DNA from: Candidatus Woesearchaeota archaeon
GTDB taxonomy: Archaea; Nanobdellota; Nanobdellia; SCGC-AAA011-G17; JACPIM01
Assembly (NCBI GenBank): GCA_964513145.1
Contig: CAZELK010000001.1
Span: 96,001-160,000, forward strand
Direction of reading: 5' to 3'
DNA length: 64,000 nt
In this document: one piece after another, positions 1 to 64,000 of the stretch
How positions within the stretch are numbered: position 1 is the stretch's first letter
Layout of the letters: each line of letters opens with the position of its first letter
Made by a program: the position numbers and the translations under genes
Notes under the pieces: generated by a model
Told to the model about the DNA's origin: nothing
Databases searched by the model: none
Seen by the model: only the letters and a program-made list of their open reading frames with translations

Positions 1-703
1 TTAATGAATTAAAAACATATTCTGCAGAATTATATCTGTAACCTGAAATTCTAGATGAACAGAATAGACAAGTATGAGGACAGCCACGGGACGTGTTAAT
101 ACTTATCATAGGCAATCTTTTATATCTAAATGCCGGCTTGTACATTTTTATTGCTGGCAATAAATCAAAAGCTGGTGGGGGCAGTTTATCCAAATCTTCC
201 AATAATTCTCTTGGATGTGTACATTTAATCTGTTTTTTGTCCCTATATGCTATGCCTCTAATTTTTGACAATGATTTCTTTTCTTTCATGGCGTTTACTA
301 CATCCAACATTGTAAATTCAGCTTCACCACGCATTACTATGTCTATTTCTTTATTTTCTTTTAATATATTTGAATAATTATCGCTAGCATATGGACCGCC
401 AATAATTATTGTTGTTTTGTTATTTAATTTTTTAATCATAGTGCTTACTTCAATTGTAGTATTGTGAAGAACAGGAGAAATGCAACCTATGCCTACGATA
501 TCTGGCTTTGATATTTCTAATTTTTCCTTTAGCTGGTCTTTATTTATTTTTAATACAGGACAATCTATAATTTCTACTTCGTATTTTCCTACATCTCTTA
601 ATACAGAAGCGATGTAACAAAGTCCTAAAGGTGGGTATACAGATGTATTACCTTGCCACCTAAGGTCGAATGTTAATGGCAAATTTATAAGACTTATTTT
701 CAT
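1..703 (-). CDS. B12-binding domain radical SAM protein (partial, runs off window start; not in ORF track)
   Basis: Manual translation from ATG 703: MKISLINLP...YPPLGLCYIASVL (B12-binding N-term), IIIGGPYAS, RGEAE, SRGCPHTCLFC (CxxxCxxC). Confidence 0.9.
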   Translation of the reverse strand, partial: MKISLINLPLTFDLRWQGNTSVYPPLGLCYIASVLRDVGKYEVEIIDCPVLKINKDQLKEKLEISKPDIVGIGCISPVLHNTTIEVSTMIKKLNNKTTIIIGGPYASDNYSNILKENKEIDIVMRGEAEFTMLDVVNAMKEKKSLSKIRGIAYRDKKQIKCTHPRELLEDLDKLPPPAFDLLPAIKMYKPAFRYKRLPMISINTSRGCPHTCLFCSSRISGYRYNSAEYVFNSL

Positions 704-865
704 TTTAAAATTTTAAGACTAAACGTCCCTCTTTGATTTTTTATATAAGTTGCATATTTAAAGTTTCCTCTGATTCTTAAATACATTTCCTTGTAATTTA
801 GCAATATTTATATTATGGATAATCTATGTTCGCTGTATGTTAAATTAATTTTTTCTTAAGAAGGG

Positions 866-2677
866 TTGTTATTTATGATTAATGATCAAAAATGGAAAAA
901 AAGATTTCAAGCTTTTAAGCTCGCACTTAGCTGGACTTATAAGGCTTCAAAGACTTTAACTATTTTAATAATTTTAATTTCTATTTTTGGGGGTTTATTG
1001 TCTATTATTGAACCTTATATATTCAAATTAGTGATAGATTCTTTAACAACAGATTTATCTAATAAAGCTAAATTGGGTTTTGGGTTATTTGGCATATTTG
1101 TACTTTATGCACTTATCAGAATTTTAGAAAATATTTTCTGGGATATTGCAAATTTAATAAAAAGGGCGCATTCTTACAGAAATGAAGAAAATACACATTA
1201 TAATATTATGAAACATATTTCTTCATTAGATGTAGTTTATTTTGAAGACCCGAATTATTATAATACTTTATCCAGGGCTACATCAAATATCTGGAGAGTA
1301 ATAGAAGTTTTTTGGTCTATGACTTTTTTAACAAATAATTTTGTCAGTGTTTTCGTTATCATAAGCGCGTTAATTTTTTTTGACTGGAGAATTATTTTAA
1401 TAGTTACTTTGAGTGCAATACCGAGCATAATTTTGGCACTAAATACATCTGAGTTAATATGGAGTGCATTTACTGAAAGCTCACCAATTTCAAGACATGC
1501 TTATTACTATAAATCTTTATTGACTGAACAACCTGATGCTATTAAAGAGATAAGGTCATTTGGACTGAAAGAACATTTTCTAAAAAGATTTAAAAATTTG
1601 TTCGGGACTTTCATAACAAAACAAAATAATGTAGCCAAAAGACAACTTAAATGGTATTTTATTATTTCAATTGTTGAGGGGTCATGTTCGGTTTTAGCAG
1701 CTTATTTGGTTGTTCAATCTTATTTTGATGGAAAAATTTCTCTAGGGACTTTAACTTTTTACTGGGCCTTATTGTTTCAATTTGCAGAACACGTAAGATG
1801 GCTGGTAAGACTTTTAAGTGATATAAATACACATGCAACTTTTTTAACACCTTTAATTGATGTTTTAAATTTTAAGTCTACTATTATTGAACCTGAGAAA
1901 CCCAAGAAATTTCCTTCTAAAATTGAATACGGAATTGAATTTAGAAATGTTACTTTTTATTATCCAAGATCAAAGAAACCAGCTTTAGAAAAAATAAATT
2001 TATTTATTAGACCTAAAGAAAGTATTGCTTTAGTTGGGGAAAATGGATCTGGCAAAACTACTTTAATAAAATTATTATCCAGACTTTATGATGTTAAAGA
2101 TGGGGAGATTTTAATTGATGGAGTTAATATCAAGGAATTTAAATTAGATGATTTATACAGACATATAGGTGCAATATTTCAAGACTTTATGAAATATGAA
2201 GCTTTAATTGAAGAAAATATTGGTTTTGGAAGACTAAAAAATAAAAATAAACAAGATATACATGCCTCTGCTGTTAAAACTGGGGCTTGGGAGTTTATTA
2301 AGAAATTTGAAGAACAGTATAAGACACAATTAGGAAAACGGTTGAAGGATGAAGGAGTAGAATTGTCTGTTGGTCAATGGCAAAAAATAGCTTTAGCAAG
2401 GGCTTTATTTAGAAATGCAGATATATTAATTTTAGATGAACCTACTTCAGCAGTAGATGCAAAAGCAGAATATAAATTATTCAGAAGATTTAAAGAAATA
2501 ACTAAAAACAATATTGCTATTTTAATCTCTCACAGGTTCTCAACTGTTAGAATGGCTAATGAAATAATTGTAATGCACAATGGAAAAATAATTGAAAAAG
2601 GAAGCCATAAACATTTGTTAAAGAAGAATGGGCATTATTCTAAATTGTTTAGATTACAAGCAAAAGGTTATGAATAA
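866..2677 (+). CDS. ABC exporter, fused permease + ATPase (MdlB-like); likely ATG start at 875
   Basis: N-terminal TM helices; Walker A GENGSGKTT, signature LSVGQWQK, Walker B ILILDEPT, switch ISHR. Confidence 0.92.
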   Translation: MLFMINDQKWKKRFQAFKLALSWTYKASKTLTILIILISIFGGLLSIIEPYIFKLVIDSLTTDLSNKAKLGFGLFGIFVLYALIRILENIFWDIANLIKRAHSYRNEENTHYNIMKHISSLDVVYFEDPNYYNTLSRATSNIWRVIEVFWSMTFLTNNFVSVFVIISALIFFDWRIILIVTLSAIPSIILALNTSELIWSAFTESSPISRHAYYYKSLLTEQPDAIKEIRSFGLKEHFLKRFKNLFGTFITKQNNVAKRQLKWYFIISIVEGSCSVLAAYLVVQSYFDGKISLGTLTFYWALLFQFAEHVRWLVRLLSDINTHATFLTPLIDVLNFKSTIIEPEKPKKFPSKIEYGIEFRNVTFYYPRSKKPALEKINLFIRPKESIALVGENGSGKTTLIKLLSRLYDVKDGEILIDGVNIKEFKLDDLYRHIGAIFQDFMKYEALIEENIGFGRLKNKNKQDIHASAVKTGAWEFIKKFEEQYKTQLGKRLKDEGVELSVGQWQKIALARALFRNADILILDEPTSAVDAKAEYKLFRRFKEITKNNIAILISHRFSTVRMANEIIVMHNGKIIEKGSHKHLLKKNGHYSKLFRLQAKGYE

Positions 2678-2717
2678 TTAGGAAAGTTTTATAATTTATC
2701 TTTTTATAAGTGAATTT

Positions 2718-3464
2718 ATGAAAACACCAGGAATTTTAGTTTTAAAGCAAACTCTTGGATATGAGAGATGCAGACTTGTAAGGAAGACTGTATCTGGGGG
2801 TAAGGTTTTGGATATAGGCTGCGGAACAGGCCATAATTTAATATTGATTTCTAAAAAAATAAATCACGGCTTGGGAATAGATATTGGCGAGGATAGATTG
2901 GAAATTGCAAGAAGAGTTGCTGAACTGAATAATTTAAAAAATTTAAGTTTTGAAAACAAATCAGCTTTAAGAAATGATTTAAAAAAAGAGTCTTTTGACT
3001 GGATAATTTGCACTGAAGTTATAGAACATTTAAAAGATGATGATCTTCTTTTGGACAATATGACGAAATGGCTCAATGTCAATGGAAAATTAATAATTAC
3101 TACACCAGCAAAGAAAATGTTTACTATAATAAACCAAAAATTAAGGGATTTTGTAGGTGAGCCTGATCATGTCAGGTCAGGATATACAATAAAAGAATTA
3201 ACTGAAAAACTAGAAAAAAGAAATTTTACTGTTGAATATGCTGAATACTATGGGCAGTTTTTTTCCACTTTTATACATTATATGTCATCTTTTTTTGCAA
3301 AAAATAAAGACGTGAAAATAGAAAAAGGAGAACCAAAATTATTTATTTACAATTTATATAAAATTATTTGGCCGTTATTATTTTTAATTTCCAGATTAGA
3401 CTATTTTGTTCCCAGAAAAACAGAAGGCGGATTTATTTTTTTAGTAGCTAAGAAATTAAAATAA
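2718..3464 (+). CDS. Class I SAM-dependent methyltransferase
   Basis: VLDIGCGTG motif I; FDWIICTEVIEHL; LIITTP. Confidence 0.9.
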   Translation: MKTPGILVLKQTLGYERCRLVRKTVSGGKVLDIGCGTGHNLILISKKINHGLGIDIGEDRLEIARRVAELNNLKNLSFENKSALRNDLKKESFDWIICTEVIEHLKDDDLLLDNMTKWLNVNGKLIITTPAKKMFTIINQKLRDFVGEPDHVRSGYTIKELTEKLEKRNFTVEYAEYYGQFFSTFIHYMSSFFAKNKDVKIEKGEPKLFIYNLYKIIWPLLFLISRLDYFVPRKTEGGFIFLVAKKLK

Positions 3465-5051
3465 TTATTCTGTGATCATTGGCTGAATCACTTTATTCTC
3501 TTGGGTAATTTTCACGTTAATTTCTGATGGTTCTGATTTAGGCTTATTTTTTATTTTTTTTCTATAATATTTCTCCAATATTTTAATTTCATAGAATTTA
3601 TCATAAATTCCCAAAGTCCATCTTAATTTGCACCAGAAAGCAAATGCATAAATAAATAATTTTGGCGCTTTTATTGCATTAGCGCTAGAAACATATCTGT
3701 CCCTAATTTGTTTCCAGTTATTTGATGCAAATTTTGTATATAACAGCAAATAATCTACAAAAACAGGATCTTCAATCCATGGAAAGAATTTAGATGTAGG
3801 AGAGAATTCCATTTCAGAATATAATCTTGGCCAATCTTCTAGTTTTTGAGGTGATTTCCATCCTAATCTAACAGCATCATTAAACATTTCTCCACCAGGA
3901 TAAGGTCTGTAAGGCTGGGGGCCAAGAATATTTGAATTAGGATTTAATTTCTTAATTTTTTTAATAACTTTTATTGTTTCTATCATTTCTTTTTTTGTCT
4001 CAAAAGGCAGACCTATCATGAATGAGTATAAACCTCTTATGCCATATTTTTGCAAAGTTTTAGCAGTTATTAAAATGTCTTCAACAGTTCCATCCTTGTG
4101 CATTAAATCCAGCATTCTTTGGCTACCGCTTTCAGCACCAATATTTATTTCTTCGCAATTAGTTTTGTTCATTAAATCCAGGACTTCTTCATCCATTAAC
4201 CCTCTTCTGAAATAATCTGCCTTGCTATTTGCCTGCCATTGTATCTTGACATTATTTGCAATTAATCCTTTTAGTATTGCCTTGACTCTTGGAATACTTA
4301 CGAAAAATAATTCATCCCTAATTCTTATTTTAGAAATTCCTAAATTATGATAAACATTTGATAATTCATTTACTACTTTTTCGGGAGATTTCCCACGCCA
4401 TCTATTTTGCGTAACAACATTTATACAAAAAGAACATCTGTGAGGACAACCCCTGCTTGTTGATACTGGGAAATACATTTGTGTATTATTTGACCTGAAT
4501 CTTTCAAGCATTTCTTCATCTATCAAGCTCCAGTCAGGAGAAGGCATTTTGTCTACATCTATTAAAGGCTGGGGCGGATTAATTACTAATTTTCCATCTT
4601 TTTTATAACCCAGACCCAAAATCTTTTCATAAGATTTTTTATTTTTTAGAGCCATATATAAATTGTATAATGGTTCCTCGCCTTCACCTTTAATAATAAA
4701 ATCTACATATTTATGCTCCAGGGTTTGTTCTGCATATAAAGTTGCGTTAGGACCACCCCAAACAAATTTGACTTTTGGATTTACAGATTTTATTGCTTCA
4801 GTAATTTCAAATGCAGAAGCAATCTGGGCATTCATTACACCCAAGCCAACTAAAATTACATCCTTTCCCAATTCTTTTATATAATCAATATAATCTGATT
4901 TAACAGAGCAGTCAGCTAATTTAACTTTGATACCTTTAGAAATTAAATATGAACCTACTTCAACTAAATCAGGGGGTATATTTTGAAAAAATTCGAATCC
5001 TTTCTGATTAAAACTCGGATTTATAAGCAAGACGTCAAAACTTTTTTCCAT
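3465..5051 (-). CDS. B12-binding domain radical SAM protein
   Basis: VWGGPNAT, KGEGE, SRGCPHRCSFC, RDELFF, GAESGSQRML. Confidence 0.9.
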   Translation of the reverse strand: MEKSFDVLLINPSFNQKGFEFFQNIPPDLVEVGSYLISKGIKVKLADCSVKSDYIDYIKELGKDVILVGLGVMNAQIASAFEITEAIKSVNPKVKFVWGGPNATLYAEQTLEHKYVDFIIKGEGEEPLYNLYMALKNKKSYEKILGLGYKKDGKLVINPPQPLIDVDKMPSPDWSLIDEEMLERFRSNNTQMYFPVSTSRGCPHRCSFCINVVTQNRWRGKSPEKVVNELSNVYHNLGISKIRIRDELFFVSIPRVKAILKGLIANNVKIQWQANSKADYFRRGLMDEEVLDLMNKTNCEEINIGAESGSQRMLDLMHKDGTVEDILITAKTLQKYGIRGLYSFMIGLPFETKKEMIETIKVIKKIKKLNPNSNILGPQPYRPYPGGEMFNDAVRLGWKSPQKLEDWPRLYSEMEFSPTSKFFPWIEDPVFVDYLLLYTKFASNNWKQIRDRYVSSANAIKAPKLFIYAFAFWCKLRWTLGIYDKFYEIKILEKYYRKKIKNKPKSEPSEINVKITQENKVIQPMITE

Positions 5052-5111
5052 TAGCTATAGTTAAGCTGACTTATTTAAATATTTTTTGTTATTGTTTTTT
5101 GGTAAAATTAA

Positions 5112-5699
5112 CTACTTTTCAGCATAAACCACGAAACCACAAGGAATCCTTGTTTTTTTAGATTTAATCATGGCTATTAAAGGATTAAAAAAATTTAACA
5201 CTAATTTAATAATGCCTATGTTTAACAACTGCCATATTGACTGGAGCTTGTTACCATGATGGTAAATTTCAACTTTTTTAAAATCTTTAAACAACAATTT
5301 TAATGAATCTTGAGTAAATCTATAATAATCTTTTGGGTTTGGATGAAAATGTTCAATAAATGGTGCTGATAAAATGCAAACTCCGCCATTTTTTAATACC
5401 CTATAAATTTCATTTATTGTTTTTTCCGGATTTTCAAGATGTTCAATAAGGTGGGTTGCTATTACTGCATCAAAATAACTTGAATTATAAGAACATTTGA
5501 AATTATCTTTCCCTTTAAGATCCAGCTTTATTAATTTTGTATTTGGCATATTTATTTTTTCTAGGCTTATGTCCAATACAATGCCTGGCTTTAATTTTTT
5601 GAACTGTTTTTTAAGCAAAGAGTTTAAACCTAATCTGTAAACAGAGGGAATTTTTAATTGTGGAAGAAATTTTGCTATATGTTCGAAAGATTTTTCCAT
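5112..5699 (-). CDS. Methyltransferase type 11-like protein, degenerate motif I
   Basis: FDAVIATHLIEHLENP...YRVLKNGG...SAPF; motif I reads VLDISL (no GxG). Confidence 0.75.
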   Translation of the reverse strand: MEKSFEHIAKFLPQLKIPSVYRLGLNSLLKKQFKKLKPGIVLDISLEKINMPNTKLIKLDLKGKDNFKCSYNSSYFDAVIATHLIEHLENPEKTINEIYRVLKNGGVCILSAPFIEHFHPNPKDYYRFTQDSLKLLFKDFKKVEIYHHGNKLQSIWQLLNIGIIKLVLNFFNPLIAMIKSKKTRIPCGFVVYAEK

Positions 5700-5703
5700 T
5701 TGT

Positions 5704-6870
5704 TCAATTAGGCAAAATTATTTGTTCTTTTTTATTTGGTTTTTCAACAACTATTAATTTTTCACAGGTAATACAAATCGGGAGAATCGGGTTATTTACA
5801 AATTTCTTCCTAAATTCTTCAAGCTCTTTTCCATACCATATCTCTTCAAAAGACTGCTTTAATATATTTCCAAAACTTTTTTTAATTGCAAAACAAAATA
5901 TGAACTCGCCGGAGCAGTCAATTCTAGGCGCAAGCAAATGCTTACAAAAATGCTCTTCATTTTTATATAATCTGTAAAAATATTTATTCAACCTTTTTTT
6001 AAGAAAAAATGGGTAATAACCGAAAGGAAGGTTTAATTTGTCAGCTGTGTCTTCATATTCATTTAATGCAACTTTTAATTCTTCAATTGAATATGGCGGC
6101 ATTACATCATCACCAACAGACAATGGAAAATTATTTATTGTATTTTCCAGATTTAACATTTTTGCTGTTTCTTCAATTATTTCTTTAGTATATCTTTTTT
6201 CAAATTTAAGCTCCATGTAATTTGCGCCAGAGTTTTTTATTTCTTTTACTAATTCTTTAATATGGCTTAAATTTTCTTTTGTAATTATAGAAGAAACATT
6301 AACTAAAATACCTTTTTTTCTCATTAACTTTATGCTTTCCATTGCTCTTTGATAGGCTTTATCCCAACCCCGGACAATATTGTGTATTTTTTCAGGTCCA
6401 TCTATAGAAACAGTAACTGATGTCATGTCTTTATGCTCTGCTATATTTTTTATTAAATTTTCAGACATTAATGTGGCGTTTGTTATCATGTTAATCTGAA
6501 CATGTTTTTCTTTGCAATATTTTATTATATCAATTAAGTCAGACCTTAATGTGAGTTCTCCGCCGACCATGTTAATATGCTTAATGAATGGCATTTTTTC
6601 CATCATTATCTTAAAATCATTAAAATCCATCTCTTTAACTTTTGCAGTGGAATCAAAATTTATAAAACAAAAATTACATCTTAAATTGCATTTGCCTGTG
6701 GGCTCCCAAATTATTGAATCTGGCAATGGCATAACATTATTTGAAATATATTTCTTATAATCTCTGTATAAACCATTAAAATATTTTTTCATGTATCTAT
6801 CTCTAGCAAAATGCAGCAATCCAATTCTAGAAGCAAAGTTTTTTAATTTATTTGAAACAATTAATCTCAT
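5704..6870 (-). CDS. Radical SAM protein with C-terminal SPASM/twitch-like domain
   Basis: CNLRCNFC, GGEL, ITNATL, VSIDG; C-term C...GEFIFC...GNIL...CITC. Confidence 0.88.
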   Translation of the reverse strand: MRLIVSNKLKNFASRIGLLHFARDRYMKKYFNGLYRDYKKYISNNVMPLPDSIIWEPTGKCNLRCNFCFINFDSTAKVKEMDFNDFKIMMEKMPFIKHINMVGGELTLRSDLIDIIKYCKEKHVQINMITNATLMSENLIKNIAEHKDMTSVTVSIDGPEKIHNIVRGWDKAYQRAMESIKLMRKKGILVNVSSIITKENLSHIKELVKEIKNSGANYMELKFEKRYTKEIIEETAKMLNLENTINNFPLSVGDDVMPPYSIEELKVALNEYEDTADKLNLPFGYYPFFLKKRLNKYFYRLYKNEEHFCKHLLAPRIDCSGEFIFCFAIKKSFGNILKQSFEEIWYGKELEEFRKKFVNNPILPICITCEKLIVVEKPNKKEQIILPN

Positions 6871-6906
6871 AATGTTAAAATTATCATATTCTATTTAAAT
6901 TTTCCT

Positions 6907-8637
6907 TTATAATTTATAAACATTAAAATTCTCTGTCTGCTTTACTAATTTTAAGCTCAATTTATGCGTTGAAATTACATAATCCATTCTTTTAGTTTTA
7001 TTAGTATCATCAAAAAATAGATTATTATTCATCCAAAATCCTGCCAAAGCCAAATATTGTTCCTTATACTGAGATTCTTTTATTTTGGCAAACAGGGCTT
7101 TTTTATTTTCTAAAGGGTTGCCTTCATCCCTTATGTCAAACAATATGTTTTTATTTACTATATTGTTTTCATCAAACCACAACCCAAGATTTAATTGTTC
7201 ATTATTTTTTAAAGTTTCATTTTTATAAAACGCAATTCCAAAATTTAATGTTAATGTTATTATGTTTACTGCAACAATTATATAGAATACTTTTTTGAAA
7301 TTTAATTTGTTTATTAATAATATTGAAAGCGGAATTAGTGCAAATATAATCAACATTATTATGTATACTGAAATATTAAATTCGGGATTTAAAGTTTTTT
7401 TAATAATAAAATCGAAAAAGCTTTTTATTGCACCAAAAATTGTTAATGACAGATTATTTATCGGGAATAAAGGCGTAAGATTTAGCTGAGATCCTATAAT
7501 AAAAAATGGCAGGCTTGAAATTATAATTTTTTTTAATGTCTTTTTATTTGGTTGTACATAATATCTATTAAGTCCTATTGTCCCAATAATAAATACGAGC
7601 GGGATTAATACATCAGTGTATCTTAAAATTGGTCTTCCTGCAAAATAACTAAATATCTTTGGCAGATTTTCTGGCTGCGGACCCAGCGCATTATTGGACA
7701 AAGCAAGAGTAAATGTTACAATAGTTATAATAGACAGCATTACAAAAATCCTGACTTTATTTTCTTTTATTTTTAATGCAAAAAATGAACCAAAAAAGAA
7801 GAAAATACCAGAAGATATTGCCAAAGCAATTGTATGCAATATTATCCAATTAAATAAAGATAAAAAATAATAACCTTTATGCTTCTCAGGGCTTAAAGCA
7901 GATTCCACATTATCCTTAAATGTTTCCCCTAACACTCCTTTTATGCTCGGCTCCAAAACTAAATAATTTCTTATTAACCATGGAGATATAATCAAAATTA
8001 TGATAAATAAACAGAGGATTAAATTTTTAATTTTTAATTTTTCTTTAAATAATAACTTATTTGCTATATGACTTATAAAATAAATTATTATTAATGATAA
8101 CCCTAATTCTTTAGTTAAATAACTTAACGATATAAATAGTCCAGCAAAGAAATTATTTTTTGCATTGTTTTCTTTTAATGAGTTATATATAAAATATATT
8201 GATGTTAAGAACAATGGATAGAACAGGTTTTCGGATAAAAGATAATATGAAAATGAGAAGCTTACAGGCAATAAAGCTATTAAAATTGCGATTGGAATTA
8301 TCTGTTTTTCTTCCAAAAATTCTTTAGCCAATAAATAGGCTGGAATGATTATTGAAGTTGAGACAAATGCATTTATAATTTTCATTGATAAATATACAAA
8401 CTGCATTTTATCAAATAAATATGATATTGACAGCACTATAGGGTATAAAGGCTGATAAAATGGAGATGGATTTTGAGACAAACTAAAATCCAGATTATAA
8501 AAAAAACTTCTTGCCAGTTTTGAATAAATATATTCATCCCAAAATCCTGTCGGAGAATTAATAAAATATGATAAAATTATTTTAGTTAAAACTATTATTG
8601 AGTATATTAACATTAGTTTTTTTGCTACTGGTTTCAT
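6907..8637 (-). CDS. GT-C fold membrane glycosyltransferase (ArnT/PMT-like, GT39/83-like)
   Basis: Polytopic; WDEYIY after TM1, PLYP, LSENL, LTKE, PWLIRN. Confidence 0.75.
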   Translation of the reverse strand: MKPVAKKLMLIYSIIVLTKIILSYFINSPTGFWDEYIYSKLARSFFYNLDFSLSQNPSPFYQPLYPIVLSISYLFDKMQFVYLSMKIINAFVSTSIIIPAYLLAKEFLEEKQIIPIAILIALLPVSFSFSYYLLSENLFYPLFLTSIYFIYNSLKENNAKNNFFAGLFISLSYLTKELGLSLIIIYFISHIANKLLFKEKLKIKNLILCLFIIILIISPWLIRNYLVLEPSIKGVLGETFKDNVESALSPEKHKGYYFLSLFNWIILHTIALAISSGIFFFFGSFFALKIKENKVRIFVMLSIITIVTFTLALSNNALGPQPENLPKIFSYFAGRPILRYTDVLIPLVFIIGTIGLNRYYVQPNKKTLKKIIISSLPFFIIGSQLNLTPLFPINNLSLTIFGAIKSFFDFIIKKTLNPEFNISVYIIMLIIFALIPLSILLINKLNFKKVFYIIVAVNIITLTLNFGIAFYKNETLKNNEQLNLGLWFDENNIVNKNILFDIRDEGNPLENKKALFAKIKESQYKEQYLALAGFWMNNNLFFDDTNKTKRMDYVISTHKLSLKLVKQTENFNVYKL

Positions 8638-8675
8638 ATATTAAGACTTATATTTTCCTTTCTTAAATCTTTTTG

Positions 8676-9362
8676 CTAGAATTTTATGGTTTTATTTTTA
8701 ATTAAGTGCCTGCATTTTATTGAAGTGTCTGCGTATATTTTGAAATTTAGTTTCCGAGCATCATAACAGAACCAGGTATCATCACATGAATCATTATTTT
8801 CTTCAACCCTGAATTTTACTTTTTCCAAAACAGACCTGTGAATTAACACACATCCAAGACCGCATATTGCGACTTCCTTTAAATTATTATCTTCAACTTC
8901 TCCCGATGTTAATTGTATTACTTCGTCTTTATTGACTTGTTTCCATAAAAGAGGGAGAATTACTTTTTTGTTTATATTTTTGTTATTTACTTCGACATCA
9001 TATTCTTTATAATAAACTGCAGAAACAATTTCTTTTTTATGACTTAATAATCTCTCAATTAAGTTTATTGGCGGAATTACATCTATTTCCAGACTTAAGA
9101 AATAATCATAATTTTCATTTAATACTTTTTCACGCAGAATATTTCTATCTCTAGCAACTAATTCCCTTAAATTTTCCATTCTTTCTGTTTTTATTACCGG
9201 GATTTTAGATTTTAATTCGTTAAAGTAAGAGTTATCTTTAGAATTATCTATTAATAAGAAATCTGCATTTTTATATGCCAATGACTTAACTGCATTTAAG
9301 TAATCTTCTTTACAATACTTGTAATAATCTGCTGTTGGACAGCCAACTAATATTTTTATCAT
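8676..9362 (-). CDS. GT-A fold glycosyltransferase (GT2-like)
   Basis: ILVGCPT, LIDNS, YFLSLEIDV, CGLGCVLIHR, CDDTWFC. Confidence 0.75.
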   Translation of the reverse strand: MIKILVGCPTADYYKYCKEDYLNAVKSLAYKNADFLLIDNSKDNSYFNELKSKIPVIKTERMENLRELVARDRNILREKVLNENYDYFLSLEIDVIPPINLIERLLSHKKEIVSAVYYKEYDVEVNNKNINKKVILPLLWKQVNKDEVIQLTSGEVEDNNLKEVAICGLGCVLIHRSVLEKVKFRVEENNDSCDDTWFCYDARKLNFKIYADTSIKCRHLIKNKTIKF

Positions 9363-9419
9363 TCTTTTTTCTTGTTGCTTTCAATATAAAAGATTTCTCA
9401 TAGATATTTTTATAAAAGC

Positions 9420-10460
9420 GTGTTTTTATCAAATAGGTTTATGAGAAATGAATTTTACCTAGAACTTGTAAATAATGGGGTTACAAAACTTCTCAATTTT
9501 CAAGATACAAGGCTAAATTCCTTAACTGAAGGATGTTTTTTTTACCCTTACTGGAGATTAAGAAAAGAATCATTTGTAAATTCAAGATGGCAAGAGGCTG
9601 TTTTGACATTAAGCTGGTTTTATAATAAATATAATTCAGAGGACATTTGGACAAAAATAATCAAAGGAATAGACTTTTGGTGCAAATTACAACATAGAAA
9701 CGGTGCTTTTCCTGAATATTCCAGATTAGACAGAAGTTTTTCAGCAACTGCTTTTTCTACATTGGCTATGATAAATTCCATTATACTTTTGAATTATTCG
9801 AAAGAAAAATGGATTGAAAAAATAACAAAAAGCTGTGAATATTTGATGAAGAATGATGAGTTTTTTTTAACTAGCCAAGAGGCTGCGGCTGCATTAGTTT
9901 TATTAAAATTTGGAAATTATACAAACAATATAAAATACATTAAAGAAAGTGAAAGAAAAATAAAATTAGTCTTAAAAAATCAAAATGCCAAAGGTTATTT
10001 TAAAGAAAACAACAGGTTTGATTTTAACCACAGTACTTTAACTTTAGAATTGTTGGGGCAATACTATTTAGCTACTGATGAAAAATTTATTTTAGATTCA
10101 GTTTCAAAATTTATTGATTTTACAGTTAATCTTGACTTTAGACCTTTAAAAAATATTAACTGGGTTGTTGTAAGCGGCTTTGAAATATCTTCAGACAAGA
10201 CTTTAAATGGAAACCAGGCTTTAATCAAGATTTTAAATAATTTTGATGTAAGACATTTAGAATCTGATAAAAATTACTGCACTGATTTATACAGGTTATG
10301 TTATGCTTATGATAATTTTAAAACTGACTTGGAACATACTGATTTAGAGAAGAATATTAATACACAGAAAAATAATCTTATTTACAGACCTTCGAGATTT
10401 TTAAATTTGATAAGACCTTTTGGGATTCATAACTTTAGAAAATTGAAATATTTATTTTAG
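9420..10460 (+). CDS. Alpha/alpha-toroid (prenyltransferase/squalene-oxidase repeat-like) protein
   Basis: QW-like repeats WCKLQHRNGAFPE and LKNQNAKGYFKE; helical composition. Confidence 0.5.
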   Translation: MFLSNRFMRNEFYLELVNNGVTKLLNFQDTRLNSLTEGCFFYPYWRLRKESFVNSRWQEAVLTLSWFYNKYNSEDIWTKIIKGIDFWCKLQHRNGAFPEYSRLDRSFSATAFSTLAMINSIILLNYSKEKWIEKITKSCEYLMKNDEFFLTSQEAAAALVLLKFGNYTNNIKYIKESERKIKLVLKNQNAKGYFKENNRFDFNHSTLTLELLGQYYLATDEKFILDSVSKFIDFTVNLDFRPLKNINWVVVSGFEISSDKTLNGNQALIKILNNFDVRHLESDKNYCTDLYRLCYAYDNFKTDLEHTDLEKNINTQKNNLIYRPSRFLNLIRPFGIHNFRKLKYLF

Positions 10461-10904
10461 TTTTCTTATTGCATCTACAATTTTGTTGAAAGCATCAGGA
10501 GTATTTGCACAAGATTCAACTCTGATTGTTTTCTCGTTTTCATTAAAGTAAGTTTTCAATAAAATACTAGAACAATCTGAACCAGCACCCTCCATATAAG
10601 GCGGAATTGAGTTAAATTCCTTGCTTTGAACCAAAGATTTCAAATAATTTAAATCTGACTCCGACAACTGACTTTCTGTTTTAGTTTCCTGCTTATTTTT
10701 ATTTATTAATGTTATAAAATATTTTCCAGAATTATAAATTTCATATTTTTGTTCTACTTGGCTGAATCCAGCTAGATCATTTAGAGAGATTATAACATAA
10801 TCTTTTTCTTCTTGCTGGTATATTGTTTCAGGCTCTTTAGGAGCACAACCATTTAAAACTAATAAAGCCAATAATCCTAAAATGAAGTAAATTTTTGTTT
10901 TCAT
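10452..10904 (-). CDS. Putative lipoprotein
   Basis: MKTK + hydrophobic stretch + LNGC lipobox. Confidence 0.6.
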   Translation of the reverse strand: MKTKIYFILGLLALLVLNGCAPKEPETIYQQEEKDYVIISLNDLAGFSQVEQKYEIYNSGKYFITLINKNKQETKTESQLSESDLNYLKSLVQSKEFNSIPPYMEGAGSDCSSILLKTYFNENEKTIRVESCANTPDAFNKIVDAIRKLK

Positions 10905-10985
10905 AATATTTTGTAAATATTTCTATTTTTAAAGGTTTCTTAATAAAATAGTAATTTATTAGTGGTAACCTACGAAAGATTTAAT

Positions 10986-12425
10986 TTATTCGTGAGCTCT
11001 TCCTGAACCACCAGCTGCCAATGCCAAGGCACCCAAGACGTATTTTTTTAGAATAGGCAGGTTGTCAATATTTGTGATTTTTCTAAGTATTATTTTTGGT
11101 CTGAAATAGAAACTTCTTAATGCCAATCTTTGCATTGCCTTCAAGTCTTTTGATTCACGACCATTAGTTACCCAAGGCAATTCGCCATCTGAAAAACCAC
11201 CCCAAGTTTGGTAATTGTCCCAATCTGCCTGGCTTGAAGTTAAAGTACCAAATTCTTTTGCATCTTTATACAATTGGGTTCCTGGATATGGAACTGTGAC
11301 TGTGAATTGGGCCCAATCAGGATCTAATTCTTTTGCAAAATTTATTGTTGCTAAATCATCTTCTTTTGTTGCACCTGGCAAACCAATCATGAAATAGCCT
11401 CTTGTTTCCAAGCCAGCTTCCCTAGCCCACTTGAAAGCATTTCTTATTTGATCCAGTGTTGCATCTTTATGGATTGTGTCTATTAATTTTTGAGTTCCGC
11501 CTTCAACACCAAAATGAATTCCGCAACAACCAGCATCTTTCATTTTTTTTAACAAGTCCAAGTCAACTAAACCTGCTCTTGTAATACAGTCCCAAATTAC
11601 CTGCTTATGAAGACCTGTTTTTATAATTTCATTGCATAAGTCTACAGTTCTTTTTTTGCTTAATGTGAAAGTGTCGTCCCTAATTAAAATTTCTTTAGCA
11701 CCATATTTCTCAACCAGAATTTTCATTTCTTCTATTACTCTTGGAACTGAATGCATTCTGTAGCCTGTATTGGCTGTTGCACAAAAAGTACATCTATAAG
11801 GACAGCCTCTTGTTGTTATCATTGTATATGCTGGCAGTCTTTTATAGTAAGAAACTGACGGCCTGTATAAATTCATTTTAATCAAGCTTCTATCTGGGAT
11901 TGGAAATGTATCCAGATCCTGTATTTTTGGAGAAGGCTCATTTTTTATCACTTTATTTTTTTCCTTGTAAACTATGCCTGGAATATTTTTTAAAGATTTT
12001 TTATTTTCAAAAGCATCCAAGATTTTTTTAAATGTTATTTCAGCTTCGCCTATAGCTACAATATCAATACATGATTCTTCTGCTGTTTCTACTGGACGTA
12101 CTGAAGCATGAGAACCTCCAACAATTACTTTTATATCAGGATTAACTTTTTTTGCTGTTTTACAAACTTCCAAAGACTGAGAGAACATTGAAGTTAACAT
12201 TGCAACGCCAACAACATCGTAATTTCCTTTTTTTATATGATCTTCAAGTTCTTCATTAGAAATTCCCTCTGCTTCACAATCCAGAATTTCAGATTCATGA
12301 TTATTAGAATTAAGATATGTGGCAATATATAAAAGACTTAATGGCTCTGATTTTGGGCCTACTTTCTTCCCAAGTTTTTTCCAGTAGCCATTATCCATAG
12401 ATGGCATGACTAACAGTGCTTTCAT
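10986..12425 (-). CDS. B12-binding domain radical SAM protein (class B methylase-like)
   Basis: PLSLLYIATYL, VGGSHAS, TRGCPYRCTFC, RDDTF, FGVEGG, YPGTQLY. Confidence 0.92.
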   Translation of the reverse strand: MKALLVMPSMDNGYWKKLGKKVGPKSEPLSLLYIATYLNSNNHESEILDCEAEGISNEELEDHIKKGNYDVVGVAMLTSMFSQSLEVCKTAKKVNPDIKVIVGGSHASVRPVETAEESCIDIVAIGEAEITFKKILDAFENKKSLKNIPGIVYKEKNKVIKNEPSPKIQDLDTFPIPDRSLIKMNLYRPSVSYYKRLPAYTMITTRGCPYRCTFCATANTGYRMHSVPRVIEEMKILVEKYGAKEILIRDDTFTLSKKRTVDLCNEIIKTGLHKQVIWDCITRAGLVDLDLLKKMKDAGCCGIHFGVEGGTQKLIDTIHKDATLDQIRNAFKWAREAGLETRGYFMIGLPGATKEDDLATINFAKELDPDWAQFTVTVPYPGTQLYKDAKEFGTLTSSQADWDNYQTWGGFSDGELPWVTNGRESKDLKAMQRLALRSFYFRPKIILRKITNIDNLPILKKYVLGALALAAGGSGRAHE

Positions 12426-12519
12426 TTTATAATTAAGTTTTTACAGATGATTTCTTTTAAATTTAATGTATCTTAATATGGTTATACTTTTTATAGTTTA
12501 CTATAGTTAATTGTTTAAT

Positions 12520-13401
12520 TTATTTTCTCAAGCTATCTGCAAAGAAACCGAACAATATTATCTGGACGCCAATTAAGATTAACAACATAGTTAAAATTGT
12601 AGATGGGGTATGGCCTACTCTTCCGGTTCTAATAAAAATAGAAAATAACCATAAACCAATAATAAAACCTAAACTTATAAACATGAAACCTATAGTTCCA
12701 AAAAACTTTAAAGGCTCATAATCACGGTAAATCCTTAAGATATTTATCCATGCTTTTATAGCATAGTCAAATGGACTTTTGAATAATTTGCTTGGTCTTG
12801 TGTTGTTTGTTGTTATTGGAATTTCAGTGATAAATCTTCTTGCCTTGCCTGCTCTTATCAATTGCTCTTGAGTATATGTAAAGTTATTTATCAATGGCAA
12901 TTCAGCCACTTCTTTTCTAAAAGCCCTGAAACCTGTAGTTGTATCTCTTATTTTTATTTTTAACAAACTAGAAAATGTCTTGGCAAAGGCTACATTGCCT
13001 AATTTTTTCATTAAAGAACCGCTATATTGCCCTTGCCCAAATCTTGACCCCAATACCAAGTCATAGCCTTCTTCAATTTTTTTTATTAAATTAGGGATGT
13101 AATGAGAAGGATATTGGCCGTCAGCATCTGTATGAACTATTATATCTGCATTTAATTCCAGGCATTTTTTCATTTCTGTCTTGAATGTTTCTGCCAAGCC
13201 CAAATTAAATTTATGAGAAAATACTACAGCACCTTTACTTTTCGCTATTTCTGCTGTCTTGTCTCTTGAACCATCGTTTATAACCTGAATTTTGTAATTG
13301 TACTTGTTTTCATCCATTACTTTTTTTATATCATCTATTACTCTTCCTATTGTTTTCTCTTCATTATATGCTGGTATTGTAACTACAATTAGTTCTTTCA
13401 T
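12520..13401 (-). CDS. GT2 glycosyltransferase (dolichol-phosphate mannose synthase-like) with two C-terminal TM helices
   Basis: IPAYNEE, INDGSRD, TDADGQY, GSRF, DTTTGFRAF. Confidence 0.88.
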   Translation of the reverse strand: MKELIVVTIPAYNEEKTIGRVIDDIKKVMDENKYNYKIQVINDGSRDKTAEIAKSKGAVVFSHKFNLGLAETFKTEMKKCLELNADIIVHTDADGQYPSHYIPNLIKKIEEGYDLVLGSRFGQGQYSGSLMKKLGNVAFAKTFSSLLKIKIRDTTTGFRAFRKEVAELPLINNFTYTQEQLIRAGKARRFITEIPITTNNTRPSKLFKSPFDYAIKAWINILRIYRDYEPLKFFGTIGFMFISLGFIIGLWLFSIFIRTGRVGHTPSTILTMLLILIGVQIILFGFFADSLRK

Positions 13402-13487
13402 TTTAACCTTTTTAGCGAAAAAGCTTAACCAAAAATGTGAGTTAAAGATTTAAAAAGATTTCTTTTAGAATCTGCTAAAACGCATTT

Positions 13488-13955
13488 TTAAAAATATTTG
13501 GGTTTCCAAGGAAAAGCATCTGCAAATATAAGAAACATTTCTTCATTTATAAATAAATCGACTCTTCTTTCAGAATCAAATTTTCTATAGTCTTTATGCG
13601 GTGTGGAAATTCTTATTTCGTCTCTTCTTACGGCGCTTAAACTCTCTAGAGTTTCTACTATTTCTTCTAATTTATCTTCAGTTTTGAACAATTCTTTAAT
13701 AAATAAGCCAGCATCTATATAATCCAGATCTTTTTCATTTAACAAGCGATTTATCTGTCTACTGTTTAATTCTGGGACAATAATACTTTCAGACGGCTTA
13801 TAGCCATTATGCGTGATAACTGCTTTTAGATCACTTTTATTGAATCTTATTTTTGTACTTGTTCTAATATGCTTTTCATTTGAATCTAGGACATAAGAAT
13901 CACAATCTTTTCTTGCCTTATAGATATCTGCTAATGAGACTGCTGTTTCTATCAT
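13488..13955 (-). CDS. Hypothetical protein
   Basis: 155-aa ORF, no recognised motif. Confidence 0.6.
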   Translation of the reverse strand: MIETAVSLADIYKARKDCDSYVLDSNEKHIRTSTKIRFNKSDLKAVITHNGYKPSESIIVPELNSRQINRLLNEKDLDYIDAGLFIKELFKTEDKLEEIVETLESLSAVRRDEIRISTPHKDYRKFDSERRVDLFINEEMFLIFADAFPWKPKYF

Positions 13956-14102
13956 TTATTATTAAAACTTTTATTTAGTTTAAATACATTTCTTTATGAC
14001 AGTCATATCCAAGAAAACCATATTCTTCAGAACATGGATGAATTGGGGTATCTTTTTTAATATCATTTTTTCTTCTTAAACATTTCTGCAGTTAATCTCA
14101 TA

Positions 14103-14157
14103 TCGGAAACTTTTCATAAATCCCGTAAGCCTTCCGAAGAAACCGAAAATCTTCCGA
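14103..14157. promoter_or_regulatory. Three copies of the TCGGAAAnTTTTCGR-like palindrome at exact 20-bp period
   Basis: TCGGAAACTTTTCAT (14103), CCGTAAGCCTTCCGA (14123), CCGAAAATCTTCCGA (14143). Confidence 0.65.
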
Positions 14158-14221
14158 GAATTTCTCATGAATAGCACTGAATCACAATAACATTTAAATA
14201 TGCTGGTTCTTTAATATCATT

Positions 14222-14364
14222 CACTGCATCAGCAGTCTATCGCTGGACAAGCGAAAAGTAACGCCTGTTTGAGATAATGTAAGACCAGCAGTTTTGGCTA
14301 TTGTCGTTGATTCAGGAACTATATGCAAGTCAGACATATTTGACCTCTGCTGGAAACCACGCCA
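14222..14364 (+). ncRNA. Candidate structured ncRNA A (unassigned)
   Basis: About 45% GC by count; stems ACTGC/GCAGT, TCGCT/AGCGA, CCAGCAG/CTGCTGG; TTTAAATA at 14193-14200. Confidence 0.35.
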
Positions 14365-14365
14365 T

Positions 14366-14881
14366 TCATGGAGTGGAGGACGTCATTAAGCCTAAATTAG
14401 TTTTTACATTTTTTATTAAGTCATTAGTTTCTATATAAATTCCTGGGGCGTATTTTCCCCATATTCTGCTTTTGAAAAAATACCTGTGATAAATCTTCAT
14501 AAAGACAGGACCTAATTTTTTTCCAAAGGTTTTTTCAAATGTATTTTTGTAATCCAGTTCCATGGCGCCTTTAAATCTAAATTGTATTTCACCATTGACT
14601 AAATTTTTTTCACCTTTTATTGGGACAGTTCTTAATGTCCAGATTTCAACATTTATAGTATATTTTACATAATCGTCAACTCTTCTCTCGCCAATAAAAT
14701 TTATAATATGATCTTTTCCAGTTGATTTTACAGCTTCAATATGGGTTTTTTCATGAAAGAAGTAACCATGTTTTTTAAACCAGTTAACTGCGTTTCTATA
14801 AACTTTGCTGTAATCATAGACGCCGTTATAACTTACTTTGATCCAATTCTTAGCACCCCCAACTATAGTTAGTTCCATCAA
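14366..14881 (-). CDS. Hypothetical protein, paralog of 36903..37412
   Basis: Shared pattern VYDYSKVY...WFKKHGY...E; VDDYV; GEIQF; Y.RY. Confidence 0.7.
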   Translation of the reverse strand: MMELTIVGGAKNWIKVSYNGVYDYSKVYRNAVNWFKKHGYFFHEKTHIEAVKSTGKDHIINFIGERRVDDYVKYTINVEIWTLRTVPIKGEKNLVNGEIQFRFKGAMELDYKNTFEKTFGKKLGPVFMKIYHRYFFKSRIWGKYAPGIYIETNDLIKNVKTNLGLMTSSTP

Positions 14882-14968
14882 TCAATTAATTAAAAACTAT
14901 ATTAATAAGCTTTTCTTAAGAAAACATTAAAAGATAATATAATGTGCGACGAAAAATTCTTTTAGAAA

Positions 14969-15517
14969 TTATGCATTTTTTAATTCAGCACATTCATCGC
15001 AAATCCACTTATAATCAAAATAATGAAGTATTGAAAAGTTTCCGCAAATTTCGCAGTCATTTTCAAGCCTTCTTTTATAAAAGACTGGCTTGTTGAATTC
15101 TTCTTTTAACTCAAATTTATCAACTATTAATTCAAATAACTGGGGTTGTATTTTTAAAATGTCTTTAATTGTTAAAAAACCAATTAAATCTCCATTTTGT
15201 ACAACTGGCAAATGCCTTATATTTTTATCTCTCATTAAAACCATGGCATCATAAATGTCCTCTTTTCCAGTAATTGTAAATAAATTAGTTTCCATTACTG
15301 ATTTAATTTCTGTTGTTTCAGGATTAAGGTCTTTTGCAACAACTTTTCTTACTATATCCTGCTCTGTAACTATGCCCATTGTTGCACCTTCTTTAATAAT
15401 CAAACTTCCTATGTGGTTTGTTTCCATTAATTTTGCACATTGAGAAACAGAAATATCTGGCTTTATTACTATTGGACTTTTGGTCATAGCATCTGCAACT
15501 TTTACACCAATTTTCAT
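14969..15517 (-). CDS. CBS-pair protein with C-terminal Zn ribbon
   Basis: VADAMTKSP, GIVTEQDIV, IRHLPVV, GFLTIKDIL; CEICG...CDEC. Confidence 0.88.
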   Translation of the reverse strand: MKIGVKVADAMTKSPIVIKPDISVSQCAKLMETNHIGSLIIKEGATMGIVTEQDIVRKVVAKDLNPETTEIKSVMETNLFTITGKEDIYDAMVLMRDKNIRHLPVVQNGDLIGFLTIKDILKIQPQLFELIVDKFELKEEFNKPVFYKRRLENDCEICGNFSILHYFDYKWICDECAELKNA

Positions 15518-15576
15518 TTTCCTTTTTATTAAGTTTTTATATTTATATAAATTTTGGAAAGAGAATATATATTAAA

Positions 15577-15924
15577 TTAAGCAACAGCAGCCAGTGCTTT
15601 TTTTATTTCTTTTATCTGTAATTTTTCCTTTTTTTCATTTGGTATGTCAATATCGATAACTTTTATATCTGGCTTCATGTTTTCTACATATTTTTTGCCA
15701 GTTTCTGTGATTTTAATTTTTCCATCAATTGATGTGACGTATGTTGGAGCTAATTCTGTAAGAAGATAAGAGCCACTGTTTGTTTTGGAAATATTCATTA
15801 GATCATTTCTATCAGCCATTCTATTTGAACCATATAAATTTTTAAGAATTTCTTCAGCTTCTTTTAACATACCAAGATTAAGTCGTTTCTCGATTGGTAT
15901 TTTGCTTCTTTCTTCGTAACTCAT
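15577..15924 (-). CDS. Hypothetical protein (possible winged helix)
   Basis: IKITETGKKYVE resembles a wHTH wing/helix end. Confidence 0.5.
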   Translation of the reverse strand: MSYEERSKIPIEKRLNLGMLKEAEEILKNLYGSNRMADRNDLMNISKTNSGSYLLTELAPTYVTSIDGKIKITETGKKYVENMKPDIKVIDIDIPNEKKEKLQIKEIKKALAAVA

Positions 15925-16020
15925 TAATTTTTATAGCTATTATGTTATTTATATGTTTTATTGTTTTTTAGCACTTTTTTACTTAAATAAATTTAAATAC
16001 AAATTAAGTTTCTTCTTTTT

Positions 16021-18891
16021 ATGGGTTTTAATGAAATAGAGAAAAAGTGGCAGAACAAATGGGAAAAAGAAGGGATTTTTAAAACAAAAAAAGATTCGAA
16101 AAAAAAGAAGTTTTTTTGCCTTGAAATGTTTCCCTATCCAAGCGCAAGCTATTTACATATGGGTCATGTAAGAAACTATACTATAGGGGATATAATTGCC
16201 AGGTTTAAAAGAATGCAGGGATTTAATGTTCTATACCCAATGGGTTATGATTCTTTTGGCTTACCTGCTGAAAATGCTGCGAAAAAACAAAATATTCATC
16301 CTAAAACCTATACTGAAGAAGCAATTAAAAAAATAATTGAATATCAGAAAGCTTTAGGAAATTCTTATGACTGGTCAAGAAAAATATCGACACATGAGCC
16401 AGATTATTATAAGTGGAACCAATATTTTTTCTTGAAGTTCCTGGAAAAAGGCTTAGTTTACAGGAAGAAAGCGCCAGTAAACTGGTGTCAATCATGTAAT
16501 TCAACTTTAGCAAATGAAGAAGTTGTTTCTGGAAAATGCTGGAGACATGAAGACACAGAAGTGCAGCAAAAGGAATTAGAGCAATGGTTTTTGAGAACAA
16601 CAGAATATGCTGATGAAATTCTTAGAGACATAGACAAATTAGAATGGTCTGATAGAATAAAAATATTGCAAAAAAACTGGATAGGAAAAAGTGAAGGTGT
16701 TTTAATTAATTTTCCCGTAAAAAATACCAATCATAAAATACAGGTTTTTACAACAAGACCAGACACTATTTTTGGAGTTACTTTTTTAGTTGTTTCTCCG
16801 AAACACAAATTAGTTAATGAGCTGTTAAAAATAAATAAAAATGAATTTGAAGATCTTAATAAAAAAGTTCAGAATGAAGAGCAGAAAGACAAAGAAGGAG
16901 TTTTTTTAGGTTCTTATGCAATAAATCCTTTAACAAATGAAGCAGTTCCTATTTATGCTGCTAACTTTGTAGTTGCAGAATATGGAACTGGGGCGATTAT
17001 GTGCGTACCTAGCCATGATAAAAGGGATTATGAATTTGCAATTAAATATGACATAAAAATTAAACAAGTTATTGCCCCCCATTTTATTTCAAAAGGAAAT
17101 GATGCTCCTAAAAAAGGAAAGAAAGTTGTTAAAAGGAACACAGTTTATTCCATTCTAAGAAATCCAAAAACAGATGAATTTTTATGCCTGAATTGGAAAA
17201 AATTTAATTGGCATACTTTTATCATAGGCGGTGTTAATAAAAATGAAGACCCAGTTGAAGCTGCTGAAAGGGAATTAAAAGAAGAAACTGGCTATAAAAA
17301 TATAAAGTTAATTAGTTCTTTAAAATTCTGCTATGCAGAATATTTTGCTGCACATAAAGATGAGAACAGGGAAGCTTTAGCACAGGCATTTGTATTTGAA
17401 TTAATTAATGATGATTATGAAAAAACAAAAGAAGAAGATACAAAAAACCATGATTTAGTCTGGTTAGAAAAAGACAAGGTTGCTAATTTTTTAAATTTAG
17501 AATCTCAAAAATTTACATGGGACAATTATTTAAAGGATTCAGCTTATACTGGGGAAGGTATTTTAATTAATTCTGAAAAATTTAATTATTTAAATTCCAA
17601 AGATGCTATTAATAAAATTTCTGAATTTATTGAGAAAAACAAACTTGGGAAAAAAATTACACAATTTAAATTAAGAGACTGGCTGATTTCGAGACAAAGA
17701 TATTGGGGAACACCCATACCTATTATATATTGTGAAAAATGCGGAATTGTTCCTTTGAAAGAAAAAGACTTGCCAATTTTACTGCCTGAAAAAGTTAGAT
17801 TTGATGTTGAAGGAAATCCCTTGAACTATGTCAAGGAATTTGTAGAAGTTAAATGTCCCAATTGTCATTCTAAAGCTAGAAGAGAGACTGATACAATGGG
17901 GGGGTTTGTTGATTCATCATGGTATTTTTTAAGATTTTGTTCACCTACTGAGAAAAATAAACCTTTTGACAAGAAAGATGTTAAATATTGGATGCCTGTA
18001 GACCAGTATATTGGCGGGATAGAACATGCTGTAGGACATTTAATTTATTCAAGATTTTTTACAAAGGCACTTAGGGATTTAAAGATGATAAATATTTCAG
18101 AACCTTTTACACGATTATTTAATCAGGGTATTGTTTACAAAGATGGACACAAGATGAGCAAGAGTTTTGGGAATATAGTTACACAGACTGAAATTTCCGG
18201 AAAATATGGAATTGATACTGCGAGAATTTTTTTGATGTCTGTCGCAAATCCAGAATCTGACATGGAATGGTCTGACAAAGGTGTTGATGGAAGCTTTAGG
18301 TTTTTACAAAAAGTGTCCAGAGTTTTAGAACTTGAAATGAAAAAACCAAATGAAAAAGATTTACATAAAATGAATTTAACTGTAAAAAATTATACTAGCT
18401 TTTTAGAAAATTTTCAATTTAATCTGGCTGTAATTGAGCTAATAAAATATTGCGATTATATTTCTGAGAACCCTACAAAAGAAGGATATGAAACTTTAAT
18501 TAAATTGATTTCCCCATTTGCTCCACATACTGCTGAAGAATTATGGCATAATTTAAAGAACAAGTCTTTTGTTTCTATAGAGAAATGGCCTGCTTGTGAC
18601 GAGAAAAAAATTAATTTTAAAATAGAAGAACAGGAAAAAAATATTGAAAAATTAGTTGAAGATATCCAGAATGTAATTAAAATATTCAAAGACAAATCAA
18701 AAGAAGTCTTAAAAGTATTTATTTATGTCCTGCCAAATGAAGAAAATATTTATTCAAATAATCTGGAAAATATACAAAAAAGAATAAACCTGGATATAAA
18801 AATTTTTACAGTCAATGACAAGAAAAAATATGATCCCGAGAATAAATCTTCGAAAGCGAAAGTAAATAAACCAGCAATTTATCTTGAGTAA
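16021..18891 (+). CDS. leuS: Leucine--tRNA ligase, bacterial-type core with NUDIX insertion and archaeal-like C-terminus
   Basis: MFPYPS..LHMGH, FTTRPDT, GTGAIMCVPSHDKRD, RDWLISRQRYWGTPIP, GGIEHA, KMSKS; NUDIX box; C-term KPAIYLE. Confidence 0.96.
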   Translation: MGFNEIEKKWQNKWEKEGIFKTKKDSKKKKFFCLEMFPYPSASYLHMGHVRNYTIGDIIARFKRMQGFNVLYPMGYDSFGLPAENAAKKQNIHPKTYTEEAIKKIIEYQKALGNSYDWSRKISTHEPDYYKWNQYFFLKFLEKGLVYRKKAPVNWCQSCNSTLANEEVVSGKCWRHEDTEVQQKELEQWFLRTTEYADEILRDIDKLEWSDRIKILQKNWIGKSEGVLINFPVKNTNHKIQVFTTRPDTIFGVTFLVVSPKHKLVNELLKINKNEFEDLNKKVQNEEQKDKEGVFLGSYAINPLTNEAVPIYAANFVVAEYGTGAIMCVPSHDKRDYEFAIKYDIKIKQVIAPHFISKGNDAPKKGKKVVKRNTVYSILRNPKTDEFLCLNWKKFNWHTFIIGGVNKNEDPVEAAERELKEETGYKNIKLISSLKFCYAEYFAAHKDENREALAQAFVFELINDDYEKTKEEDTKNHDLVWLEKDKVANFLNLESQKFTWDNYLKDSAYTGEGILINSEKFNYLNSKDAINKISEFIEKNKLGKKITQFKLRDWLISRQRYWGTPIPIIYCEKCGIVPLKEKDLPILLPEKVRFDVEGNPLNYVKEFVEVKCPNCHSKARRETDTMGGFVDSSWYFLRFCSPTEKNKPFDKKDVKYWMPVDQYIGGIEHAVGHLIYSRFFTKALRDLKMINISEPFTRLFNQGIVYKDGHKMSKSFGNIVTQTEISGKYGIDTARIFLMSVANPESDMEWSDKGVDGSFRFLQKVSRVLELEMKKPNEKDLHKMNLTVKNYTSFLENFQFNLAVIELIKYCDYISENPTKEGYETLIKLISPFAPHTAEELWHNLKNKSFVSIEKWPACDEKKINFKIEEQEKNIEKLVEDIQNVIKIFKDKSKEVLKVFIYVLPNEENIYSNNLENIQKRINLDIKIFTVNDKKKYDPENKSSKAKVNKPAIYLE

Positions 18892-18894
18892 AAA

Positions 18895-19137
18895 ATGGAT
18901 GGGTTGGAAAAAAAACTAAATGACATGACTTCTTCAAGTGACAGCAACAGATTATTTGCACAACTACCATATGGCAATCAGCAAGATAAGGACGCAGTGA
19001 TTTTTATAGACAAATATACTAAATTTCAAAGTTATCTTGGAATGTCAGCACTTGTATATTTTACTATTGACTTTGGTTGTTTTATTCTTAAAAATAAAAG
19101 CCTGTTATTTGACTGGCTTGAATATTTATATAAATAG
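18895..19137 (+). CDS. Hypothetical small protein
   Basis: 80-aa ORF 3 nt after leuS. Confidence 0.5.
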   Translation: MDGLEKKLNDMTSSSDSNRLFAQLPYGNQQDKDAVIFIDKYTKFQSYLGMSALVYFTIDFGCFILKNKSLLFDWLEYLYK

Positions 19138-19249
19138 GCAGAGAGGGAAGGTGGGCAGTAACAGAAAAAAGGCCGGAGAAAGCTTTATATATTAAATTTT
19201 AGATAAATTCTTTACTTTAATCTTAAACAAATATAACACGGGGGTTAAA

Positions 19250-20890
19250 ATGACACAACAGCAAGGAAATCAACCAATCTTTATTTTAGCTGAAAATACT
19301 CAAAGGAGCAAGGGCAGAGATGCACAAAGAAATAATATAATGGCTGCAAAGCTAGTAGCTGAAACAGTCAGATCCACATTAGGTCCAAAGGGAATGGATA
19401 AAATGCTAGTTGATTCTGTTGGTGATATTGTTGTTACAAATGATGGTGTTACAATTTTAGAAGAAATGCAGATTGAACATCCTGCAGCTAAAATGATTGT
19501 TGAAGTTGCTAAAACACAGGAAGAAGAAGTTGGAGACGGGACAACTACTGCTGTAATCTTGTCAGGAGAATTATTGAAAAATGCCGAGACTTTGCTTGAA
19601 AAGGATGTTCACCCTACTGTCATAACAAGGGGTTATGCTCTGGCTGCTGGTAAGGCAATAGAGATTTTAAATAAAATTTCTGAGCCAATTTCTAAAACTG
19701 ATGATGAAATTTTAAAGAAGATAGCTGCAACAGCTATGACTGGAAAAGGGGCTGAATCAGCAAAAGAAGTTTTATCTGAATTAGCAATCAATGCTGTAAA
19801 GCAAGTTCTTGAAGAAGGACAATTAGATATTGAAGACATAAAAATAGAAAAGAAAGTTGGCGGTGGAGTTGAAGATTCTGAATTAATTAAAGGGATAGTT
19901 CTGGATAAAGACAGGGCTCATCCCGGAATGCCAAAGTCCTTGAAAAATGCAAGAATCGCACTTTTGGATGTAGCTTTGGAAATAAAAAATACTGAAACAG
20001 ATGCAAAGATACAAGTTTCAGATCCAACACAATTACAGTTATTTATGGAGCAGGAAGAAAAAATTCTGAAAGACATGGCTGACAAGGTAATAAAGTCAGG
20101 AGCCAATGTAATATTTACACAAAAAGGAATTGATGATTTAGTGACTCATTTTTTGGCAAAGGCAGGAATTTATGCTGCCAAAAGGATTAAAAAATCTGAT
20201 ATGGAAAAATTAGCCAGAGCAACAGGTGCAAAAATTGTAAGCAAGCTAAGTGATTTAACTAAAGAAGATTTAGGAAAATCAGGAACAGTTGAAGAAGTTA
20301 AAATCGGGGATGAACAAATGACTTATGTTAAGGACTGCGTAAATCCAAAGGCAGTTACTTTATTGATCAAAGGCGGAACAGAACATGTTATTGATGAAAT
20401 TGAAAGGGCAATGAAGGATGCTTTAGGAGACATAGCTGCAGCATTGAAAGTTGGAAAAGTTGTTGCTGGTGCTGGTTCAACTGAAATGGAAGTTTCAAAA
20501 CAATTAAGGGAATATGCAGCAAAATTATCTGGCAGAGAACAATTAGGAGTATTAGCTTTTGCTGATTCTTTGGAGATTATACCAAGAACTCTGGCTGAAA
20601 ATGCAGGCTTAGATCCCATAGATATTTTAACAGAATTAAAAGTTCAACATGACAAGGGAAATAAATGGGCTGGTGTTGATGCGAATTCTTCCAAAATAAT
20701 GGACTCATGGAAATCTGGAGTAATTGAACCTTTGAAAACAAAGACACAGGCAATAAAATCAGCAACAGAAGTGGCTGAATTGTTATTAAGAATTGATGAT
20801 GTAATAGCTGCATCAAATTTATCCAAGGGCGGCGGTGGAATGCCTCCTGGCGGAATGGGCGGAATGCCTGACATGTCTGGGATGATGTAA
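19250..20890 (+). CDS. thsA: Thermosome (group II chaperonin) subunit
   Basis: [26 protein letters not shown]-rich tail; AAAGCTTTATATA BRE/TATA upstream. Confidence 0.97.
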
Positions 20891-21256
20891 ATGAAATTAG
20901 ATGATTTAAAATATTTGCCGATTTTAACTGAAAATGTTTATTTTGCTAAACAAGAAAGAAGAGAAATTCAAGAAATTGCAGAAGTGAAAGTTGTGCCTGT
21001 TTCTAAGTCCAGAGAAATAGTTTCTGATAATTATGTTGCGTATATTTTGGGTTTAATAAAGCCCGGGTTTTATTTTGATGATTTTAATGGTATAGTAAAG
21101 AAAAATGAAAACTGGGAAGAGCATACTCTAGTTTGGTGTAATGAAACTATGGAATTATCAAATGGGGTTAGACTGCCGCTTGAAGCGAGAAGTAATTTAT
21201 GCTACGCCGGCTTATCAGAGATATTAGAGTACAAAACCTTTAAAAAATTTGAATAA
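20891..21256 (+). CDS. Hypothetical protein
   Basis: ORF abutting the thermosome stop. Confidence 0.55.
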   Translation: MKLDDLKYLPILTENVYFAKQERREIQEIAEVKVVPVSKSREIVSDNYVAYILGLIKPGFYFDDFNGIVKKNENWEEHTLVWCNETMELSNGVRLPLEARSNLCYAGLSEILEYKTFKKFE

Positions 21257-21265
21257 AACTATTTT

Positions 21266-21280
21266 TCGGAAACTTTTCGA
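21266..21280. promoter_or_regulatory. Palindromic operator-like motif, 18 nt upstream of TATAAA (21299)
   Basis: TCGGAAACTTTTCGA. Confidence 0.7.
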
Positions 21281-21325
21281 TTTTTTCTGAGCAATTATTA
21301 TAAATTGTTAAATTAAAATTAATAT

Positions 21326-21553
21326 ATGGACAACAAATTTTTGGATGAACATCCTTTAATAACTTCAATAACAACAATCGGTGTAATTGATTTAATTTTA
21401 ACCCTGTTAGGTTTTGATAAAAATCAACTCTTAGTAGTCACTTTCTTTACATCTTTAATAATAATGTTTATATATTTTGATAAACGTATTGAAAAATTAG
21501 AAAAATCTAAAGAGGGTGAAATAAAATTAATAAAAAAGGCATATCACAGTTAA
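21326..21553 (+). CDS. Small two-TM membrane protein with coiled tail
   Basis: Two hydrophobic segments then DKRIEKLE. Confidence 0.65.
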   Translation: MDNKFLDEHPLITSITTIGVIDLILTLLGFDKNQLLVVTFFTSLIIMFIYFDKRIEKLEKSKEGEIKLIKKAYHS

Positions 21554-21617
21554 CTTTATTTATAATAATCATATTAATTATCATATTAATTATCTTTTTA
21601 AGAAATCAATAATTATT

Positions 21618-21632
21618 TCGGAAAGTTTTCGG
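21618..21632. promoter_or_regulatory. Palindromic operator-like motif, 18 nt upstream of TATAAA (21651)
   Basis: TCGGAAAGTTTTCGG. Confidence 0.7.
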
Positions 21633-21677
21633 AATTTCTTACATAACGCATATAAATAATAAAATAATTTATTTTAT

Positions 21678-21839
21678 ATGGTAAACCCAATTAAAATAAG
21701 CGGCGGTGCTTTTTTCGTTTTTTTAGGAATAGTGTTGTTGAGCAAATTTGAAAATAATTTAACTTGGTCTGTTTTTGGCGCGCTTTCTATAGCAATTGGA
21801 ATGGGTTTAATAGCTTGGGTGTTTAATGAAAAAAATTGA
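21678..21839 (+). CDS. Small two-TM protein, 53 aa (not in ORF track)
   Basis: MVNPIKISGGAFFVFLGIVLLSKFENNLTWSVFGALSIAIGMGLIAWVFNEKN; ATG 27 nt after TATAAA. Confidence 0.65.
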   Translation: MVNPIKISGGAFFVFLGIVLLSKFENNLTWSVFGALSIAIGMGLIAWVFNEKN

Positions 21840-22086
21840 TCTTGAAAAGAATTGTTTGGATCTTGAATATCAGAAAAACTTACAGTTATTGAATGCTATT
21901 TTGATAACAAGCTCAGGCGGTTTAATAGCTTATTTAGCCAGCCTAATTTTAAATATAAGTCAATGGCGCGAATATTCTATAATTATAGCTGGAATTTTAT
22001 TGATAAGTATACTTGCTTATGCTAAAACAATTAGTAATTTAAATTTATTATCTAGCAAAATCAGAAATTTGAAAATGGAACAATAA
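21826..22086 (+). CDS. Small two-TM membrane protein
   Basis: Overlaps preceding ORF by 14 nt; two hydrophobic helices. Confidence 0.65.
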   Translation: MKKIDLEKNCLDLEYQKNLQLLNAILITSSGGLIAYLASLILNISQWREYSIIIAGILLISILAYAKTISNLNLLSSKIRNLKMEQ

Positions 22087-22118
22087 GGTATATAAATAAG
22101 TAATTCTAATAATAAGTT

Positions 22119-22421
22119 ATGTCAAAAGAGGTAATGCAGGAATTAATTAAGACAAATATTTCTCTAGAAAAAAAAGTTATTGAATTACTTGGATCTGTAA
22201 ATGAATTAGCTAAAAGAGTGGATCAAATGGTTGGCATTTTTACAAAAGCAGCAGAACATATTGAGAGGGGGGATGTAAAAGAACCCTTGGCTGCAAAATT
22301 AACTGAATTATTAGATCAAAACAAGAAAATTGCACGCGGTTTGTTATTACTTGAGAGATATGTGAAGGAAAAATCTTCTTTTTCATCATCATTGTATAAA
22401 GAAGAAAATCCTGAGTTTTGA
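22119..22421 (+). CDS. Coiled-coil hypothetical protein
   Basis: Heptad-like L/I periodicity; GTGA/ATGA-type overlap with next gene. Confidence 0.6.
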   Translation: MSKEVMQELIKTNISLEKKVIELLGSVNELAKRVDQMVGIFTKAAEHIERGDVKEPLAAKLTELLDQNKKIARGLLLLERYVKEKSSFSSSLYKEENPEF

Positions 22422-23296
22422 TTATGGGTATTAAATTTCTTTTTGATGAAGAACTAGAAACAAGCAGAAAAGAGCTTCAAGAAGTTATAGACTCACTAGA
22501 CCAGGAAGATAATTCTGGTGTTGAAAAAAAAGCAGATGTGCTCAAAAAATTTTCCTATGCAATTGTTCATTCTCTGATGAAACCACAATTTGTCAAGAAA
22601 GAGGAACTTTTAAAACCAAATATTGAGCAAAGAAAAATCTCTTTATTGAGCAGATTTTTTACAAAAGACATTCATCCCATTGTAAAAAAAATAGAGCCAA
22701 AGCAAATACAAATTGAGAAGCCTGTTTTAAAACCAGCAGAAAAGAAACCAGAAATAATACAGAAAGACCTGATTCTGGACAAGATTACAAACAAAGTTCT
22801 TGCTTATGTAAAATTAACAGACAAGTACTATATTATAGAACCAATTCTAGATGAGAATGATACAAAAGTCCTGAACAAAGTATTATATAAAAGACCGAAA
22901 AATATGGAAAAAGGATGGAAACTTATTTCAAAATATGGCAGTAAATTTAATGTTACACCAGATCATTTTACAAATATAAAATATTTTGTTGTTAATTTTT
23001 TGTATGGACTGGGGAGAATAGAACCTTTAGTTTATGACAAGGATATAAAAGAGATTTATTGTGATGGATTTAACAAACCAGTTAAAATAAAGTATATTGA
23101 TAAGCCTGTTGATACAAACATTATTTACCCAACTAAAGAAGAACTTAATAATTTTATCTATGATTTATCTTTTAAAGTAAAACAGAAAATAAAGAGGGAT
23201 AACCCAACAATAACCTTTAATTACAGAGACTTATACTTTGAGTGTACAATAAGCTTTTCAGAATTAACAGATTCAAAGTTTGTAATCAAGAAATAA
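22418..23296 (+). CDS. N-terminal-domain-only homolog of type II/IV secretion (TadA/FlaI/VirB11-like) ATPases
   Basis: YGLGRIEPLVYDKDIKEIYCDG...TNIIY...EELNNFI; no Walker A/B. Confidence 0.55.
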   Translation: MIMGIKFLFDEELETSRKELQEVIDSLDQEDNSGVEKKADVLKKFSYAIVHSLMKPQFVKKEELLKPNIEQRKISLLSRFFTKDIHPIVKKIEPKQIQIEKPVLKPAEKKPEIIQKDLILDKITNKVLAYVKLTDKYYIIEPILDENDTKVLNKVLYKRPKNMEKGWKLISKYGSKFNVTPDHFTNIKYFVVNFLYGLGRIEPLVYDKDIKEIYCDGFNKPVKIKYIDKPVDTNIIYPTKEELNNFIYDLSFKVKQKIKRDNPTITFNYRDLYFECTISFSELTDSKFVIKK

Positions 23297-23349
23297 TCTT
23301 TTAAAAAATTTTAGTGCCCAAATTTTTAGTAAGGGCACAAGAATAATTT

Positions 23350-23433
23350 TTATCGTCTTCTCTTTGTTGATCGTCGTGCACTACTCTTTCGTTTAGTAGT
23401 TCTTCTTGCAGATGCTTTTCTTCTTGCTGCCAT
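23350..23433 (-). CDS. 27-aa Arg/Lys-rich protamine-like microprotein (not in ORF track)
   Basis: MAARRKASARRTTKRKSSARRSTKRRR; SD GAGGTGA at 23444-23450. Confidence 0.7.
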   Translation of the reverse strand: MAARRKASARRTTKRKSSARRSTKRRR

Positions 23434-23552
23434 TTTTTTTAATTCACCTCTTTTTCTAATAATTATTAAGAAATATATGCTTTTTTTCATTTAAATATTT
23501 TTTGTTTTCTTATTTTAGGAAAATTTTTAAAATACAAATGATTATTAATTGC

Positions 23553-23855
23553 ATGATAAAAAAATTTTTCAAAACAACTTTGATTGTTATAGGAATTTTT
23601 TTGCTGATCATGATTGTAACATTGATCATGAAGGTTATAAATAAAAATTGCAATGCTGAAAATTCACTTTGCCAGCAAGGATACACATGCAACTTTAGAG
23701 AACAAAAATGTGTTGTTGCTGAAATGTGTCCTGATTTGAAACCAGAATTTTGCATTGCATTATATGATCCTGTCTGCAGTGAAGGAGAAGAATACAGCAA
23801 TGGATGTGCAGCGTGCAGAGAAGGAGTGAAAAATTATTATAAAGGCAAATGTTAA
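23553..23855 (+). CDS. Membrane-anchored Kazal-like protease-inhibitor protein (start moved from 23502)
   Basis: N-term TM; CIALYDPVC...YSNGCAAC...GKC. Confidence 0.7.
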   Translation: MIKKFFKTTLIVIGIFLLIMIVTLIMKVINKNCNAENSLCQQGYTCNFREQKCVVAEMCPDLKPEFCIALYDPVCSEGEEYSNGCAACREGVKNYYKGKC

Positions 23856-23865
23856 AATAAAATAG

Positions 23866-23976
23866 GTGATAAGAATTAAAAAAAGAGAGTGTGAAAATTG
23901 CGGTATAGAATACCCAATCAAGGAAAATGAAAAAGAGATAGACCTTTTTTATTGTCTTAATTGCAGAAGTGAATAG
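23866..23976 (+). CDS. 36-aa Zn-ribbon microprotein (GTG start; not in ORF track)
   Basis: IRIKKRECENCG...FYCLNCRSE; two CxxC. Confidence 0.5.
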   Translation: MIRIKKRECENCGIEYPIKENEKEIDLFYCLNCRSE

Positions 23977-24046
23977 GCTTATTATTTGCGTTTTTATGGG
24001 CTTTTTAATCAAAAATATTATAAATCATCAGCTAGTAATAAAAATC

Positions 24047-24244
24047 ATGAAAATAACTGCTTATTTAGAAAGGACTAAAGAAACAAAAGAAATTGACATC
24101 AAGGATTTTAAAGACATATTTATGAAATTAAATTTAAATCCCGAGGCAATGCTGGTTTTAAGAGACAATCAATTAATTACTGAGAAGACAAAATTGAAAG
24201 AAAATGATAAAGTAAGAATAATGCCAGTTATATCAGGCGGTTAA
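24047..24244 (+). CDS. ThiS/MoaD/SAMP-like sulfur carrier (start moved from 23969)
   Basis: Ubiquitin-fold size; C-terminal VISGG. Confidence 0.88.
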   Translation: MKITAYLERTKETKEIDIKDFKDIFMKLNLNPEAMLVLRDNQLITEKTKLKENDKVRIMPVISGG

Positions 24245-24245
24245 A

Positions 24246-25400
24246 ATGTTTAATTCTATTGTAGTTCATTATGGAGAAATCGGGTTAAAAGGAAACAACC
24301 GCTCTTTTTTTGAGAAGAAATTAGTTGAGAACATAAGATGGAACTTAAAAAATATAAATTTTATTTCAGTAAAAAGAATTTTTGGGAGAATAATTATTGA
24401 AATAGATGAATCAACAAAAATTAATGAAATTAAAGACAAATTGAGCAATATTTTTGGAATAGCGCATTTTTCTTTTGCTGTAAGGACAGGATTAACTATA
24501 GAAGAAATAAAACAAGTATCTTTAAAACTAATTTCAAATAAGAATTCATTTAGAGTAAAAACGATGAGAGCTAATAAGATTTTTACTTATTCATCTTCAG
24601 AAGTAAACAATATTGTTGGCGAATTTATTGTGAAAAATAAAAAATTGAAAGTTGATTTAAATAATGCTGATGAAACTATATTTATAGAAATAACTGACAA
24701 AGATGCTTTTATTTATAATGAAAAAATAAAATCTCTTGGCGGTTTGCCTGTAGGGGTTTCTGGAAAAGTAGTTTCTTTAATATCTGGTGGCATTGATTCA
24801 CCAGTATCTTCTTATTTGATGATGAAAAGAGGATGCAGCGTAATTTTTGTACATTTTTTTAATAGCACTATAAATACTAAGCAATCTTTAGAAAAAGTAA
24901 TTAGTCTAGTTGATGTTCTTAGTAAATATCAATTTAAAACTAAGTTGTATTTAGTACCTTTTGAAAATATACAGAAAGAAATAATAAAATATGTTAATTC
25001 GAAATACAGGATGATTGTTTACAAGAGATTTATGCTTAAGATCTCTGAGAAAATACTTGAAACTGAAGAAGCCTTATCTTTAGTTGATGGTTGTAATATT
25101 GGGCAAGTTGCGAGTCAAACTTTATCGAATATAAATGTTATAAACAAAGCTTCGGATTTTCAGGTATTATCTCCATTATTGAGTTTTGATAAAGATGAAA
25201 TAATACAAATTGCCAAAAAAATACATACTTTTGAGGTTTCAATATTGCCATATCAAGACTGCTGTTCTTTTTTAATTTCAGAACATCCAGCTACCAAGTC
25301 TAATTTAAAAGAAATAGAAGAATTTGAGAAAAAACTAAATGAAAAAGAATTAATAGAGCGAGCAATAAGAAATGCAACTGTGAAAAAAATACTAAATTAA
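24246..25400 (+). CDS. thiI: tRNA 4-thiouridine synthase (no rhodanese domain)
   Basis: HYGEIGLKG.NR, THUMP, GGLPVG, SGGIDS, GQVASQT, DCC. Confidence 0.93.
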   Translation: MFNSIVVHYGEIGLKGNNRSFFEKKLVENIRWNLKNINFISVKRIFGRIIIEIDESTKINEIKDKLSNIFGIAHFSFAVRTGLTIEEIKQVSLKLISNKNSFRVKTMRANKIFTYSSSEVNNIVGEFIVKNKKLKVDLNNADETIFIEITDKDAFIYNEKIKSLGGLPVGVSGKVVSLISGGIDSPVSSYLMMKRGCSVIFVHFFNSTINTKQSLEKVISLVDVLSKYQFKTKLYLVPFENIQKEIIKYVNSKYRMIVYKRFMLKISEKILETEEALSLVDGCNIGQVASQTLSNINVINKASDFQVLSPLLSFDKDEIIQIAKKIHTFEVSILPYQDCCSFLISEHPATKSNLKEIEEFEKKLNEKELIERAIRNATVKKILN

Positions 25401-25401
25401 A

Positions 25402-26310
25402 ATGCCCTGCAGAAATTGTGAAAATAACCCAGTAATAAAACTTCCGAATAGCAATATTTACCAATGTAAAAAATGCTTTAATAGGTATTTAGAGAAAAAA
25501 GTAAGAAAAACAATAAGAATTCACAAATTAATTGGCAAGAAAGATGTTATTGGTTGTGCTTGCAGCGGTGGCAAGGATAGCATGACAACTTTATATATTT
25601 TAAATAATATATTAAAACCACAAGGACTGAAAATAATTGCCCTAGCAATTGATGAAGGAATTGAAGGTTATAGGGATTTAACATTTTTAAAGAATTTCTG
25701 CAGTAAGAATAAAATAAAATTACATACTTTTTCATATAAAAAAGAATTTAACAAGACTTTAGACACCATGCTGAAATTAACAAATGAAAAGCCCTGTTCA
25801 ATTTGCGGTGTTTTCAGAAGATATCTACTAAATACAAAAGCAAGAAAATTAGGAGTTACTAAATTAGCAACAGGACATAATTTAGATGATGAAGCTCAGA
25901 CAATCTTAATGAACCAGTTCAGAAGGAATATTGCTGCTTCCGCACGTTTAGGGCCAATTACAGGAACTATTAATGATGAAAGATTTGTAAGAAGAATAAA
26001 GCCTCTTTATTTTTTAACTGAAAGGGAGGTTGCTGTTTTTGCTATTTTAAATAATTTAAAGGATGACTACAATGAATGTCCGAATGCTGCTTTATCTTAT
26101 AGGTGTAACATAAGGGACATGTTGAATGATATAGAAGCAAAATATCCAGGTACGAAACATTCAATTGTAAATTCTTTTATGGAAATACAACCGATGCTAA
26201 GGAAATTTTTTAACACAAAAAAAATCAAAACATGCAAATATTGTTTCGAACCTTGTTCACAAGATGTGTGCCAGGCGTGCAAATTAGCTATGAAATTAAA
26301 ATTATTATAG
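25402..26310 (+). CDS. tRNA 2-thiolation protein, TtuA/NcsA/Ctu1 family
   Basis: CxxC Zn fingers at both ends, SGGKDS, CSICGVFRR, TGHNLDD. Confidence 0.9.
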   Translation: MPCRNCENNPVIKLPNSNIYQCKKCFNRYLEKKVRKTIRIHKLIGKKDVIGCACSGGKDSMTTLYILNNILKPQGLKIIALAIDEGIEGYRDLTFLKNFCSKNKIKLHTFSYKKEFNKTLDTMLKLTNEKPCSICGVFRRYLLNTKARKLGVTKLATGHNLDDEAQTILMNQFRRNIAASARLGPITGTINDERFVRRIKPLYFLTEREVAVFAILNNLKDDYNECPNAALSYRCNIRDMLNDIEAKYPGTKHSIVNSFMEIQPMLRKFFNTKKIKTCKYCFEPCSQDVCQACKLAMKLKLL

Positions 26311-26317
26311 GATTAAA

Positions 26318-28150
26318 TTATTTGAACATGTTAAACATGCCTTCTTTGAAGCTGCTTTCTTCCTTTCTTCTTTTTAAATAAGAACTATTTTTCCTGAAAC
26401 TATCAAGATTTTCTTTTTTTGCCTTTACTTCAACATAATCTCTGTAATTTCTTTCTGGCTTAAATTTCATGTGCTGCAATTCTTTTTTAACATAATTCTC
26501 GTTTTTTTCAATTTTATTTTGCAACATTTTTTTTACTTCGCTGGCATATTCAGCTACTGTTCTTTCATTTCTCTTTTTTGCTTGAAAGAATTTTCTTTTC
26601 TTTAGGAATAATAAAATTCCAAGAATAATTAAGACAGATATTGTAAATATTAGGCTTGAATTGTTTTTATAGTATACAATTTTATCACCATCTATTTTTA
26701 TATTATTAAATATTTTGTCATTAATAGTTACTTTGTACAGTCCAGTTTTTGCTTCTGTACCAAGATCCAAGCTAAAACTTTCTCCTGGTTCAAGGTTAAC
26801 TTTTTTTGATGTTGTTAAACTTTCAGTAACGCCGTCTAATTTTATATTTAATGCTTCATTATAATCAACATTTCCTGTATTTGTTACTACCAAAGTCTGC
26901 CCTTGCAGATTGATTGCTATTTTTTTTACTTCACTAATATAAAACTTTTTTTCAGCTTTTAAATCATCTGAGCGTGCTTTTATTATCCATTCGCCTGGTC
27001 TGGCCACTGCTGGTAAAATGAACTCAACAGAGTCTTTTATAGTCTGATCAAATTTATTTGCTGTACTAGAGTCTTTTATCTCTATATTTACATCTCTGCT
27101 TATTAAATCACCACCTTGATCATAAACTAAAGCCTTGATTTTTATTTTTTCCCCAGGTTTATAGGAATCTTTATCTAAATTTATTTCTATTCTTTGCGAA
27201 ATTGCAGAAATGATAATATTTACTGAATTACTACCTTTATTTCCAGAACTATCAGTAGCTTCCACAACAACATTCTGAGACCCTGCTTTTATATTGTCAT
27301 CAACTTTTATTTTATGTGATATATCACCAAGAAGAATATTGCCATCAAATTCTTTATTATCAAATTTTATTTTATATGAACCAGAATTAACTCTTTTACC
27401 ATAAATATCCTTAACCTGGCCATTTATTTCGAATTCTTCACCAGGATTTATTTTATCTTTGCTTAATTTTACTTCCAAATTTAATAAATTTGTAATAGTA
27501 AATTTTATAGCTTCTGTAAATGAGTTTTCATTACTGTTTACATCTCTTACATTAAAGTCAATAGAATATTCCCCAATTGATGTATAATTGGATGGTATTT
27601 TAAACAATAAATTTCCGTCCTTTATATTGAGAGTATCTATGAAAAGTATATTTTTATCTCTTTTCAAGTAAACATTTGCAATTCCATTAATTTTCTTTCC
27701 ATTAACTTTAAATATCTCGCCCCTTACATCAACATCATCGCCTAACTGCACTTTGCTATTTACAAGAATAAAATTTCCCTTTAATTCTTTTGTAATTATG
27801 ATTAAATCACTTAATTTTTCTTCAATTAAATTATTGTTTTCTTCTAAAGTGCTTTTTAGGTTACACTCGCCCTCTATTATATTTGGGATTGTAAACTCCT
27901 CCTGAAAATTGTACTTTTCATTGGCATTAATATTTATTGTTCTAGTCATTAATGGTATGCTGCTTTCTTTGCAAATTAAAATTACCTTGAATAAGCCATT
28001 AAAATTATTTTCCCTGGAAATAAAGCCTACAAAGTTCATTATGTCACCAAAGTTATATGTTTTTGGGTTAATTTCATTAAATGATATTGCAGCATAAATA
28101 TTTGGCAGCAAAACGAGCATTAAAACTACTAATAAAAGACCTCTTTTCAT
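26318..28150 (-). CDS. Secreted, C-terminally anchored beta-rich (Ig-like repeat) surface protein
   Basis: Signal peptide, repeated beta motifs (YKPGEKIKI, INPGEEFEI), TM near aa 500, basic tail. Confidence 0.65.
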   Translation of the reverse strand: MKRGLLLVVLMLVLLPNIYAAISFNEINPKTYNFGDIMNFVGFISRENNFNGLFKVILICKESSIPLMTRTININANEKYNFQEEFTIPNIIEGECNLKSTLEENNNLIEEKLSDLIIITKELKGNFILVNSKVQLGDDVDVRGEIFKVNGKKINGIANVYLKRDKNILFIDTLNIKDGNLLFKIPSNYTSIGEYSIDFNVRDVNSNENSFTEAIKFTITNLLNLEVKLSKDKINPGEEFEINGQVKDIYGKRVNSGSYKIKFDNKEFDGNILLGDISHKIKVDDNIKAGSQNVVVEATDSSGNKGSNSVNIIISAISQRIEINLDKDSYKPGEKIKIKALVYDQGGDLISRDVNIEIKDSSTANKFDQTIKDSVEFILPAVARPGEWIIKARSDDLKAEKKFYISEVKKIAINLQGQTLVVTNTGNVDYNEALNIKLDGVTESLTTSKKVNLEPGESFSLDLGTEAKTGLYKVTINDKIFNNIKIDGDKIVYYKNNSSLIFTISVLIILGILLFLKKRKFFQAKKRNERTVAEYASEVKKMLQNKIEKNENYVKKELQHMKFKPERNYRDYVEVKAKKENLDSFRKNSSYLKRRKEESSFKEGMFNMFK

Positions 28151-28195
28151 AACTTTAACATAGTATATTCCTTTAAATATTTTATTATTATTTGG

Positions 28196-28411
28196 CTATA
28201 ATTCTTGGATCCTTTCTTCTATAATCCTTGATATTGGCTTTTTGTTTTTCTCACTTAAGTCTTTTAATTTGTTTATAGTTCTAATTGATAAAGTTAGGTC
28301 TATTCTTTTTCTCTGAAATGGCAATTTTCGAGTTTTATCATAGTTCTCTAGACTATCAAAAACGTACTTATATTTCTTTTTCATTCTTTTAATGTCTTTA
28401 TTTGATTGCAT
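28196..28411 (-). CDS. Ribbon-helix-helix protein, putative antitoxin
   Basis: KRIDLTLS...KLKDLS...ISRIIE; overlaps the Fic gene. Confidence 0.6.
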   Translation of the reverse strand: MQSNKDIKRMKKKYKYVFDSLENYDKTRKLPFQRKRIDLTLSIRTINKLKDLSEKNKKPISRIIEERIQEL

Positions 28412-28772
28412 TTTTTAGTCTCCAAATAATATCGTCAATATCAGTAATATTTTTTTTAGCTATTGAAACTATATGGTGCAGTAATAAATCAAAATCCGAA
28501 GTTTTTCCTTCCTGCTCAGCCAAAAATAAAACAATATAGGCTGCTGTTCTTTTATTTGCATCTGTAAATGGGTGATCAACCAAAATTGCTCTTATAAGAT
28601 AAGATAATTTTCTATAATTTCCAAATTTTTTGTTATTTAACATGTCTAAAGCAAAATCTAAACTAGATTCGCTTCTTAAACTTCCTCCAAAGGCCTTGTT
28701 TATTCTAATTATATCTTCCTTACTAATATTCATACACATAAATATTAGTAACTTATTTATAAATATTTGCAA
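28398..28772 (-). CDS. Fic/Doc family protein (true start probably 28739 or 28733)
   Basis: HPFTDANKRTA Fic/Doc motif. Confidence 0.88.
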   Translation of the reverse strand: MQIFINKLLIFMCMNISKEDIIRINKAFGGSLRSESSLDFALDMLNNKKFGNYRKLSYLIRAILVDHPFTDANKRTAAYIVLFLAEQEGKTSDFDLLLHHIVSIAKKNITDIDDIIWRLKNAIK

Positions 28773-28807
28773 TAATCTTTATATAGAACTGATTTGTTTA
28801 TTAAGAT

Positions 28808-30982
28808 ATGAAGATATTGACAATTCATGCTGATTATCTTAAGTTTAAGCCTTTAAAACAGGCAATAAAGGAAGCTGAAGAAGCCAGCAAAAAAGAGACA
28901 GATGTCAAGGAATGCCTAGTAGTATTTACAGCAGTGGAACAAGGAGATGAAAAAGACCCAAAAATTTTAGTTGATAATTTATTTAAAGAAGTAGACAATA
29001 TTGCAAAACAAGTTAAAACAAAAAGTATTGTACTTTATCCTTATGCACATTTAAGCTCTAAATTAGCATCGCCGAAATTTGCATTGCAAGTTTTAAAAGA
29101 TGCAGAAGAAAAATTAAAAAAATCTTTTAAAGTCACAAGAGCTCCTTTTGGGCATTACAAATCTTTTGAGATTTCATGCAAAGGCCACCCATTGTCGGAA
29201 TTATCAAGGGAAATACTGGCTGATTCCAACGGGACTGAAAAAATTGACAAGCCTTTAGAGATCAATATAAAAGAATTAAACAAACTAGACAAATTAAGAA
29301 ATACTTTTAATATTTTATTGGCGAAGTCAATTTTATCTTTATTTCCAAATACAAAACCAGCTTTATCTTTTTTAGACGAAGACAAGTTTTATTATGATTT
29401 TGAAAAGCAACACCCGTTTACACCTGATGATTTAAAAAAAATAGAAAACAAAATGCAGGAATTATTGAATAGGGGAATAAAATTAAAGAAGATCACTAAA
29501 AATCCGGAACTTTTGTTTAAAGAAAATAAATACAAATTAGAAATCCTGAAAGATGTTAAAAAAATTAAATTTTATGAACTAGACAATTTTAATGATGTAA
29601 TTATAGGTGGTGCTTTGGAAGAGATTCCGAAAAACTCATCTTTTAAATTATTAAATTCGTCAGGAGTCTATTGGAAAGGTTCTTCTTTAAACAAGCAACT
29701 ACAAAGGGTTTATGGAATAGCTTTTGAAAATAAACAAGACTTAGAAAAATATCTTAAAAATTTAGAAGAACTACAAAAAAGAGACCATAGAAAACTGGGC
29801 GAGCAATTAGGATTATATTTTTTCCATGAATATTCGCCTGGTGCACCAATATTTTTACCAAAAGGAGCTTTAATTTATAATGAATTAATTAATTTATTAA
29901 GGGAGGAATATAAAAAGAGAGGATATCAGGAAGTTATAACTCCGTTACTGTATGAAAAGAGTTTATGGGAAACTTCGGGTCATTGGGAACATTATAAGGA
30001 AAATATGTTTTTAATGGAAAGCGAAAAGAGAATATTTAGTCTTAAACCAATGAATTGCCCATCTCATTGCTTAATTTTCAAGCATAACTTAATCAGCTAT
30101 AAAGACCTCCCTTTAAGAATTGCTGATTTTGCGCCTTTGCATAGAAATGAATTATCAGGAACTTTGAGCGGATTAACAAGGGTAAGAAAATTTTCCCAGG
30201 ACGACGCCCACATATTTGTCTCAGAAAATTTATTAGAAAAAGAAATTGAAAATGTCCTTGATTTTGAAAAATTTGTTTATAATAAAATTTTTAATTTAGA
30301 TTATTATATGAGACTGGGGACAAGACCTGATAATTTTATGGGTGATAAGCACTTATGGGACAAAGCAGAAAAATTTCTGGAGAAAATATTGAAGAATAAA
30401 AAAATAAATTACAAGATTGTTGAAAAAGAGGGGGCATTTTATGGACCAAAAATAGACATGCTTGTAAAGGATGTCCTTGGAAGGGAATGGCAATTAGCTA
30501 CAATACAATTGGATTTTCAGATTCCCTTAAGATTTGGTTTAACATACGAAGGAAGTGACGGCAATAAACATCATCCAATAATGATTCATAGGGCTGTTTT
30601 TGGATCTATGGAAAGATTTTTTGCTTTAATGGTAGAAAATTTTGCAGGAAAATTTCCTTTATGGTTATCCCCGGTTCAAGCATCAATAATAACAGTTACT
30701 GACAGAAATGTTGAATTTGCAAAACAAATTGAAGAGAAATTGAAAGAATTTAATATAAGGGCAGAGTTAAATGATGCACAAGAAACTTTAGGAAAAAAAG
30801 TTTTGGAAGCTACAAAGCAAAAAATTCCTTATGTTATTACCATAGGAGACAAGGAAGTTGAAAGCAAGACTTTAGCAGTAAGAAACAGGGATGGCAAAGT
30901 TAAATTTAATGTAAGAGTTGATGAATTTTTAAAATTGTTAAATGAAGAAATAAAAACAAGAAGCTTAAGTTCTAAATTATAA
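28808..30982 (+). CDS. thrS: Threonine--tRNA ligase, hybrid architecture
   Basis: Archaeal editing domain (LYPYAHLS, GHPLSELSR) + degenerate bacterial N2 + bacterial core (RDHRKLG, PMNCP, QDDAH, GAFYGPK, IHRA). Confidence 0.96.
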   Translation: MKILTIHADYLKFKPLKQAIKEAEEASKKETDVKECLVVFTAVEQGDEKDPKILVDNLFKEVDNIAKQVKTKSIVLYPYAHLSSKLASPKFALQVLKDAEEKLKKSFKVTRAPFGHYKSFEISCKGHPLSELSREILADSNGTEKIDKPLEINIKELNKLDKLRNTFNILLAKSILSLFPNTKPALSFLDEDKFYYDFEKQHPFTPDDLKKIENKMQELLNRGIKLKKITKNPELLFKENKYKLEILKDVKKIKFYELDNFNDVIIGGALEEIPKNSSFKLLNSSGVYWKGSSLNKQLQRVYGIAFENKQDLEKYLKNLEELQKRDHRKLGEQLGLYFFHEYSPGAPIFLPKGALIYNELINLLREEYKKRGYQEVITPLLYEKSLWETSGHWEHYKENMFLMESEKRIFSLKPMNCPSHCLIFKHNLISYKDLPLRIADFAPLHRNELSGTLSGLTRVRKFSQDDAHIFVSENLLEKEIENVLDFEKFVYNKIFNLDYYMRLGTRPDNFMGDKHLWDKAEKFLEKILKNKKINYKIVEKEGAFYGPKIDMLVKDVLGREWQLATIQLDFQIPLRFGLTYEGSDGNKHHPIMIHRAVFGSMERFFALMVENFAGKFPLWLSPVQASIITVTDRNVEFAKQIEEKLKEFNIRAELNDAQETLGKKVLEATKQKIPYVITIGDKEVESKTLAVRNRDGKVKFNVRVDEFLKLLNEEIKTRSLSSKL

Positions 30983-30983
30983 A

Positions 30984-31415
30984 ATGTTAATTGTAAGTTT
31001 TGATGAACTGACTAAAGCTGATTTGACTAATTATGCCTTTTCAATAGGCGATGAACAAATTCTAAGATTTTGTATTGATATTAAACACAAACTTCTTTGT
31101 TTTGGTTCTGAAAAAGAAGACCATATTAAACAAGGGGAAACTCTTCTAAATCAAGAACAGAATACAGAATGTTTAGATGAAAAAGAGATTGCTAAATTGT
31201 TGCTCGATCATATTGTTGGGGGAAGTATTTTTCTTGAAAACTCAAATCCTAAAAATGCCTTTATTTTATTAGGCGGTTCTTCAGTTGAGCAGGGCTTAAA
31301 TCTTATACTAAAACAGTCTCATAGTAAACACTCATTTGTTACAGCTCAAAATTATGCAGATAGGGTTTTCAAAAAATTCCATTCTTTTTTAAGAATTAAA
31401 GTTAATTTTAAATAA
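30984..31415 (+). CDS. Hypothetical protein
   Basis: ORF coupled to thrS stop. Confidence 0.55.
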   Translation: MLIVSFDELTKADLTNYAFSIGDEQILRFCIDIKHKLLCFGSEKEDHIKQGETLLNQEQNTECLDEKEIAKLLLDHIVGGSIFLENSNPKNAFILLGGSSVEQGLNLILKQSHSKHSFVTAQNYADRVFKKFHSFLRIKVNFK

Positions 31416-31475
31416 AAAGAAAGCTTTTTAAATTACTATTTAGTAGTAATTATATAATAATTAGAACTTATAAAC

Positions 31476-32213
31476 ATGAAACTCTTATTAAATTTAATGG
31501 ATGAAAAAGGAGAGAATATTGCTGATCGTTTGCATACACAAGCTAGGCTTTCTTTAGTATCATATTTAAACCCTGAAAAAAGAGAAAAAGCTCTAATAAG
31601 TATATATGGTTCAGATTTTAGAAAAGCAGAAACCTTTCCAATAAAAAATGTTTCTCTAATTTTAAGGAATTATAACCTTAAAAAAGCTGACAGCCCTTTA
31701 GTAATTGAAGAATATAGACGTCTTGAACGCGTTTTAGATTATCAAAGGAGAGTTTTTTGTCTTGATCTTGATGGGTTGATAATAGAAGAAGGTAAAACTA
31801 TCAAAGGAATTGAACAAGCAATTTTAGAAATAAGAAAAAAACACGGTGTTGTTATTTCTACGGCAGCTCCTGAAAAAGAAGCAATCGAAATGTTATCAAG
31901 AACAAATATTAATGCCCTTATTTTTGGTGATTTAGTTTCTCCTAAAGGTAAAAATTACAAATCTATAGATGAATTTTTTGGTTATGCTCATCCCCAAGAA
32001 CATTTAGTTGCTATAGGTCATTCTTTTGAAGATATGCCGGCAGATATTAAAATACCATTTATTTATTTGGGTGTGAAAAAAAACAAATTAGCCCAAGCAT
32101 TACTTGCCGGAGTTGAATTTATAGAAGGTAAAGAACCGACTAAATTTAGAATTACAAAAAAAGGGATAGATTTGGGTAGTAAAAAATTTGAAGATTTCTT
32201 TATAGTATATTAG
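31476..32213 (+). CDS. Hypothetical protein with HAD-like domain
   Basis: FCLDLDG motif I; VISTA motif II; IGHSFED motif IV-like. Confidence 0.55.
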   Translation: MKLLLNLMDEKGENIADRLHTQARLSLVSYLNPEKREKALISIYGSDFRKAETFPIKNVSLILRNYNLKKADSPLVIEEYRRLERVLDYQRRVFCLDLDGLIIEEGKTIKGIEQAILEIRKKHGVVISTAAPEKEAIEMLSRTNINALIFGDLVSPKGKNYKSIDEFFGYAHPQEHLVAIGHSFEDMPADIKIPFIYLGVKKNKLAQALLAGVEFIEGKEPTKFRITKKGIDLGSKKFEDFFIVY

Positions 32214-32253
32214 CCGATAGGTTCTTAAATTAAATTAATAATTTATCTAGATT

Positions 32254-32745
32254 ATGATAAAAGAAGACTTTCAAAAAATAAGATTATCTGAAAAATTTAA
32301 AGCAATAATCGGGAGATCAATTTTAGTAAGCTGTTTTTTAAATGATGATTTAAGCAAGAAATTGTGGGAATATAATTTTCTTTCAGAAGACAATAAAACT
32401 ACTTATACTTTTATAGTTGATGGCGAGGTTATTTTAAAAGACTCTGGAACTTTGCTAAGCAACAAAAATTCTCATGAAGAACTGCAGTTATTAAATTTAA
32501 AGTTAGAAGAAAAAGAAATAATTGCCATAACTCATTATGAACTGATGAGGACTTACAAGGAAGACAGACTCTCGAAATTAATAATCTCAATTGAATCTTC
32601 TAATAAAAACATAAACTGGAATATTACAACAGTTTTAAAGAATCTTAAAATTATCAACATAAAAATTAATGACAAAACTTCGCAAATGATTGAATCCAGG
32701 GAAGTAATTCCATTTAGCCCTTTAAACCAAAATGCTTATAAATAA
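32254..32745 (+). CDS. Hypothetical protein
   Basis: 163-aa ORF. Confidence 0.55.
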   Translation: MIKEDFQKIRLSEKFKAIIGRSILVSCFLNDDLSKKLWEYNFLSEDNKTTYTFIVDGEVILKDSGTLLSNKNSHEELQLLNLKLEEKEIIAITHYELMRTYKEDRLSKLIISIESSNKNINWNITTVLKNLKIINIKINDKTSQMIESREVIPFSPLNQNAYK

Positions 32746-32769
32746 AAACCAGCATTTTCTTTATATAAA

Positions 32770-33171
32770 ATGACGCAATTAGACGAGCCACCTGAGAGTG
32801 GTTTTCACCGGTGTACTTCTGATAAAGTAATAGATATTAAATTAGAAGAAAAAATTAACAATATTACTCAGACTTTTAATGGAGAATCTGAAAATAAAAA
32901 AATTGGAGTTTCTATATCATTTAATAAAACATTAAAATTGTCGAGACAAGAAAAAGCAGAGATTCTGGAAATTATTAAAGGAAATTTTCCAAAAACTACA
33001 GATTACTTAGGGAGAAATCACATTGATTATTTTCAGTTAGGATCTTGCGGAAGTTTAGTGACTGAAGCAACAATAAAACAGATTAATGATCTGAATAAAA
33101 TAGATGAAATAAAAAAAATAGAATTTGCTTCCAATGACTTAAGCGTTTATCGTGCGACTTTTAAATACTAA
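32770..33171 (+). CDS. Hypothetical protein
   Basis: 133-aa ORF. Confidence 0.55.
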   Translation: MTQLDEPPESGFHRCTSDKVIDIKLEEKINNITQTFNGESENKKIGVSISFNKTLKLSRQEKAEILEIIKGNFPKTTDYLGRNHIDYFQLGSCGSLVTEATIKQINDLNKIDEIKKIEFASNDLSVYRATFKY

Positions 33172-33886
33172 ATATTTCCAAGGCTTCTTCTTCTGAGAAA
33201 TGCAATTTTCCGGGAATTATAAAACATTGTGGATAATTTTTAAAATTATATTTTATCAGGTCCTTGATTTTTCCATATTTTATTTCCTTATTTTCAGAAC
33301 CTAAAGAACAACAAGCAATACAGAAAGTTTTTTTATTAAGATTGTTGCTTGCTAAATAAGACAGTCCATCTTTTATGTTCATATATTTATTATCTTTTAT
33401 ATCCAACAAAAATAATGTATGCATACCAAAATTTAAATTATTTTTAAAAACCTCCAAAGGACTTTTTATATTTTTATTGTCAAAAGGTATTGTTGTTGTT
33501 TTGCCGAAATTATACAAACTTAAGCCTGTTTCCCCAACAGCAGTCAAAATTGATGACCCATGTATAATATTAATTTCTATATTTTCTTTTTTAGCTTCTG
33601 TTAATAGCGAGATATGGGTTGTGGCGCTAAAGCAATCACCAGGAATTAAAATACCTATATCAACTTTTTTTGCCTGCCTAATTATCTTTAGACTCTCATT
33701 TTCCAAATCTTCTCTTTTTAATTCTATAATTTTCTTTTCAAAAAACTTCTCCAGTTCTTTTAAATTACTGCCAAAATAATTTGTATATTTTTCGAGGAAT
33801 AATAAATGGCATTTTTTTGCAGTTTCAAAACCTTTTATACTAATGTCTTTTTTATCAAATAAACCCAGAGAAATTATATGCAACAT
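33161..33886 (-). CDS. dph5: Diphthine synthase
   Basis: GLFDKKDISIKG, FLEKYT, PGD..SATTH, TGLSLYNFGKTTTIP, HTLFLLDI, IIPGKLHF.E. Confidence 0.93.
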   Translation of the reverse strand: MLHIISLGLFDKKDISIKGFETAKKCHLLFLEKYTNYFGSNLKELEKFFEKKIIELKREDLENESLKIIRQAKKVDIGILIPGDCFSATTHISLLTEAKKENIEINIIHGSSILTAVGETGLSLYNFGKTTTIPFDNKNIKSPLEVFKNNLNFGMHTLFLLDIKDNKYMNIKDGLSYLASNNLNKKTFCIACCSLGSENKEIKYGKIKDLIKYNFKNYPQCFIIPGKLHFSEEEALEIFSI

Positions 33887-33887
33887 T

Positions 33888-34391
33888 TTATGTTAAAGAG
33901 AATTTATTTCCAATTAAATAATTACTTAAACCACCAGCAGCAAAACCGATTAGTAAGTCAATCATTAAAACTTTTTGAAAAATAAACATGCTAAATGGCA
34001 AGAAGAACATTATGAACAATATTAACATTCTGGAAAAATTTAGCTTTGTTATCCTTAACAGACTTCCGTAAATAATTGAATACATAAATACAAGAAAAGA
34101 AGCAACTAAAAGTATATCTTTCTGCAAGAACAAACTAACACCCAGTTCCAAGCCAAAAAATAGAAATTCTGACAATATATATGCACTTAAGAATCCGAAT
34201 AAAACACCTATGAAGAGCAGCGAATAATTCTTAGCAAAGACTATTATTGCAAACACAAGAATTCCAATTATAATTTTACTTAAAATTAGCAGATAATTTC
34301 TGTTGCCCCTTATTTCTTCTCTTGTAAATTTAGCTATTAATATGCCTACAAATATTCCAAAAAAAGCCAGTATAGGGACTATTATCTCCAT
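33888..34391 (-). CDS. Membrane protein
   Basis: Multiple TM segments. Confidence 0.65.
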   Translation of the reverse strand: MEIIVPILAFFGIFVGILIAKFTREEIRGNRNYLLILSKIIIGILVFAIIVFAKNYSLLFIGVLFGFLSAYILSEFLFFGLELGVSLFLQKDILLVASFLVFMYSIIYGSLLRITKLNFSRMLILFIMFFLPFSMFIFQKVLMIDLLIGFAAGGLSNYLIGNKFSLT

Positions 34392-34447
34392 GAAAGTTTA
34401 GGTTTTAGTTATCTTTAAATATATTGCTATTTCTAGTTAATCTTAAA

Positions 34448-34813
34448 ATGAACACAATAAAAGAAAGACCTGGCTGGATTAAGGAAAAGAATCTGGCTCC
34501 TGATTTTGAAATCTTTGAAGTTGATAAGTGGGATGATTACAAAGATTTTAGAACTGATGACGGGTGCTATGTTTTAATTAAAATTTACAGAGACAGAAAT
34601 GAAATTGGAGTAGCTGTCTGCAATTATAAACATCAAATTCTTAAGGAATTTCGCGGAAGAAGGGCACAAGACATTTACTTTTGTATATTCAAGTATTCTG
34701 AAGATAATAAACTAAATTGGTTCAAAAGACTTGATCATGCAGCTTATTTAGGAAAAGAGTTAAAGAAAGCTGAAATCTGCCTGGCTTTGGGCTGTGATTA
34801 TTATCAAGAATAA
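34448..34813 (+). CDS. DUF4346-like protein
   Basis: HAAYLGKELKKAEICL...YYQE motif. Confidence 0.7.
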   Translation: MNTIKERPGWIKEKNLAPDFEIFEVDKWDDYKDFRTDDGCYVLIKIYRDRNEIGVAVCNYKHQILKEFRGRRAQDIYFCIFKYSEDNKLNWFKRLDHAAYLGKELKKAEICLALGCDYYQE

Positions 34814-34825
34814 AAAAAATAAATT

Positions 34826-35203
34826 TTATTTCATCATTTCATCTAAAGCCCATTTCTTTGAACCGAAGGTCATCATTACTAAAAATGCTGCAAAGTATAA
34901 TAATGCCAGTTCCCCCTTATTTTCCAAAGGGCTTAAACCATTTGGAAAATGAACCATAAAATAAGCTACAAGCATTTCAACTGCAGAAATTAATGCAACA
35001 TACCTTGTCAACAAACCAATTACCAAAAATGCTCCGCCAACTAATTCTATTATTCCTGCAAGACCCATTAAACTGAACAGGGATGTTGTTCCATTAAATA
35101 TTCCAGGCATTTTCTGCACACCATGCAGCAAAAAAAGCAATCCAACAATAACCCTAAACACAAAATAGAAATAATCTCCCTTATCTTCTAAAAAACCCTT
35201 CAT
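34826..35203 (-). CDS. DoxX family membrane protein
   Basis: FRVIVGLLFLLHGVQK, ELVGG, GLLTR, AYFMVH, GELALLY. Confidence 0.9.
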   Translation of the reverse strand: MKGFLEDKGDYFYFVFRVIVGLLFLLHGVQKMPGIFNGTTSLFSLMGLAGIIELVGGAFLVIGLLTRYVALISAVEMLVAYFMVHFPNGLSPLENKGELALLYFAAFLVMMTFGSKKWALDEMMK

Positions 35204-35339
35204 AATATTTTCCCCCTTATTTGATAAATAATAATCAATCTTAACTTATTTAAATATTGCGAAAATTTAGGCTCTATATAAAATTATCTTTGCTTTGGTT
35301 TTAATGCCAGCAAAATTTTAATTTCAATGCGATATTATG

Positions 35340-36584
35340 TTACTTCTTCAATGTTTTTAAAATAAATACCTTATCATTCTTTCTTACTTTTTCTTTAATT
35401 GGGATTGTAATCAAGCTCCCCTTTTCAGCAAAAGAACTATTTTTGTCATTGACCCTAATGTTATCAACTTTAGTTTTTACAATACCTGTAGTTGGACCAG
35501 TAATTAAAATTTCATCATTAACTTTTAAAGAATCAGCCTGCAGTATTATTTCAGTAATTTCTGGTTTCAGGAAATAATTTTTTACAATACCTATGAATGA
35601 TTTTTCTTTAGTGGCTTTATTCCCCCTTGAATTACTCCATTCTCCTAATTTATTTCCCAAATAATAACCCCCATGCCAAAATCCCCTATTAAACACTGAC
35701 TCAAGTTCTTTAGCCCATTTTTCTATATTTTCTTTTGTGTATCTTTTATTGTAAATGCTTTCAACAGCTTCTTTGTAAACTTTTGTTGTGGTAAAAACAT
35801 ATTCTGGACCCCTGCCGCGACCCTCTATTTTTAAAATACTAATTCCAGATTTAATTATTTTATTTAGAAAACTTATTGTACAAAGATCTTTGGGAGACAT
35901 TACATATTTATTATTCAAATTAAGTTCATAACCAGTTTCTTCATCAATAACCCTGTAACTTCTTCTGCAATTTTGGAAACAAGCACCTCTATTTGCGGAA
36001 GAATTATATTCTGTTAAACTCATATAACATTTTCCTGCTATAGCCACGCATAATGCACCATGAGCAAATATTTCTATTTTTACTAATTCTTTATCTGGAC
36101 CACAAATATTTTGTTTTTTAATTTCTTCACAAATACTTTTAATTTGTTTTATTGTTAATTCTCTAGCCAAGACAATTGTATCTGCATATTTAGAATAAAA
36201 TTTTACAGCTTCGATGTTTGACACATTTAGCTGGGTAGAACAATGAACTCTCAACCCAATTGAATTTGCATAATTTATTACTGAAATATCACTCGCTATA
36301 ACAGCATCAATATTTTCTTCTTTTGCGCGATTGCATATTTTTTTCATTAAATTTAAGTCTTCATCATACATTATGATGTTTAAAGTTAAATAACACTTCA
36401 CTTTGTTTTCTTTGCATATTGAAACTATTTTTTTCAAGTCTTTTAACATAAAATTGTTTGCAGACCTAGCCCTCATATTTAATTTTTCAATTCCAAAATA
36501 AACAGAATCAGCTTTAGCTTTGATTGCAGCAATTAGGGATTCAAAAGAGCCTACAGGAGCCATAACTTCAATTTTATTTTGCAT
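35340..36584 (-). CDS. Peptidase U32 family protein (TrhP/RlhA-like hydroxylase candidate)
   Basis: APVGS, STQ, VLAREL, HGALC.A..GKC..S...NRGAC.QNCR, LKIEGR. Confidence 0.9.
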   Translation of the reverse strand: MQNKIEVMAPVGSFESLIAAIKAKADSVYFGIEKLNMRARSANNFMLKDLKKIVSICKENKVKCYLTLNIIMYDEDLNLMKKICNRAKEENIDAVIASDISVINYANSIGLRVHCSTQLNVSNIEAVKFYSKYADTIVLARELTIKQIKSICEEIKKQNICGPDKELVKIEIFAHGALCVAIAGKCYMSLTEYNSSANRGACFQNCRRSYRVIDEETGYELNLNNKYVMSPKDLCTISFLNKIIKSGISILKIEGRGRGPEYVFTTTKVYKEAVESIYNKRYTKENIEKWAKELESVFNRGFWHGGYYLGNKLGEWSNSRGNKATKEKSFIGIVKNYFLKPEITEIILQADSLKVNDEILITGPTTGIVKTKVDNIRVNDKNSSFAEKGSLITIPIKEKVRKNDKVFILKTLKK

Positions 36585-36663
36585 ATATTTTTACTTTAAA
36601 TGATTAATTTAAAATTTTTGTTTATTTAAATTATACACCAAATATTTTTTTATATGAAAAATA

Positions 36664-36826
36664 CGCCGGGGCTGGGACTTTCATTCATCATAAAGCAACG
36701 TGAGCTACTTCATGAAAGCGCTTTTGAACCCAGATATCCTTTCGGAAACAGGATCTTTACAACCTTTAGCAATCCAACACGCAATTTAAAATTTCTCTGC
36801 GCATTACCAGGTTGTGCCACCCCAGC
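36664..36826 (-). tRNA. tRNA-Ser(GCT) with three introns (29/30, 37/38, 59/60)
   Basis: Spliced: GCTGGGG..CAGGA-TTGCTAA-TCCTG..long variable arm..CTGGG-TTCAAAT-CCCAG-CCCCGGC-G; introns about 36775-36796, 36755-36766, 36678-36722. Confidence 0.88.
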
Positions 36827-36902
36827 GTAAATTTTAATCTAATTATTTAACTTTTAAAAGTTTCTTTTCTTTTTTACAGCAAGTTTTATATACAAAAAAA
36901 TA

Positions 36903-37412
36903 ATGTTTCTAGTTATGGCTCAGAGAGATGTAGTAGCCTCAGGAATAAAAATAAAACAAAGAAGTGTTTTTAATCTTGATGAATTGTACAAGATAATGTG
37001 GAGATGGTTTGAGCTCTATGGGTATAGCATGCAGGAGCTTGAGTACAGAGATTCTTTAGAGGGGGGTTCTAAACACTTAGAAATAAAATGGATATCGAGA
37101 AAACAAATAGATGAATATATAGAATTTCATATTGTGACTAATTTTTTAATATTGGGTTTAGAGAAAGCTGAAATTGAACAAGATGGAGTAAAGTCGAAAC
37201 TTGATAAAGGAGAAGTAGAAATGAATTTTACAGCCTTTATAAACAAAGACCCTGAAGACAAATGGGATAATGGCTGGAACAGAGTTATAAGGGGTTTTTA
37301 TGATAAATATGTAATAAGAAGCAGAATTGAAAGTCTTGAAGGTGAATTATATGAAGAACTTTACAAACTTTTGGATGAAATTAAGGCTTTTTTAAATCTT
37401 CATAGATTTTAA
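36903..37412 (+). CDS. Hypothetical protein, paralog of 14366..14881
   Basis: VFNLDELY...WFELYGY...E; IDEYI; GEVEM; YDKY. Confidence 0.7.
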   Translation: MFLVMAQRDVVASGIKIKQRSVFNLDELYKIMWRWFELYGYSMQELEYRDSLEGGSKHLEIKWISRKQIDEYIEFHIVTNFLILGLEKAEIEQDGVKSKLDKGEVEMNFTAFINKDPEDKWDNGWNRVIRGFYDKYVIRSRIESLEGELYEELYKLLDEIKAFLNLHRF

Positions 37413-37453
37413 AAATCATAAGGTTTTTATATTCTACATACTACATAAATTTA

Positions 37454-37527
37454 GCCCGCCATGAGAATACTCAATGGAGCTAACGATATTATATCAAGCG
37501 ATGAGCTTGGGAGTTAGTGTTGCGGGC
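37454..37527 (+). ncRNA. Candidate structured RNA B or dnaG leader
   Basis: GCCCGC/GCGGGC closing stem, three inner stems, TTTTTATAT at 37424-37432. Confidence 0.45.
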
Positions 37528-37655
37528 AATATTATTAAAATTATCAAGGTAATAACGGAACAAGATTCCAATAATAATCATTACTCGCTAATAAAAAAGT
37601 AAGTAAATTGGGCTTAGATAGCTCTTGTTCTAAAATAGGTACCTAGGAGTTAAAA

Positions 37656-38945
37656 ATGGGAAAAATAAGCCCAGTATCATCAAAATATATAGTTCATACT
37701 CAAATACAGATTGAGGGTGTTGTTGATAGACCTGATGTTATTGGTGCAGTTTTTGGCCAGACAGAAGGTTTATTAGGGTCTGAACTTGAATTAAGAGAAC
37801 TTCAAAGATCTGGAAGAATAGGAAGAATCGAAGTTAAATTAGACACTAAAGGTGGAAAAGCAGAGGGATCCATAATAATACCTTCCAGCTTAGATAAAGC
37901 TGAAACAGTAATTATTGCTGCTGCTTTGGAAACTATTCAAAGGATAGGTCCTTGCAATGCGAAGGTAAAGATAGAAAAAATTGAAGATGTAAGAATTTCT
38001 AAAAGAAATTTTGTTGTTGAGAGGGCAAAAGAATTGTTAAAACAATTAACAGAAGATATTTTGCCTGATTCGCAGGAGATTACAGATGAGGTAGCTAGTT
38101 CTGTGAGGATGATGGAGATTACAGAGTATGGAAAAGACAGGCTGCCTGCAGGTCCAAATATTGAAGAGGCTGAAGAAGTTATTTTAGTTGAAGGAAGAGC
38201 TGATGTTCTTAACTTACTAAAATATGGAATCAAAAATGTTGTTGGAATGAATGGAACTGCTGTTCCACCAAGCATAGTTGAATTAAGCAAGAAAAAAACT
38301 TTGACTTTATTTGTTGATGGAGATAGGGGCGGGGATTTAATTATAAAAGCAGTCTCTGAAATTGCTGAAATAGATTATGTAATAAAGGCTCCTGATGGAA
38401 AAGAAGTAGAAGAAATAACAAAGAAAGAAATACACAAGGCTTTAAGAAGCAAGGTTGCAATAGAACAAATTAAAATGGATTTATCCAGAGTAACTGATTC
38501 TTTAAGAAAGCCGATTATAAGAAGAGACCAGCAATATAACAGAGAACCTTATAATAGGGAACAACAGTATAGCAGAGAACAACCTTACAGCAAAGAAAGC
38601 AGCAGAGAACAGTACAGTAGGATACCTCCAAAATCAGTTGTTGCAAAAGAAGGCTTAAAAAAAATGCTTGATGATCTTGTAGGGACAAGAGGCGCTTATA
38701 TTTTGGATAATAACTCCAATATATTGGGCAAAGTACCTACATCAGAATTAACTACAACAATCAAAGACCTTAACAGCGGAAACATATATGCAATTGTTTT
38801 TGATGGTTCAATTACTAAGGATATAGTTTCCATAGCAGAAAAGTCAAATGTCAAGGTTTTGGTTGCGATGGATTCAAGAATAAAATCCTCTGAAACACCT
38901 ATTGACATATTAACAAGCACTGATTTACAAACAGTGCAGACTTAA
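37656..38945 (+). CDS. dnaG: Archaeal DnaG (primase-like / exosome-associated)
   Basis: PDVIGAVFGQTEGLLG, VEGRADV, FVDGDRGG TOPRIM, APDGKEVEE. Confidence 0.95.
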   Translation: MGKISPVSSKYIVHTQIQIEGVVDRPDVIGAVFGQTEGLLGSELELRELQRSGRIGRIEVKLDTKGGKAEGSIIIPSSLDKAETVIIAAALETIQRIGPCNAKVKIEKIEDVRISKRNFVVERAKELLKQLTEDILPDSQEITDEVASSVRMMEITEYGKDRLPAGPNIEEAEEVILVEGRADVLNLLKYGIKNVVGMNGTAVPPSIVELSKKKTLTLFVDGDRGGDLIIKAVSEIAEIDYVIKAPDGKEVEEITKKEIHKALRSKVAIEQIKMDLSRVTDSLRKPIIRRDQQYNREPYNREQQYSREQPYSKESSREQYSRIPPKSVVAKEGLKKMLDDLVGTRGAYILDNNSNILGKVPTSELTTTIKDLNSGNIYAIVFDGSITKDIVSIAEKSNVKVLVAMDSRIKSSETPIDILTSTDLQTVQT

Positions 38946-39028
38946 TTTTTTAATTCTTTTTATTTTTAGTATTTTTTCTAAACAAGCTTATAGAAACATT
39001 TTTATTCTTTTTAATTTCTTATTTATCA

Positions 39029-39508
39029 ATGCAAAGAAATAAAGTTCTTATAATAATCTTGGCTATCATGATATTTATAGGTTTTAATTTTTATTATTTT
39101 GGTTTAATTAAAAAAACCTGTGATTCTTCTGAATGTTTTTTAGAATATGTTAAAGATTGTTCTCCTGTAAAATATGGAAATTTAATCAACAATAACAAAT
39201 ACAAATATGAAATTTCAAGATCATTTGGGTCTAAATGCAAATTATGGGTTTATCTTGAAAGGGCTTCTGAAGGCACTGATTTTGAGACAAAAGAAAAGTT
39301 AGTTGGAAAATCAATGAGATGCTTAATACCAAAAGATGAATTGGCTTTTGTTAAAGTAACTGAAGTCAATAATTTGTTGCAATACTGCACAGGGTCTTTA
39401 AAAGAAGGAATTTATGAAATAATTATAAAAAACATGTATAATTTAATTTTAAGCAATCTAGGAGAAGTTTTAAGCGACGTACAAACTTCTTTAATTAAAC
39501 AATTATAA
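39029..39508 (+). CDS. Membrane-anchored Cys-containing hypothetical protein
   Basis: N-term TM; six Cys. Confidence 0.6.
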   Translation: MQRNKVLIIILAIMIFIGFNFYYFGLIKKTCDSSECFLEYVKDCSPVKYGNLINNNKYKYEISRSFGSKCKLWVYLERASEGTDFETKEKLVGKSMRCLIPKDELAFVKVTEVNNLLQYCTGSLKEGIYEIIIKNMYNLILSNLGEVLSDVQTSLIKQL

Positions 39509-39509
39509 A

Positions 39510-39932
39510 TTAATCTATATTTATTCTGCTTCCAATTTTAGTTTTCATTTTCGGTATTGTTATTTTTAGGCTGTTATTTTTAAATTCTGCCTTTATATTG
39601 TCAATATCAACATGACCAGGTATGCCAATATTTGCCTTATAACCCCTATATGTTGATTCTTCAGAATCTTTTTTTATTAATTTCTTCTTTTTTTCAGCAG
39701 TAATATCAAGACTGTTGTGATTGATTTTTACATTTATATCTTCTTTATCAAGACCATGCAGCTCAACATTAATTGTTACAAGATTGCTGTTTTGAGAAAT
39801 ATTTATTGATGGTCTTTTATAATTTCCAAAAACACTTTCATTAAATTTTTCAAAAACATTATTGATTTCTTTTTGCACAGAACCAATATTATCCTGTATT
39901 TTATTAAAATTAATCAAATCCTTAACACCCAT
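39510..39932 (-). CDS. Small heat shock protein (Hsp20)
   Basis: ELHGLDKEDINV, KAEFKNNSLKITIPK. Confidence 0.88.
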   Translation of the reverse strand: MGVKDLINFNKIQDNIGSVQKEINNVFEKFNESVFGNYKRPSINISQNSNLVTINVELHGLDKEDINVKINHNSLDITAEKKKKLIKKDSEESTYRGYKANIGIPGHVDIDNIKAEFKNNSLKITIPKMKTKIGSRINID

Positions 39933-39954
39933 TTAATATCACCTCTTCTTTGAA

Positions 39955-40512
39955 TTAACTAACGTGCTCGTCATGAACACTTTTATAACTATGAAGTTCA
40001 TTTTCTTTAAACCATAATTTAATTTCGTCTTTTGCCTCTTCCTTTGTTCCTGAAGCATGAATCAAGTTTCTACCACCAAATTTTCTTATTGTCGCATAAC
40101 CCATACTAATAGATGAAAAATCTCCCCTGATTGTCCCTGGCTGGGCTTTATTGGGAGAAGTGCTTCCTGTAATTTTTCTAACAACTTCAATAGCATGAAC
40201 ACCTTCTAGAACAATTGCAACAATCGGGCCTTCTGTAAAAAAGTCAAGCAAATTTTCCCAGGCTTTTTTGCCTAAAACTTCTTTGGATTCTGTTGTTTTT
40301 ACACCCATTTCAGTGTAATCTTTTATTGTATGTTCTCCTAATCTCGGGATTAATTCTTCTGGATAATGTTTTTTGGCAAATTCTTTATTAACCCAGACCA
40401 TTTTTAAACCAACAATTTTTAAACCAGTTTTTTCAAACCTAGAAATAATCTCGCCACTTAAACTTCTTTTTACACCATCCGGCTTAATTAAAACTAATGT
40501 TCTTTCTATCAT
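39955..40512 (-). CDS. ndk: Nucleoside diphosphate kinase
   Basis: ERTLVLIKPDGV, PGTIRGDF, NLIHAS. Confidence 0.96.
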   Translation of the reverse strand: MIERTLVLIKPDGVKRSLSGEIISRFEKTGLKIVGLKMVWVNKEFAKKHYPEELIPRLGEHTIKDYTEMGVKTTESKEVLGKKAWENLLDFFTEGPIVAIVLEGVHAIEVVRKITGSTSPNKAQPGTIRGDFSSISMGYATIRKFGGRNLIHASGTKEEAKDEIKLWFKENELHSYKSVHDEHVS

Positions 40513-40679
40513 TCTTTTTTATAATATTTGCTCCATTTAATGTGCAATGGACTTCTTTTAAGCTTGAACATATTTTTATCACATTTATTTGAGCACAGGA
40601 AAATCTGCTTACCTGACTTTTGCACAAATATTTTTCCAGTTCCTAAAGGAATTACATTACCACAAAAATTACATTTCAT
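40509..40679 (-). CDS. rpl24e: 50S ribosomal protein L24e (not in ORF track)
   Basis: MKCNFCGNVIPLGTGKIFVQKSGKQIFLCSNKCDKNMFKLKRSPLHIKWSKYYKKE; canonical operon position. Confidence 0.93.
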   Translation of the reverse strand: MKCNFCGNVIPLGTGKIFVQKSGKQIFLCSNKCDKNMFKLKRSPLHIKWSKYYKKE

Positions 40680-40680
40680 A

Positions 40681-41013
40681 TTATCCTTTTCTTCCCTGAC
40701 TTAATTTTCTTGCTTCGATTTCAGTTTCCCTTAACATTAATGTGTCTTTTTCCCTAATTGGACCTTTGACATTTCTTCTCATAATCTTGCCTTTATCATA
40801 ACCATCTAAAATTCTACATCTAACCTGGGTAACTTCGCCTTTTGTACCTGTTCTTCCCAAGATTTCTTCTACTACTGCCGGAATTGCAGTTGTGAAAAGA
40901 CTTTTTTCTCCAGTACTAGAAGTTTCTTTTGGCATCTCAGCAAAAATAATGCCTTTTCTTTCTTTTCTCTTACTTTTTCTATCTTCTTTTCTTTTTTTTG
41001 CGTCGTCAGCCAT
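40681..41013 (-). CDS. rps28e: 30S ribosomal protein S28e with basic N-terminal extension
   Basis: [15 protein letters not shown]...[16 protein letters not shown]. Confidence 0.93.
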
Positions 41014-41014
41014 T

Positions 41015-41362
41015 TTACTTCTTCTTTTCTATTTCCTTAATTAATTCTTTAGAATCGCCTTCTTTTACAATAGCGACTGCAGTTGTTCCCAATTCAATAC
41101 CTGCTGCAGCACCCAAGTCTGTTTTACTTGGAACTATTACTAAAGGAACTTTTTTTTCCTCGCAAAGAATCGGCATATGCATTAAAATTTCTTTAGGGTT
41201 AACATCTTTAGCTATTACAACTAATTTTGCCAGCCCCCTATCAACTATTTTTGTAACTTCATTTACCCCTTTTTTTATTTTTCCTGTATTTTTAGCTATT
41301 TCAATAGCTTCGTATGCCTTACTTACAATTTCTTTTGGAAAATCATCATCTAAACTTACCAT
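41015..41362 (-). CDS. rpl7ae: 50S ribosomal protein L7Ae
   Basis: [28 protein letters not shown]. Confidence 0.95.
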
Positions 41363-41489
41363 GTTTTGCTTCCTCCTTCATCACGATATTATTCGTTTTA
41401 GAGATAACTTATTTTCATAAAATTCCTTTTAAATAGGTTTCGTTTTTGCATTATGGTTTTTAGACTGTTTATAGCTTACTTTTGAAATA

Positions 41490-41729
41490 TTAGAATTTAA
41501 TATGTAATTCTTTCATTAAAGCAGGCTTGTCGAAACCAATTATAATTTTGCCGTTTATTTCTATCACAGGAACACCCATTTGCCCTGATTTTTCAACCAT
41601 TTCCTTGGCTGCATTAATGTCTTTTCCAACATCAATTTCCTTATAATCGATACTCTTTTCTTTAAAAAAATCCTTGGCTTTTTTACAGTAAACACAAGTA
41701 CTTGTTGAGTAAATTAAAACTTTGTTCAT
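41490..41729 (-). CDS. Glutaredoxin-like protein (YruB/NrdH family)
   Basis: YSTSTCVYC, SGQMGVPVI. Confidence 0.92.
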   Translation of the reverse strand: MNKVLIYSTSTCVYCKKAKDFFKEKSIDYKEIDVGKDINAAKEMVEKSGQMGVPVIEINGKIIIGFDKPALMKELHIKF

Positions 41730-41767
41730 GCTAATGAGTTAATAATTTTAATTTATATACTTTTTTG

Positions 41768-42331
41768 TTAACTAAAAGTTATATTGTAAATCTTAAGACC
41801 ATTTCTTTTTGCACTTATGTTGAGTAAATGGTAATCATATTCCTGAGAATTTATAAGATTATAATTTTTAGGATCTTTCAAGGGAAACCCACTATATTCC
41901 AGTTCTTCTTTATCTAAATCAACATAAACTTGCGTTCCTTTCCCTGCACTAGCATACATATCAACTTTTTTTGCATAAAAAAGGACTAGGATACTTCCTT
42001 GATCATCAATTAATTCCATATTTTCTGGATTATTTTTCCATCTCCCAGCCAAATAAGCATTATTTCCAAGCAATGATGCCGGAATTTTATAATCAACAGT
42101 CTGATTCGGCATAAACCATTCATCATTACCTAATTCTGCGTCTGGATGCTTGTAACCAAGAAAAATTTGGGGTGTTATTTTTTTGTTAACTGCTTTATTG
42201 GCTGTTATATTTTTTTCATTTTCTACTGTTTTAACAACAGAATTATTTATTGTGCTGTCATTTGAATAATTATTTGTACAGCCCATGATAAACATTAAAA
42301 TTATTAAATAAACCAAATTATATTTCCTCAT
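41768..42331 (-). CDS. Lipoprotein resembling the DipZ C-terminal domain
   Basis: IMGC lipobox; TPQIFLGY, AYLAG.W, F.AKKV. Confidence 0.55.
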   Translation of the reverse strand: MRKYNLVYLIILMFIMGCTNNYSNDSTINNSVVKTVENEKNITANKAVNKKITPQIFLGYKHPDAELGNDEWFMPNQTVDYKIPASLLGNNAYLAGRWKNNPENMELIDDQGSILVLFYAKKVDMYASAGKGTQVYVDLDKEELEYSGFPLKDPKNYNLINSQEYDYHLLNISAKRNGLKIYNITFS

Positions 42332-42380
42332 AATTATTTTGAATATTTAATGCTAAATAAAAATGTTTTGTTAGAAAAAT

Positions 42381-42444
42381 GTCAGAGAATAAGTAGGTAC
42401 GGAAAGAGGTGTTGAGAAAACCATACCTACTTATTCTGTATGAC
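42381..42444 (-). other. Long inverted repeat (17-bp stem, 18-nt loop); ncRNA or terminator candidate
   Basis: AGAATAAGTAGGTACGG (42386-42402) / CCATACCTACTTATTCT (42421-42437); outer GTCA/TGAC. Confidence 0.6.
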
Positions 42445-42528
42445 TATTAGTGTTATCAAAAAGAATGTGTTACTCTCCCCCCTAAGAGTATAATATATGT
42501 TGGACTATATAAATATTTTCAAAAAATT

Positions 42529-43122
42529 CTATATACTACTTTTTAGTAGATTTGTTTTTACTTTAATTATGGCAACATAAAGCGTAATAATTAAAATATT
42601 CATGGCAAGGCTTTTTAGAATTATTTCTCTAAAAGCTTTATAAAAAAATATTTCTGGAAAGAAATTAATCAGGTTGTCTGTTGCCGGATCTAATAACCAT
42701 AAATTGTTATTAAATATCAAGAGATGAAAATTATAAAATAACTTATTGAAATTTATTATGTAAGCAGTTATAGTTGTGATCAGCATAAATATCAATGAAA
42801 TTACAAATATTTTTAATAATTCTTTTTGGAATTTATTAATAAAGAAAATAAAAATAAAAATAAAAATATACAAAATAATTATTGTCAGATTAATTATTTT
42901 CTTTACATCATTTAAATGTTCCTTTTCTTTTTGATTGAAAAATTCATCATTAAGTTCATTATTATATTTAAAATAATTAATCAAATTATATGCATATTCT
43001 TTGGAGTTTATTTCATTTGAGAAATCTCCGTCGCTGTAAAAATCATTATTGAAAACAACTAGCCTAAAGTTTAAAAATATGATAATTAAAGCAAATAATA
43101 TTCCTGGCAAATATTTCATCAT
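42529..43122 (-). CDS. Integral membrane protein, DUF1461/TIGR01906-like
   Basis: E..HL.DVK, F..FH..IF.N..WLLDP..D.LI..FPE.FF. Confidence 0.8.
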   Translation of the reverse strand: MMKYLPGILFALIIIFLNFRLVVFNNDFYSDGDFSNEINSKEYAYNLINYFKYNNELNDEFFNQKEKEHLNDVKKIINLTIIILYIFIFIFIFFINKFQKELLKIFVISLIFMLITTITAYIINFNKLFYNFHLLIFNNNLWLLDPATDNLINFFPEIFFYKAFREIILKSLAMNILIITLYVAIIKVKTNLLKSSI

Positions 43123-43137
43123 GATTTTTATAAATTC

Positions 43138-43713
43138 TTAAATTAATCCACTAATAAACAACAATATTGACAAGACAAGCAAACTAAAATATATTCTCTT
43201 GCTGCCTTGAATAATTTTCCCACCATCAAATGGAAAAACTGGTATTAAGTTAAATAAAGCAAGCCACGAATTAATATTATATCCATAATTACTTATCAAA
43301 TTCACAGTTTTATTATTTGATATACTTATTATTAAAAATATTACTGCAATAATAATATTCATTAATGGACCAACTGAGGCTATTTTTGCCATTTTTTTAC
43401 TATCAACATTGCCATTTATCACTACACCGCCAGGAGCAGCAAATAGAAACCCAAAAAATGCACTTACTATTGATATAAGCAGCATTTTATTGTCTGCCTG
43501 AAACTCCGCGAAACAATTATATTTTTGAGCAAGATACTTGTGAGCTAGTTCATGCAATAAAAATCCTACACCAACTGTGAAGAATGATATAAGGAGATTT
43601 CCCATTAATGTTTGAAAAGAAAAAATGTTATTAGTTATTAAAATTCCAAAAGCAACTGAGATTATAACCCAAGCTTTTATTATGTCCTTTTTTTCTGCTA
43701 ATGAAAATTTCAT
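43138..43713 (-). CDS. Site-2 protease (M50 family)
   Basis: HELAH, ASVGP, NLIP..PFDG. Confidence 0.88.
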   Translation of the reverse strand: MKFSLAEKKDIIKAWVIISVAFGILITNNIFSFQTLMGNLLISFFTVGVGFLLHELAHKYLAQKYNCFAEFQADNKMLLISIVSAFFGFLFAAPGGVVINGNVDSKKMAKIASVGPLMNIIIAVIFLIISISNNKTVNLISNYGYNINSWLALFNLIPVFPFDGGKIIQGSKRIYFSLLVLSILLFISGLI

Positions 43714-44066
43714 TGGCTTTTATTTATTTCTTTATTATATAGATTATTGTCTAACTTATCCAGGACTATTACTGACGGGAAAAATAAACTGCCATCTTTT
43801 GACAGGTATGAATTAAACTGCTGCCCATTTAGATTTATATTCAACATATACAGACCTTTTTCTTCTTTTAAATCAGTAATTGTAGGCTGGCCTTTGCCTG
43901 CCAAAGCAGTATTTAGAAAATTAATAACTCTTTCTTTTGCCTCTTCTTTGCTTATTAAATTAAAAACTTTAAAACCATTTGTCAGAAAAGAAATTATTAT
44001 TAGAATAATTAATAAGATGCTTAGCCCTTGCCAAAGATATATTTTTTTAATTCGAATTTCCTTCAC
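43710..44066 (-). CDS. Membrane-anchored protein resembling the DsbC/DsbG N-terminal domain
   Basis: TM then GLY.L...GQ....YLSKDG..FF. Confidence 0.5.
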   Translation of the reverse strand: MKEIRIKKIYLWQGLSILLIILIIISFLTNGFKVFNLISKEEAKERVINFLNTALAGKGQPTITDLKEEKGLYMLNINLNGQQFNSYLSKDGSLFFPSVIVLDKLDNNLYNKEINKSQ

Positions 44067-44139
44067 TTCAAACTATAATTAGCATTACTATATAAATATT
44101 ACCGCAAAGTTTTATATATAAAAATAAACTAATTAATTT

Positions 44140-44559
44140 ATGCAGAAGAAATATTTTACGCTTCAAGAAGCACAAGAAATTTTAAATCAAATAAAAAATG
44201 AAATAAAAAGGATTATTGAATTAAAATCTTCTTTAGATTTAATAAATTCAATTGACATTGAATATAGTGATGAATATACTGGAAACTTTGATGAGTTAGA
44301 TTTTACAAAGATGAACAAAGAATTCCATAAATTAGCACACGAATTTTATTCTAAAATTGAGTCTGTAGAAAATAAAGGCTGCGTACTAAAAGATTTAGAT
44401 GAAGGTCTTATTGATTTCTATTCCTTATATAATGGGAAAGAAATTTTTCTATGCTGGAAATATGGCGAGAATTATATTGAATATTGGCATGATTTAGACT
44501 CTGATTTTACTGGAAGACAGCATGTAGACAATTTATTAGCCAATAAAAAATTAAATTAA
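44140..44559 (+). CDS. DUF2203 family protein
   Basis: YFTLQEA, G..LKDLDEGLIDF, LCWKYGE..I.YWH....F.GR. Confidence 0.85.
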   Translation: MQKKYFTLQEAQEILNQIKNEIKRIIELKSSLDLINSIDIEYSDEYTGNFDELDFTKMNKEFHKLAHEFYSKIESVENKGCVLKDLDEGLIDFYSLYNGKEIFLCWKYGENYIEYWHDLDSDFTGRQHVDNLLANKKLN

Positions 44560-44620
44560 TTTCTGTAAAATTAATTCCTAAAGTTTATATCTTTTTGTGA
44601 ATATAGCTAAAATGAATATA

Positions 44621-44727
44621 TGCTCCCGCCGGGATTTGAACCCGAGTTTACGGCGCGAAAGGCCGCCGTCCCTCGTCTTCCTTTGAATTTTATTCAAAAA
44701 ATTTTGACCGGACTAGACGACAGGAGC
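44621..44727 (-). tRNA. tRNA-Glu(TTC) with about 32-nt D-loop intron (about 44672-44703)
   Basis: GCTCCTG/CGGGAGC acceptor, GCGGC-CTTTCGC-GCCGT anticodon arm, GGTTCAAATCC; insert folds TTTGAAT/ATTCAAA. Confidence 0.88.
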
Positions 44728-44782
44728 ATATGAATCTTCAGATTTGAATAATTTTTAAAGGTTTGGGTTTTATGTTTTTTTA

Positions 44783-45478
44783 ATGTTAAACAATCTAAAA
44801 CAAGATCTTGAAAATTTAAAAAATAAAGAAAAAGCAATTATTCTGGCAAGGTTCTTTAAAACAGGCAAAGGCCAGTATGGAGAAGGAGATCAGTTTCTGG
44901 GTATTGTTGTTCCAATTCAAAGGAAAATAGCAAAAAAATATATAGCTTTAAGTTTAAATGAAATACAGCAACTTCTCTCAAATAATATTCATGAATTTAG
45001 GTTAACTGCTTTATTAATCGTTGTTGAAAAATATAAACAAGCAGATTCAAAATTAAAAGAGGAAATATACAAATTTTATTTAAGCAATACTAAGTTTGTA
45101 AACAATTGGGACTTGGTTGACTTAACTGCCCCAAACATAGTGGGAGATTTTCTATTAGAAAAAGATAAATCAATTTTATACAAATTAGCTAAATCAGATA
45201 ATTTATGGGAGAGAAGAATATCTATAATTTCAACTTTAAACTTCATAAGAAAAAATCAATTTCAGCACACTTTAGAAATCTCAAAAATTTTGCTTTTTGA
45301 TAAGCACGATTTAATCCAAAAAGCAGTTGGTTGGATGCTAAGAGAATTAGGAAAGAAAAATCAAGAATTAGAAGAAAGTTTTCTAAATGAAAATTATAAA
45401 ACTATGTCAAGAACGACACTAAGGTATTCAATAGAGAAATTTACACCAGAAAAAAAATCTTTTTTTATGAAAAAATAA
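44783..45478 (+). CDS. DNA alkylation repair enzyme (AlkD-like)
   Basis: FKTGKGQYGEGD.FLG, NNWDLVD, LWERR, DLIQKAVGWMLRE. Confidence 0.9.
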   Translation: MLNNLKQDLENLKNKEKAIILARFFKTGKGQYGEGDQFLGIVVPIQRKIAKKYIALSLNEIQQLLSNNIHEFRLTALLIVVEKYKQADSKLKEEIYKFYLSNTKFVNNWDLVDLTAPNIVGDFLLEKDKSILYKLAKSDNLWERRISIISTLNFIRKNQFQHTLEISKILLFDKHDLIQKAVGWMLRELGKKNQELEESFLNENYKTMSRTTLRYSIEKFTPEKKSFFMKK

Positions 45479-45518
45479 TGCAAAAAATTAATATAATCAA
45501 AAAGCTTGAAATAATTTA

Positions 45519-45995
45519 ATGAAACTTTCAAGTATAGCATTCAGAAATAATAATAAAATACCAGAAAAATATACTTGTGATAGTCAGGGTATTTCTCCAC
45601 CATTAGAAATATCAGACATTCCAAAAGAAGCAAGAAGTTTAGTATTGATAATGGAAGATCCAGATATACCTGATTTTGTTAAAGAAAAGTTCAAGATAGA
45701 TATTTGGGATCATTGGGTTATTTTTAATATTCCGTCAAATACAACAAAAATAGAAGAAAGCAAAAACCCAAAAGGAGTTCTAGGTCTAAATACAAGCAAA
45801 AAATTAAGTTATCAAAGTCCATGCCCGCCAGATAAAGAACACAGGTATTTTTTCAAGCTCTTTGCATTAAATTCTTTGTTAAATTTAAAAGAAGGATCTA
45901 CAAAAAAACAAGTTGAAGAATCTATGAAAAATAATATTATCTCTCAAGCAGTTTTAATAGGAACTTATGGAAGAAATAAGCAAAAACAGCAGTAG
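45519..45995 (+). CDS. YbhB/YbcL family (PEBP) protein
   Basis: YTCD...SPPL, EDPD, HWVIFNIP, PCPP...HRY.FKL.AL. Confidence 0.9.
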   Translation: MKLSSIAFRNNNKIPEKYTCDSQGISPPLEISDIPKEARSLVLIMEDPDIPDFVKEKFKIDIWDHWVIFNIPSNTTKIEESKNPKGVLGLNTSKKLSYQSPCPPDKEHRYFFKLFALNSLLNLKEGSTKKQVEESMKNNIISQAVLIGTYGRNKQKQQ

Positions 45996-46048
45996 AAAAC
46001 TATATAAATAAAATACTGCTTATAAATAATAAAAAAGGAGGGTTATTA

Positions 46049-46495
46049 ATGGATAAAAATAATAGGGTTCTCATAGGTGCTGTTTTATTGATCTTTGTCA
46101 CATTATTATCTTTCAATTTAGATACAATTACAGGTCTTTCAACAAAAGACAAAAATATTCCATCTGTTTCTATATCTCCAAAAGTAGTTCAGCCAGGCAG
46201 CAGAATTACAGTTACAGTATGGACTGGTAAATTAGGTATGAATGAAAAAGCCTGCCTTTATGATTCAAATGCAAGAGTTTCTTGTACAAACAATGCTTGT
46301 GCTGGAAATTATAAATGTTATAGTACAGATAAGCAGCCAGTTAGTTTCAATTTTGCCACATCAACAAGTTTAGATTCTGGAGTTTATAGTTTATGTGTTT
46401 GGGATTATTCCCTTGCTCAGGAAAAATTAAGAAAAGGAGATAATTCACAATTAAGAGGTTATGTATGTGGAGAATTCACAATACAAAGCAAATAA
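46049..46495 (+). CDS. Membrane-anchored beta-sandwich protein with ITG motif
   Basis: VLIGAVLL TM then ITG; SD GGAGG. Confidence 0.65.
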   Translation: MDKNNRVLIGAVLLIFVTLLSFNLDTITGLSTKDKNIPSVSISPKVVQPGSRITVTVWTGKLGMNEKACLYDSNARVSCTNNACAGNYKCYSTDKQPVSFNFATSTSLDSGVYSLCVWDYSLAQEKLRKGDNSQLRGYVCGEFTIQSK

Positions 46496-46517
46496 AAGAA
46501 TGAGGTGCAAATAAAAA

Positions 46518-46982
46518 ATGGAAAAAGACAATAAGGTTTTGTTGGGAGCTGTTCTGATATTATTAGTCGCCATGGTTTCATTTAGTTTCAATGATGCAGT
46601 AACAGGCGAAGTAACAAGCTCAGCAGCTTCAGTATCAGCAAGTCCGACACAAGTTTATTTTAACTTTGATGACCTTGCTAATAGGCCAACAAAAATAGTT
46701 ACAGTTACAGTAAATGTAAGGGAAGGCAGTGTTGAAAATGACATTCAACTTTACAGAGATACTGGTGAAAAAGTTGAGGCTAAAAAACAAATTTGTAAAG
46801 CTTCAGCATCTACATGTAGCAAAGGTGTTTATGAAGTTCCAGTGCAAGTAAGCAGTAGTTTGGAAGAAGGAGATTACTTTTTCAGAGTTAGTGGCAGATC
46901 TTTTGCTAAACAAAACCAAAAAGTATATGACTCAAACAAAATAAATGTAGCAAAATACACTTCGTCTTCAGATTACCAATAA
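46518..46982 (+). CDS. Membrane-anchored beta-sandwich protein with VTG motif, paralog of the preceding gene
   Basis: VLLGAVLI TM then VTG; SD GAGGTG. Confidence 0.65.
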   Translation: MEKDNKVLLGAVLILLVAMVSFSFNDAVTGEVTSSAASVSASPTQVYFNFDDLANRPTKIVTVTVNVREGSVENDIQLYRDTGEKVEAKKQICKASASTCSKGVYEVPVQVSSSLEEGDYFFRVSGRSFAKQNQKVYDSNKINVAKYTSSSDYQ

Positions 46983-47224
46983 ACAACTTTTCTTTATTTT
47001 TTTAATTTTTTAAAATAATAAATTAGAAATATAAAAAGATTTTTTAATTATACTTTCAAATAAAAGAAGGTATTTTTTAATTTATCCAAAAGAAATCATT
47101 AAATCTTATTGTATAACTCTATAAAAATTGAATTCTATAATTTTTTGTTGAGCCCCCACAAATTCTTGGCTTCTGAGATAACATTATCAATTAGAAAGTG
47201 TATTAATCAAACTTTTGGAAGAGT

Positions 47225-47926
47225 TTATCTTACTGTTTTAGTAATATATTTGTCAATAATTTTAATTTCTTTTACTTCAATATAGCCATTATAGTCTCCT
47301 TCCATAACTTTGTCAAAAGAAACTAGCTCTAATCTCTTTGGAAAAAATGGTCCATCACATACTAATGTGTTATAAGGTCCACCCTCTCCTCCAACATGAA
47401 ATCCATATTTTTTTGATGTATTTATAAATTCATTTAAATTTTGTTCATTTAATTGTTTCCCTAACCAGTCTTTTCCAAGCCCGTCAGCAGCCACTTCAGT
47501 TATTCTTATATCATATCCCTTGCTGATCATTTCTTTCATCAGGCTTAAATGATCATACCCTGTATGACTTGCAAAAACATCAATGCCTAATGAAAATAAT
47601 GCATCTCGAATGCTTTTTATCTGGGTTTCTTGTAAACCAATTCCGCCCAAAATAACAGAATCAACAGGATTTGTTTCTACAATTTTCTTGACTATATCTG
47701 CTTCTTTAACAGGATCTGCTTCAGTGCAAGTAGTATAAACTTGTTTTATTCCAAGGAATTCTGCAATCTTTTTGGTTAATTCTACAGTTGCAAAGTGAAA
47801 TAAATAACAGTCAGTCCTGTTTGGCTTCACAGAAATTAAATATTTGATATTCCACTTTTTTTCTAAGGCATATTCTATGGCAAAGGTACTATCCTTTCCA
47901 CCACTATAAAGTATAGCTACATCCAT
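47225..47926 (-). CDS. dph6: Diphthine--ammonia ligase
   Basis: YSGGKDS, GEGG.Y.TLV.DGP.F. Confidence 0.88.
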   Translation of the reverse strand: MDVAILYSGGKDSTFAIEYALEKKWNIKYLISVKPNRTDCYLFHFATVELTKKIAEFLGIKQVYTTCTEADPVKEADIVKKIVETNPVDSVILGGIGLQETQIKSIRDALFSLGIDVFASHTGYDHLSLMKEMISKGYDIRITEVAADGLGKDWLGKQLNEQNLNEFINTSKKYGFHVGGEGGPYNTLVCDGPFFPKRLELVSFDKVMEGDYNGYIEVKEIKIIDKYITKTVR

Positions 47927-48070
47927 ACTCTCAAACAGAGTTCTTTTAATATATAAATATTGGGATATTTGATTTGACTCCAGAAAGCCTTAGAACACTA
48001 TAAGAGCAGCATTTGTAAAAGTTTTTATACAAAAATTTATAAATAAAATCAGCCTTTTTATAACTGTCAG

Positions 48071-49105
48071 ATGGAAAAAACCGGAATAAAAAACCATTCA
48101 AAGTATTTTTTTATTGCTTCTTTTGCTGTGTTAATTATACTGTCAATAACATTAATTTCCCCGTTTTTTACAACAATTTTGGGGAGCGTAATTATAACAT
48201 ATATTTTTTACCCAGTATATAAAAAATTATTTATATGGACAAAAAGCAAAAATATTTCTTCTCTGATAATGTCTTTTTTAATTTTATTATTATTAATTAT
48301 ACCCGCCTTTATAATTGCAAATGCTGTTTTAAAAGAGTCAGTTGGTTTATTTTATAATATAAGGAATATTAATGCACAAATAGAATCATGGAGCAATGCA
48401 TTTTTAATAGATTTTTTTGATAATATTGAAATAGCAAATTACATAAAAGATGCATTGAATAAATTTTCTATAGCTCTTCTTAATCAAACAGATGATTTTA
48501 TAGTTAACTTGCCTGCGAAAATTGTAAACTTCTTCGTGATGTTTTTTATTATATTTTATTTGTTTAAAGATGGAGAAACATTTGTTGAAAAAATAAAGCA
48601 CGAGTTGCCGTTAAAGGAAAAATACAAGCAAAGTCTGATTAAAAAGATATCAGATACATTATATGCTACAGTTTACGGAGTATTGGGGGCAGCTTTTGTT
48701 CAAAGTATTGTTGCAATAATTGGCTTTTATATATTCAAGGTTGATTCTCCTTTATTTTTTGGATTTTTATTATTCATAGCAGCAATAGTTCCATTTTTTG
48801 GTTCTGCATTAGTATGGCTCCCAATTGTAATCTTCAAGTTGGTCTCAGGTGATAATTTTAATGGAATTGGTCTATTAATTTACAGTCTTCTTATAATAGC
48901 ATTTGTAGACAATATAATAAAAGTAAAAATAATTGAAAGAGGCGCTAAACTTCATCCAATTTTATCTTTATTGGGTGTTCTTGGGGGATTGCAGATTTTT
49001 GGTCTTCTTGGAGTTATTATTGGTCCGCTTAGTCTTGCTTTAATGCTGGCTTTTTTCGAGTTCTATTTAATTGAAAAAAAAGAAGCCACATTTATATTCA
49101 AGTGA
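48071..49105 (+). CDS. AI-2E family transporter
   Basis: IPFFGSALVW, DNIIK, LGG...FG..G..IGP. Confidence 0.88.
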   Translation: MEKTGIKNHSKYFFIASFAVLIILSITLISPFFTTILGSVIITYIFYPVYKKLFIWTKSKNISSLIMSFLILLLLIIPAFIIANAVLKESVGLFYNIRNINAQIESWSNAFLIDFFDNIEIANYIKDALNKFSIALLNQTDDFIVNLPAKIVNFFVMFFIIFYLFKDGETFVEKIKHELPLKEKYKQSLIKKISDTLYATVYGVLGAAFVQSIVAIIGFYIFKVDSPLFFGFLLFIAAIVPFFGSALVWLPIVIFKLVSGDNFNGIGLLIYSLLIIAFVDNIIKVKIIERGAKLHPILSLLGVLGGLQIFGLLGVIIGPLSLALMLAFFEFYLIEKKEATFIFK

Positions 49106-49144
49106 ATCAAAAAATTAATAAAAGGACATTCATAGCTTAATTTT

Positions 49145-49675
49145 ATGCAGATTAAATCTCTTTTAATATTATTGTTGCTGTTCATTAGCATAGTAAATGC
49201 TGGTGAGACTTTTAATTTGGATTTAAAAAAAAGTCCTACTTATTTAATCGGAGTGCAAGAAGGAGATAGAGTAGAATTTGAATTAAATAATTCCAAGCAT
49301 ACCCTTATAGTCGAGAGTATAACTGAAAGCCAAGTTAATCTCGGTGTGTTTACTTATATAAATATTAACAATGAAAATGCGCCTTATTATTCCGGAATAT
49401 CTAAAGATAAATTTTTAAAATTAGACGTTGATAGAAATCAAAAGCCGGACTTATTTGTTATTTATGATAAGTCAAATAAAACTGCTGCAGTATTAAGGTT
49501 TCAGTTGCCTGTTTTGGTAAATAAAGATTTGGAAGTTCTTCCTCAAAGTAATTTTAAAGATAAAAATTATCTGATTTACATTTTTGTTGCTATCTTTGTT
49601 TTATTATTAGTTTTATATTTTGTATTAAAAGGTAAAAGAAAAGAAGAGAACACAGAAGCAAAATCAAATTTCTAG
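49145..49675 (+). CDS. Secreted protein with C-terminal TM anchor
   Basis: Signal peptide; TM followed by KGKRK. Confidence 0.6.
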   Translation: MQIKSLLILLLLFISIVNAGETFNLDLKKSPTYLIGVQEGDRVEFELNNSKHTLIVESITESQVNLGVFTYININNENAPYYSGISKDKFLKLDVDRNQKPDLFVIYDKSNKTAAVLRFQLPVLVNKDLEVLPQSNFKDKNYLIYIFVAIFVLLLVLYFVLKGKRKEENTEAKSNF

Positions 49676-49719
49676 CATACAAAAGAATTAAAAATAAGCT
49701 AAATTCATATTTTTAATAA

Positions 49720-49846
49720 GGGCCCGTAGCTTAGCCTGGTTAGAGCATTGAAACTTCAAAGAAGTTATGTAGGTCTTATATGGCGACTCTAACAACAAGT
49801 CAATTAGGAAAGCCAAAGGTCGTCGGTTCAAATCCGATCGGGCCCA
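49720..49846 (+). tRNA. tRNA-Ile(TAT) with two introns (29/30: 49751-49772; 37/38: 49781-49810)
   Basis: GGGCCCG/CGGGCCC-A; spliced anticodon arm TTGGT-CTTATAA-GCCAA; BHB helices GCAT/ATGT and CTTA/TAGG. Confidence 0.88.
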
Positions 49847-50280
49847 TTATTTATACCATTTAATAATCTTATAAGTCCGTTTATGCCGTCTCTTTCAGTT
49901 TCATCCCATGCTTTTTTTTCCAAAGATTTGAAAAAATATTGTCCATCTAATTTAAGTTTGCTCATTAATTCTCTGAAATTTTTTAATGTAAAATCGCCAT
50001 GATAATATTCGCCTTTATTGTCAAATAAGAAAAATCTCTTATCTCTGTCAAAATAGATTAAATCAACCTTGACATCCACTTTCTCTTTATTTTTTTCCTT
50101 AATCACTCTTTTCTTAATTAATAAATAAAGAGGCACCTCAGTAAAAAATATATTGCCTATTGAGCATTTAAGTATTCTTGCACATTGAGAATTTGGTCCA
50201 GAAAGATTGTATTTTTTTAAGCAATCAGTATATTCATTTTTCAGTTCATTTTTAACATCTGTCCAATACAAATAAGCCAT
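49828..50280 (-). CDS. Hypothetical protein; stop codon lies inside the tRNA-Ile T arm
   Basis: 150-aa ORF ending GPDRI* antisense to the tRNA 3' end. Confidence 0.55.
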   Translation of the reverse strand: MAYLYWTDVKNELKNEYTDCLKKYNLSGPNSQCARILKCSIGNIFFTEVPLYLLIKKRVIKEKNKEKVDVKVDLIYFDRDKRFFLFDNKGEYYHGDFTLKNFRELMSKLKLDGQYFFKSLEKKAWDETERDGINGLIRLLNGINNGPDRI

Positions 50281-50325
50281 AAAAATAATTTAAAGAAAAA
50301 ATATAAAAATCTTGCTATTTTAAAG

Positions 50326-51216
50326 TCAAGTATTAATAGAAAATTTTTCATTATTTAAAGAACCTTCTGATATTCCCAGACCAATATAATAGCTGTATTT
50401 GCTAAAATACTTGTCTAAAGAACTAAAAAAACCTTTTTTTGATGCGAATGTAACTATCTTTGCTTCTGTTATATTTGCCATCTTTTTAGTTAAGTCTATT
50501 GCTGTTTCTTTATTCCCCAAATGATCTATTAACCCGATTTCTTTTGCTTCCACACCCAGGAAAAATTCACCATTGCTATATTTGCTTAAATCTTTCTTTC
50601 TGTTCTTGCTTACTTCTTTGCTGAACATGTCATGAATAATATTTAATTTTTTAAGTAAAAGCTGCCTTTCTTCTTCTGTTAATGTTTTGTAAGGGCTTCC
50701 CAAGTCTTTGTATTTTCCAGTAACCAGTCTTTCATATTTAACCCCATATTTGTTCATTAATCCTTCAAATTCCAAATAAGATCCAATTACGCCTATGCTC
50801 CCAGTTATAGATAATGGGTCTGCTATAATTGCATCTGAAGAAGAAGCCACCCAATAAGCCCCGCTTGCCCCAATTCCTTTAATTAAAGAAACTATTGGTT
50901 TGTTGAAATTTTTTACAGCATCTGAAACTTCCTTGCTTCCAATAGCTGTCCCTCCTGGACTGTTTATTTCTAAAATTACTCCCTTGATTTTTTCATCTTC
51001 ATTTGCTAATTTAAGATAATTTATTACATCACCTGAATTTGTTACTTCATCATTCAAAAAATTATTCCCACCATTTGAAACAATTACTCCATTAATTGGA
51101 ATAAGCACAATCTTGTCATTAAAATCAACATTATTAAAATTATTAGCCAATAAATAACTAAAAATAAAAAATACGCTAAGCATAATTACGATTTTTAAAA
51201 TTTTATATCTCGCCAT
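50326..51216 (-). CDS. sppA: Signal peptide peptidase (S49)
   Basis: INSPGG, ASGAYWVAS, TGSIGV, GKYKD. Confidence 0.92.
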   Translation of the reverse strand: MARYKILKIVIMLSVFFIFSYLLANNFNNVDFNDKIVLIPINGVIVSNGGNNFLNDEVTNSGDVINYLKLANEDEKIKGVILEINSPGGTAIGSKEVSDAVKNFNKPIVSLIKGIGASGAYWVASSSDAIIADPLSITGSIGVIGSYLEFEGLMNKYGVKYERLVTGKYKDLGSPYKTLTEEERQLLLKKLNIIHDMFSKEVSKNRKKDLSKYSNGEFFLGVEAKEIGLIDHLGNKETAIDLTKKMANITEAKIVTFASKKGFFSSLDKYFSKYSYYIGLGISEGSLNNEKFSINT

Positions 51217-51637
51217 CTACAACCTCTGTTCTGCTTATTTTTTCAAAATATCTTTGATAATCCTTGTTAAATAAAACTTTTAATGAATCAAAGAAAAGCA
51301 AAATTAATGAAGTTTTAGTCATATTCCTTACAAAACATTGCCATAATTTAAGTTCTTCTTTGTCCTTGCTTCTTATATAAATATTGAAAAAAGCCTTTCC
51401 AGCACTTTGTTTTAAAAAATAATCAAATACAGTCCAGTAAAGTAAAGTTAAAATTATTATAATCAAGCTAACTTTAATTATCCCTGTGTTATTTTCCAAA
51501 GAAAAATCTTTTAGATTATTGAAAAATTTATTAAACTGAAAAACAATTATAATATTTATCAGCATATAATCAATAAGAAAAGCCATAACTCTTTTCCATA
51601 ATTTTACAGGAGCAACTATTTTATTTAGTTTCATCAT
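51203..51637 (-). CDS. RDD family protein
   Basis: WKRVMAFLID, QSAGK, RN. Confidence 0.8.
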   Translation of the reverse strand: MMKLNKIVAPVKLWKRVMAFLIDYMLINIIIVFQFNKFFNNLKDFSLENNTGIIKVSLIIIILTLLYWTVFDYFLKQSAGKAFFNIYIRSKDKEELKLWQCFVRNMTKTSLILLFFDSLKVLFNKDYQRYFEKISRTEVVDGEI

Positions 51638-51673
51638 ATAAACTGAAAATAATACAGGTTATAAAACTTGCTT

Positions 51674-51688
51674 TCGAAAACTCTTCGG
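51674..51688. promoter_or_regulatory. Palindromic operator-like motif, 18 nt upstream of TATAAA (51707)
   Basis: TCGAAAACTCTTCGG. Confidence 0.65.
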
Positions 51689-51735
51689 AATTATTAGCAC
51701 AAACAATATAAACAAAAAAACACAAAAGGTTTCTT

Positions 51736-52107
51736 ATGATATATATGTATATATTCTGGTTGTTGGTTGTTGCAGGCGCAGTATATTTTGTCTGTAGTAA
51801 TAGTCAGAAAAAAGAAAATAATATTTTTATGATCCTGATATTAGCCTCTGCCTTTTTATTTGTAGCAATAGTCTCAAAAGATCCAATTTTTTCAGCATTT
51901 GGCGTGCCTGTTGAGTTTGAATGGGTGGTTGGGATATTTATCACAAGTTTCACATCATGGAAACTTTATTTTGCACCGCTTAAAGAAAGAGTGGTGTCAA
52001 CAGAAAAAGAGATCATAACAATAAAGTCTAACTTAGAGTCAATAAAAAACAGCCTGGCAATGATTGATTCAGATATTGGTCTGTTAAAAGATCGTTTACT
52101 TAAGTAA
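51736..52107 (+). CDS. Three-TM membrane protein with C-terminal coiled coil
   Basis: Hydrophobic segments then heptad tail. Confidence 0.65.
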   Translation: MIYMYIFWLLVVAGAVYFVCSNSQKKENNIFMILILASAFLFVAIVSKDPIFSAFGVPVEFEWVVGIFITSFTSWKLYFAPLKERVVSTEKEIITIKSNLESIKNSLAMIDSDIGLLKDRLLK

Positions 52108-52542
52108 TTCTAATATTTCTTTGCTATGTGCAGATGCATTAACATCGTGAAAAATTTTCATTATTTTCCCATTTTCATCAATTAAAAAAGTAGATCTTTT
52201 TATTTTCTTTCTAAGCCCTAAAAAAGATTTTAGAACACAATATTTTCTTGCTGCACTATAATCTTTGTCAGATAATAACATGAAAGGCAGATGAAATTTT
52301 TCTTTGAAAGAAACATGCGATATTTCGCTGTCTGCACTAACTCCAATAATTATTGCATTCTTATTTCTGATCTCTTTGTAGTCGTCTCTAAATCCACAAG
52401 CTTCTTTTGTGCATCCGGGAGTATCATCCCTTGGGTAAAAATAAAGAACTATTTTTTTCCCTGAAAATTCTGATAAACTATGAAAATTTCCATTAGTGCA
52501 TTTTAAGGCAAAATTCGGTGCATAGTATCCTTCTTTTAGCAT
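52096..52542 (-). CDS. bcp: Peroxiredoxin, BCP family
   Basis: FYPRDDTPGCTKEAC, RSTFLID. Confidence 0.93.
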   Translation of the reverse strand: MLKEGYYAPNFALKCTNGNFHSLSEFSGKKIVLYFYPRDDTPGCTKEACGFRDDYKEIRNKNAIIIGVSADSEISHVSFKEKFHLPFMLLSDKDYSAARKYCVLKSFLGLRKKIKRSTFLIDENGKIMKIFHDVNASAHSKEILELLK

Positions 52543-52590
52543 TCTAAAATTAACTCATAAATAGTTTTTAAATTTTTCCGTATTTTAAAG

Positions 52591-54312
52591 ATGCCCAAAA
52601 AGATTATAAAACAAGATTTTAATTTAGCTAAAATGTATCAAGCATTTATTGATGAAATAAGAGAGAATTTGCCAAAAATAAAAACTAAGAAAGAATTGGA
52701 CAAATTAAAATTATGGTTATCTAGAAAATATAAGCTGAATAAAAATCTAAGCAATATTGATTTATTGTCAAATATAAAAGACCCAAATTTTAAAATCCTG
52801 TTAACAAAACCAATAAGGACAATTTCAGGTGTCACCCCAATATCTATAATGTCAAAACCAGCAAATTGCCCTTCTCAGGCAAAATGCATTTACTGTCCTG
52901 GCGGCATTAATTCTGTATTTGGAAATACCCCAAAAAGTTACCCAGGAAACTCCCCTGGAATAATCAGGGCAATAAGAAATGATTACGATCCATATTTACA
53001 AGTATTCAATAGATTAGAGCATTATGTTTTATTAAATCAGGATATAACAAAAGTTGAATTTATTGTAATGGGTTCAACATTTTTATTTTTTGATAAAAAC
53101 TATAAAGAAGATTTTATTAAATTCTCATTAAAAGCATTAAATGATTTTTCTGATATGTTTGTAAAGGACAATAAAATAGATTTTGAGAAATTTACAAATT
53201 TCTACGAACTTCCTGCATCAATAAAAGATAATGAGAGGATAAAAAGAATAAAAGAAAAATTGCTAAAACTAAAATTAAATACAACTTTGGGAAATGAGCA
53301 GTTAAAAAATGAAACATCTTATTCAAGATGTGTTGCAATGTGCCTGGAGACAAGGCCAGATTATTGTTTTGAAGATCATATTTCAGAGATGCTTGATTAT
53401 GGCACAACAAGAGTTGAAATAGGTGTTCAAACGCTGTCAGATGAAATTCACAAGATAATAAAAAGAGGGCATACAAACCGGGATTCAATAAAAGCGACAC
53501 AATTGTTAAAAGATTCTTTCTTGAAAGTTACCTATCATAATATGCTAAATCTCCCTGGATCAACAATTGAAAATGACAAATATGAATTAAAAGAAATTTT
53601 TGAAAATCCGGATTATAAGCCAGACTCATTAAAAATTTATCCATGTTTGGTATTCAAAGGAACTGAATTATATGAGCAATGGAAACAAGGAAAACATAAA
53701 GAATTTACAATAGAAGAAATAATTGATATAATTGTAGAATCGAAAAAATACATTCCAAAATATTGCAGAATAATGAGAATTAACAGGGACATTCCGACTT
53801 TTATGTCTGAAGCAGGGGTTAGAAAAACAAATTTAAGACAGTATGTAGAACAAGAGTTAAGAAAAAGAGGGATAAACTGTAATTGTATTAGATGTAAAGA
53901 ACCAAAACTAAATAAAATTTCTTGGAAAGATGTTAAATTACAAAGATTAGATTATGAAGCTTCAAAAGGTCATGAAATATTTTTATCATACGAAGATATA
54001 AAACAAGATTTGTTATTAGGTTTTGCAAGATTAAGAATTCCTTATAAACCATTTAGAAAAGAAATAACAGACAAATCAGCAGGAATAAGGGAGCTTCATG
54101 TTTATGGTGAAGCAATTAAAATAGGAGATAAAGGAAATATTCAGCATAAAGGCTTAGGAATAAACTTAATGCAGGAAGCAGAAAAAATTGCCAGAGAAGA
54201 ATATAATATTAAAAAAATGTTAGTGATTTCTGGAATAGGTGTTAAAAATTATTATATAAATAAATTGGGTTATAAAAAAGATGGAATTTATGTAAGCAAA
54301 ATATTAAAGTAG
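52591..54312 (+). CDS. elp3: tRNA uridine(34) acetyltransferase Elp3 (radical SAM + KAT)
   Basis: CPSQAKCIYCPGG, ETRPD, LKIYP, RINRDIP, RELHVYG, QHKG.G..L. Confidence 0.93.
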   Translation: MPKKIIKQDFNLAKMYQAFIDEIRENLPKIKTKKELDKLKLWLSRKYKLNKNLSNIDLLSNIKDPNFKILLTKPIRTISGVTPISIMSKPANCPSQAKCIYCPGGINSVFGNTPKSYPGNSPGIIRAIRNDYDPYLQVFNRLEHYVLLNQDITKVEFIVMGSTFLFFDKNYKEDFIKFSLKALNDFSDMFVKDNKIDFEKFTNFYELPASIKDNERIKRIKEKLLKLKLNTTLGNEQLKNETSYSRCVAMCLETRPDYCFEDHISEMLDYGTTRVEIGVQTLSDEIHKIIKRGHTNRDSIKATQLLKDSFLKVTYHNMLNLPGSTIENDKYELKEIFENPDYKPDSLKIYPCLVFKGTELYEQWKQGKHKEFTIEEIIDIIVESKKYIPKYCRIMRINRDIPTFMSEAGVRKTNLRQYVEQELRKRGINCNCIRCKEPKLNKISWKDVKLQRLDYEASKGHEIFLSYEDIKQDLLLGFARLRIPYKPFRKEITDKSAGIRELHVYGEAIKIGDKGNIQHKGLGINLMQEAEKIAREEYNIKKMLVISGIGVKNYYINKLGYKKDGIYVSKILK

Positions 54313-54313
54313 A

Positions 54314-55213
54314 TTATTTTTTTCTGTAAATTCTAAAACCATAAAATGCCGCAAGAAATAATATTACTATAGCTGCATTAAAATTTGAAAAAAAGGGGAA
54401 TGGAACACTTTTTTCATAGCATTTAACTTGATTACTTAAAGGCTTGACAAGACCGCAACCATTTGGAACTTCAGGGCAATCAATGCTTTTAAATCCGTTT
54501 ATGCATTCACCCATAGTGCACTTCCATCCAGCACAAGAAGAACTATATTCAGAGCATTGTGTTGAATCTTGTGCATCTTCATTTCCATTAGCACAGTCTA
54601 AGCTTTCATCAGAACAACCATCTCCATCATTGTCTTGGGCATCATTGCATGAATTAACATTTGAACCTGCAGGATCAATATCCAATAAATTTGACTCACC
54701 AGTCGGATTTATTCTAACCTTGAATTTAAAAGTTGAAATGTCTGGATCTGATCCTAATTGCGGAGTTATTTTAGCATAAGCTTTGTTATTACTAATTACT
54801 TTTGTTGCAAAAGATTGTTGAATTAAAACTTCTTGATCAGGAAGCAAAGTTCTTTTCCTTATTCCATAAATATCAAAATTAGCATCCTTGTTATTGCAGT
54901 TAGAAGTTTCAACATACATGTAAATAGACTGCCCTTCATTAACTCTTGTCACCCTATCATTTCCACCAGAATCTGTGCTCCAATAAACATTATTATTTCC
55001 TGATAAATCTTTTTTTATAGTACAACAGTCAGGATCTTCAATATAGCAAGTTTCATCTGGTGGAAAATAGTCATTAGGACATATTCCATCAGAAACACCG
55101 CAATCTCTATTTATGTTGCAAATACTTATCCCATCGTTTGTTTGTGAATAAGCTAAAGATAAATTAATTAAAATTAAAAAAAAGACTAAAATACCTACAA
55201 CCCTCTTTTTCAT
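54314..55213 (-). CDS. Cys-rich surface protein with DxDxDG motif and C-terminal VPF-TM-basic tail
   Basis: Signal peptide; DNDGDG; VPFPFFS + TM + YRKK. Confidence 0.6.
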   Translation of the reverse strand: MKKRVVGILVFFLILINLSLAYSQTNDGISICNINRDCGVSDGICPNDYFPPDETCYIEDPDCCTIKKDLSGNNNVYWSTDSGGNDRVTRVNEGQSIYMYVETSNCNNKDANFDIYGIRKRTLLPDQEVLIQQSFATKVISNNKAYAKITPQLGSDPDISTFKFKVRINPTGESNLLDIDPAGSNVNSCNDAQDNDGDGCSDESLDCANGNEDAQDSTQCSEYSSSCAGWKCTMGECINGFKSIDCPEVPNGCGLVKPLSNQVKCYEKSVPFPFFSNFNAAIVILFLAAFYGFRIYRKK

Positions 55214-55249
55214 AAGCTAATAAACTATCTTTTCAATATAAAAATATTT

Positions 55250-55666
55250 CTATTCTTCCAGTGTTTTAACATTGATTTGTATTTTGTTTCCTTCTATTAG
55301 CTTATATTCTATTCCTTCAAAAAAAGTATCCTTTTCTTCAGCATCTCCTGAGAATTTAGTAATTTGTTTTTCTAGTTTGCATATGCTAATTAAATTACCA
55401 TATTTGTCAGCCTTGGGAACATACCATATGCGGTCATTAATTTCCATTAAATGAATATCATATTTGCGTGAATTCTCATTTCCAATTCTTCTCTTGATAA
55501 CTTTAACCCCTTGTGTTGTATAGTCTGGGCTTTTATTAACCATTGCAATTACATCCTTGGCAAAATACCCGATCGCAATTCCAAGCAAAGCAGATGCTGC
55601 AATTTTTCCTGTTTTCTGCAGGCATTTTTCTAAAATATATTCTCCAACTTTAGTTTCATCTATCAT
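55250..55666 (-). CDS. Hypothetical protein
   Basis: N-terminal hydrophobic helix. Confidence 0.55.
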   Translation of the reverse strand: MIDETKVGEYILEKCLQKTGKIAASALLGIAIGYFAKDVIAMVNKSPDYTTQGVKVIKRRIGNENSRKYDIHLMEINDRIWYVPKADKYGNLISICKLEKQITKFSGDAEEKDTFFEGIEYKLIEGNKIQINVKTLEE

Positions 55667-56121
55667 TTTTCCTCCTGATTAATATTTAAGAAAGCCTCTC
55701 TTTTTATTTCCCCGACAATGTACAAAACATCATTTTTTATTAAATTAAATTCATTCTCTAAGCAATCAATAAATTCTTGTAGTTCCTGCATGTCTTTAAA
55801 AATTCCTTCAACAAAAAAATCATAGTTATTGCTTGTCTTGAAAATAGTATTCAGGCATTCCTTGTTAATTAGAAATTCTTTTAGTCTGTCTTTCTCTTCT
55901 TTATTGGTCTTTATCAATATGCAGACATCGAAATCATAGCCTAATTTGCTGAAATTAAGCAGGCAGCTGTGCTTTTTTATAATAAAATTATCCTCATAGC
56001 CCCTTATTTTATCAAAAATAGTGCTTATGGGTATTTTTGTTTTTTTAGAAATATTGGTTAATTTTTCTCTCCCATTATTTCTTAAATTTGATAAAATTAA
56101 AATTTCTTTTTTACTTACCAT
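55663..56121 (-). CDS. Lrp/AsnC family transcriptional regulator
   Basis: IL..L..NGR...T.IS......ST...I; L.FSKLGY; RAM domain. Confidence 0.88.
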   Translation of the reverse strand: MVSKKEILILSNLRNNGREKLTNISKKTKIPISTIFDKIRGYEDNFIIKKHSCLLNFSKLGYDFDVCILIKTNKEEKDRLKEFLINKECLNTIFKTSNNYDFFVEGIFKDMQELQEFIDCLENEFNLIKNDVLYIVGEIKREAFLNINQEEK

Positions 56122-56279
56122 AAATATGCCTCCATTTTAAATTCAATAAAAGTAGAAATCCAATATATATTTGCTCAATATATTATAATAATTGATTATA
56201 ATATTATAATTTTTGCAAAGAGTTTATATATTAAGGGAGTAGTATTTTTTAGTTAAGTTTTTTCGCTAAAAAGGTTAAA

Positions 56280-57176
56280 ATGAAAAGAAAAATAGCCAAA
56301 ATAGGTCCGTCAACACTAATGGTATCTTTGCCATCAAAATGGGCTAAAAAATTCAATTTAAAAAAAGGCGACGAATTAGAGGTCTCTGAAAACGAAGAAA
56401 GATTAATTGTCTCTACTCAAAAAGAAGTCTTCAAAAAAGAAATAGAAATGAATGTTTCTTCCTTGGATGTAATGTTATATAGGCTGATTGGTGCAGTATA
56501 TAAGTCAGGTTACGAACAAGTAAAAATTATTTTCAATGACTCAAAACAATTGGAAACAATTTACGATGTCTTGAGAAAAACATGCATAGGTTTTGAGATC
56601 ATTGAGCAGTCAAAAAATTTTGTAATCATAAAAGAAATATCAAAGCCAGAACATCTTGAATTTGAAAATGTTTTAAGAAGAAATTTTTTATTCTTATTGT
56701 CTGTTGCAAAGGATAGTCTTGAGGCAGTTAAAAAGCATGATTATCCGGAATTAAAGAATATTACATTAAGGGATTATAATATAAATAAATATTCTGATTT
56801 CTGTCGGAGAATTTTAAACAAAAGAAGTGTTTCTGAATTTAGCAAAAATGCGCCTCTTTACTGTATAATTGAGCAGACAGAAAAAATAGGGGATTTATAC
56901 AGGGATATTTGTCATTCTGTTTATGAAAATAAATTAATTTTGGATAAAAATATTCTAGAAATATACAGCAAAATTAATGATTTTATATTAAGTTTCTATG
57001 ATTTATTCTACAAATTTAATTTTGAAAACATAGAAGAATTTGGAAAAAAGAAAAATGAAACTTTAAATTTATTAAATAAAACTAAATCTGAAAATAAGGA
57101 AATACAATTTTTATTGAGTAATATATTCAAAACAACATTTGATTTAAATGGTGCATTAATGACTTATAAAATTTAA
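56280..57176 (+). CDS. AbrB-PhoU type phosphate uptake regulator
   Basis: STLMVSLPSKW...L.KGDEL; Y.SG; E.IGD. Confidence 0.85.
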   Translation: MKRKIAKIGPSTLMVSLPSKWAKKFNLKKGDELEVSENEERLIVSTQKEVFKKEIEMNVSSLDVMLYRLIGAVYKSGYEQVKIIFNDSKQLETIYDVLRKTCIGFEIIEQSKNFVIIKEISKPEHLEFENVLRRNFLFLLSVAKDSLEAVKKHDYPELKNITLRDYNINKYSDFCRRILNKRSVSEFSKNAPLYCIIEQTEKIGDLYRDICHSVYENKLILDKNILEIYSKINDFILSFYDLFYKFNFENIEEFGKKKNETLNLLNKTKSENKEIQFLLSNIFKTTFDLNGALMTYKI

Positions 57177-58654
57177 TAAATTTTTCTTAGTTCATTCAAC
57201 ATTAGTTGATATTTCTTTGCCTCTTCTTCAGGTTTTGATGCGAACATAATTGCCCTGCTTACATTTGAAATTACATTATTTCTCCCAAAAAAATTAATAA
57301 TATATTTTGCATCTCCACCCTGAGCTCCAATTCCAGGCATTAGTATCAATTTCTCTCCAGCAATGTCTCTTACTCTTTTTACTTCATGTTCTGTAATATG
57401 ATTTGTTGGGCTTGGTGCACCTACAACAATCGCATCTGCGTCATATTCTGCAGCCTGAAAAGCAAAATATTCATATCCTTTTAAGCCGCGAATTGTAGAC
57501 TCTTTAATTGCCTTAAATTCTTTATTTGACATTAATACTAAAGCTATTACACCGATCCCCCTTGGGTGTGCTTGTTCTACAGCCTCTTTTGTATTGCCAG
57601 GAAAAGCAGCATATGTTACTGCATCAAAACCCTCTTCTTGTGCATGATAAAACCCAGAATCATTTGTTTCACCAATGTCAGTTAATTTGCTGTCATCAAT
57701 TGCAACCATATTTAATTCATGTATTTTAGTAACAATTTTTTTTATTTCTGGTCTTGATAAATCTTTTATATAATTCCTGTTTATTTTCACTGCTGCAGAA
57801 AAAGGTGCAACTTTCTCAACATAATCCAAACACCATTCAAGCTTGTCAGTTCCCCTTGGCAAAACAAAATCAGCTCTTTGACCATATTCAGCCGGGTCTA
57901 AGCCAGCACAAAGAATTGAGTTTTTCCTTTCAACAGCTTCAAGCCATTTTTTTCCAAAACTTTTTTTTTCGCCTTTCGGAAATCCATGTCTCTCCCCCCA
58001 ATTAAATGGATCAAGCCTCCACCCTTTTAAATTTTCCAATTGGTCTTTTTTTATATATTCATTTTTAATTGCTGTCTCAAGAAGTAAGTCATAAGTTACT
58101 AACGAATCTAATGTACATTCAGCATTTTTAAATTCCTGCTCTGTTTCTTTAAATCCATAATTAAAAATTGAAAAGACATTTTTTACTTTTCCAGAAGCAT
58201 TTCTTATTGCCCTTATTGCCTTTATTGTGCTTCCACCTGTTGAAACTAAATCCTCAATTAATAAAGCTGTTTTTCCTTCCAAGTCAGAACTAGAATCAAT
58301 TCCTTCTATTTGATTTCTCAAGCCATGGTCTTTTGGTTTGTCTCTTATATAGATAAGTGGTTTTTCTAAAAGATCAGCCAATGTTGTTGCATGGGGAATC
58401 CCGGCAGTTGCAATCCCGGCAACCACGTCAAATTTTATTTCTTTTTCTTTTATCAATGAATGAAAACCATGGGCAATTAATTTTCTGCTAGAATGGTCTA
58501 CTAAATGCATTCTGTTATCATTATAAATTGGCATAAAAAATCCAGAAGCCCATTGAAAAGGATGTAGAGTATCCAGCCTAATTGATTTTATGCTCAACGA
58601 TTTTTCTGCCAAGGCGACATCAAAATTAGTCATAAAGTTTTTATAAATTATCAA
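57173..58654 (-). CDS. Fused orotate phosphoribosyltransferase (PyrE) - OMP decarboxylase (PyrF)
   Basis: WASG...PIY.DNR, RDKPKDHG, LIEDLVSTGGS; LCAGLDP, DSKLTDIGET, PGIGAQGG, SRAI. Confidence 0.92.
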   Translation of the reverse strand: MIIYKNFMTNFDVALAEKSLSIKSIRLDTLHPFQWASGFFMPIYNDNRMHLVDHSSRKLIAHGFHSLIKEKEIKFDVVAGIATAGIPHATTLADLLEKPLIYIRDKPKDHGLRNQIEGIDSSSDLEGKTALLIEDLVSTGGSTIKAIRAIRNASGKVKNVFSIFNYGFKETEQEFKNAECTLDSLVTYDLLLETAIKNEYIKKDQLENLKGWRLDPFNWGERHGFPKGEKKSFGKKWLEAVERKNSILCAGLDPAEYGQRADFVLPRGTDKLEWCLDYVEKVAPFSAAVKINRNYIKDLSRPEIKKIVTKIHELNMVAIDDSKLTDIGETNDSGFYHAQEEGFDAVTYAAFPGNTKEAVEQAHPRGIGVIALVLMSNKEFKAIKESTIRGLKGYEYFAFQAAEYDADAIVVGAPSPTNHITEHEVKRVRDIAGEKLILMPGIGAQGGDAKYIINFFGRNNVISNVSRAIMFASKPEEEAKKYQLMLNELRKIY

Positions 58655-58681
58655 TTTATATTAATTTATTTGCTAGAAAGG

Positions 58682-59215
58682 TTATTTCATCTTCAATTTT
58701 TCTTCTGCCATTAAAATCATCAAAGAAATAGCTGGGTTTGGAAATTCTGCATTTTTAGCCATTTTTAAAACTTCCATAAAAGGTTTTTTAATTAATTTAA
58801 AAAATTCATTTTCATCTTTTTTTCTTGGTTCATTTGGATAATATAGTTGTGTTGCAAGATAATAAAAAGTTGTTTGTCTTATTGTATTAGAACCGCCGCT
58901 TTCAAATAATAATTCTAAACTGCGTGCTTTGTAGCTAGTTTCTTCAAATAATTCTCTTTGAGCAGCTTCTTCCGCATTATTATCTAGATTATCTATTCCC
59001 CCGCCAGGAATTTTTAAGATATTTTTTTTATGAGCTGGGCTGTATTGTTCAAGAAGTATTGCTTCATTATTTATTATTGGTAAAATGAAAACCGAATTTA
59101 TTCTCTCTATAATTTCCCTTTCAACTATTTTTCCATTTGATAATCTAAATTTATCTAATCTTAACTTTACAACATGCCCATCATAAATTAGTCTTGAATC
59201 TAAATTTTCTTCCAT
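58682..59215 (-). CDS. NUDIX hydrolase (ADP-ribose pyrophosphatase-like)
   Basis: PGGGID...AAQRELFEETSY. Confidence 0.85.
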   Translation of the reverse strand: MEENLDSRLIYDGHVVKLRLDKFRLSNGKIVEREIIERINSVFILPIINNEAILLEQYSPAHKKNILKIPGGGIDNLDNNAEEAAQRELFEETSYKARSLELLFESGGSNTIRQTTFYYLATQLYYPNEPRKKDENEFFKLIKKPFMEVLKMAKNAEFPNPAISLMILMAEEKLKMK

Positions 59216-59223
59216 TTGTTTGA

Positions 59224-59304
59224 CGCCGGCACTAGGATTTGAACCTAGAAGTCCGAAGACCTAGTTTTCGAGACTAGTGTATTACCTGATTATACTATGC
59301 CGGC
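59224..59304 (-). tRNA. tRNA-Ser(CGA), intronless
   Basis: GCCGGCA/TGCCGGC-G; CTAGT-CTCGAAA-ACTAG; variable arm GTC-TTCG-GAC; CTAGG-TTCAAAT-CCTAG. Confidence 0.95.
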
Positions 59305-59432
59305 TTAAAATTAGTTCTTGTTTTTTGTTTTATAAAATATTCTTTTTATCCTTTCTGTTGTATTTAGTGATTAAGACTTTATCTTAGTAAGATAGTAGAA
59401 CTTATATACTAAAGAGAGTATAACTATTCAAT

Positions 59433-59570
59433 ATGGGAAAAGTTAAACTAGCAGGCTATGTATGTGAACGTTGTGGGCATAAATGGGTCCCTCGAGAAAC
59501 AACTACTGGGGAGCCGAAAGTCTGCCCAAAATGTAAAAGTCCTTATTGGAATGTGCCTAGGAAAAAATAA
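59433..59570 (+). CDS. 45-aa Zn-ribbon microprotein (not in ORF track)
   Basis: MGKVKLAGYVCERCGHKWVPRETTTGEPKVCPKCKSPYWNVPRKK. Confidence 0.8.
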   Translation: MGKVKLAGYVCERCGHKWVPRETTTGEPKVCPKCKSPYWNVPRKK

Positions 59571-59575
59571 TCAAT

Positions 59576-60289
59576 ATGAAATTTTTCAAGAAATATTGGT
59601 GGAAAAGCAGCTACAAACTACCAGTTAGTTTTATTCTATTTTTTGTGCTGGCTTTCTTTCTTATTGGTGAGCAGTTAGTGGCTCTGCCAATCTATTTATT
59701 TGGACCAGGGCTGGATGGAAATGGTCCTGATAAACTTCACATATTAGACTTGGATCTAAGTGATGCTATCCATCGTCCTATTGCTTATATAGTGATTGGA
59801 ACAGTAATTTGGGTTCTTTTCAAAATATTTGCTTGGCCTATTGCTTGGGTTATTGGAGCATTTCTTTGGGCACTAGAGCAGTTATTTCTAACCCCCCTAG
59901 ATCAGCGCCCATCAATATTAAACATAATAGTTTTTACATTTACTTTTTGGATTGTTCTCACTTTAGTTCCATATTTCATTTATAGGGCTATAGATAATAA
60001 ATTGGGGGAGAAAGGCAAGCGTAATGCTATTTTAATTACAATTTTAATAAATATTTTGCTTCTGGGATTTTTCACCTATCAAATTTTTTATTTGCATAAT
60101 TCATACAATCAACAAGTGCTGCCAGCCAATACTTGCCCTGATAAGTTGGTTGAAATTGTGAGAGAAACTTCTGAAACCAGTATTACAGTCATTTATTGGA
60201 AAGGCAGGACTTATCAGTCAAGTGCTGAAATCTACAATTTTGTGGAAAAAAATTGCCCAGGTGTAATAGAAAGAATCGAGAGGCAGTAA
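59576..60289 (+). CDS. Polytopic membrane protein
   Basis: Several TM segments; 5 nt after the Zn-ribbon ORF. Confidence 0.65.
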   Translation: MKFFKKYWWKSSYKLPVSFILFFVLAFFLIGEQLVALPIYLFGPGLDGNGPDKLHILDLDLSDAIHRPIAYIVIGTVIWVLFKIFAWPIAWVIGAFLWALEQLFLTPLDQRPSILNIIVFTFTFWIVLTLVPYFIYRAIDNKLGEKGKRNAILITILINILLLGFFTYQIFYLHNSYNQQVLPANTCPDKLVEIVRETSETSITVIYWKGRTYQSSAEIYNFVEKNCPGVIERIERQ

Positions 60290-60403
60290 TTTTTGAAAGA
60301 TAAAATTTGATTTATAGCTAATTATTGCGACAGAAAGCTTTTTGTTAATTACTTAAGAAATAAGAAAAAAATAAAAAAATATCTGGATTATGACCAGGAA
60401 GAT

Positions 60404-60610
60404 TTATCGTCTCTTCTTTGCAGCTTTTCTTTTTGCAGCCATTTTTCCTCCTCTTTTATCTTCCAATTGTTTTTCCATTTTTTCATCAATTGCAAGTATT
60501 AATTTTTCTAGTCTGAAAATTCTTCTTAGACTATAAACAATTCCGACTATAGCTCCCAATAATATATAGAGAATTAAACCCGGATCAATTAAACAAGATG
60601 TTACCATCAT
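60404..60610 (-). CDS. Small TM + coiled-coil protein ending in a basic MAAKRKAAKKRR tail
   Basis: TM LILYILLGAIVGIVY; internal SD GAGGAGG before ATG 60442. Confidence 0.7.
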   Translation of the reverse strand: MMVTSCLIDPGLILYILLGAIVGIVYSLRRIFRLEKLILAIDEKMEKQLEDKRGGKMAAKRKAAKKRR

Positions 60611-60769
60611 TTCACCCCTTTTAAAAATAAAAATCTTTTATAATATAAATACTTTACTATTTTTTGTAAAAATTTTTAATAATTTTTTAAAATATTTATC
60701 TAAAATTTATTTTTAATTCTTGCTTATTTTTTAAAAGTCACAATTTTTGCTTAAGCTTTTTTTAAAAGC

Positions 60770-62494
60770 TTATTCTTCGAGAATTTTTTCAATAATGCTT
60801 CCGAAGGCAGGTCTTGTTATAAATACACCCGCAGTAATGCCAACTATAGTTGTAAATCCAAGACCACGAACTAATCCAGCGCCAGCATACCATAATGGGA
60901 TCATTGCTACAGTTGTTGTTGCATATGATGCCAAAATAATGAAAAAAGCGTTTTTGAGTCTTGCTTTCCAGTTTAAGTTTTTTGATTCTTTTCTTATTGT
61001 TTCATCTATAATTACTATTTGTGCATCTACTCCGGTGCCTACAGCAGCAATTATACCAGCAATAGAAACTAAATCCAAATTCCATTGTATTAAAGATGCA
61101 AATCCAAGAATAATAATAATTTCAGACACCATAGTAAGTAATAGTGGAATTACCAAGCCTAATTTTTTATATCTAAAAAATATGACTAATGAAACTCCAA
61201 TAAATGCAGCAAGTGTAGTTAAAATAATATTTTTTGTAAATCCTTCTCCCAATAACGGAGATATGCTGTCAATTTTTATTATGTTTAATTTTTGTGGCAA
61301 AGAACCAGTTATTAAAACAGTCTGTAATTTGTCCATGTTTGCTAAAGCATTTTTGTATGCTTCTTGTTCATCTCCGCCAAAACCAGGACCTGAAATCGAT
61401 ATTGCATTTGCCTCTTGCCCTTTTAATGAAGAAGAAATTCTTAATGTATCAACCAATTGGTCATCCAAATATAAATCTAAATTTTTTTCCAAATAGCCGT
61501 CTATATTGGTTGGTATGTCTTTTGTAATTGTAGCGTGTTTCTTTGCTGCATCAGGGCTCAATCTTATTGTAAATTCGAACCTGCAAGCATATCCGTTATT
61601 GCTTGGTGTGCAAGGTGGAACTATGCCGCTGCAGCTTCCATCCCCCCTGCATACAAAAGTTATGTCCTTTTGTCCGCCTTCAAAAACAGTGTCATTTCCT
61701 ATTTTCGCCTCAAATTTGCCCTGTTTTGCAAGCAAAGATTCTACTTCTTCTTTTGATGCACCGGCAATTTCAGCCAGAATAAATATATTGCCATTAAGAT
61801 CTTTTGCTGGTCTTATCCTTATATCTGATAAACCATAAACATCTAGTCTATTGTTTAATATTTTTGTTAAAGATTCAGTGTCTTTTTCATCTAAAGTTAT
61901 TTCGGGTTTTAATAAAACCCTTGTGCCTCCAACAAGGTCAAGTCCTTTCTTAATATTTGTTGTTTCAATATTTTTTACAGTAATATCAGGAGCGCCTTTT
62001 GATAAAAATGCTATCAGCCCCCTATTTGTATCAATATTGAATCTTATTTCCTTAAATAATCCTTTTTCTATTTTTTCAAAATCAGATGTGCTGTTTATTA
62101 AATTATTATTTATTTCAATTATTTTTGACCCTGTGATTAAAGGAACATCTTTATTTACAGAAGTTATTGTTAAATTGCTATCTAATCTAAAGCCAATTGA
62201 ATTAGTCACATTATAAGTAACATTTTTAGTGCTTGTGCTTACTTTGATTTGTTTTACAGGTGCTTTTGTTAATTCATTCATAAATATGTTAAAATCATCG
62301 CTGTTTTTAATTTCAATATTGTTTACTCTTGTAACTATGTCGCCTGATTTTAAGCCAGATTCTGATGCAATTCCTGAAACAGATCTTACTTCCACACCCT
62401 CAGTAGAAAATCTTGGTCTTATTGCTAATAACATTAAAGCCAAAATAATAATTAATACTATTACCTGCCAAGTTAGAAATTTTCTAAGTTTCAT
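60770..62494 (-). CDS. secD: Protein translocase subunit SecD with PDZ-like insert
   Basis: GLDLVGGTRV, GKFEA, GSLP, GTGVD, GLG.TT..G. Confidence 0.9.
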   Translation of the reverse strand: MKLRKFLTWQVIVLIIILALMLLAIRPRFSTEGVEVRSVSGIASESGLKSGDIVTRVNNIEIKNSDDFNIFMNELTKAPVKQIKVSTSTKNVTYNVTNSIGFRLDSNLTITSVNKDVPLITGSKIIEINNNLINSTSDFEKIEKGLFKEIRFNIDTNRGLIAFLSKGAPDITVKNIETTNIKKGLDLVGGTRVLLKPEITLDEKDTESLTKILNNRLDVYGLSDIRIRPAKDLNGNIFILAEIAGASKEEVESLLAKQGKFEAKIGNDTVFEGGQKDITFVCRGDGSCSGIVPPCTPSNNGYACRFEFTIRLSPDAAKKHATITKDIPTNIDGYLEKNLDLYLDDQLVDTLRISSSLKGQEANAISISGPGFGGDEQEAYKNALANMDKLQTVLITGSLPQKLNIIKIDSISPLLGEGFTKNIILTTLAAFIGVSLVIFFRYKKLGLVIPLLLTMVSEIIIILGFASLIQWNLDLVSIAGIIAAVGTGVDAQIVIIDETIRKESKNLNWKARLKNAFFIILASYATTTVAMIPLWYAGAGLVRGLGFTTIVGITAGVFITRPAFGSIIEKILEE

Positions 62495-63368
62495 TTTTTA
62501 AATACCACCTTAAAATTCCGGCATTCATAAGATAAGTAGAAATAACATCACTCAACAATCCAATTATAAGAACAATAAACATTTCTTTTAAAACAAATGA
62601 GTTCGTAATAAAATAAGCAAATAACAAGGCAGCAACAGCTGCAAAAGTCATTGTAATTCCAGTTAAAAAAGAAGAATACATCCTTTCAAATATAGTTCCT
62701 TCCTTCCTTCTAAGTACTTTTGTAGAAAGCAGCACATCAGTATCAACACTATATCCTATCATTAACAATAAGGCTGCAACAGTTGCATCAGAAACTCTAA
62801 ACCCAAATAAATCCACTATCGCAATAGTATTAACCATGTTTAAAATTGGGGCTAATACAACTGCTATTGAAGGCACTAATTTTCTATAAATAATAAATAC
62901 AGTAACAAACATAAAAGCAAAGGCAATTAATATTGTCCAGAGCATCTGGTTATAGAAGCTTTTGCCTAATGTAGAGCTTGTTTCTTTTACAAAATAATTT
63001 TTATCTTCAACTAGTTTTATTTTTAAAATATCAGTTATAGCAGACCTTATTTCGCTTTCTTTTATGTCAGAACTTTCTACTATAAATCCATTTTGCTGTG
63101 TACTTGAGAAATCAACAAGTTTTCTTATAAAAAAATCCTTTCCTTTAAATTTAATTTGTAATTTTTCTTCTAAACTGTCAACCAAAGCAGGGTTTACAGT
63201 CTTGTCAGGATAAACTTCTACACTTAAGCCGCCTTTTAAAGAAACATCCTTATTTACAATATCTCCTGTTTTCTGATAATGGCTGAAAATAACTAAAAGA
63301 CTTATTATTAATAAAATAATGGGAATAAAAAATAACTTCTTATAATGTTTATTGTAAAATTTCTCCAT
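62484..63368 (-). CDS. secF: Protein translocase subunit SecF
   Basis: SLKGG, IGYSVDTD, GLL.DVISTYL.NAGIL. Confidence 0.9.
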   Translation of the reverse strand: MEKFYNKHYKKLFFIPIILLIISLLVIFSHYQKTGDIVNKDVSLKGGLSVEVYPDKTVNPALVDSLEEKLQIKFKGKDFFIRKLVDFSSTQQNGFIVESSDIKESEIRSAITDILKIKLVEDKNYFVKETSSTLGKSFYNQMLWTILIAFAFMFVTVFIIYRKLVPSIAVVLAPILNMVNTIAIVDLFGFRVSDATVAALLLMIGYSVDTDVLLSTKVLRRKEGTIFERMYSSFLTGITMTFAAVAALLFAYFITNSFVLKEMFIVLIIGLLSDVISTYLMNAGILRWYLKNET

Positions 63369-63486
63369 ATCAGCTTAAAGTCTTCAGTTGTGCGTTTATA
63401 AATATTTTTATTGTTTTTTATGAGTTCCTATTTTAGTTAATTTTATATATGTGTTTCCACTGATTTAAAATGAAAAGAGGGTTATA

Positions 63487-64000
63487 ATGAGGTATTTAAT
63501 CTTAATATTTATTTTATTAAATTTGAGTATTGTTCTAGGTGCAAATAGCTTAAGTTTGGTTTTAGATAAAGAAAAATACTCGCCAGATAGCTTTTTGCAC
63601 GGAAATATTTTTTTAAATTTAGATAGAGAACTTGATTTGGGTTTAGAGCCGGATTTAATTATTTATTTAGATAATATAAAAGAAAAAAGAAATATTATTG
63701 ATATTTTAAATTCACTAGATAATAATCTTGAAATAATAAGCAATTCAAAAGATGCTGCAGACCCGGCAATACAGAAAGATTTTTCATTAGCTCAAAACAA
63801 GCTTTTTGGTTTTAAAATTCCAAAAGGAAGTGAGATAACAAAAATAGATTTTGATATAACTGGTTTAAATGCAAATGGTTTTCCAAATTTGCCATTTATA
63901 GATTTTGAAGAGTATAATATCTGGTTTTATGCTGGCATATTTAATGGCTGGAATTCTCAATCACAAAATGCCATTGGTTTAAGTGATATAAAAGCAGGTG
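63487..64000 (+). CDS. Secreted hypothetical protein (partial, runs off window end; not in ORF track)
   Basis: MRYLILIFILLNLSIVLGA signal peptide; frame open to window end. Confidence 0.7.
   Translation, partial: MRYLILIFILLNLSIVLGANSLSLVLDKEKYSPDSFLHGNIFLNLDRELDLGLEPDLIIYLDNIKEKRNIIDILNSLDNNLEIISNSKDAADPAIQKDFSLAQNKLFGFKIPKGSEITKIDFDITGLNANGFPNLPFIDFEEYNIWFYAGIFNGWNSQSQNAIGLSDIKAG

Follow-up and report, generated by a model that had tools for sequence, protein, structure and literature searches.

The only threonyl-tRNA synthetase (ThrRS) of a Woesearchaeota-like archaeon (GTDB Nanoarchaeota/Nanobdellota) combines an archaeal editing domain (ED) with an N2-like domain that has lost its active-site residues, both in front of an E. 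coli-type catalytic core. Judging from its sequence, this is very probably the housekeeping ThrRS of the organism, in which a live archaeal ED stands in cis with an inactivated N2 domain as the outcome of a swap of editors.

Domain organization of the enzyme

Within the window, i.e., the whole stretch of 64,000 nucleotides that was analyzed, positions 28808-30982 (+) form one uninterrupted open frame of 724 aa. The gene, thrS, lies on a 217-kb contig of a groundwater metagenome-assembled genome (MAG) of 0.98 Mb and 98.8% completeness, and its product is the sole ThrRS encoded there. In order, the protein comprises an archaeal DTD-like ED, a flexible linker, an N2-like domain, a catalytic core of the common (E. 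coli-like) type, and an anticodon-binding domain:

28808..29215, + strand: archaeal DTD-like (NTD-type) ED, aa 1-136; PF08915; predicted Ser-tRNA(Thr) hydrolysis site
29216..29278, + strand: flexible linker between ED and N2-like domain, aa 137-157; AF2 pLDDT ~54-63, without secondary structure
29279..29725, + strand: N2-like domain, aa 158-306, active site dead; homologue of E. coli N2 and of the ThrRS/AlaRS editing domain
29726..29779, + strand: linker helix between N2-like and catalytic domains, aa 307-324; AF2 helix 309-324
29780..30640, + strand: class II catalytic domain of the common (E. coli-like) type, aa 325-611; PF00587, TIGR00418
30641..30982, + strand: anticodon-binding domain, aa 612-724, and stop codon; PF03129

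Pfam matches were obtained to PF08915 (tRNA-Thr_ED, aa 1-136, E 1.7e-52), PF00587 (aa 403-612), and PF03129 (aa 624-713, E 6.4e-21). The TGS family (PF02824), which TGS-bearing relatives from the class do match, had no Pfam match in the 724-aa protein. In the phmmer alignment with E. coli ThrRS (1qf6), aa 152-721 pair with residues 60-638 (E 1.7e-138); the alignment thus begins at E. coli residue 60, i.e., TGS (N1) is absent. The initial annotation had described the ED as placed in front of the bacterial editing domain; it does lie N-terminal to the dead N2, but it takes the position of the missing TGS/N1 and was not simply added.

The E. coli-type model of NCBIfam for thrS, TIGR00418, matches aa 169-714 with 677.7 bits (profile positions 6-564; cut-off 383.65 bits), and the archaeal-type or ThrRS-R model NF003068 covers only aa 299-717 with 414.3 bits, under its cut-off of 484. 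The zinc ligands C417, H468, and H594 (E. coli C334, H385, and H511) are all there and do not vary among 79 homologues; the core is of the bacterial type with its zinc site in place, as had been annotated. The label "bacterial" for N2 and core is apt as the name of a type, but E. coli-type enzymes with intact N2 make up the majority in this archaeal class.

The AF2 model of the whole protein has a mean pLDDT of 90.7, with values of 86-97 in both the ED and the N2-like domain; the latter is therefore confidently folded. Taken together, N2 and core can be superposed on E. coli ThrRS in its complex with tRNA (1qf6_A; 574 columns, rmsd 3.0), and the core alone on E. coli catalytic-domain structures with an rmsd of 1.3-2.0. 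The N2 scaffold, whose persistence had been read from sequence motifs, is preserved in this model. Among homologues, the linker between ED and N2 varies in length and sequence, and in that of genome G132 it carries a charged insertion of ~32 aa. A 143-aa ORF downstream of thrS has no Pfam match and no homologue adjoining thrS in relatives, and was rejected as a conserved partner.

The archaeal-type editing domain

The ED matches PF08915 over its full length (profile positions 1-137 of 137) with 177.6 bits (cut-off 30.2), and phmmer aligns it to the NTD structures 4rrf (Methanocaldococcus jannaschii), 1y2q (Pyrococcus abyssi), and 4rr6 (Aeropyrum pernix) with E values of 1e-38 to 1e-26. In the P. 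abyssi domain (PabNTD), seven residues lie within 6 Å of the scissile bond: Pro80, Phe81, Ala82, His83, Tyr120, Lys121, and Glu134 (PMC4491819). Their equivalents are P78, Y79, A80, H81, Y117, K118, and E131, the only change being Phe81 to Tyr; six of the seven do not vary among the 79 homologues, and A80 is kept in at least 90% of them. As far as its residues tell, the ED has an intact active site, which bears out the archaeal DTD-like editing domain originally assigned to aa 1-135. Positions that are invariant across these homologues number 26 in the ED and two (Y288 and W289) in the N2-like region.

Both tRNA-Thr species of the genome (anticodons CGU and UGU) have U73, the discriminator recognized by the archaeal ED (PMC8762117). 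Searches of the genome returned no second ThrRS, no second ED, and no N2/AlaX-type domain other than that of AlaRS, the one protein matching PF07973. An ED of the DTD fold must dimerize across subunits; here a tether of ~20 residues, with N2 lying between ED and core, would have to permit this on a dimer of the E. coli type.

The N2-like domain has lost its editing residues

By phmmer, the N2-like region matches the E. coli N1+N2 fragment 1tje with an E value of 8e-16 and, together with the linker, 1nyq with 7.5e-33. The alignments by phmmer and MAFFT agree at both active-site motifs: E. coli I-I-R-H73-S-C-A-H77-L-L pairs with K-L-R-N-T-F-N-I-L-L, and D180-M-C182-R-G-P-H186 with D-V-I-I-G-G-A. 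In E. coli numbering, the substitutions are H73N, H77I, C182I, and H186A, and pocket positions are changed as well (G95S, P96F, and G101K). Editing by E. coli N2 requires H73/H77 and C182 (PMC3592468; PMC12003907). All motifs quoted in the initial annotation for this loss are present, with one correction of detail, namely that H77 has become Ile and not Asn. K156 and D180 remain, and the enzyme's own clade retains K156, D180, G184, and the FYYD motif. PF07973 (tRNA_SAD), the Pfam family for the C-terminal part of N2, has no match in the protein at E values up to 1; relatives with intact N2 do match it.

Despite the loss of these residues, the domain is under purifying selection and is not decaying freely. 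Its dN/dS of about 0.11-0.16 resembles that of the ED and of the anticodon-binding domain, the values being rough because dS is ~1 or saturated in most pairs and only the closest pairs are usable. The dead N2 persists without frameshifts across a divergence to ~25-35% identity. Among the 42 N2 columns that are conserved in at least 90% of intact enzymes, 11 survive in ED-fused enzymes, mostly in the C-terminal strand and the linker adjoining the core. A large subclade of fused enzymes shows derived residues instead (K156Q in 100%, H186F in 91%, Y104V in 87%), along with a motif resembling VPLYKEPF. The stem branches of the dead N2 have a much raised rate, 0.8-1.1 substitutions per site.

Distribution and phylogeny

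Of 301 genomes from this class, 25 encode the ED+N2+core architecture, which is also represented by >100 independent clusters from NCBI, ENA, JGI, and Logan; the 301 include G242 and G243, which did not enter the sequence analyses. This census, which had been proposed as a check, excludes the joining of two genes by misassembly, and it shows the architecture to be old and lineage-wide. The earlier description of a replacement "captured in place" therefore stands as regards the replacement but overstates its transience, the more so as the dead N2 is under selection.

None of the 28 sampled ED-fused enzymes with an N2 has the His/His/Cys/His tetrad; these are not 28 independent trials, as they may represent only one to three evolutionary events. 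In enzymes without an ED in cis, HHKDCH is intact in 53 of 53 (28 N2+core and 25 TGS+N2+core). Taken with the intact ED and the lack of another editor in the genome, this association upholds the proposed replacement of one editor by the other.

The remaining forms in the class are TGS+N2+core, N2+core, ED+core without N2, canonical archaeal ThrRS, and ED+YbaK-like+dead N2+core. ED+core enzymes without any N2 were found in ~20 of the sampled genomes, from many lineages; sequence comparison recognized no N2 remnant in them that would have attested to an origin by deletion of N2. One genome (G282) has a true split pair, an N2+core thrS, with intact N2, and a 376-aa protein of ED and anticodon-binding domain.

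Separate phylogenies of the parts had also been suggested, and those of core and N2 allowed formal tests. In the core tree, a single clade of all ED-bearing enzymes is rejected (AU p 2e-73). The unconstrained N2 tree places the dead N2 domains in two or three clades; one clade of all dead N2 is nevertheless compatible with the data (AU p 0.78), a result that long-branch attraction could favor. The ED tree (150 columns) is unresolved, with few supported branches; in it, EDs from canonical archaeal enzymes and from hybrids are intermingled, so that no donor of the ED stands out.

A mosaic catalytic domain

The initial annotation did not contain a further feature of this gene, namely that its catalytic domain is, on sequence identity, recombinant, a cassette of other origin than that of its genus mates. 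Over aa ~325-605, identity is 78-87% to the N2-type enzyme of a genome from another family (G089) and 31-53% to the enzymes of genus mates G142 and G097. The anticodon-binding domain, in contrast, shares 72-78% identity with G142, G097, and G060 and 45-55% with G089. Between aa ~311 and 340, identity to the genus mates drops while that to G089 climbs. The putative junctions are as follows:

5' recombination junction, + strand: end of the linker helix (aa 307-324), conserved KRDHRKLG block
3' recombination junction, + strand: anticodon-binding domain region, at the conserved AGKFPLWLSPVQ block

The same mosaic is found in three further sequences (P0003, P0007, and P0008; catalytic domains 83-86% identical), and three genomes of one genus have three different catalytic domains. 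Such an exchange between close relatives is an unusually clear example of divergent alleles (homeoalleles) recombining within an essential gene.

Probable exchange of one proofreading domain for another

The enzyme looks like the product of a natural swap of proofreading solutions because its relatives show stages before and after. Its E. coli-type core would charge tRNA(Thr) and, like all ThrRS, occasionally yield Ser-tRNA(Thr). We infer that this product is proofread by the N-terminal archaeal DTD-like domain, tethered through the flexible linker and, by homology, probably working as a dimer with catalysis via the 2'-OH of A76. The ED would have come from the archaeal-type ThrRS of the class itself and taken over the TGS position of an N2-type enzyme, upon which N2 editing would have become redundant and been lost. 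Such a functional substitution predicts that the loss of N2 residues should track the presence of the ED exactly, as it does. The dead N2 is kept as a folded module under selection, most likely serving as spacer and acceptor-stem platform between ED and core. In a later round of module recombination, the catalytic domain would have been replaced by that of an N2-type lineage through a double crossover with one breakpoint at each of two conserved motifs.

An artefact of metagenome assembly or binning, suggested by the origin of the genome as a MAG, is a negligible explanation for the hybrid or the mosaic catalytic domain: besides the >100 clusters and 25 genomes with ED+N2+core and the recurrence of the mosaic in P0003, P0007, and P0008, the frame is open through both junctions on the 217-kb contig, and alleles that are ~43% identical have no assembly k-mers in common. 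It is highly improbable, too, that the N2-like domain still edits Ser-tRNA(Thr) via other residues, giving two working sites. Its fold is preserved and K156, D180, and G184 are kept in the enzyme's clade, but H73, H77, C182, and H186 have given way to the non-equivalent N, I, I, and A, the pocket residues G95, P96, and G101 and the PF07973 match are gone, and the stem branches evolved much faster. We consider it quite unlikely, if less so, that the ED mainly serves chiral proofreading as a D-aminoacyl-tRNA deacylase, or has some other substrate, with editing of Ser-tRNA(Thr) lost in these reduced genomes. Such a role would agree with its DTD fold and with a genome that has neither DTD (PF02580) nor DTD2 (PF04414); however, the invariant serine-pocket residues are those of bona fide ThrRS EDs, and the loss of N2 residues follows the ED without exception. 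Complementarity between DTD2 and the ED was rejected, as DTD2 is no rarer where the ED is present (30 of 82 genomes with ED versus 93 of 219 without, among the 301).

A somewhat better, though still doubtful, case can be made for retention of the N2-like domain for a new specific function, be it another substrate, a site for a ligand or partner, or an obligatory step of tRNA hand-over. Purifying selection (omega about 0.11-0.16), persistence over ~25-35% identity without frameshifts, and the derived residues conserved at former active-site positions in the large fused subclade (K156Q, H186F, and Y104V) would all fit. Yet only two positions are invariant across 79 homologues, the hydrophobic replacements resemble the filling of a pocket rather than a new polar site, and the domain is dispensable, since many lineages of the class (~20 sampled genomes) have ED+core without it.

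The swap of editors, with the dead N2 as spacer and platform, remains our preferred explanation, and a bolder version of it can be entertained tentatively. In these DPANN archaea, thrS may be a modular gene: lineages would repeatedly swap its N-terminal editing module, its catalytic domain, and its anticodon-binding domain with one another at conserved motif junctions. The dead N2 would then be no relic but an adaptor under selection, which passes the acceptor end on to the tethered dimer of EDs, and the switch from N2 to ED could be adaptive, e.g., if a mechanism that depends on the oxidation-sensitive Cys182 was given up for a DTD-fold editor that resists oxidation (cf. the idea of ROS resistance in PMC12003907). 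That modularity, adaptor, and adaptive switch all hold jointly is rather improbable. Turnover of the catalytic cassette could be driven by natural products that target ThrRS.

Comparison with known systems

ThrRS is a textbook case of two unrelated proofreading domains for Ser-tRNA(Thr), which are regarded as alternatives; a 2025 survey found N2 in ~30% of archaeal genomes and the NTD type in the remainder (PMC12003907). Here a single polypeptide contains both editors, of which, by their residues, the archaeal one is alive and N2 is dead, and the class supplies forms on either side. With these natural proteins it can be tested how one editing domain displaces another, what the displaced domain is kept for, and whether the two editing mechanisms differ, e.g., in oxidant sensitivity. 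In the open-access literature, we found no published description of an ED+N2 ThrRS.

With canonical archaeal ThrRS (ThrRS-R; P. abyssi and M. jannaschii, 1Y2Q and 4RRF), the enzyme shares the cis N-terminal DTD-like ED, the residues of its active site, and the U73 of an archaeal tRNA(Thr). It differs in its common, E. coli-like core, which is only 25-30% identical to that of the class's own ThrRS-R, and in the N2 homologue of ~150 aa between ED and core. From residue 60 onward, E. coli ThrRS (1QF6/1TJE; TGS(N1)+N2+core) is colinear and superposable from N2 to the anticodon-binding domain, but in our enzyme TGS is replaced by the archaeal ED, and the HxxxH/CxGxH tetrad of N2 and its pocket are lost. 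Editing domains that are kept as a fold after loss of their catalytic residues occur in the LeuRS and PheRS of Mycoplasma, where editing is gone and mistranslation has increased; unlike these, the archaeal enzyme has a non-homologous editor in the same polypeptide.

In the account of Korencic et al. (2004) as relayed in PMC3592468, the crenarchaea Sulfolobus and Aeropyrum have a split system of ThrRS-cat and free-standing ThrRS-ed. There, too, a common-type charging enzyme without editing of its own is served by an archaeal ED, whereas here both parts belong to one chain, which still contains a dead N2; A. pernix ThrRS-1 (3A31), which has no N2, aligns only from aa 343 of our enzyme. Mukai et al. 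(PMC8762117) described a tRNA-Thr-ED fused to a bacterial SepRS, which likewise shows the archaeal ED as a mobile module attached by a short linker to the N-terminus of a class II synthetase. The host enzyme and the presumed substrate are different, and the ED on SepRS did not displace a resident editing domain, as it appears to have done in the ThrRS described here.

Domain organization of the query ThrRS

The query threonyl-tRNA synthetase (ThrRS) is encoded by a single open frame of 724 aa at window:28808-30982 on the forward strand. A Pfam search of the protein returned three domains and no match to TGS or tRNA_SAD:

aa 1-136, +, archaeal ThrRS editing domain (ED; PF08915, E 1.7e-52)
aa 403-612, +, class II core (PF00587)
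aa 624-713, +, anticodon-binding domain (PF03129)

NTD structures from M. jannaschii, P. abyssi and A. pernix match aa 1-139, bearing out the archaeal editing domain that the initial annotation had placed at the N-terminus. The bacterial-type core proposed there is borne out too: TIGR00418, which models E. coli-type thrS, gives 678 bits against a cut-off of 384 (aa 169-714, from profile position 6), NF003068, for the archaeal type, falls short of its threshold (414 versus 484), and, among solved structures, E. coli ThrRS residues 60-638 are colinear with aa 152-721 (E 1.7e-138). The E. coli N1+N2 fragment 1tje matches aa 152-306. By these alignments the ED occupies the exact position of the E. 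coli TGS domain (N1) and is followed by a homologue of the E. coli editing domain N2 and by an E. coli-type core. The AlphaFold2 model (mean pLDDT 90.7) shows confident folds for the ED and the N2-like domain alike, joined by a tether of low confidence (aa 137-157). Superposing its N2 and core on the E. coli ThrRS-tRNA complex gives an rmsd of 3.0 over 574 columns.

Two small genes flank thrS. At window:28398-28772 (-), 36 bp upstream and divergent, lies a 124-aa Fic/Doc-family protein (PF02661, E 2.6e-5; motif HPFTDANKR). At window:30984-31415 (+), a 143-aa ORF starts 2 nt past the thrS stop; it matches no Pfam family, lacks paralogues in the genome and, in the relatives fetched, has no homologue next to thrS.

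Editing residues and genome context

Editing by E. coli N2 depends on H73/H77 and C182 (PMC3592468; PMC12003907). In the query, H73, H77, C182 and H186 (E. coli numbering) have become N, I, I and A, and the pocket residues G95, P96 and G101 are likewise substituted; K156, D180, G184 and the FYYD motif are kept. Loss of the editing residues on a surviving scaffold, as first read from the sequence, thus stands. The seven PabNTD residues within 6 Å of the scissile bond, Pro80, Phe81, Ala82, His83, Tyr120, Lys121 and Glu134 (PMC4491819), correspond to P78, Y79, A80, H81, Y117, K118 and E131 of the query ED. Six of the seven do not vary in an alignment of 79 proteins of the query architecture, and conservation of A80 reaches at least 90%; the ED holds 26 invariant positions versus two (Y288, W289) in the N2-like region.

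The genome (977,603 bp, 18 contigs, 98.8% complete) holds one thrS and one PF08915 domain, PF07973 only within AlaRS, and one free-standing YbaK-like gene; neither DTD nor DTD2 was found in it. Distribution does not support the idea that the ED stands in for DTD: DTD2 is present in 30 of 82 ED-bearing versus 93 of 219 ED-less genomes. Both tRNA-Thr genes found have U73. ARAGORN reports only 8 tRNA genes, or 15 with introns allowed, in this 98.8%-complete genome. Among the matches listed, close homologues carry the label Candidatus Woesearchaeota or Nanoarchaeota, and a member of the same family, G060, is a groundwater Woesearchaeota MAG.

Editing-domain fusion and loss of the N2 active site

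The census of this architecture suggested by the initial annotation covered 301 genomes of the phylum, all of one class, from which 120 loci were fetched and classified. A ThrRS match occurs in 295 of the 301 genomes and an ED in 82; 25 sampled enzymes, the query among them, have the query architecture.

ThrRS architectures in the class
A; ED + N2-like + common-type core; 711-754 aa; 25 sampled, including the query
Y; ED + YbaK-like PF04073 + N2-like + core; 907-932 aa; 3 sampled
D; ED + common-type core, without N2; 546-584 aa; 20 sampled
R; canonical archaeal ThrRS; 615-641 aa; 13 sampled
B; N2 + core, without N-terminal domain; 561-590 aa; 28 sampled
C; TGS + N2 + core; 629-669 aa; 25 sampled
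F; free-standing ED; 7 sampled
E; ED + anticodon-binding-domain protein, alongside a B-type thrS; 376 aa; 1 sampled

The six E. coli editing residues read HHKDCH in all 53 B and C enzymes, and the His/His/Cys/His tetrad is lost in all 28 A and Y enzymes; of 42 N2 columns at least 90% conserved in B and C, only 11 are retained in at least 80% of A and Y. Because N2 is intact alongside free-standing EDs in three genomes (G088, G156 and G282), it is fusion in cis that accompanies N2 inactivation. Dead domains fall into two or three long-stemmed clades of the N2 tree (stems of 0.8-1.1 substitutions per site), and the AU test does not reject uniting them in one (p 0.78), so that very few events may lie behind the association. 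Free-standing EDs form a separate, very long-branched clade. In G088, a TGS+N2(intact)+core thrS (L070:662-2581:+) is followed, 290 bp downstream, by a divergent 135-aa ED (L070:2871-3275:+).

The dead N2 does not decay freely. Its dN/dS is about 0.11-0.16 in the closest pairs, similar to the 0.09-0.10 of the ED and the 0.08-0.15 of the anticodon-binding domain, values that are rough at a dS of about 1. At once-catalytic positions, a large subclade conserves residues of its own that are derived (K156Q, H186F); N2 is less remodelled in the small clade of the query, its genus mates G142 and G097, and G060. The domain can nevertheless be done without, as is shown by D-type enzymes, whose linkers carry no visible trace of N2.

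Y-type enzymes carry three editing-type folds per chain: ED (1-137), YbaK/ProX-type tRNA_edit PF04073 (~193-312, E 4e-17) and dead N2, before a common-type core.

L068:39-2786 (G096), +, Y-type ThrRS
L067:109-2829 (G102), -, Y-type ThrRS
L069 (G160), also P0077 and P0095, same domain order
L180:2501-4894 (Bilamarchaeaceae/Micrarchaeota label), +, ED+YbaK-like module
L199:2501-4891, +, ED+YbaK-like module
L192:1743-4037 (Woesearchaeota UBA10204), +, ED+YbaK-like module

The module is found both with R-type cores, in enzymes of 797-798 aa, and with a common-type core that lacks N2, in one of 765 aa, and thus travels between core types.

A mosaic gene with an exchanged catalytic domain

The initial annotation did not mention that thrS is a mosaic. 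Compared with G142 and G097, the query is 62-92% identical over the ED and N2-like domain (aa 1-320) and 72-78% over the anticodon-binding domain (aa ~601-724), but only 31-53% over the catalytic domain (aa ~321-600), which shares 78-87% identity with the catalytic domain of the B-type enzyme of G089, from a different family of the same order. Identity switches at two conserved blocks, KRDHRKLG and AGKFPLWLSPVQ. Between G142 and G097 the same cassette is 43% identical and its flanks 82-86%. The query, G142 and G097, three genomes of one genus, have shared ED, N2-like and anticodon domains 74-86% identical, but three catalytic domains about 43% identical to each other. P0003, P0007 and P0008, from other assemblies, have the query-type mosaic too.

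Separate phylogenies of the parts, also proposed at the outset, were run for the ED, for N2 and for the catalytic plus anticodon-binding domains. The last of these trees places the query with G089 and G171 (SH-aLRT 99) and rejects a single clade of all ED-bearing enzymes (delta lnL 570, AU p 2e-73). Identity switches and conflicting trees thus indicate separate histories for the thrS modules, and point to exchange of a catalytic-domain cassette (window:29780-30640, aa ~325-611; L010, L011, L078). Such histories are consistent with the homeoallele recombination idea that Andam and Gogarten put forward for ThrRS-C and ThrRS-R (PMC3191353).

Proposed function and relation to known systems

In the scheme we propose, the common-type core would charge tRNA(Thr), the tethered ED, dimeric by homology, would remove Ser, and the N2-like domain would be a catalytically dead but selected spacer or acceptor-stem platform. 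Speculatively, the gain from switching from N2 to the ED could be the oxidation resistance of the DTD fold, which has been suggested in comparison with the Cys182-dependent N2 (PMC12003907).

We found no description of a ThrRS with both editing domains in the open-access literature, and public records name such proteins just 'threonine--tRNA ligase'; a 2025 survey treated archaeal genomes as having either N2 or NTD (PMC12003907). One genome, G282, resembles the split system of Sulfolobus, in which thrS and an ED-bearing protein are encoded apart: its N2+core thrS, with N2 intact, lies at L102:958-2640:+, and a 376-aa ED+anticodon-binding-domain protein at L073:91-1218:+ on another contig.
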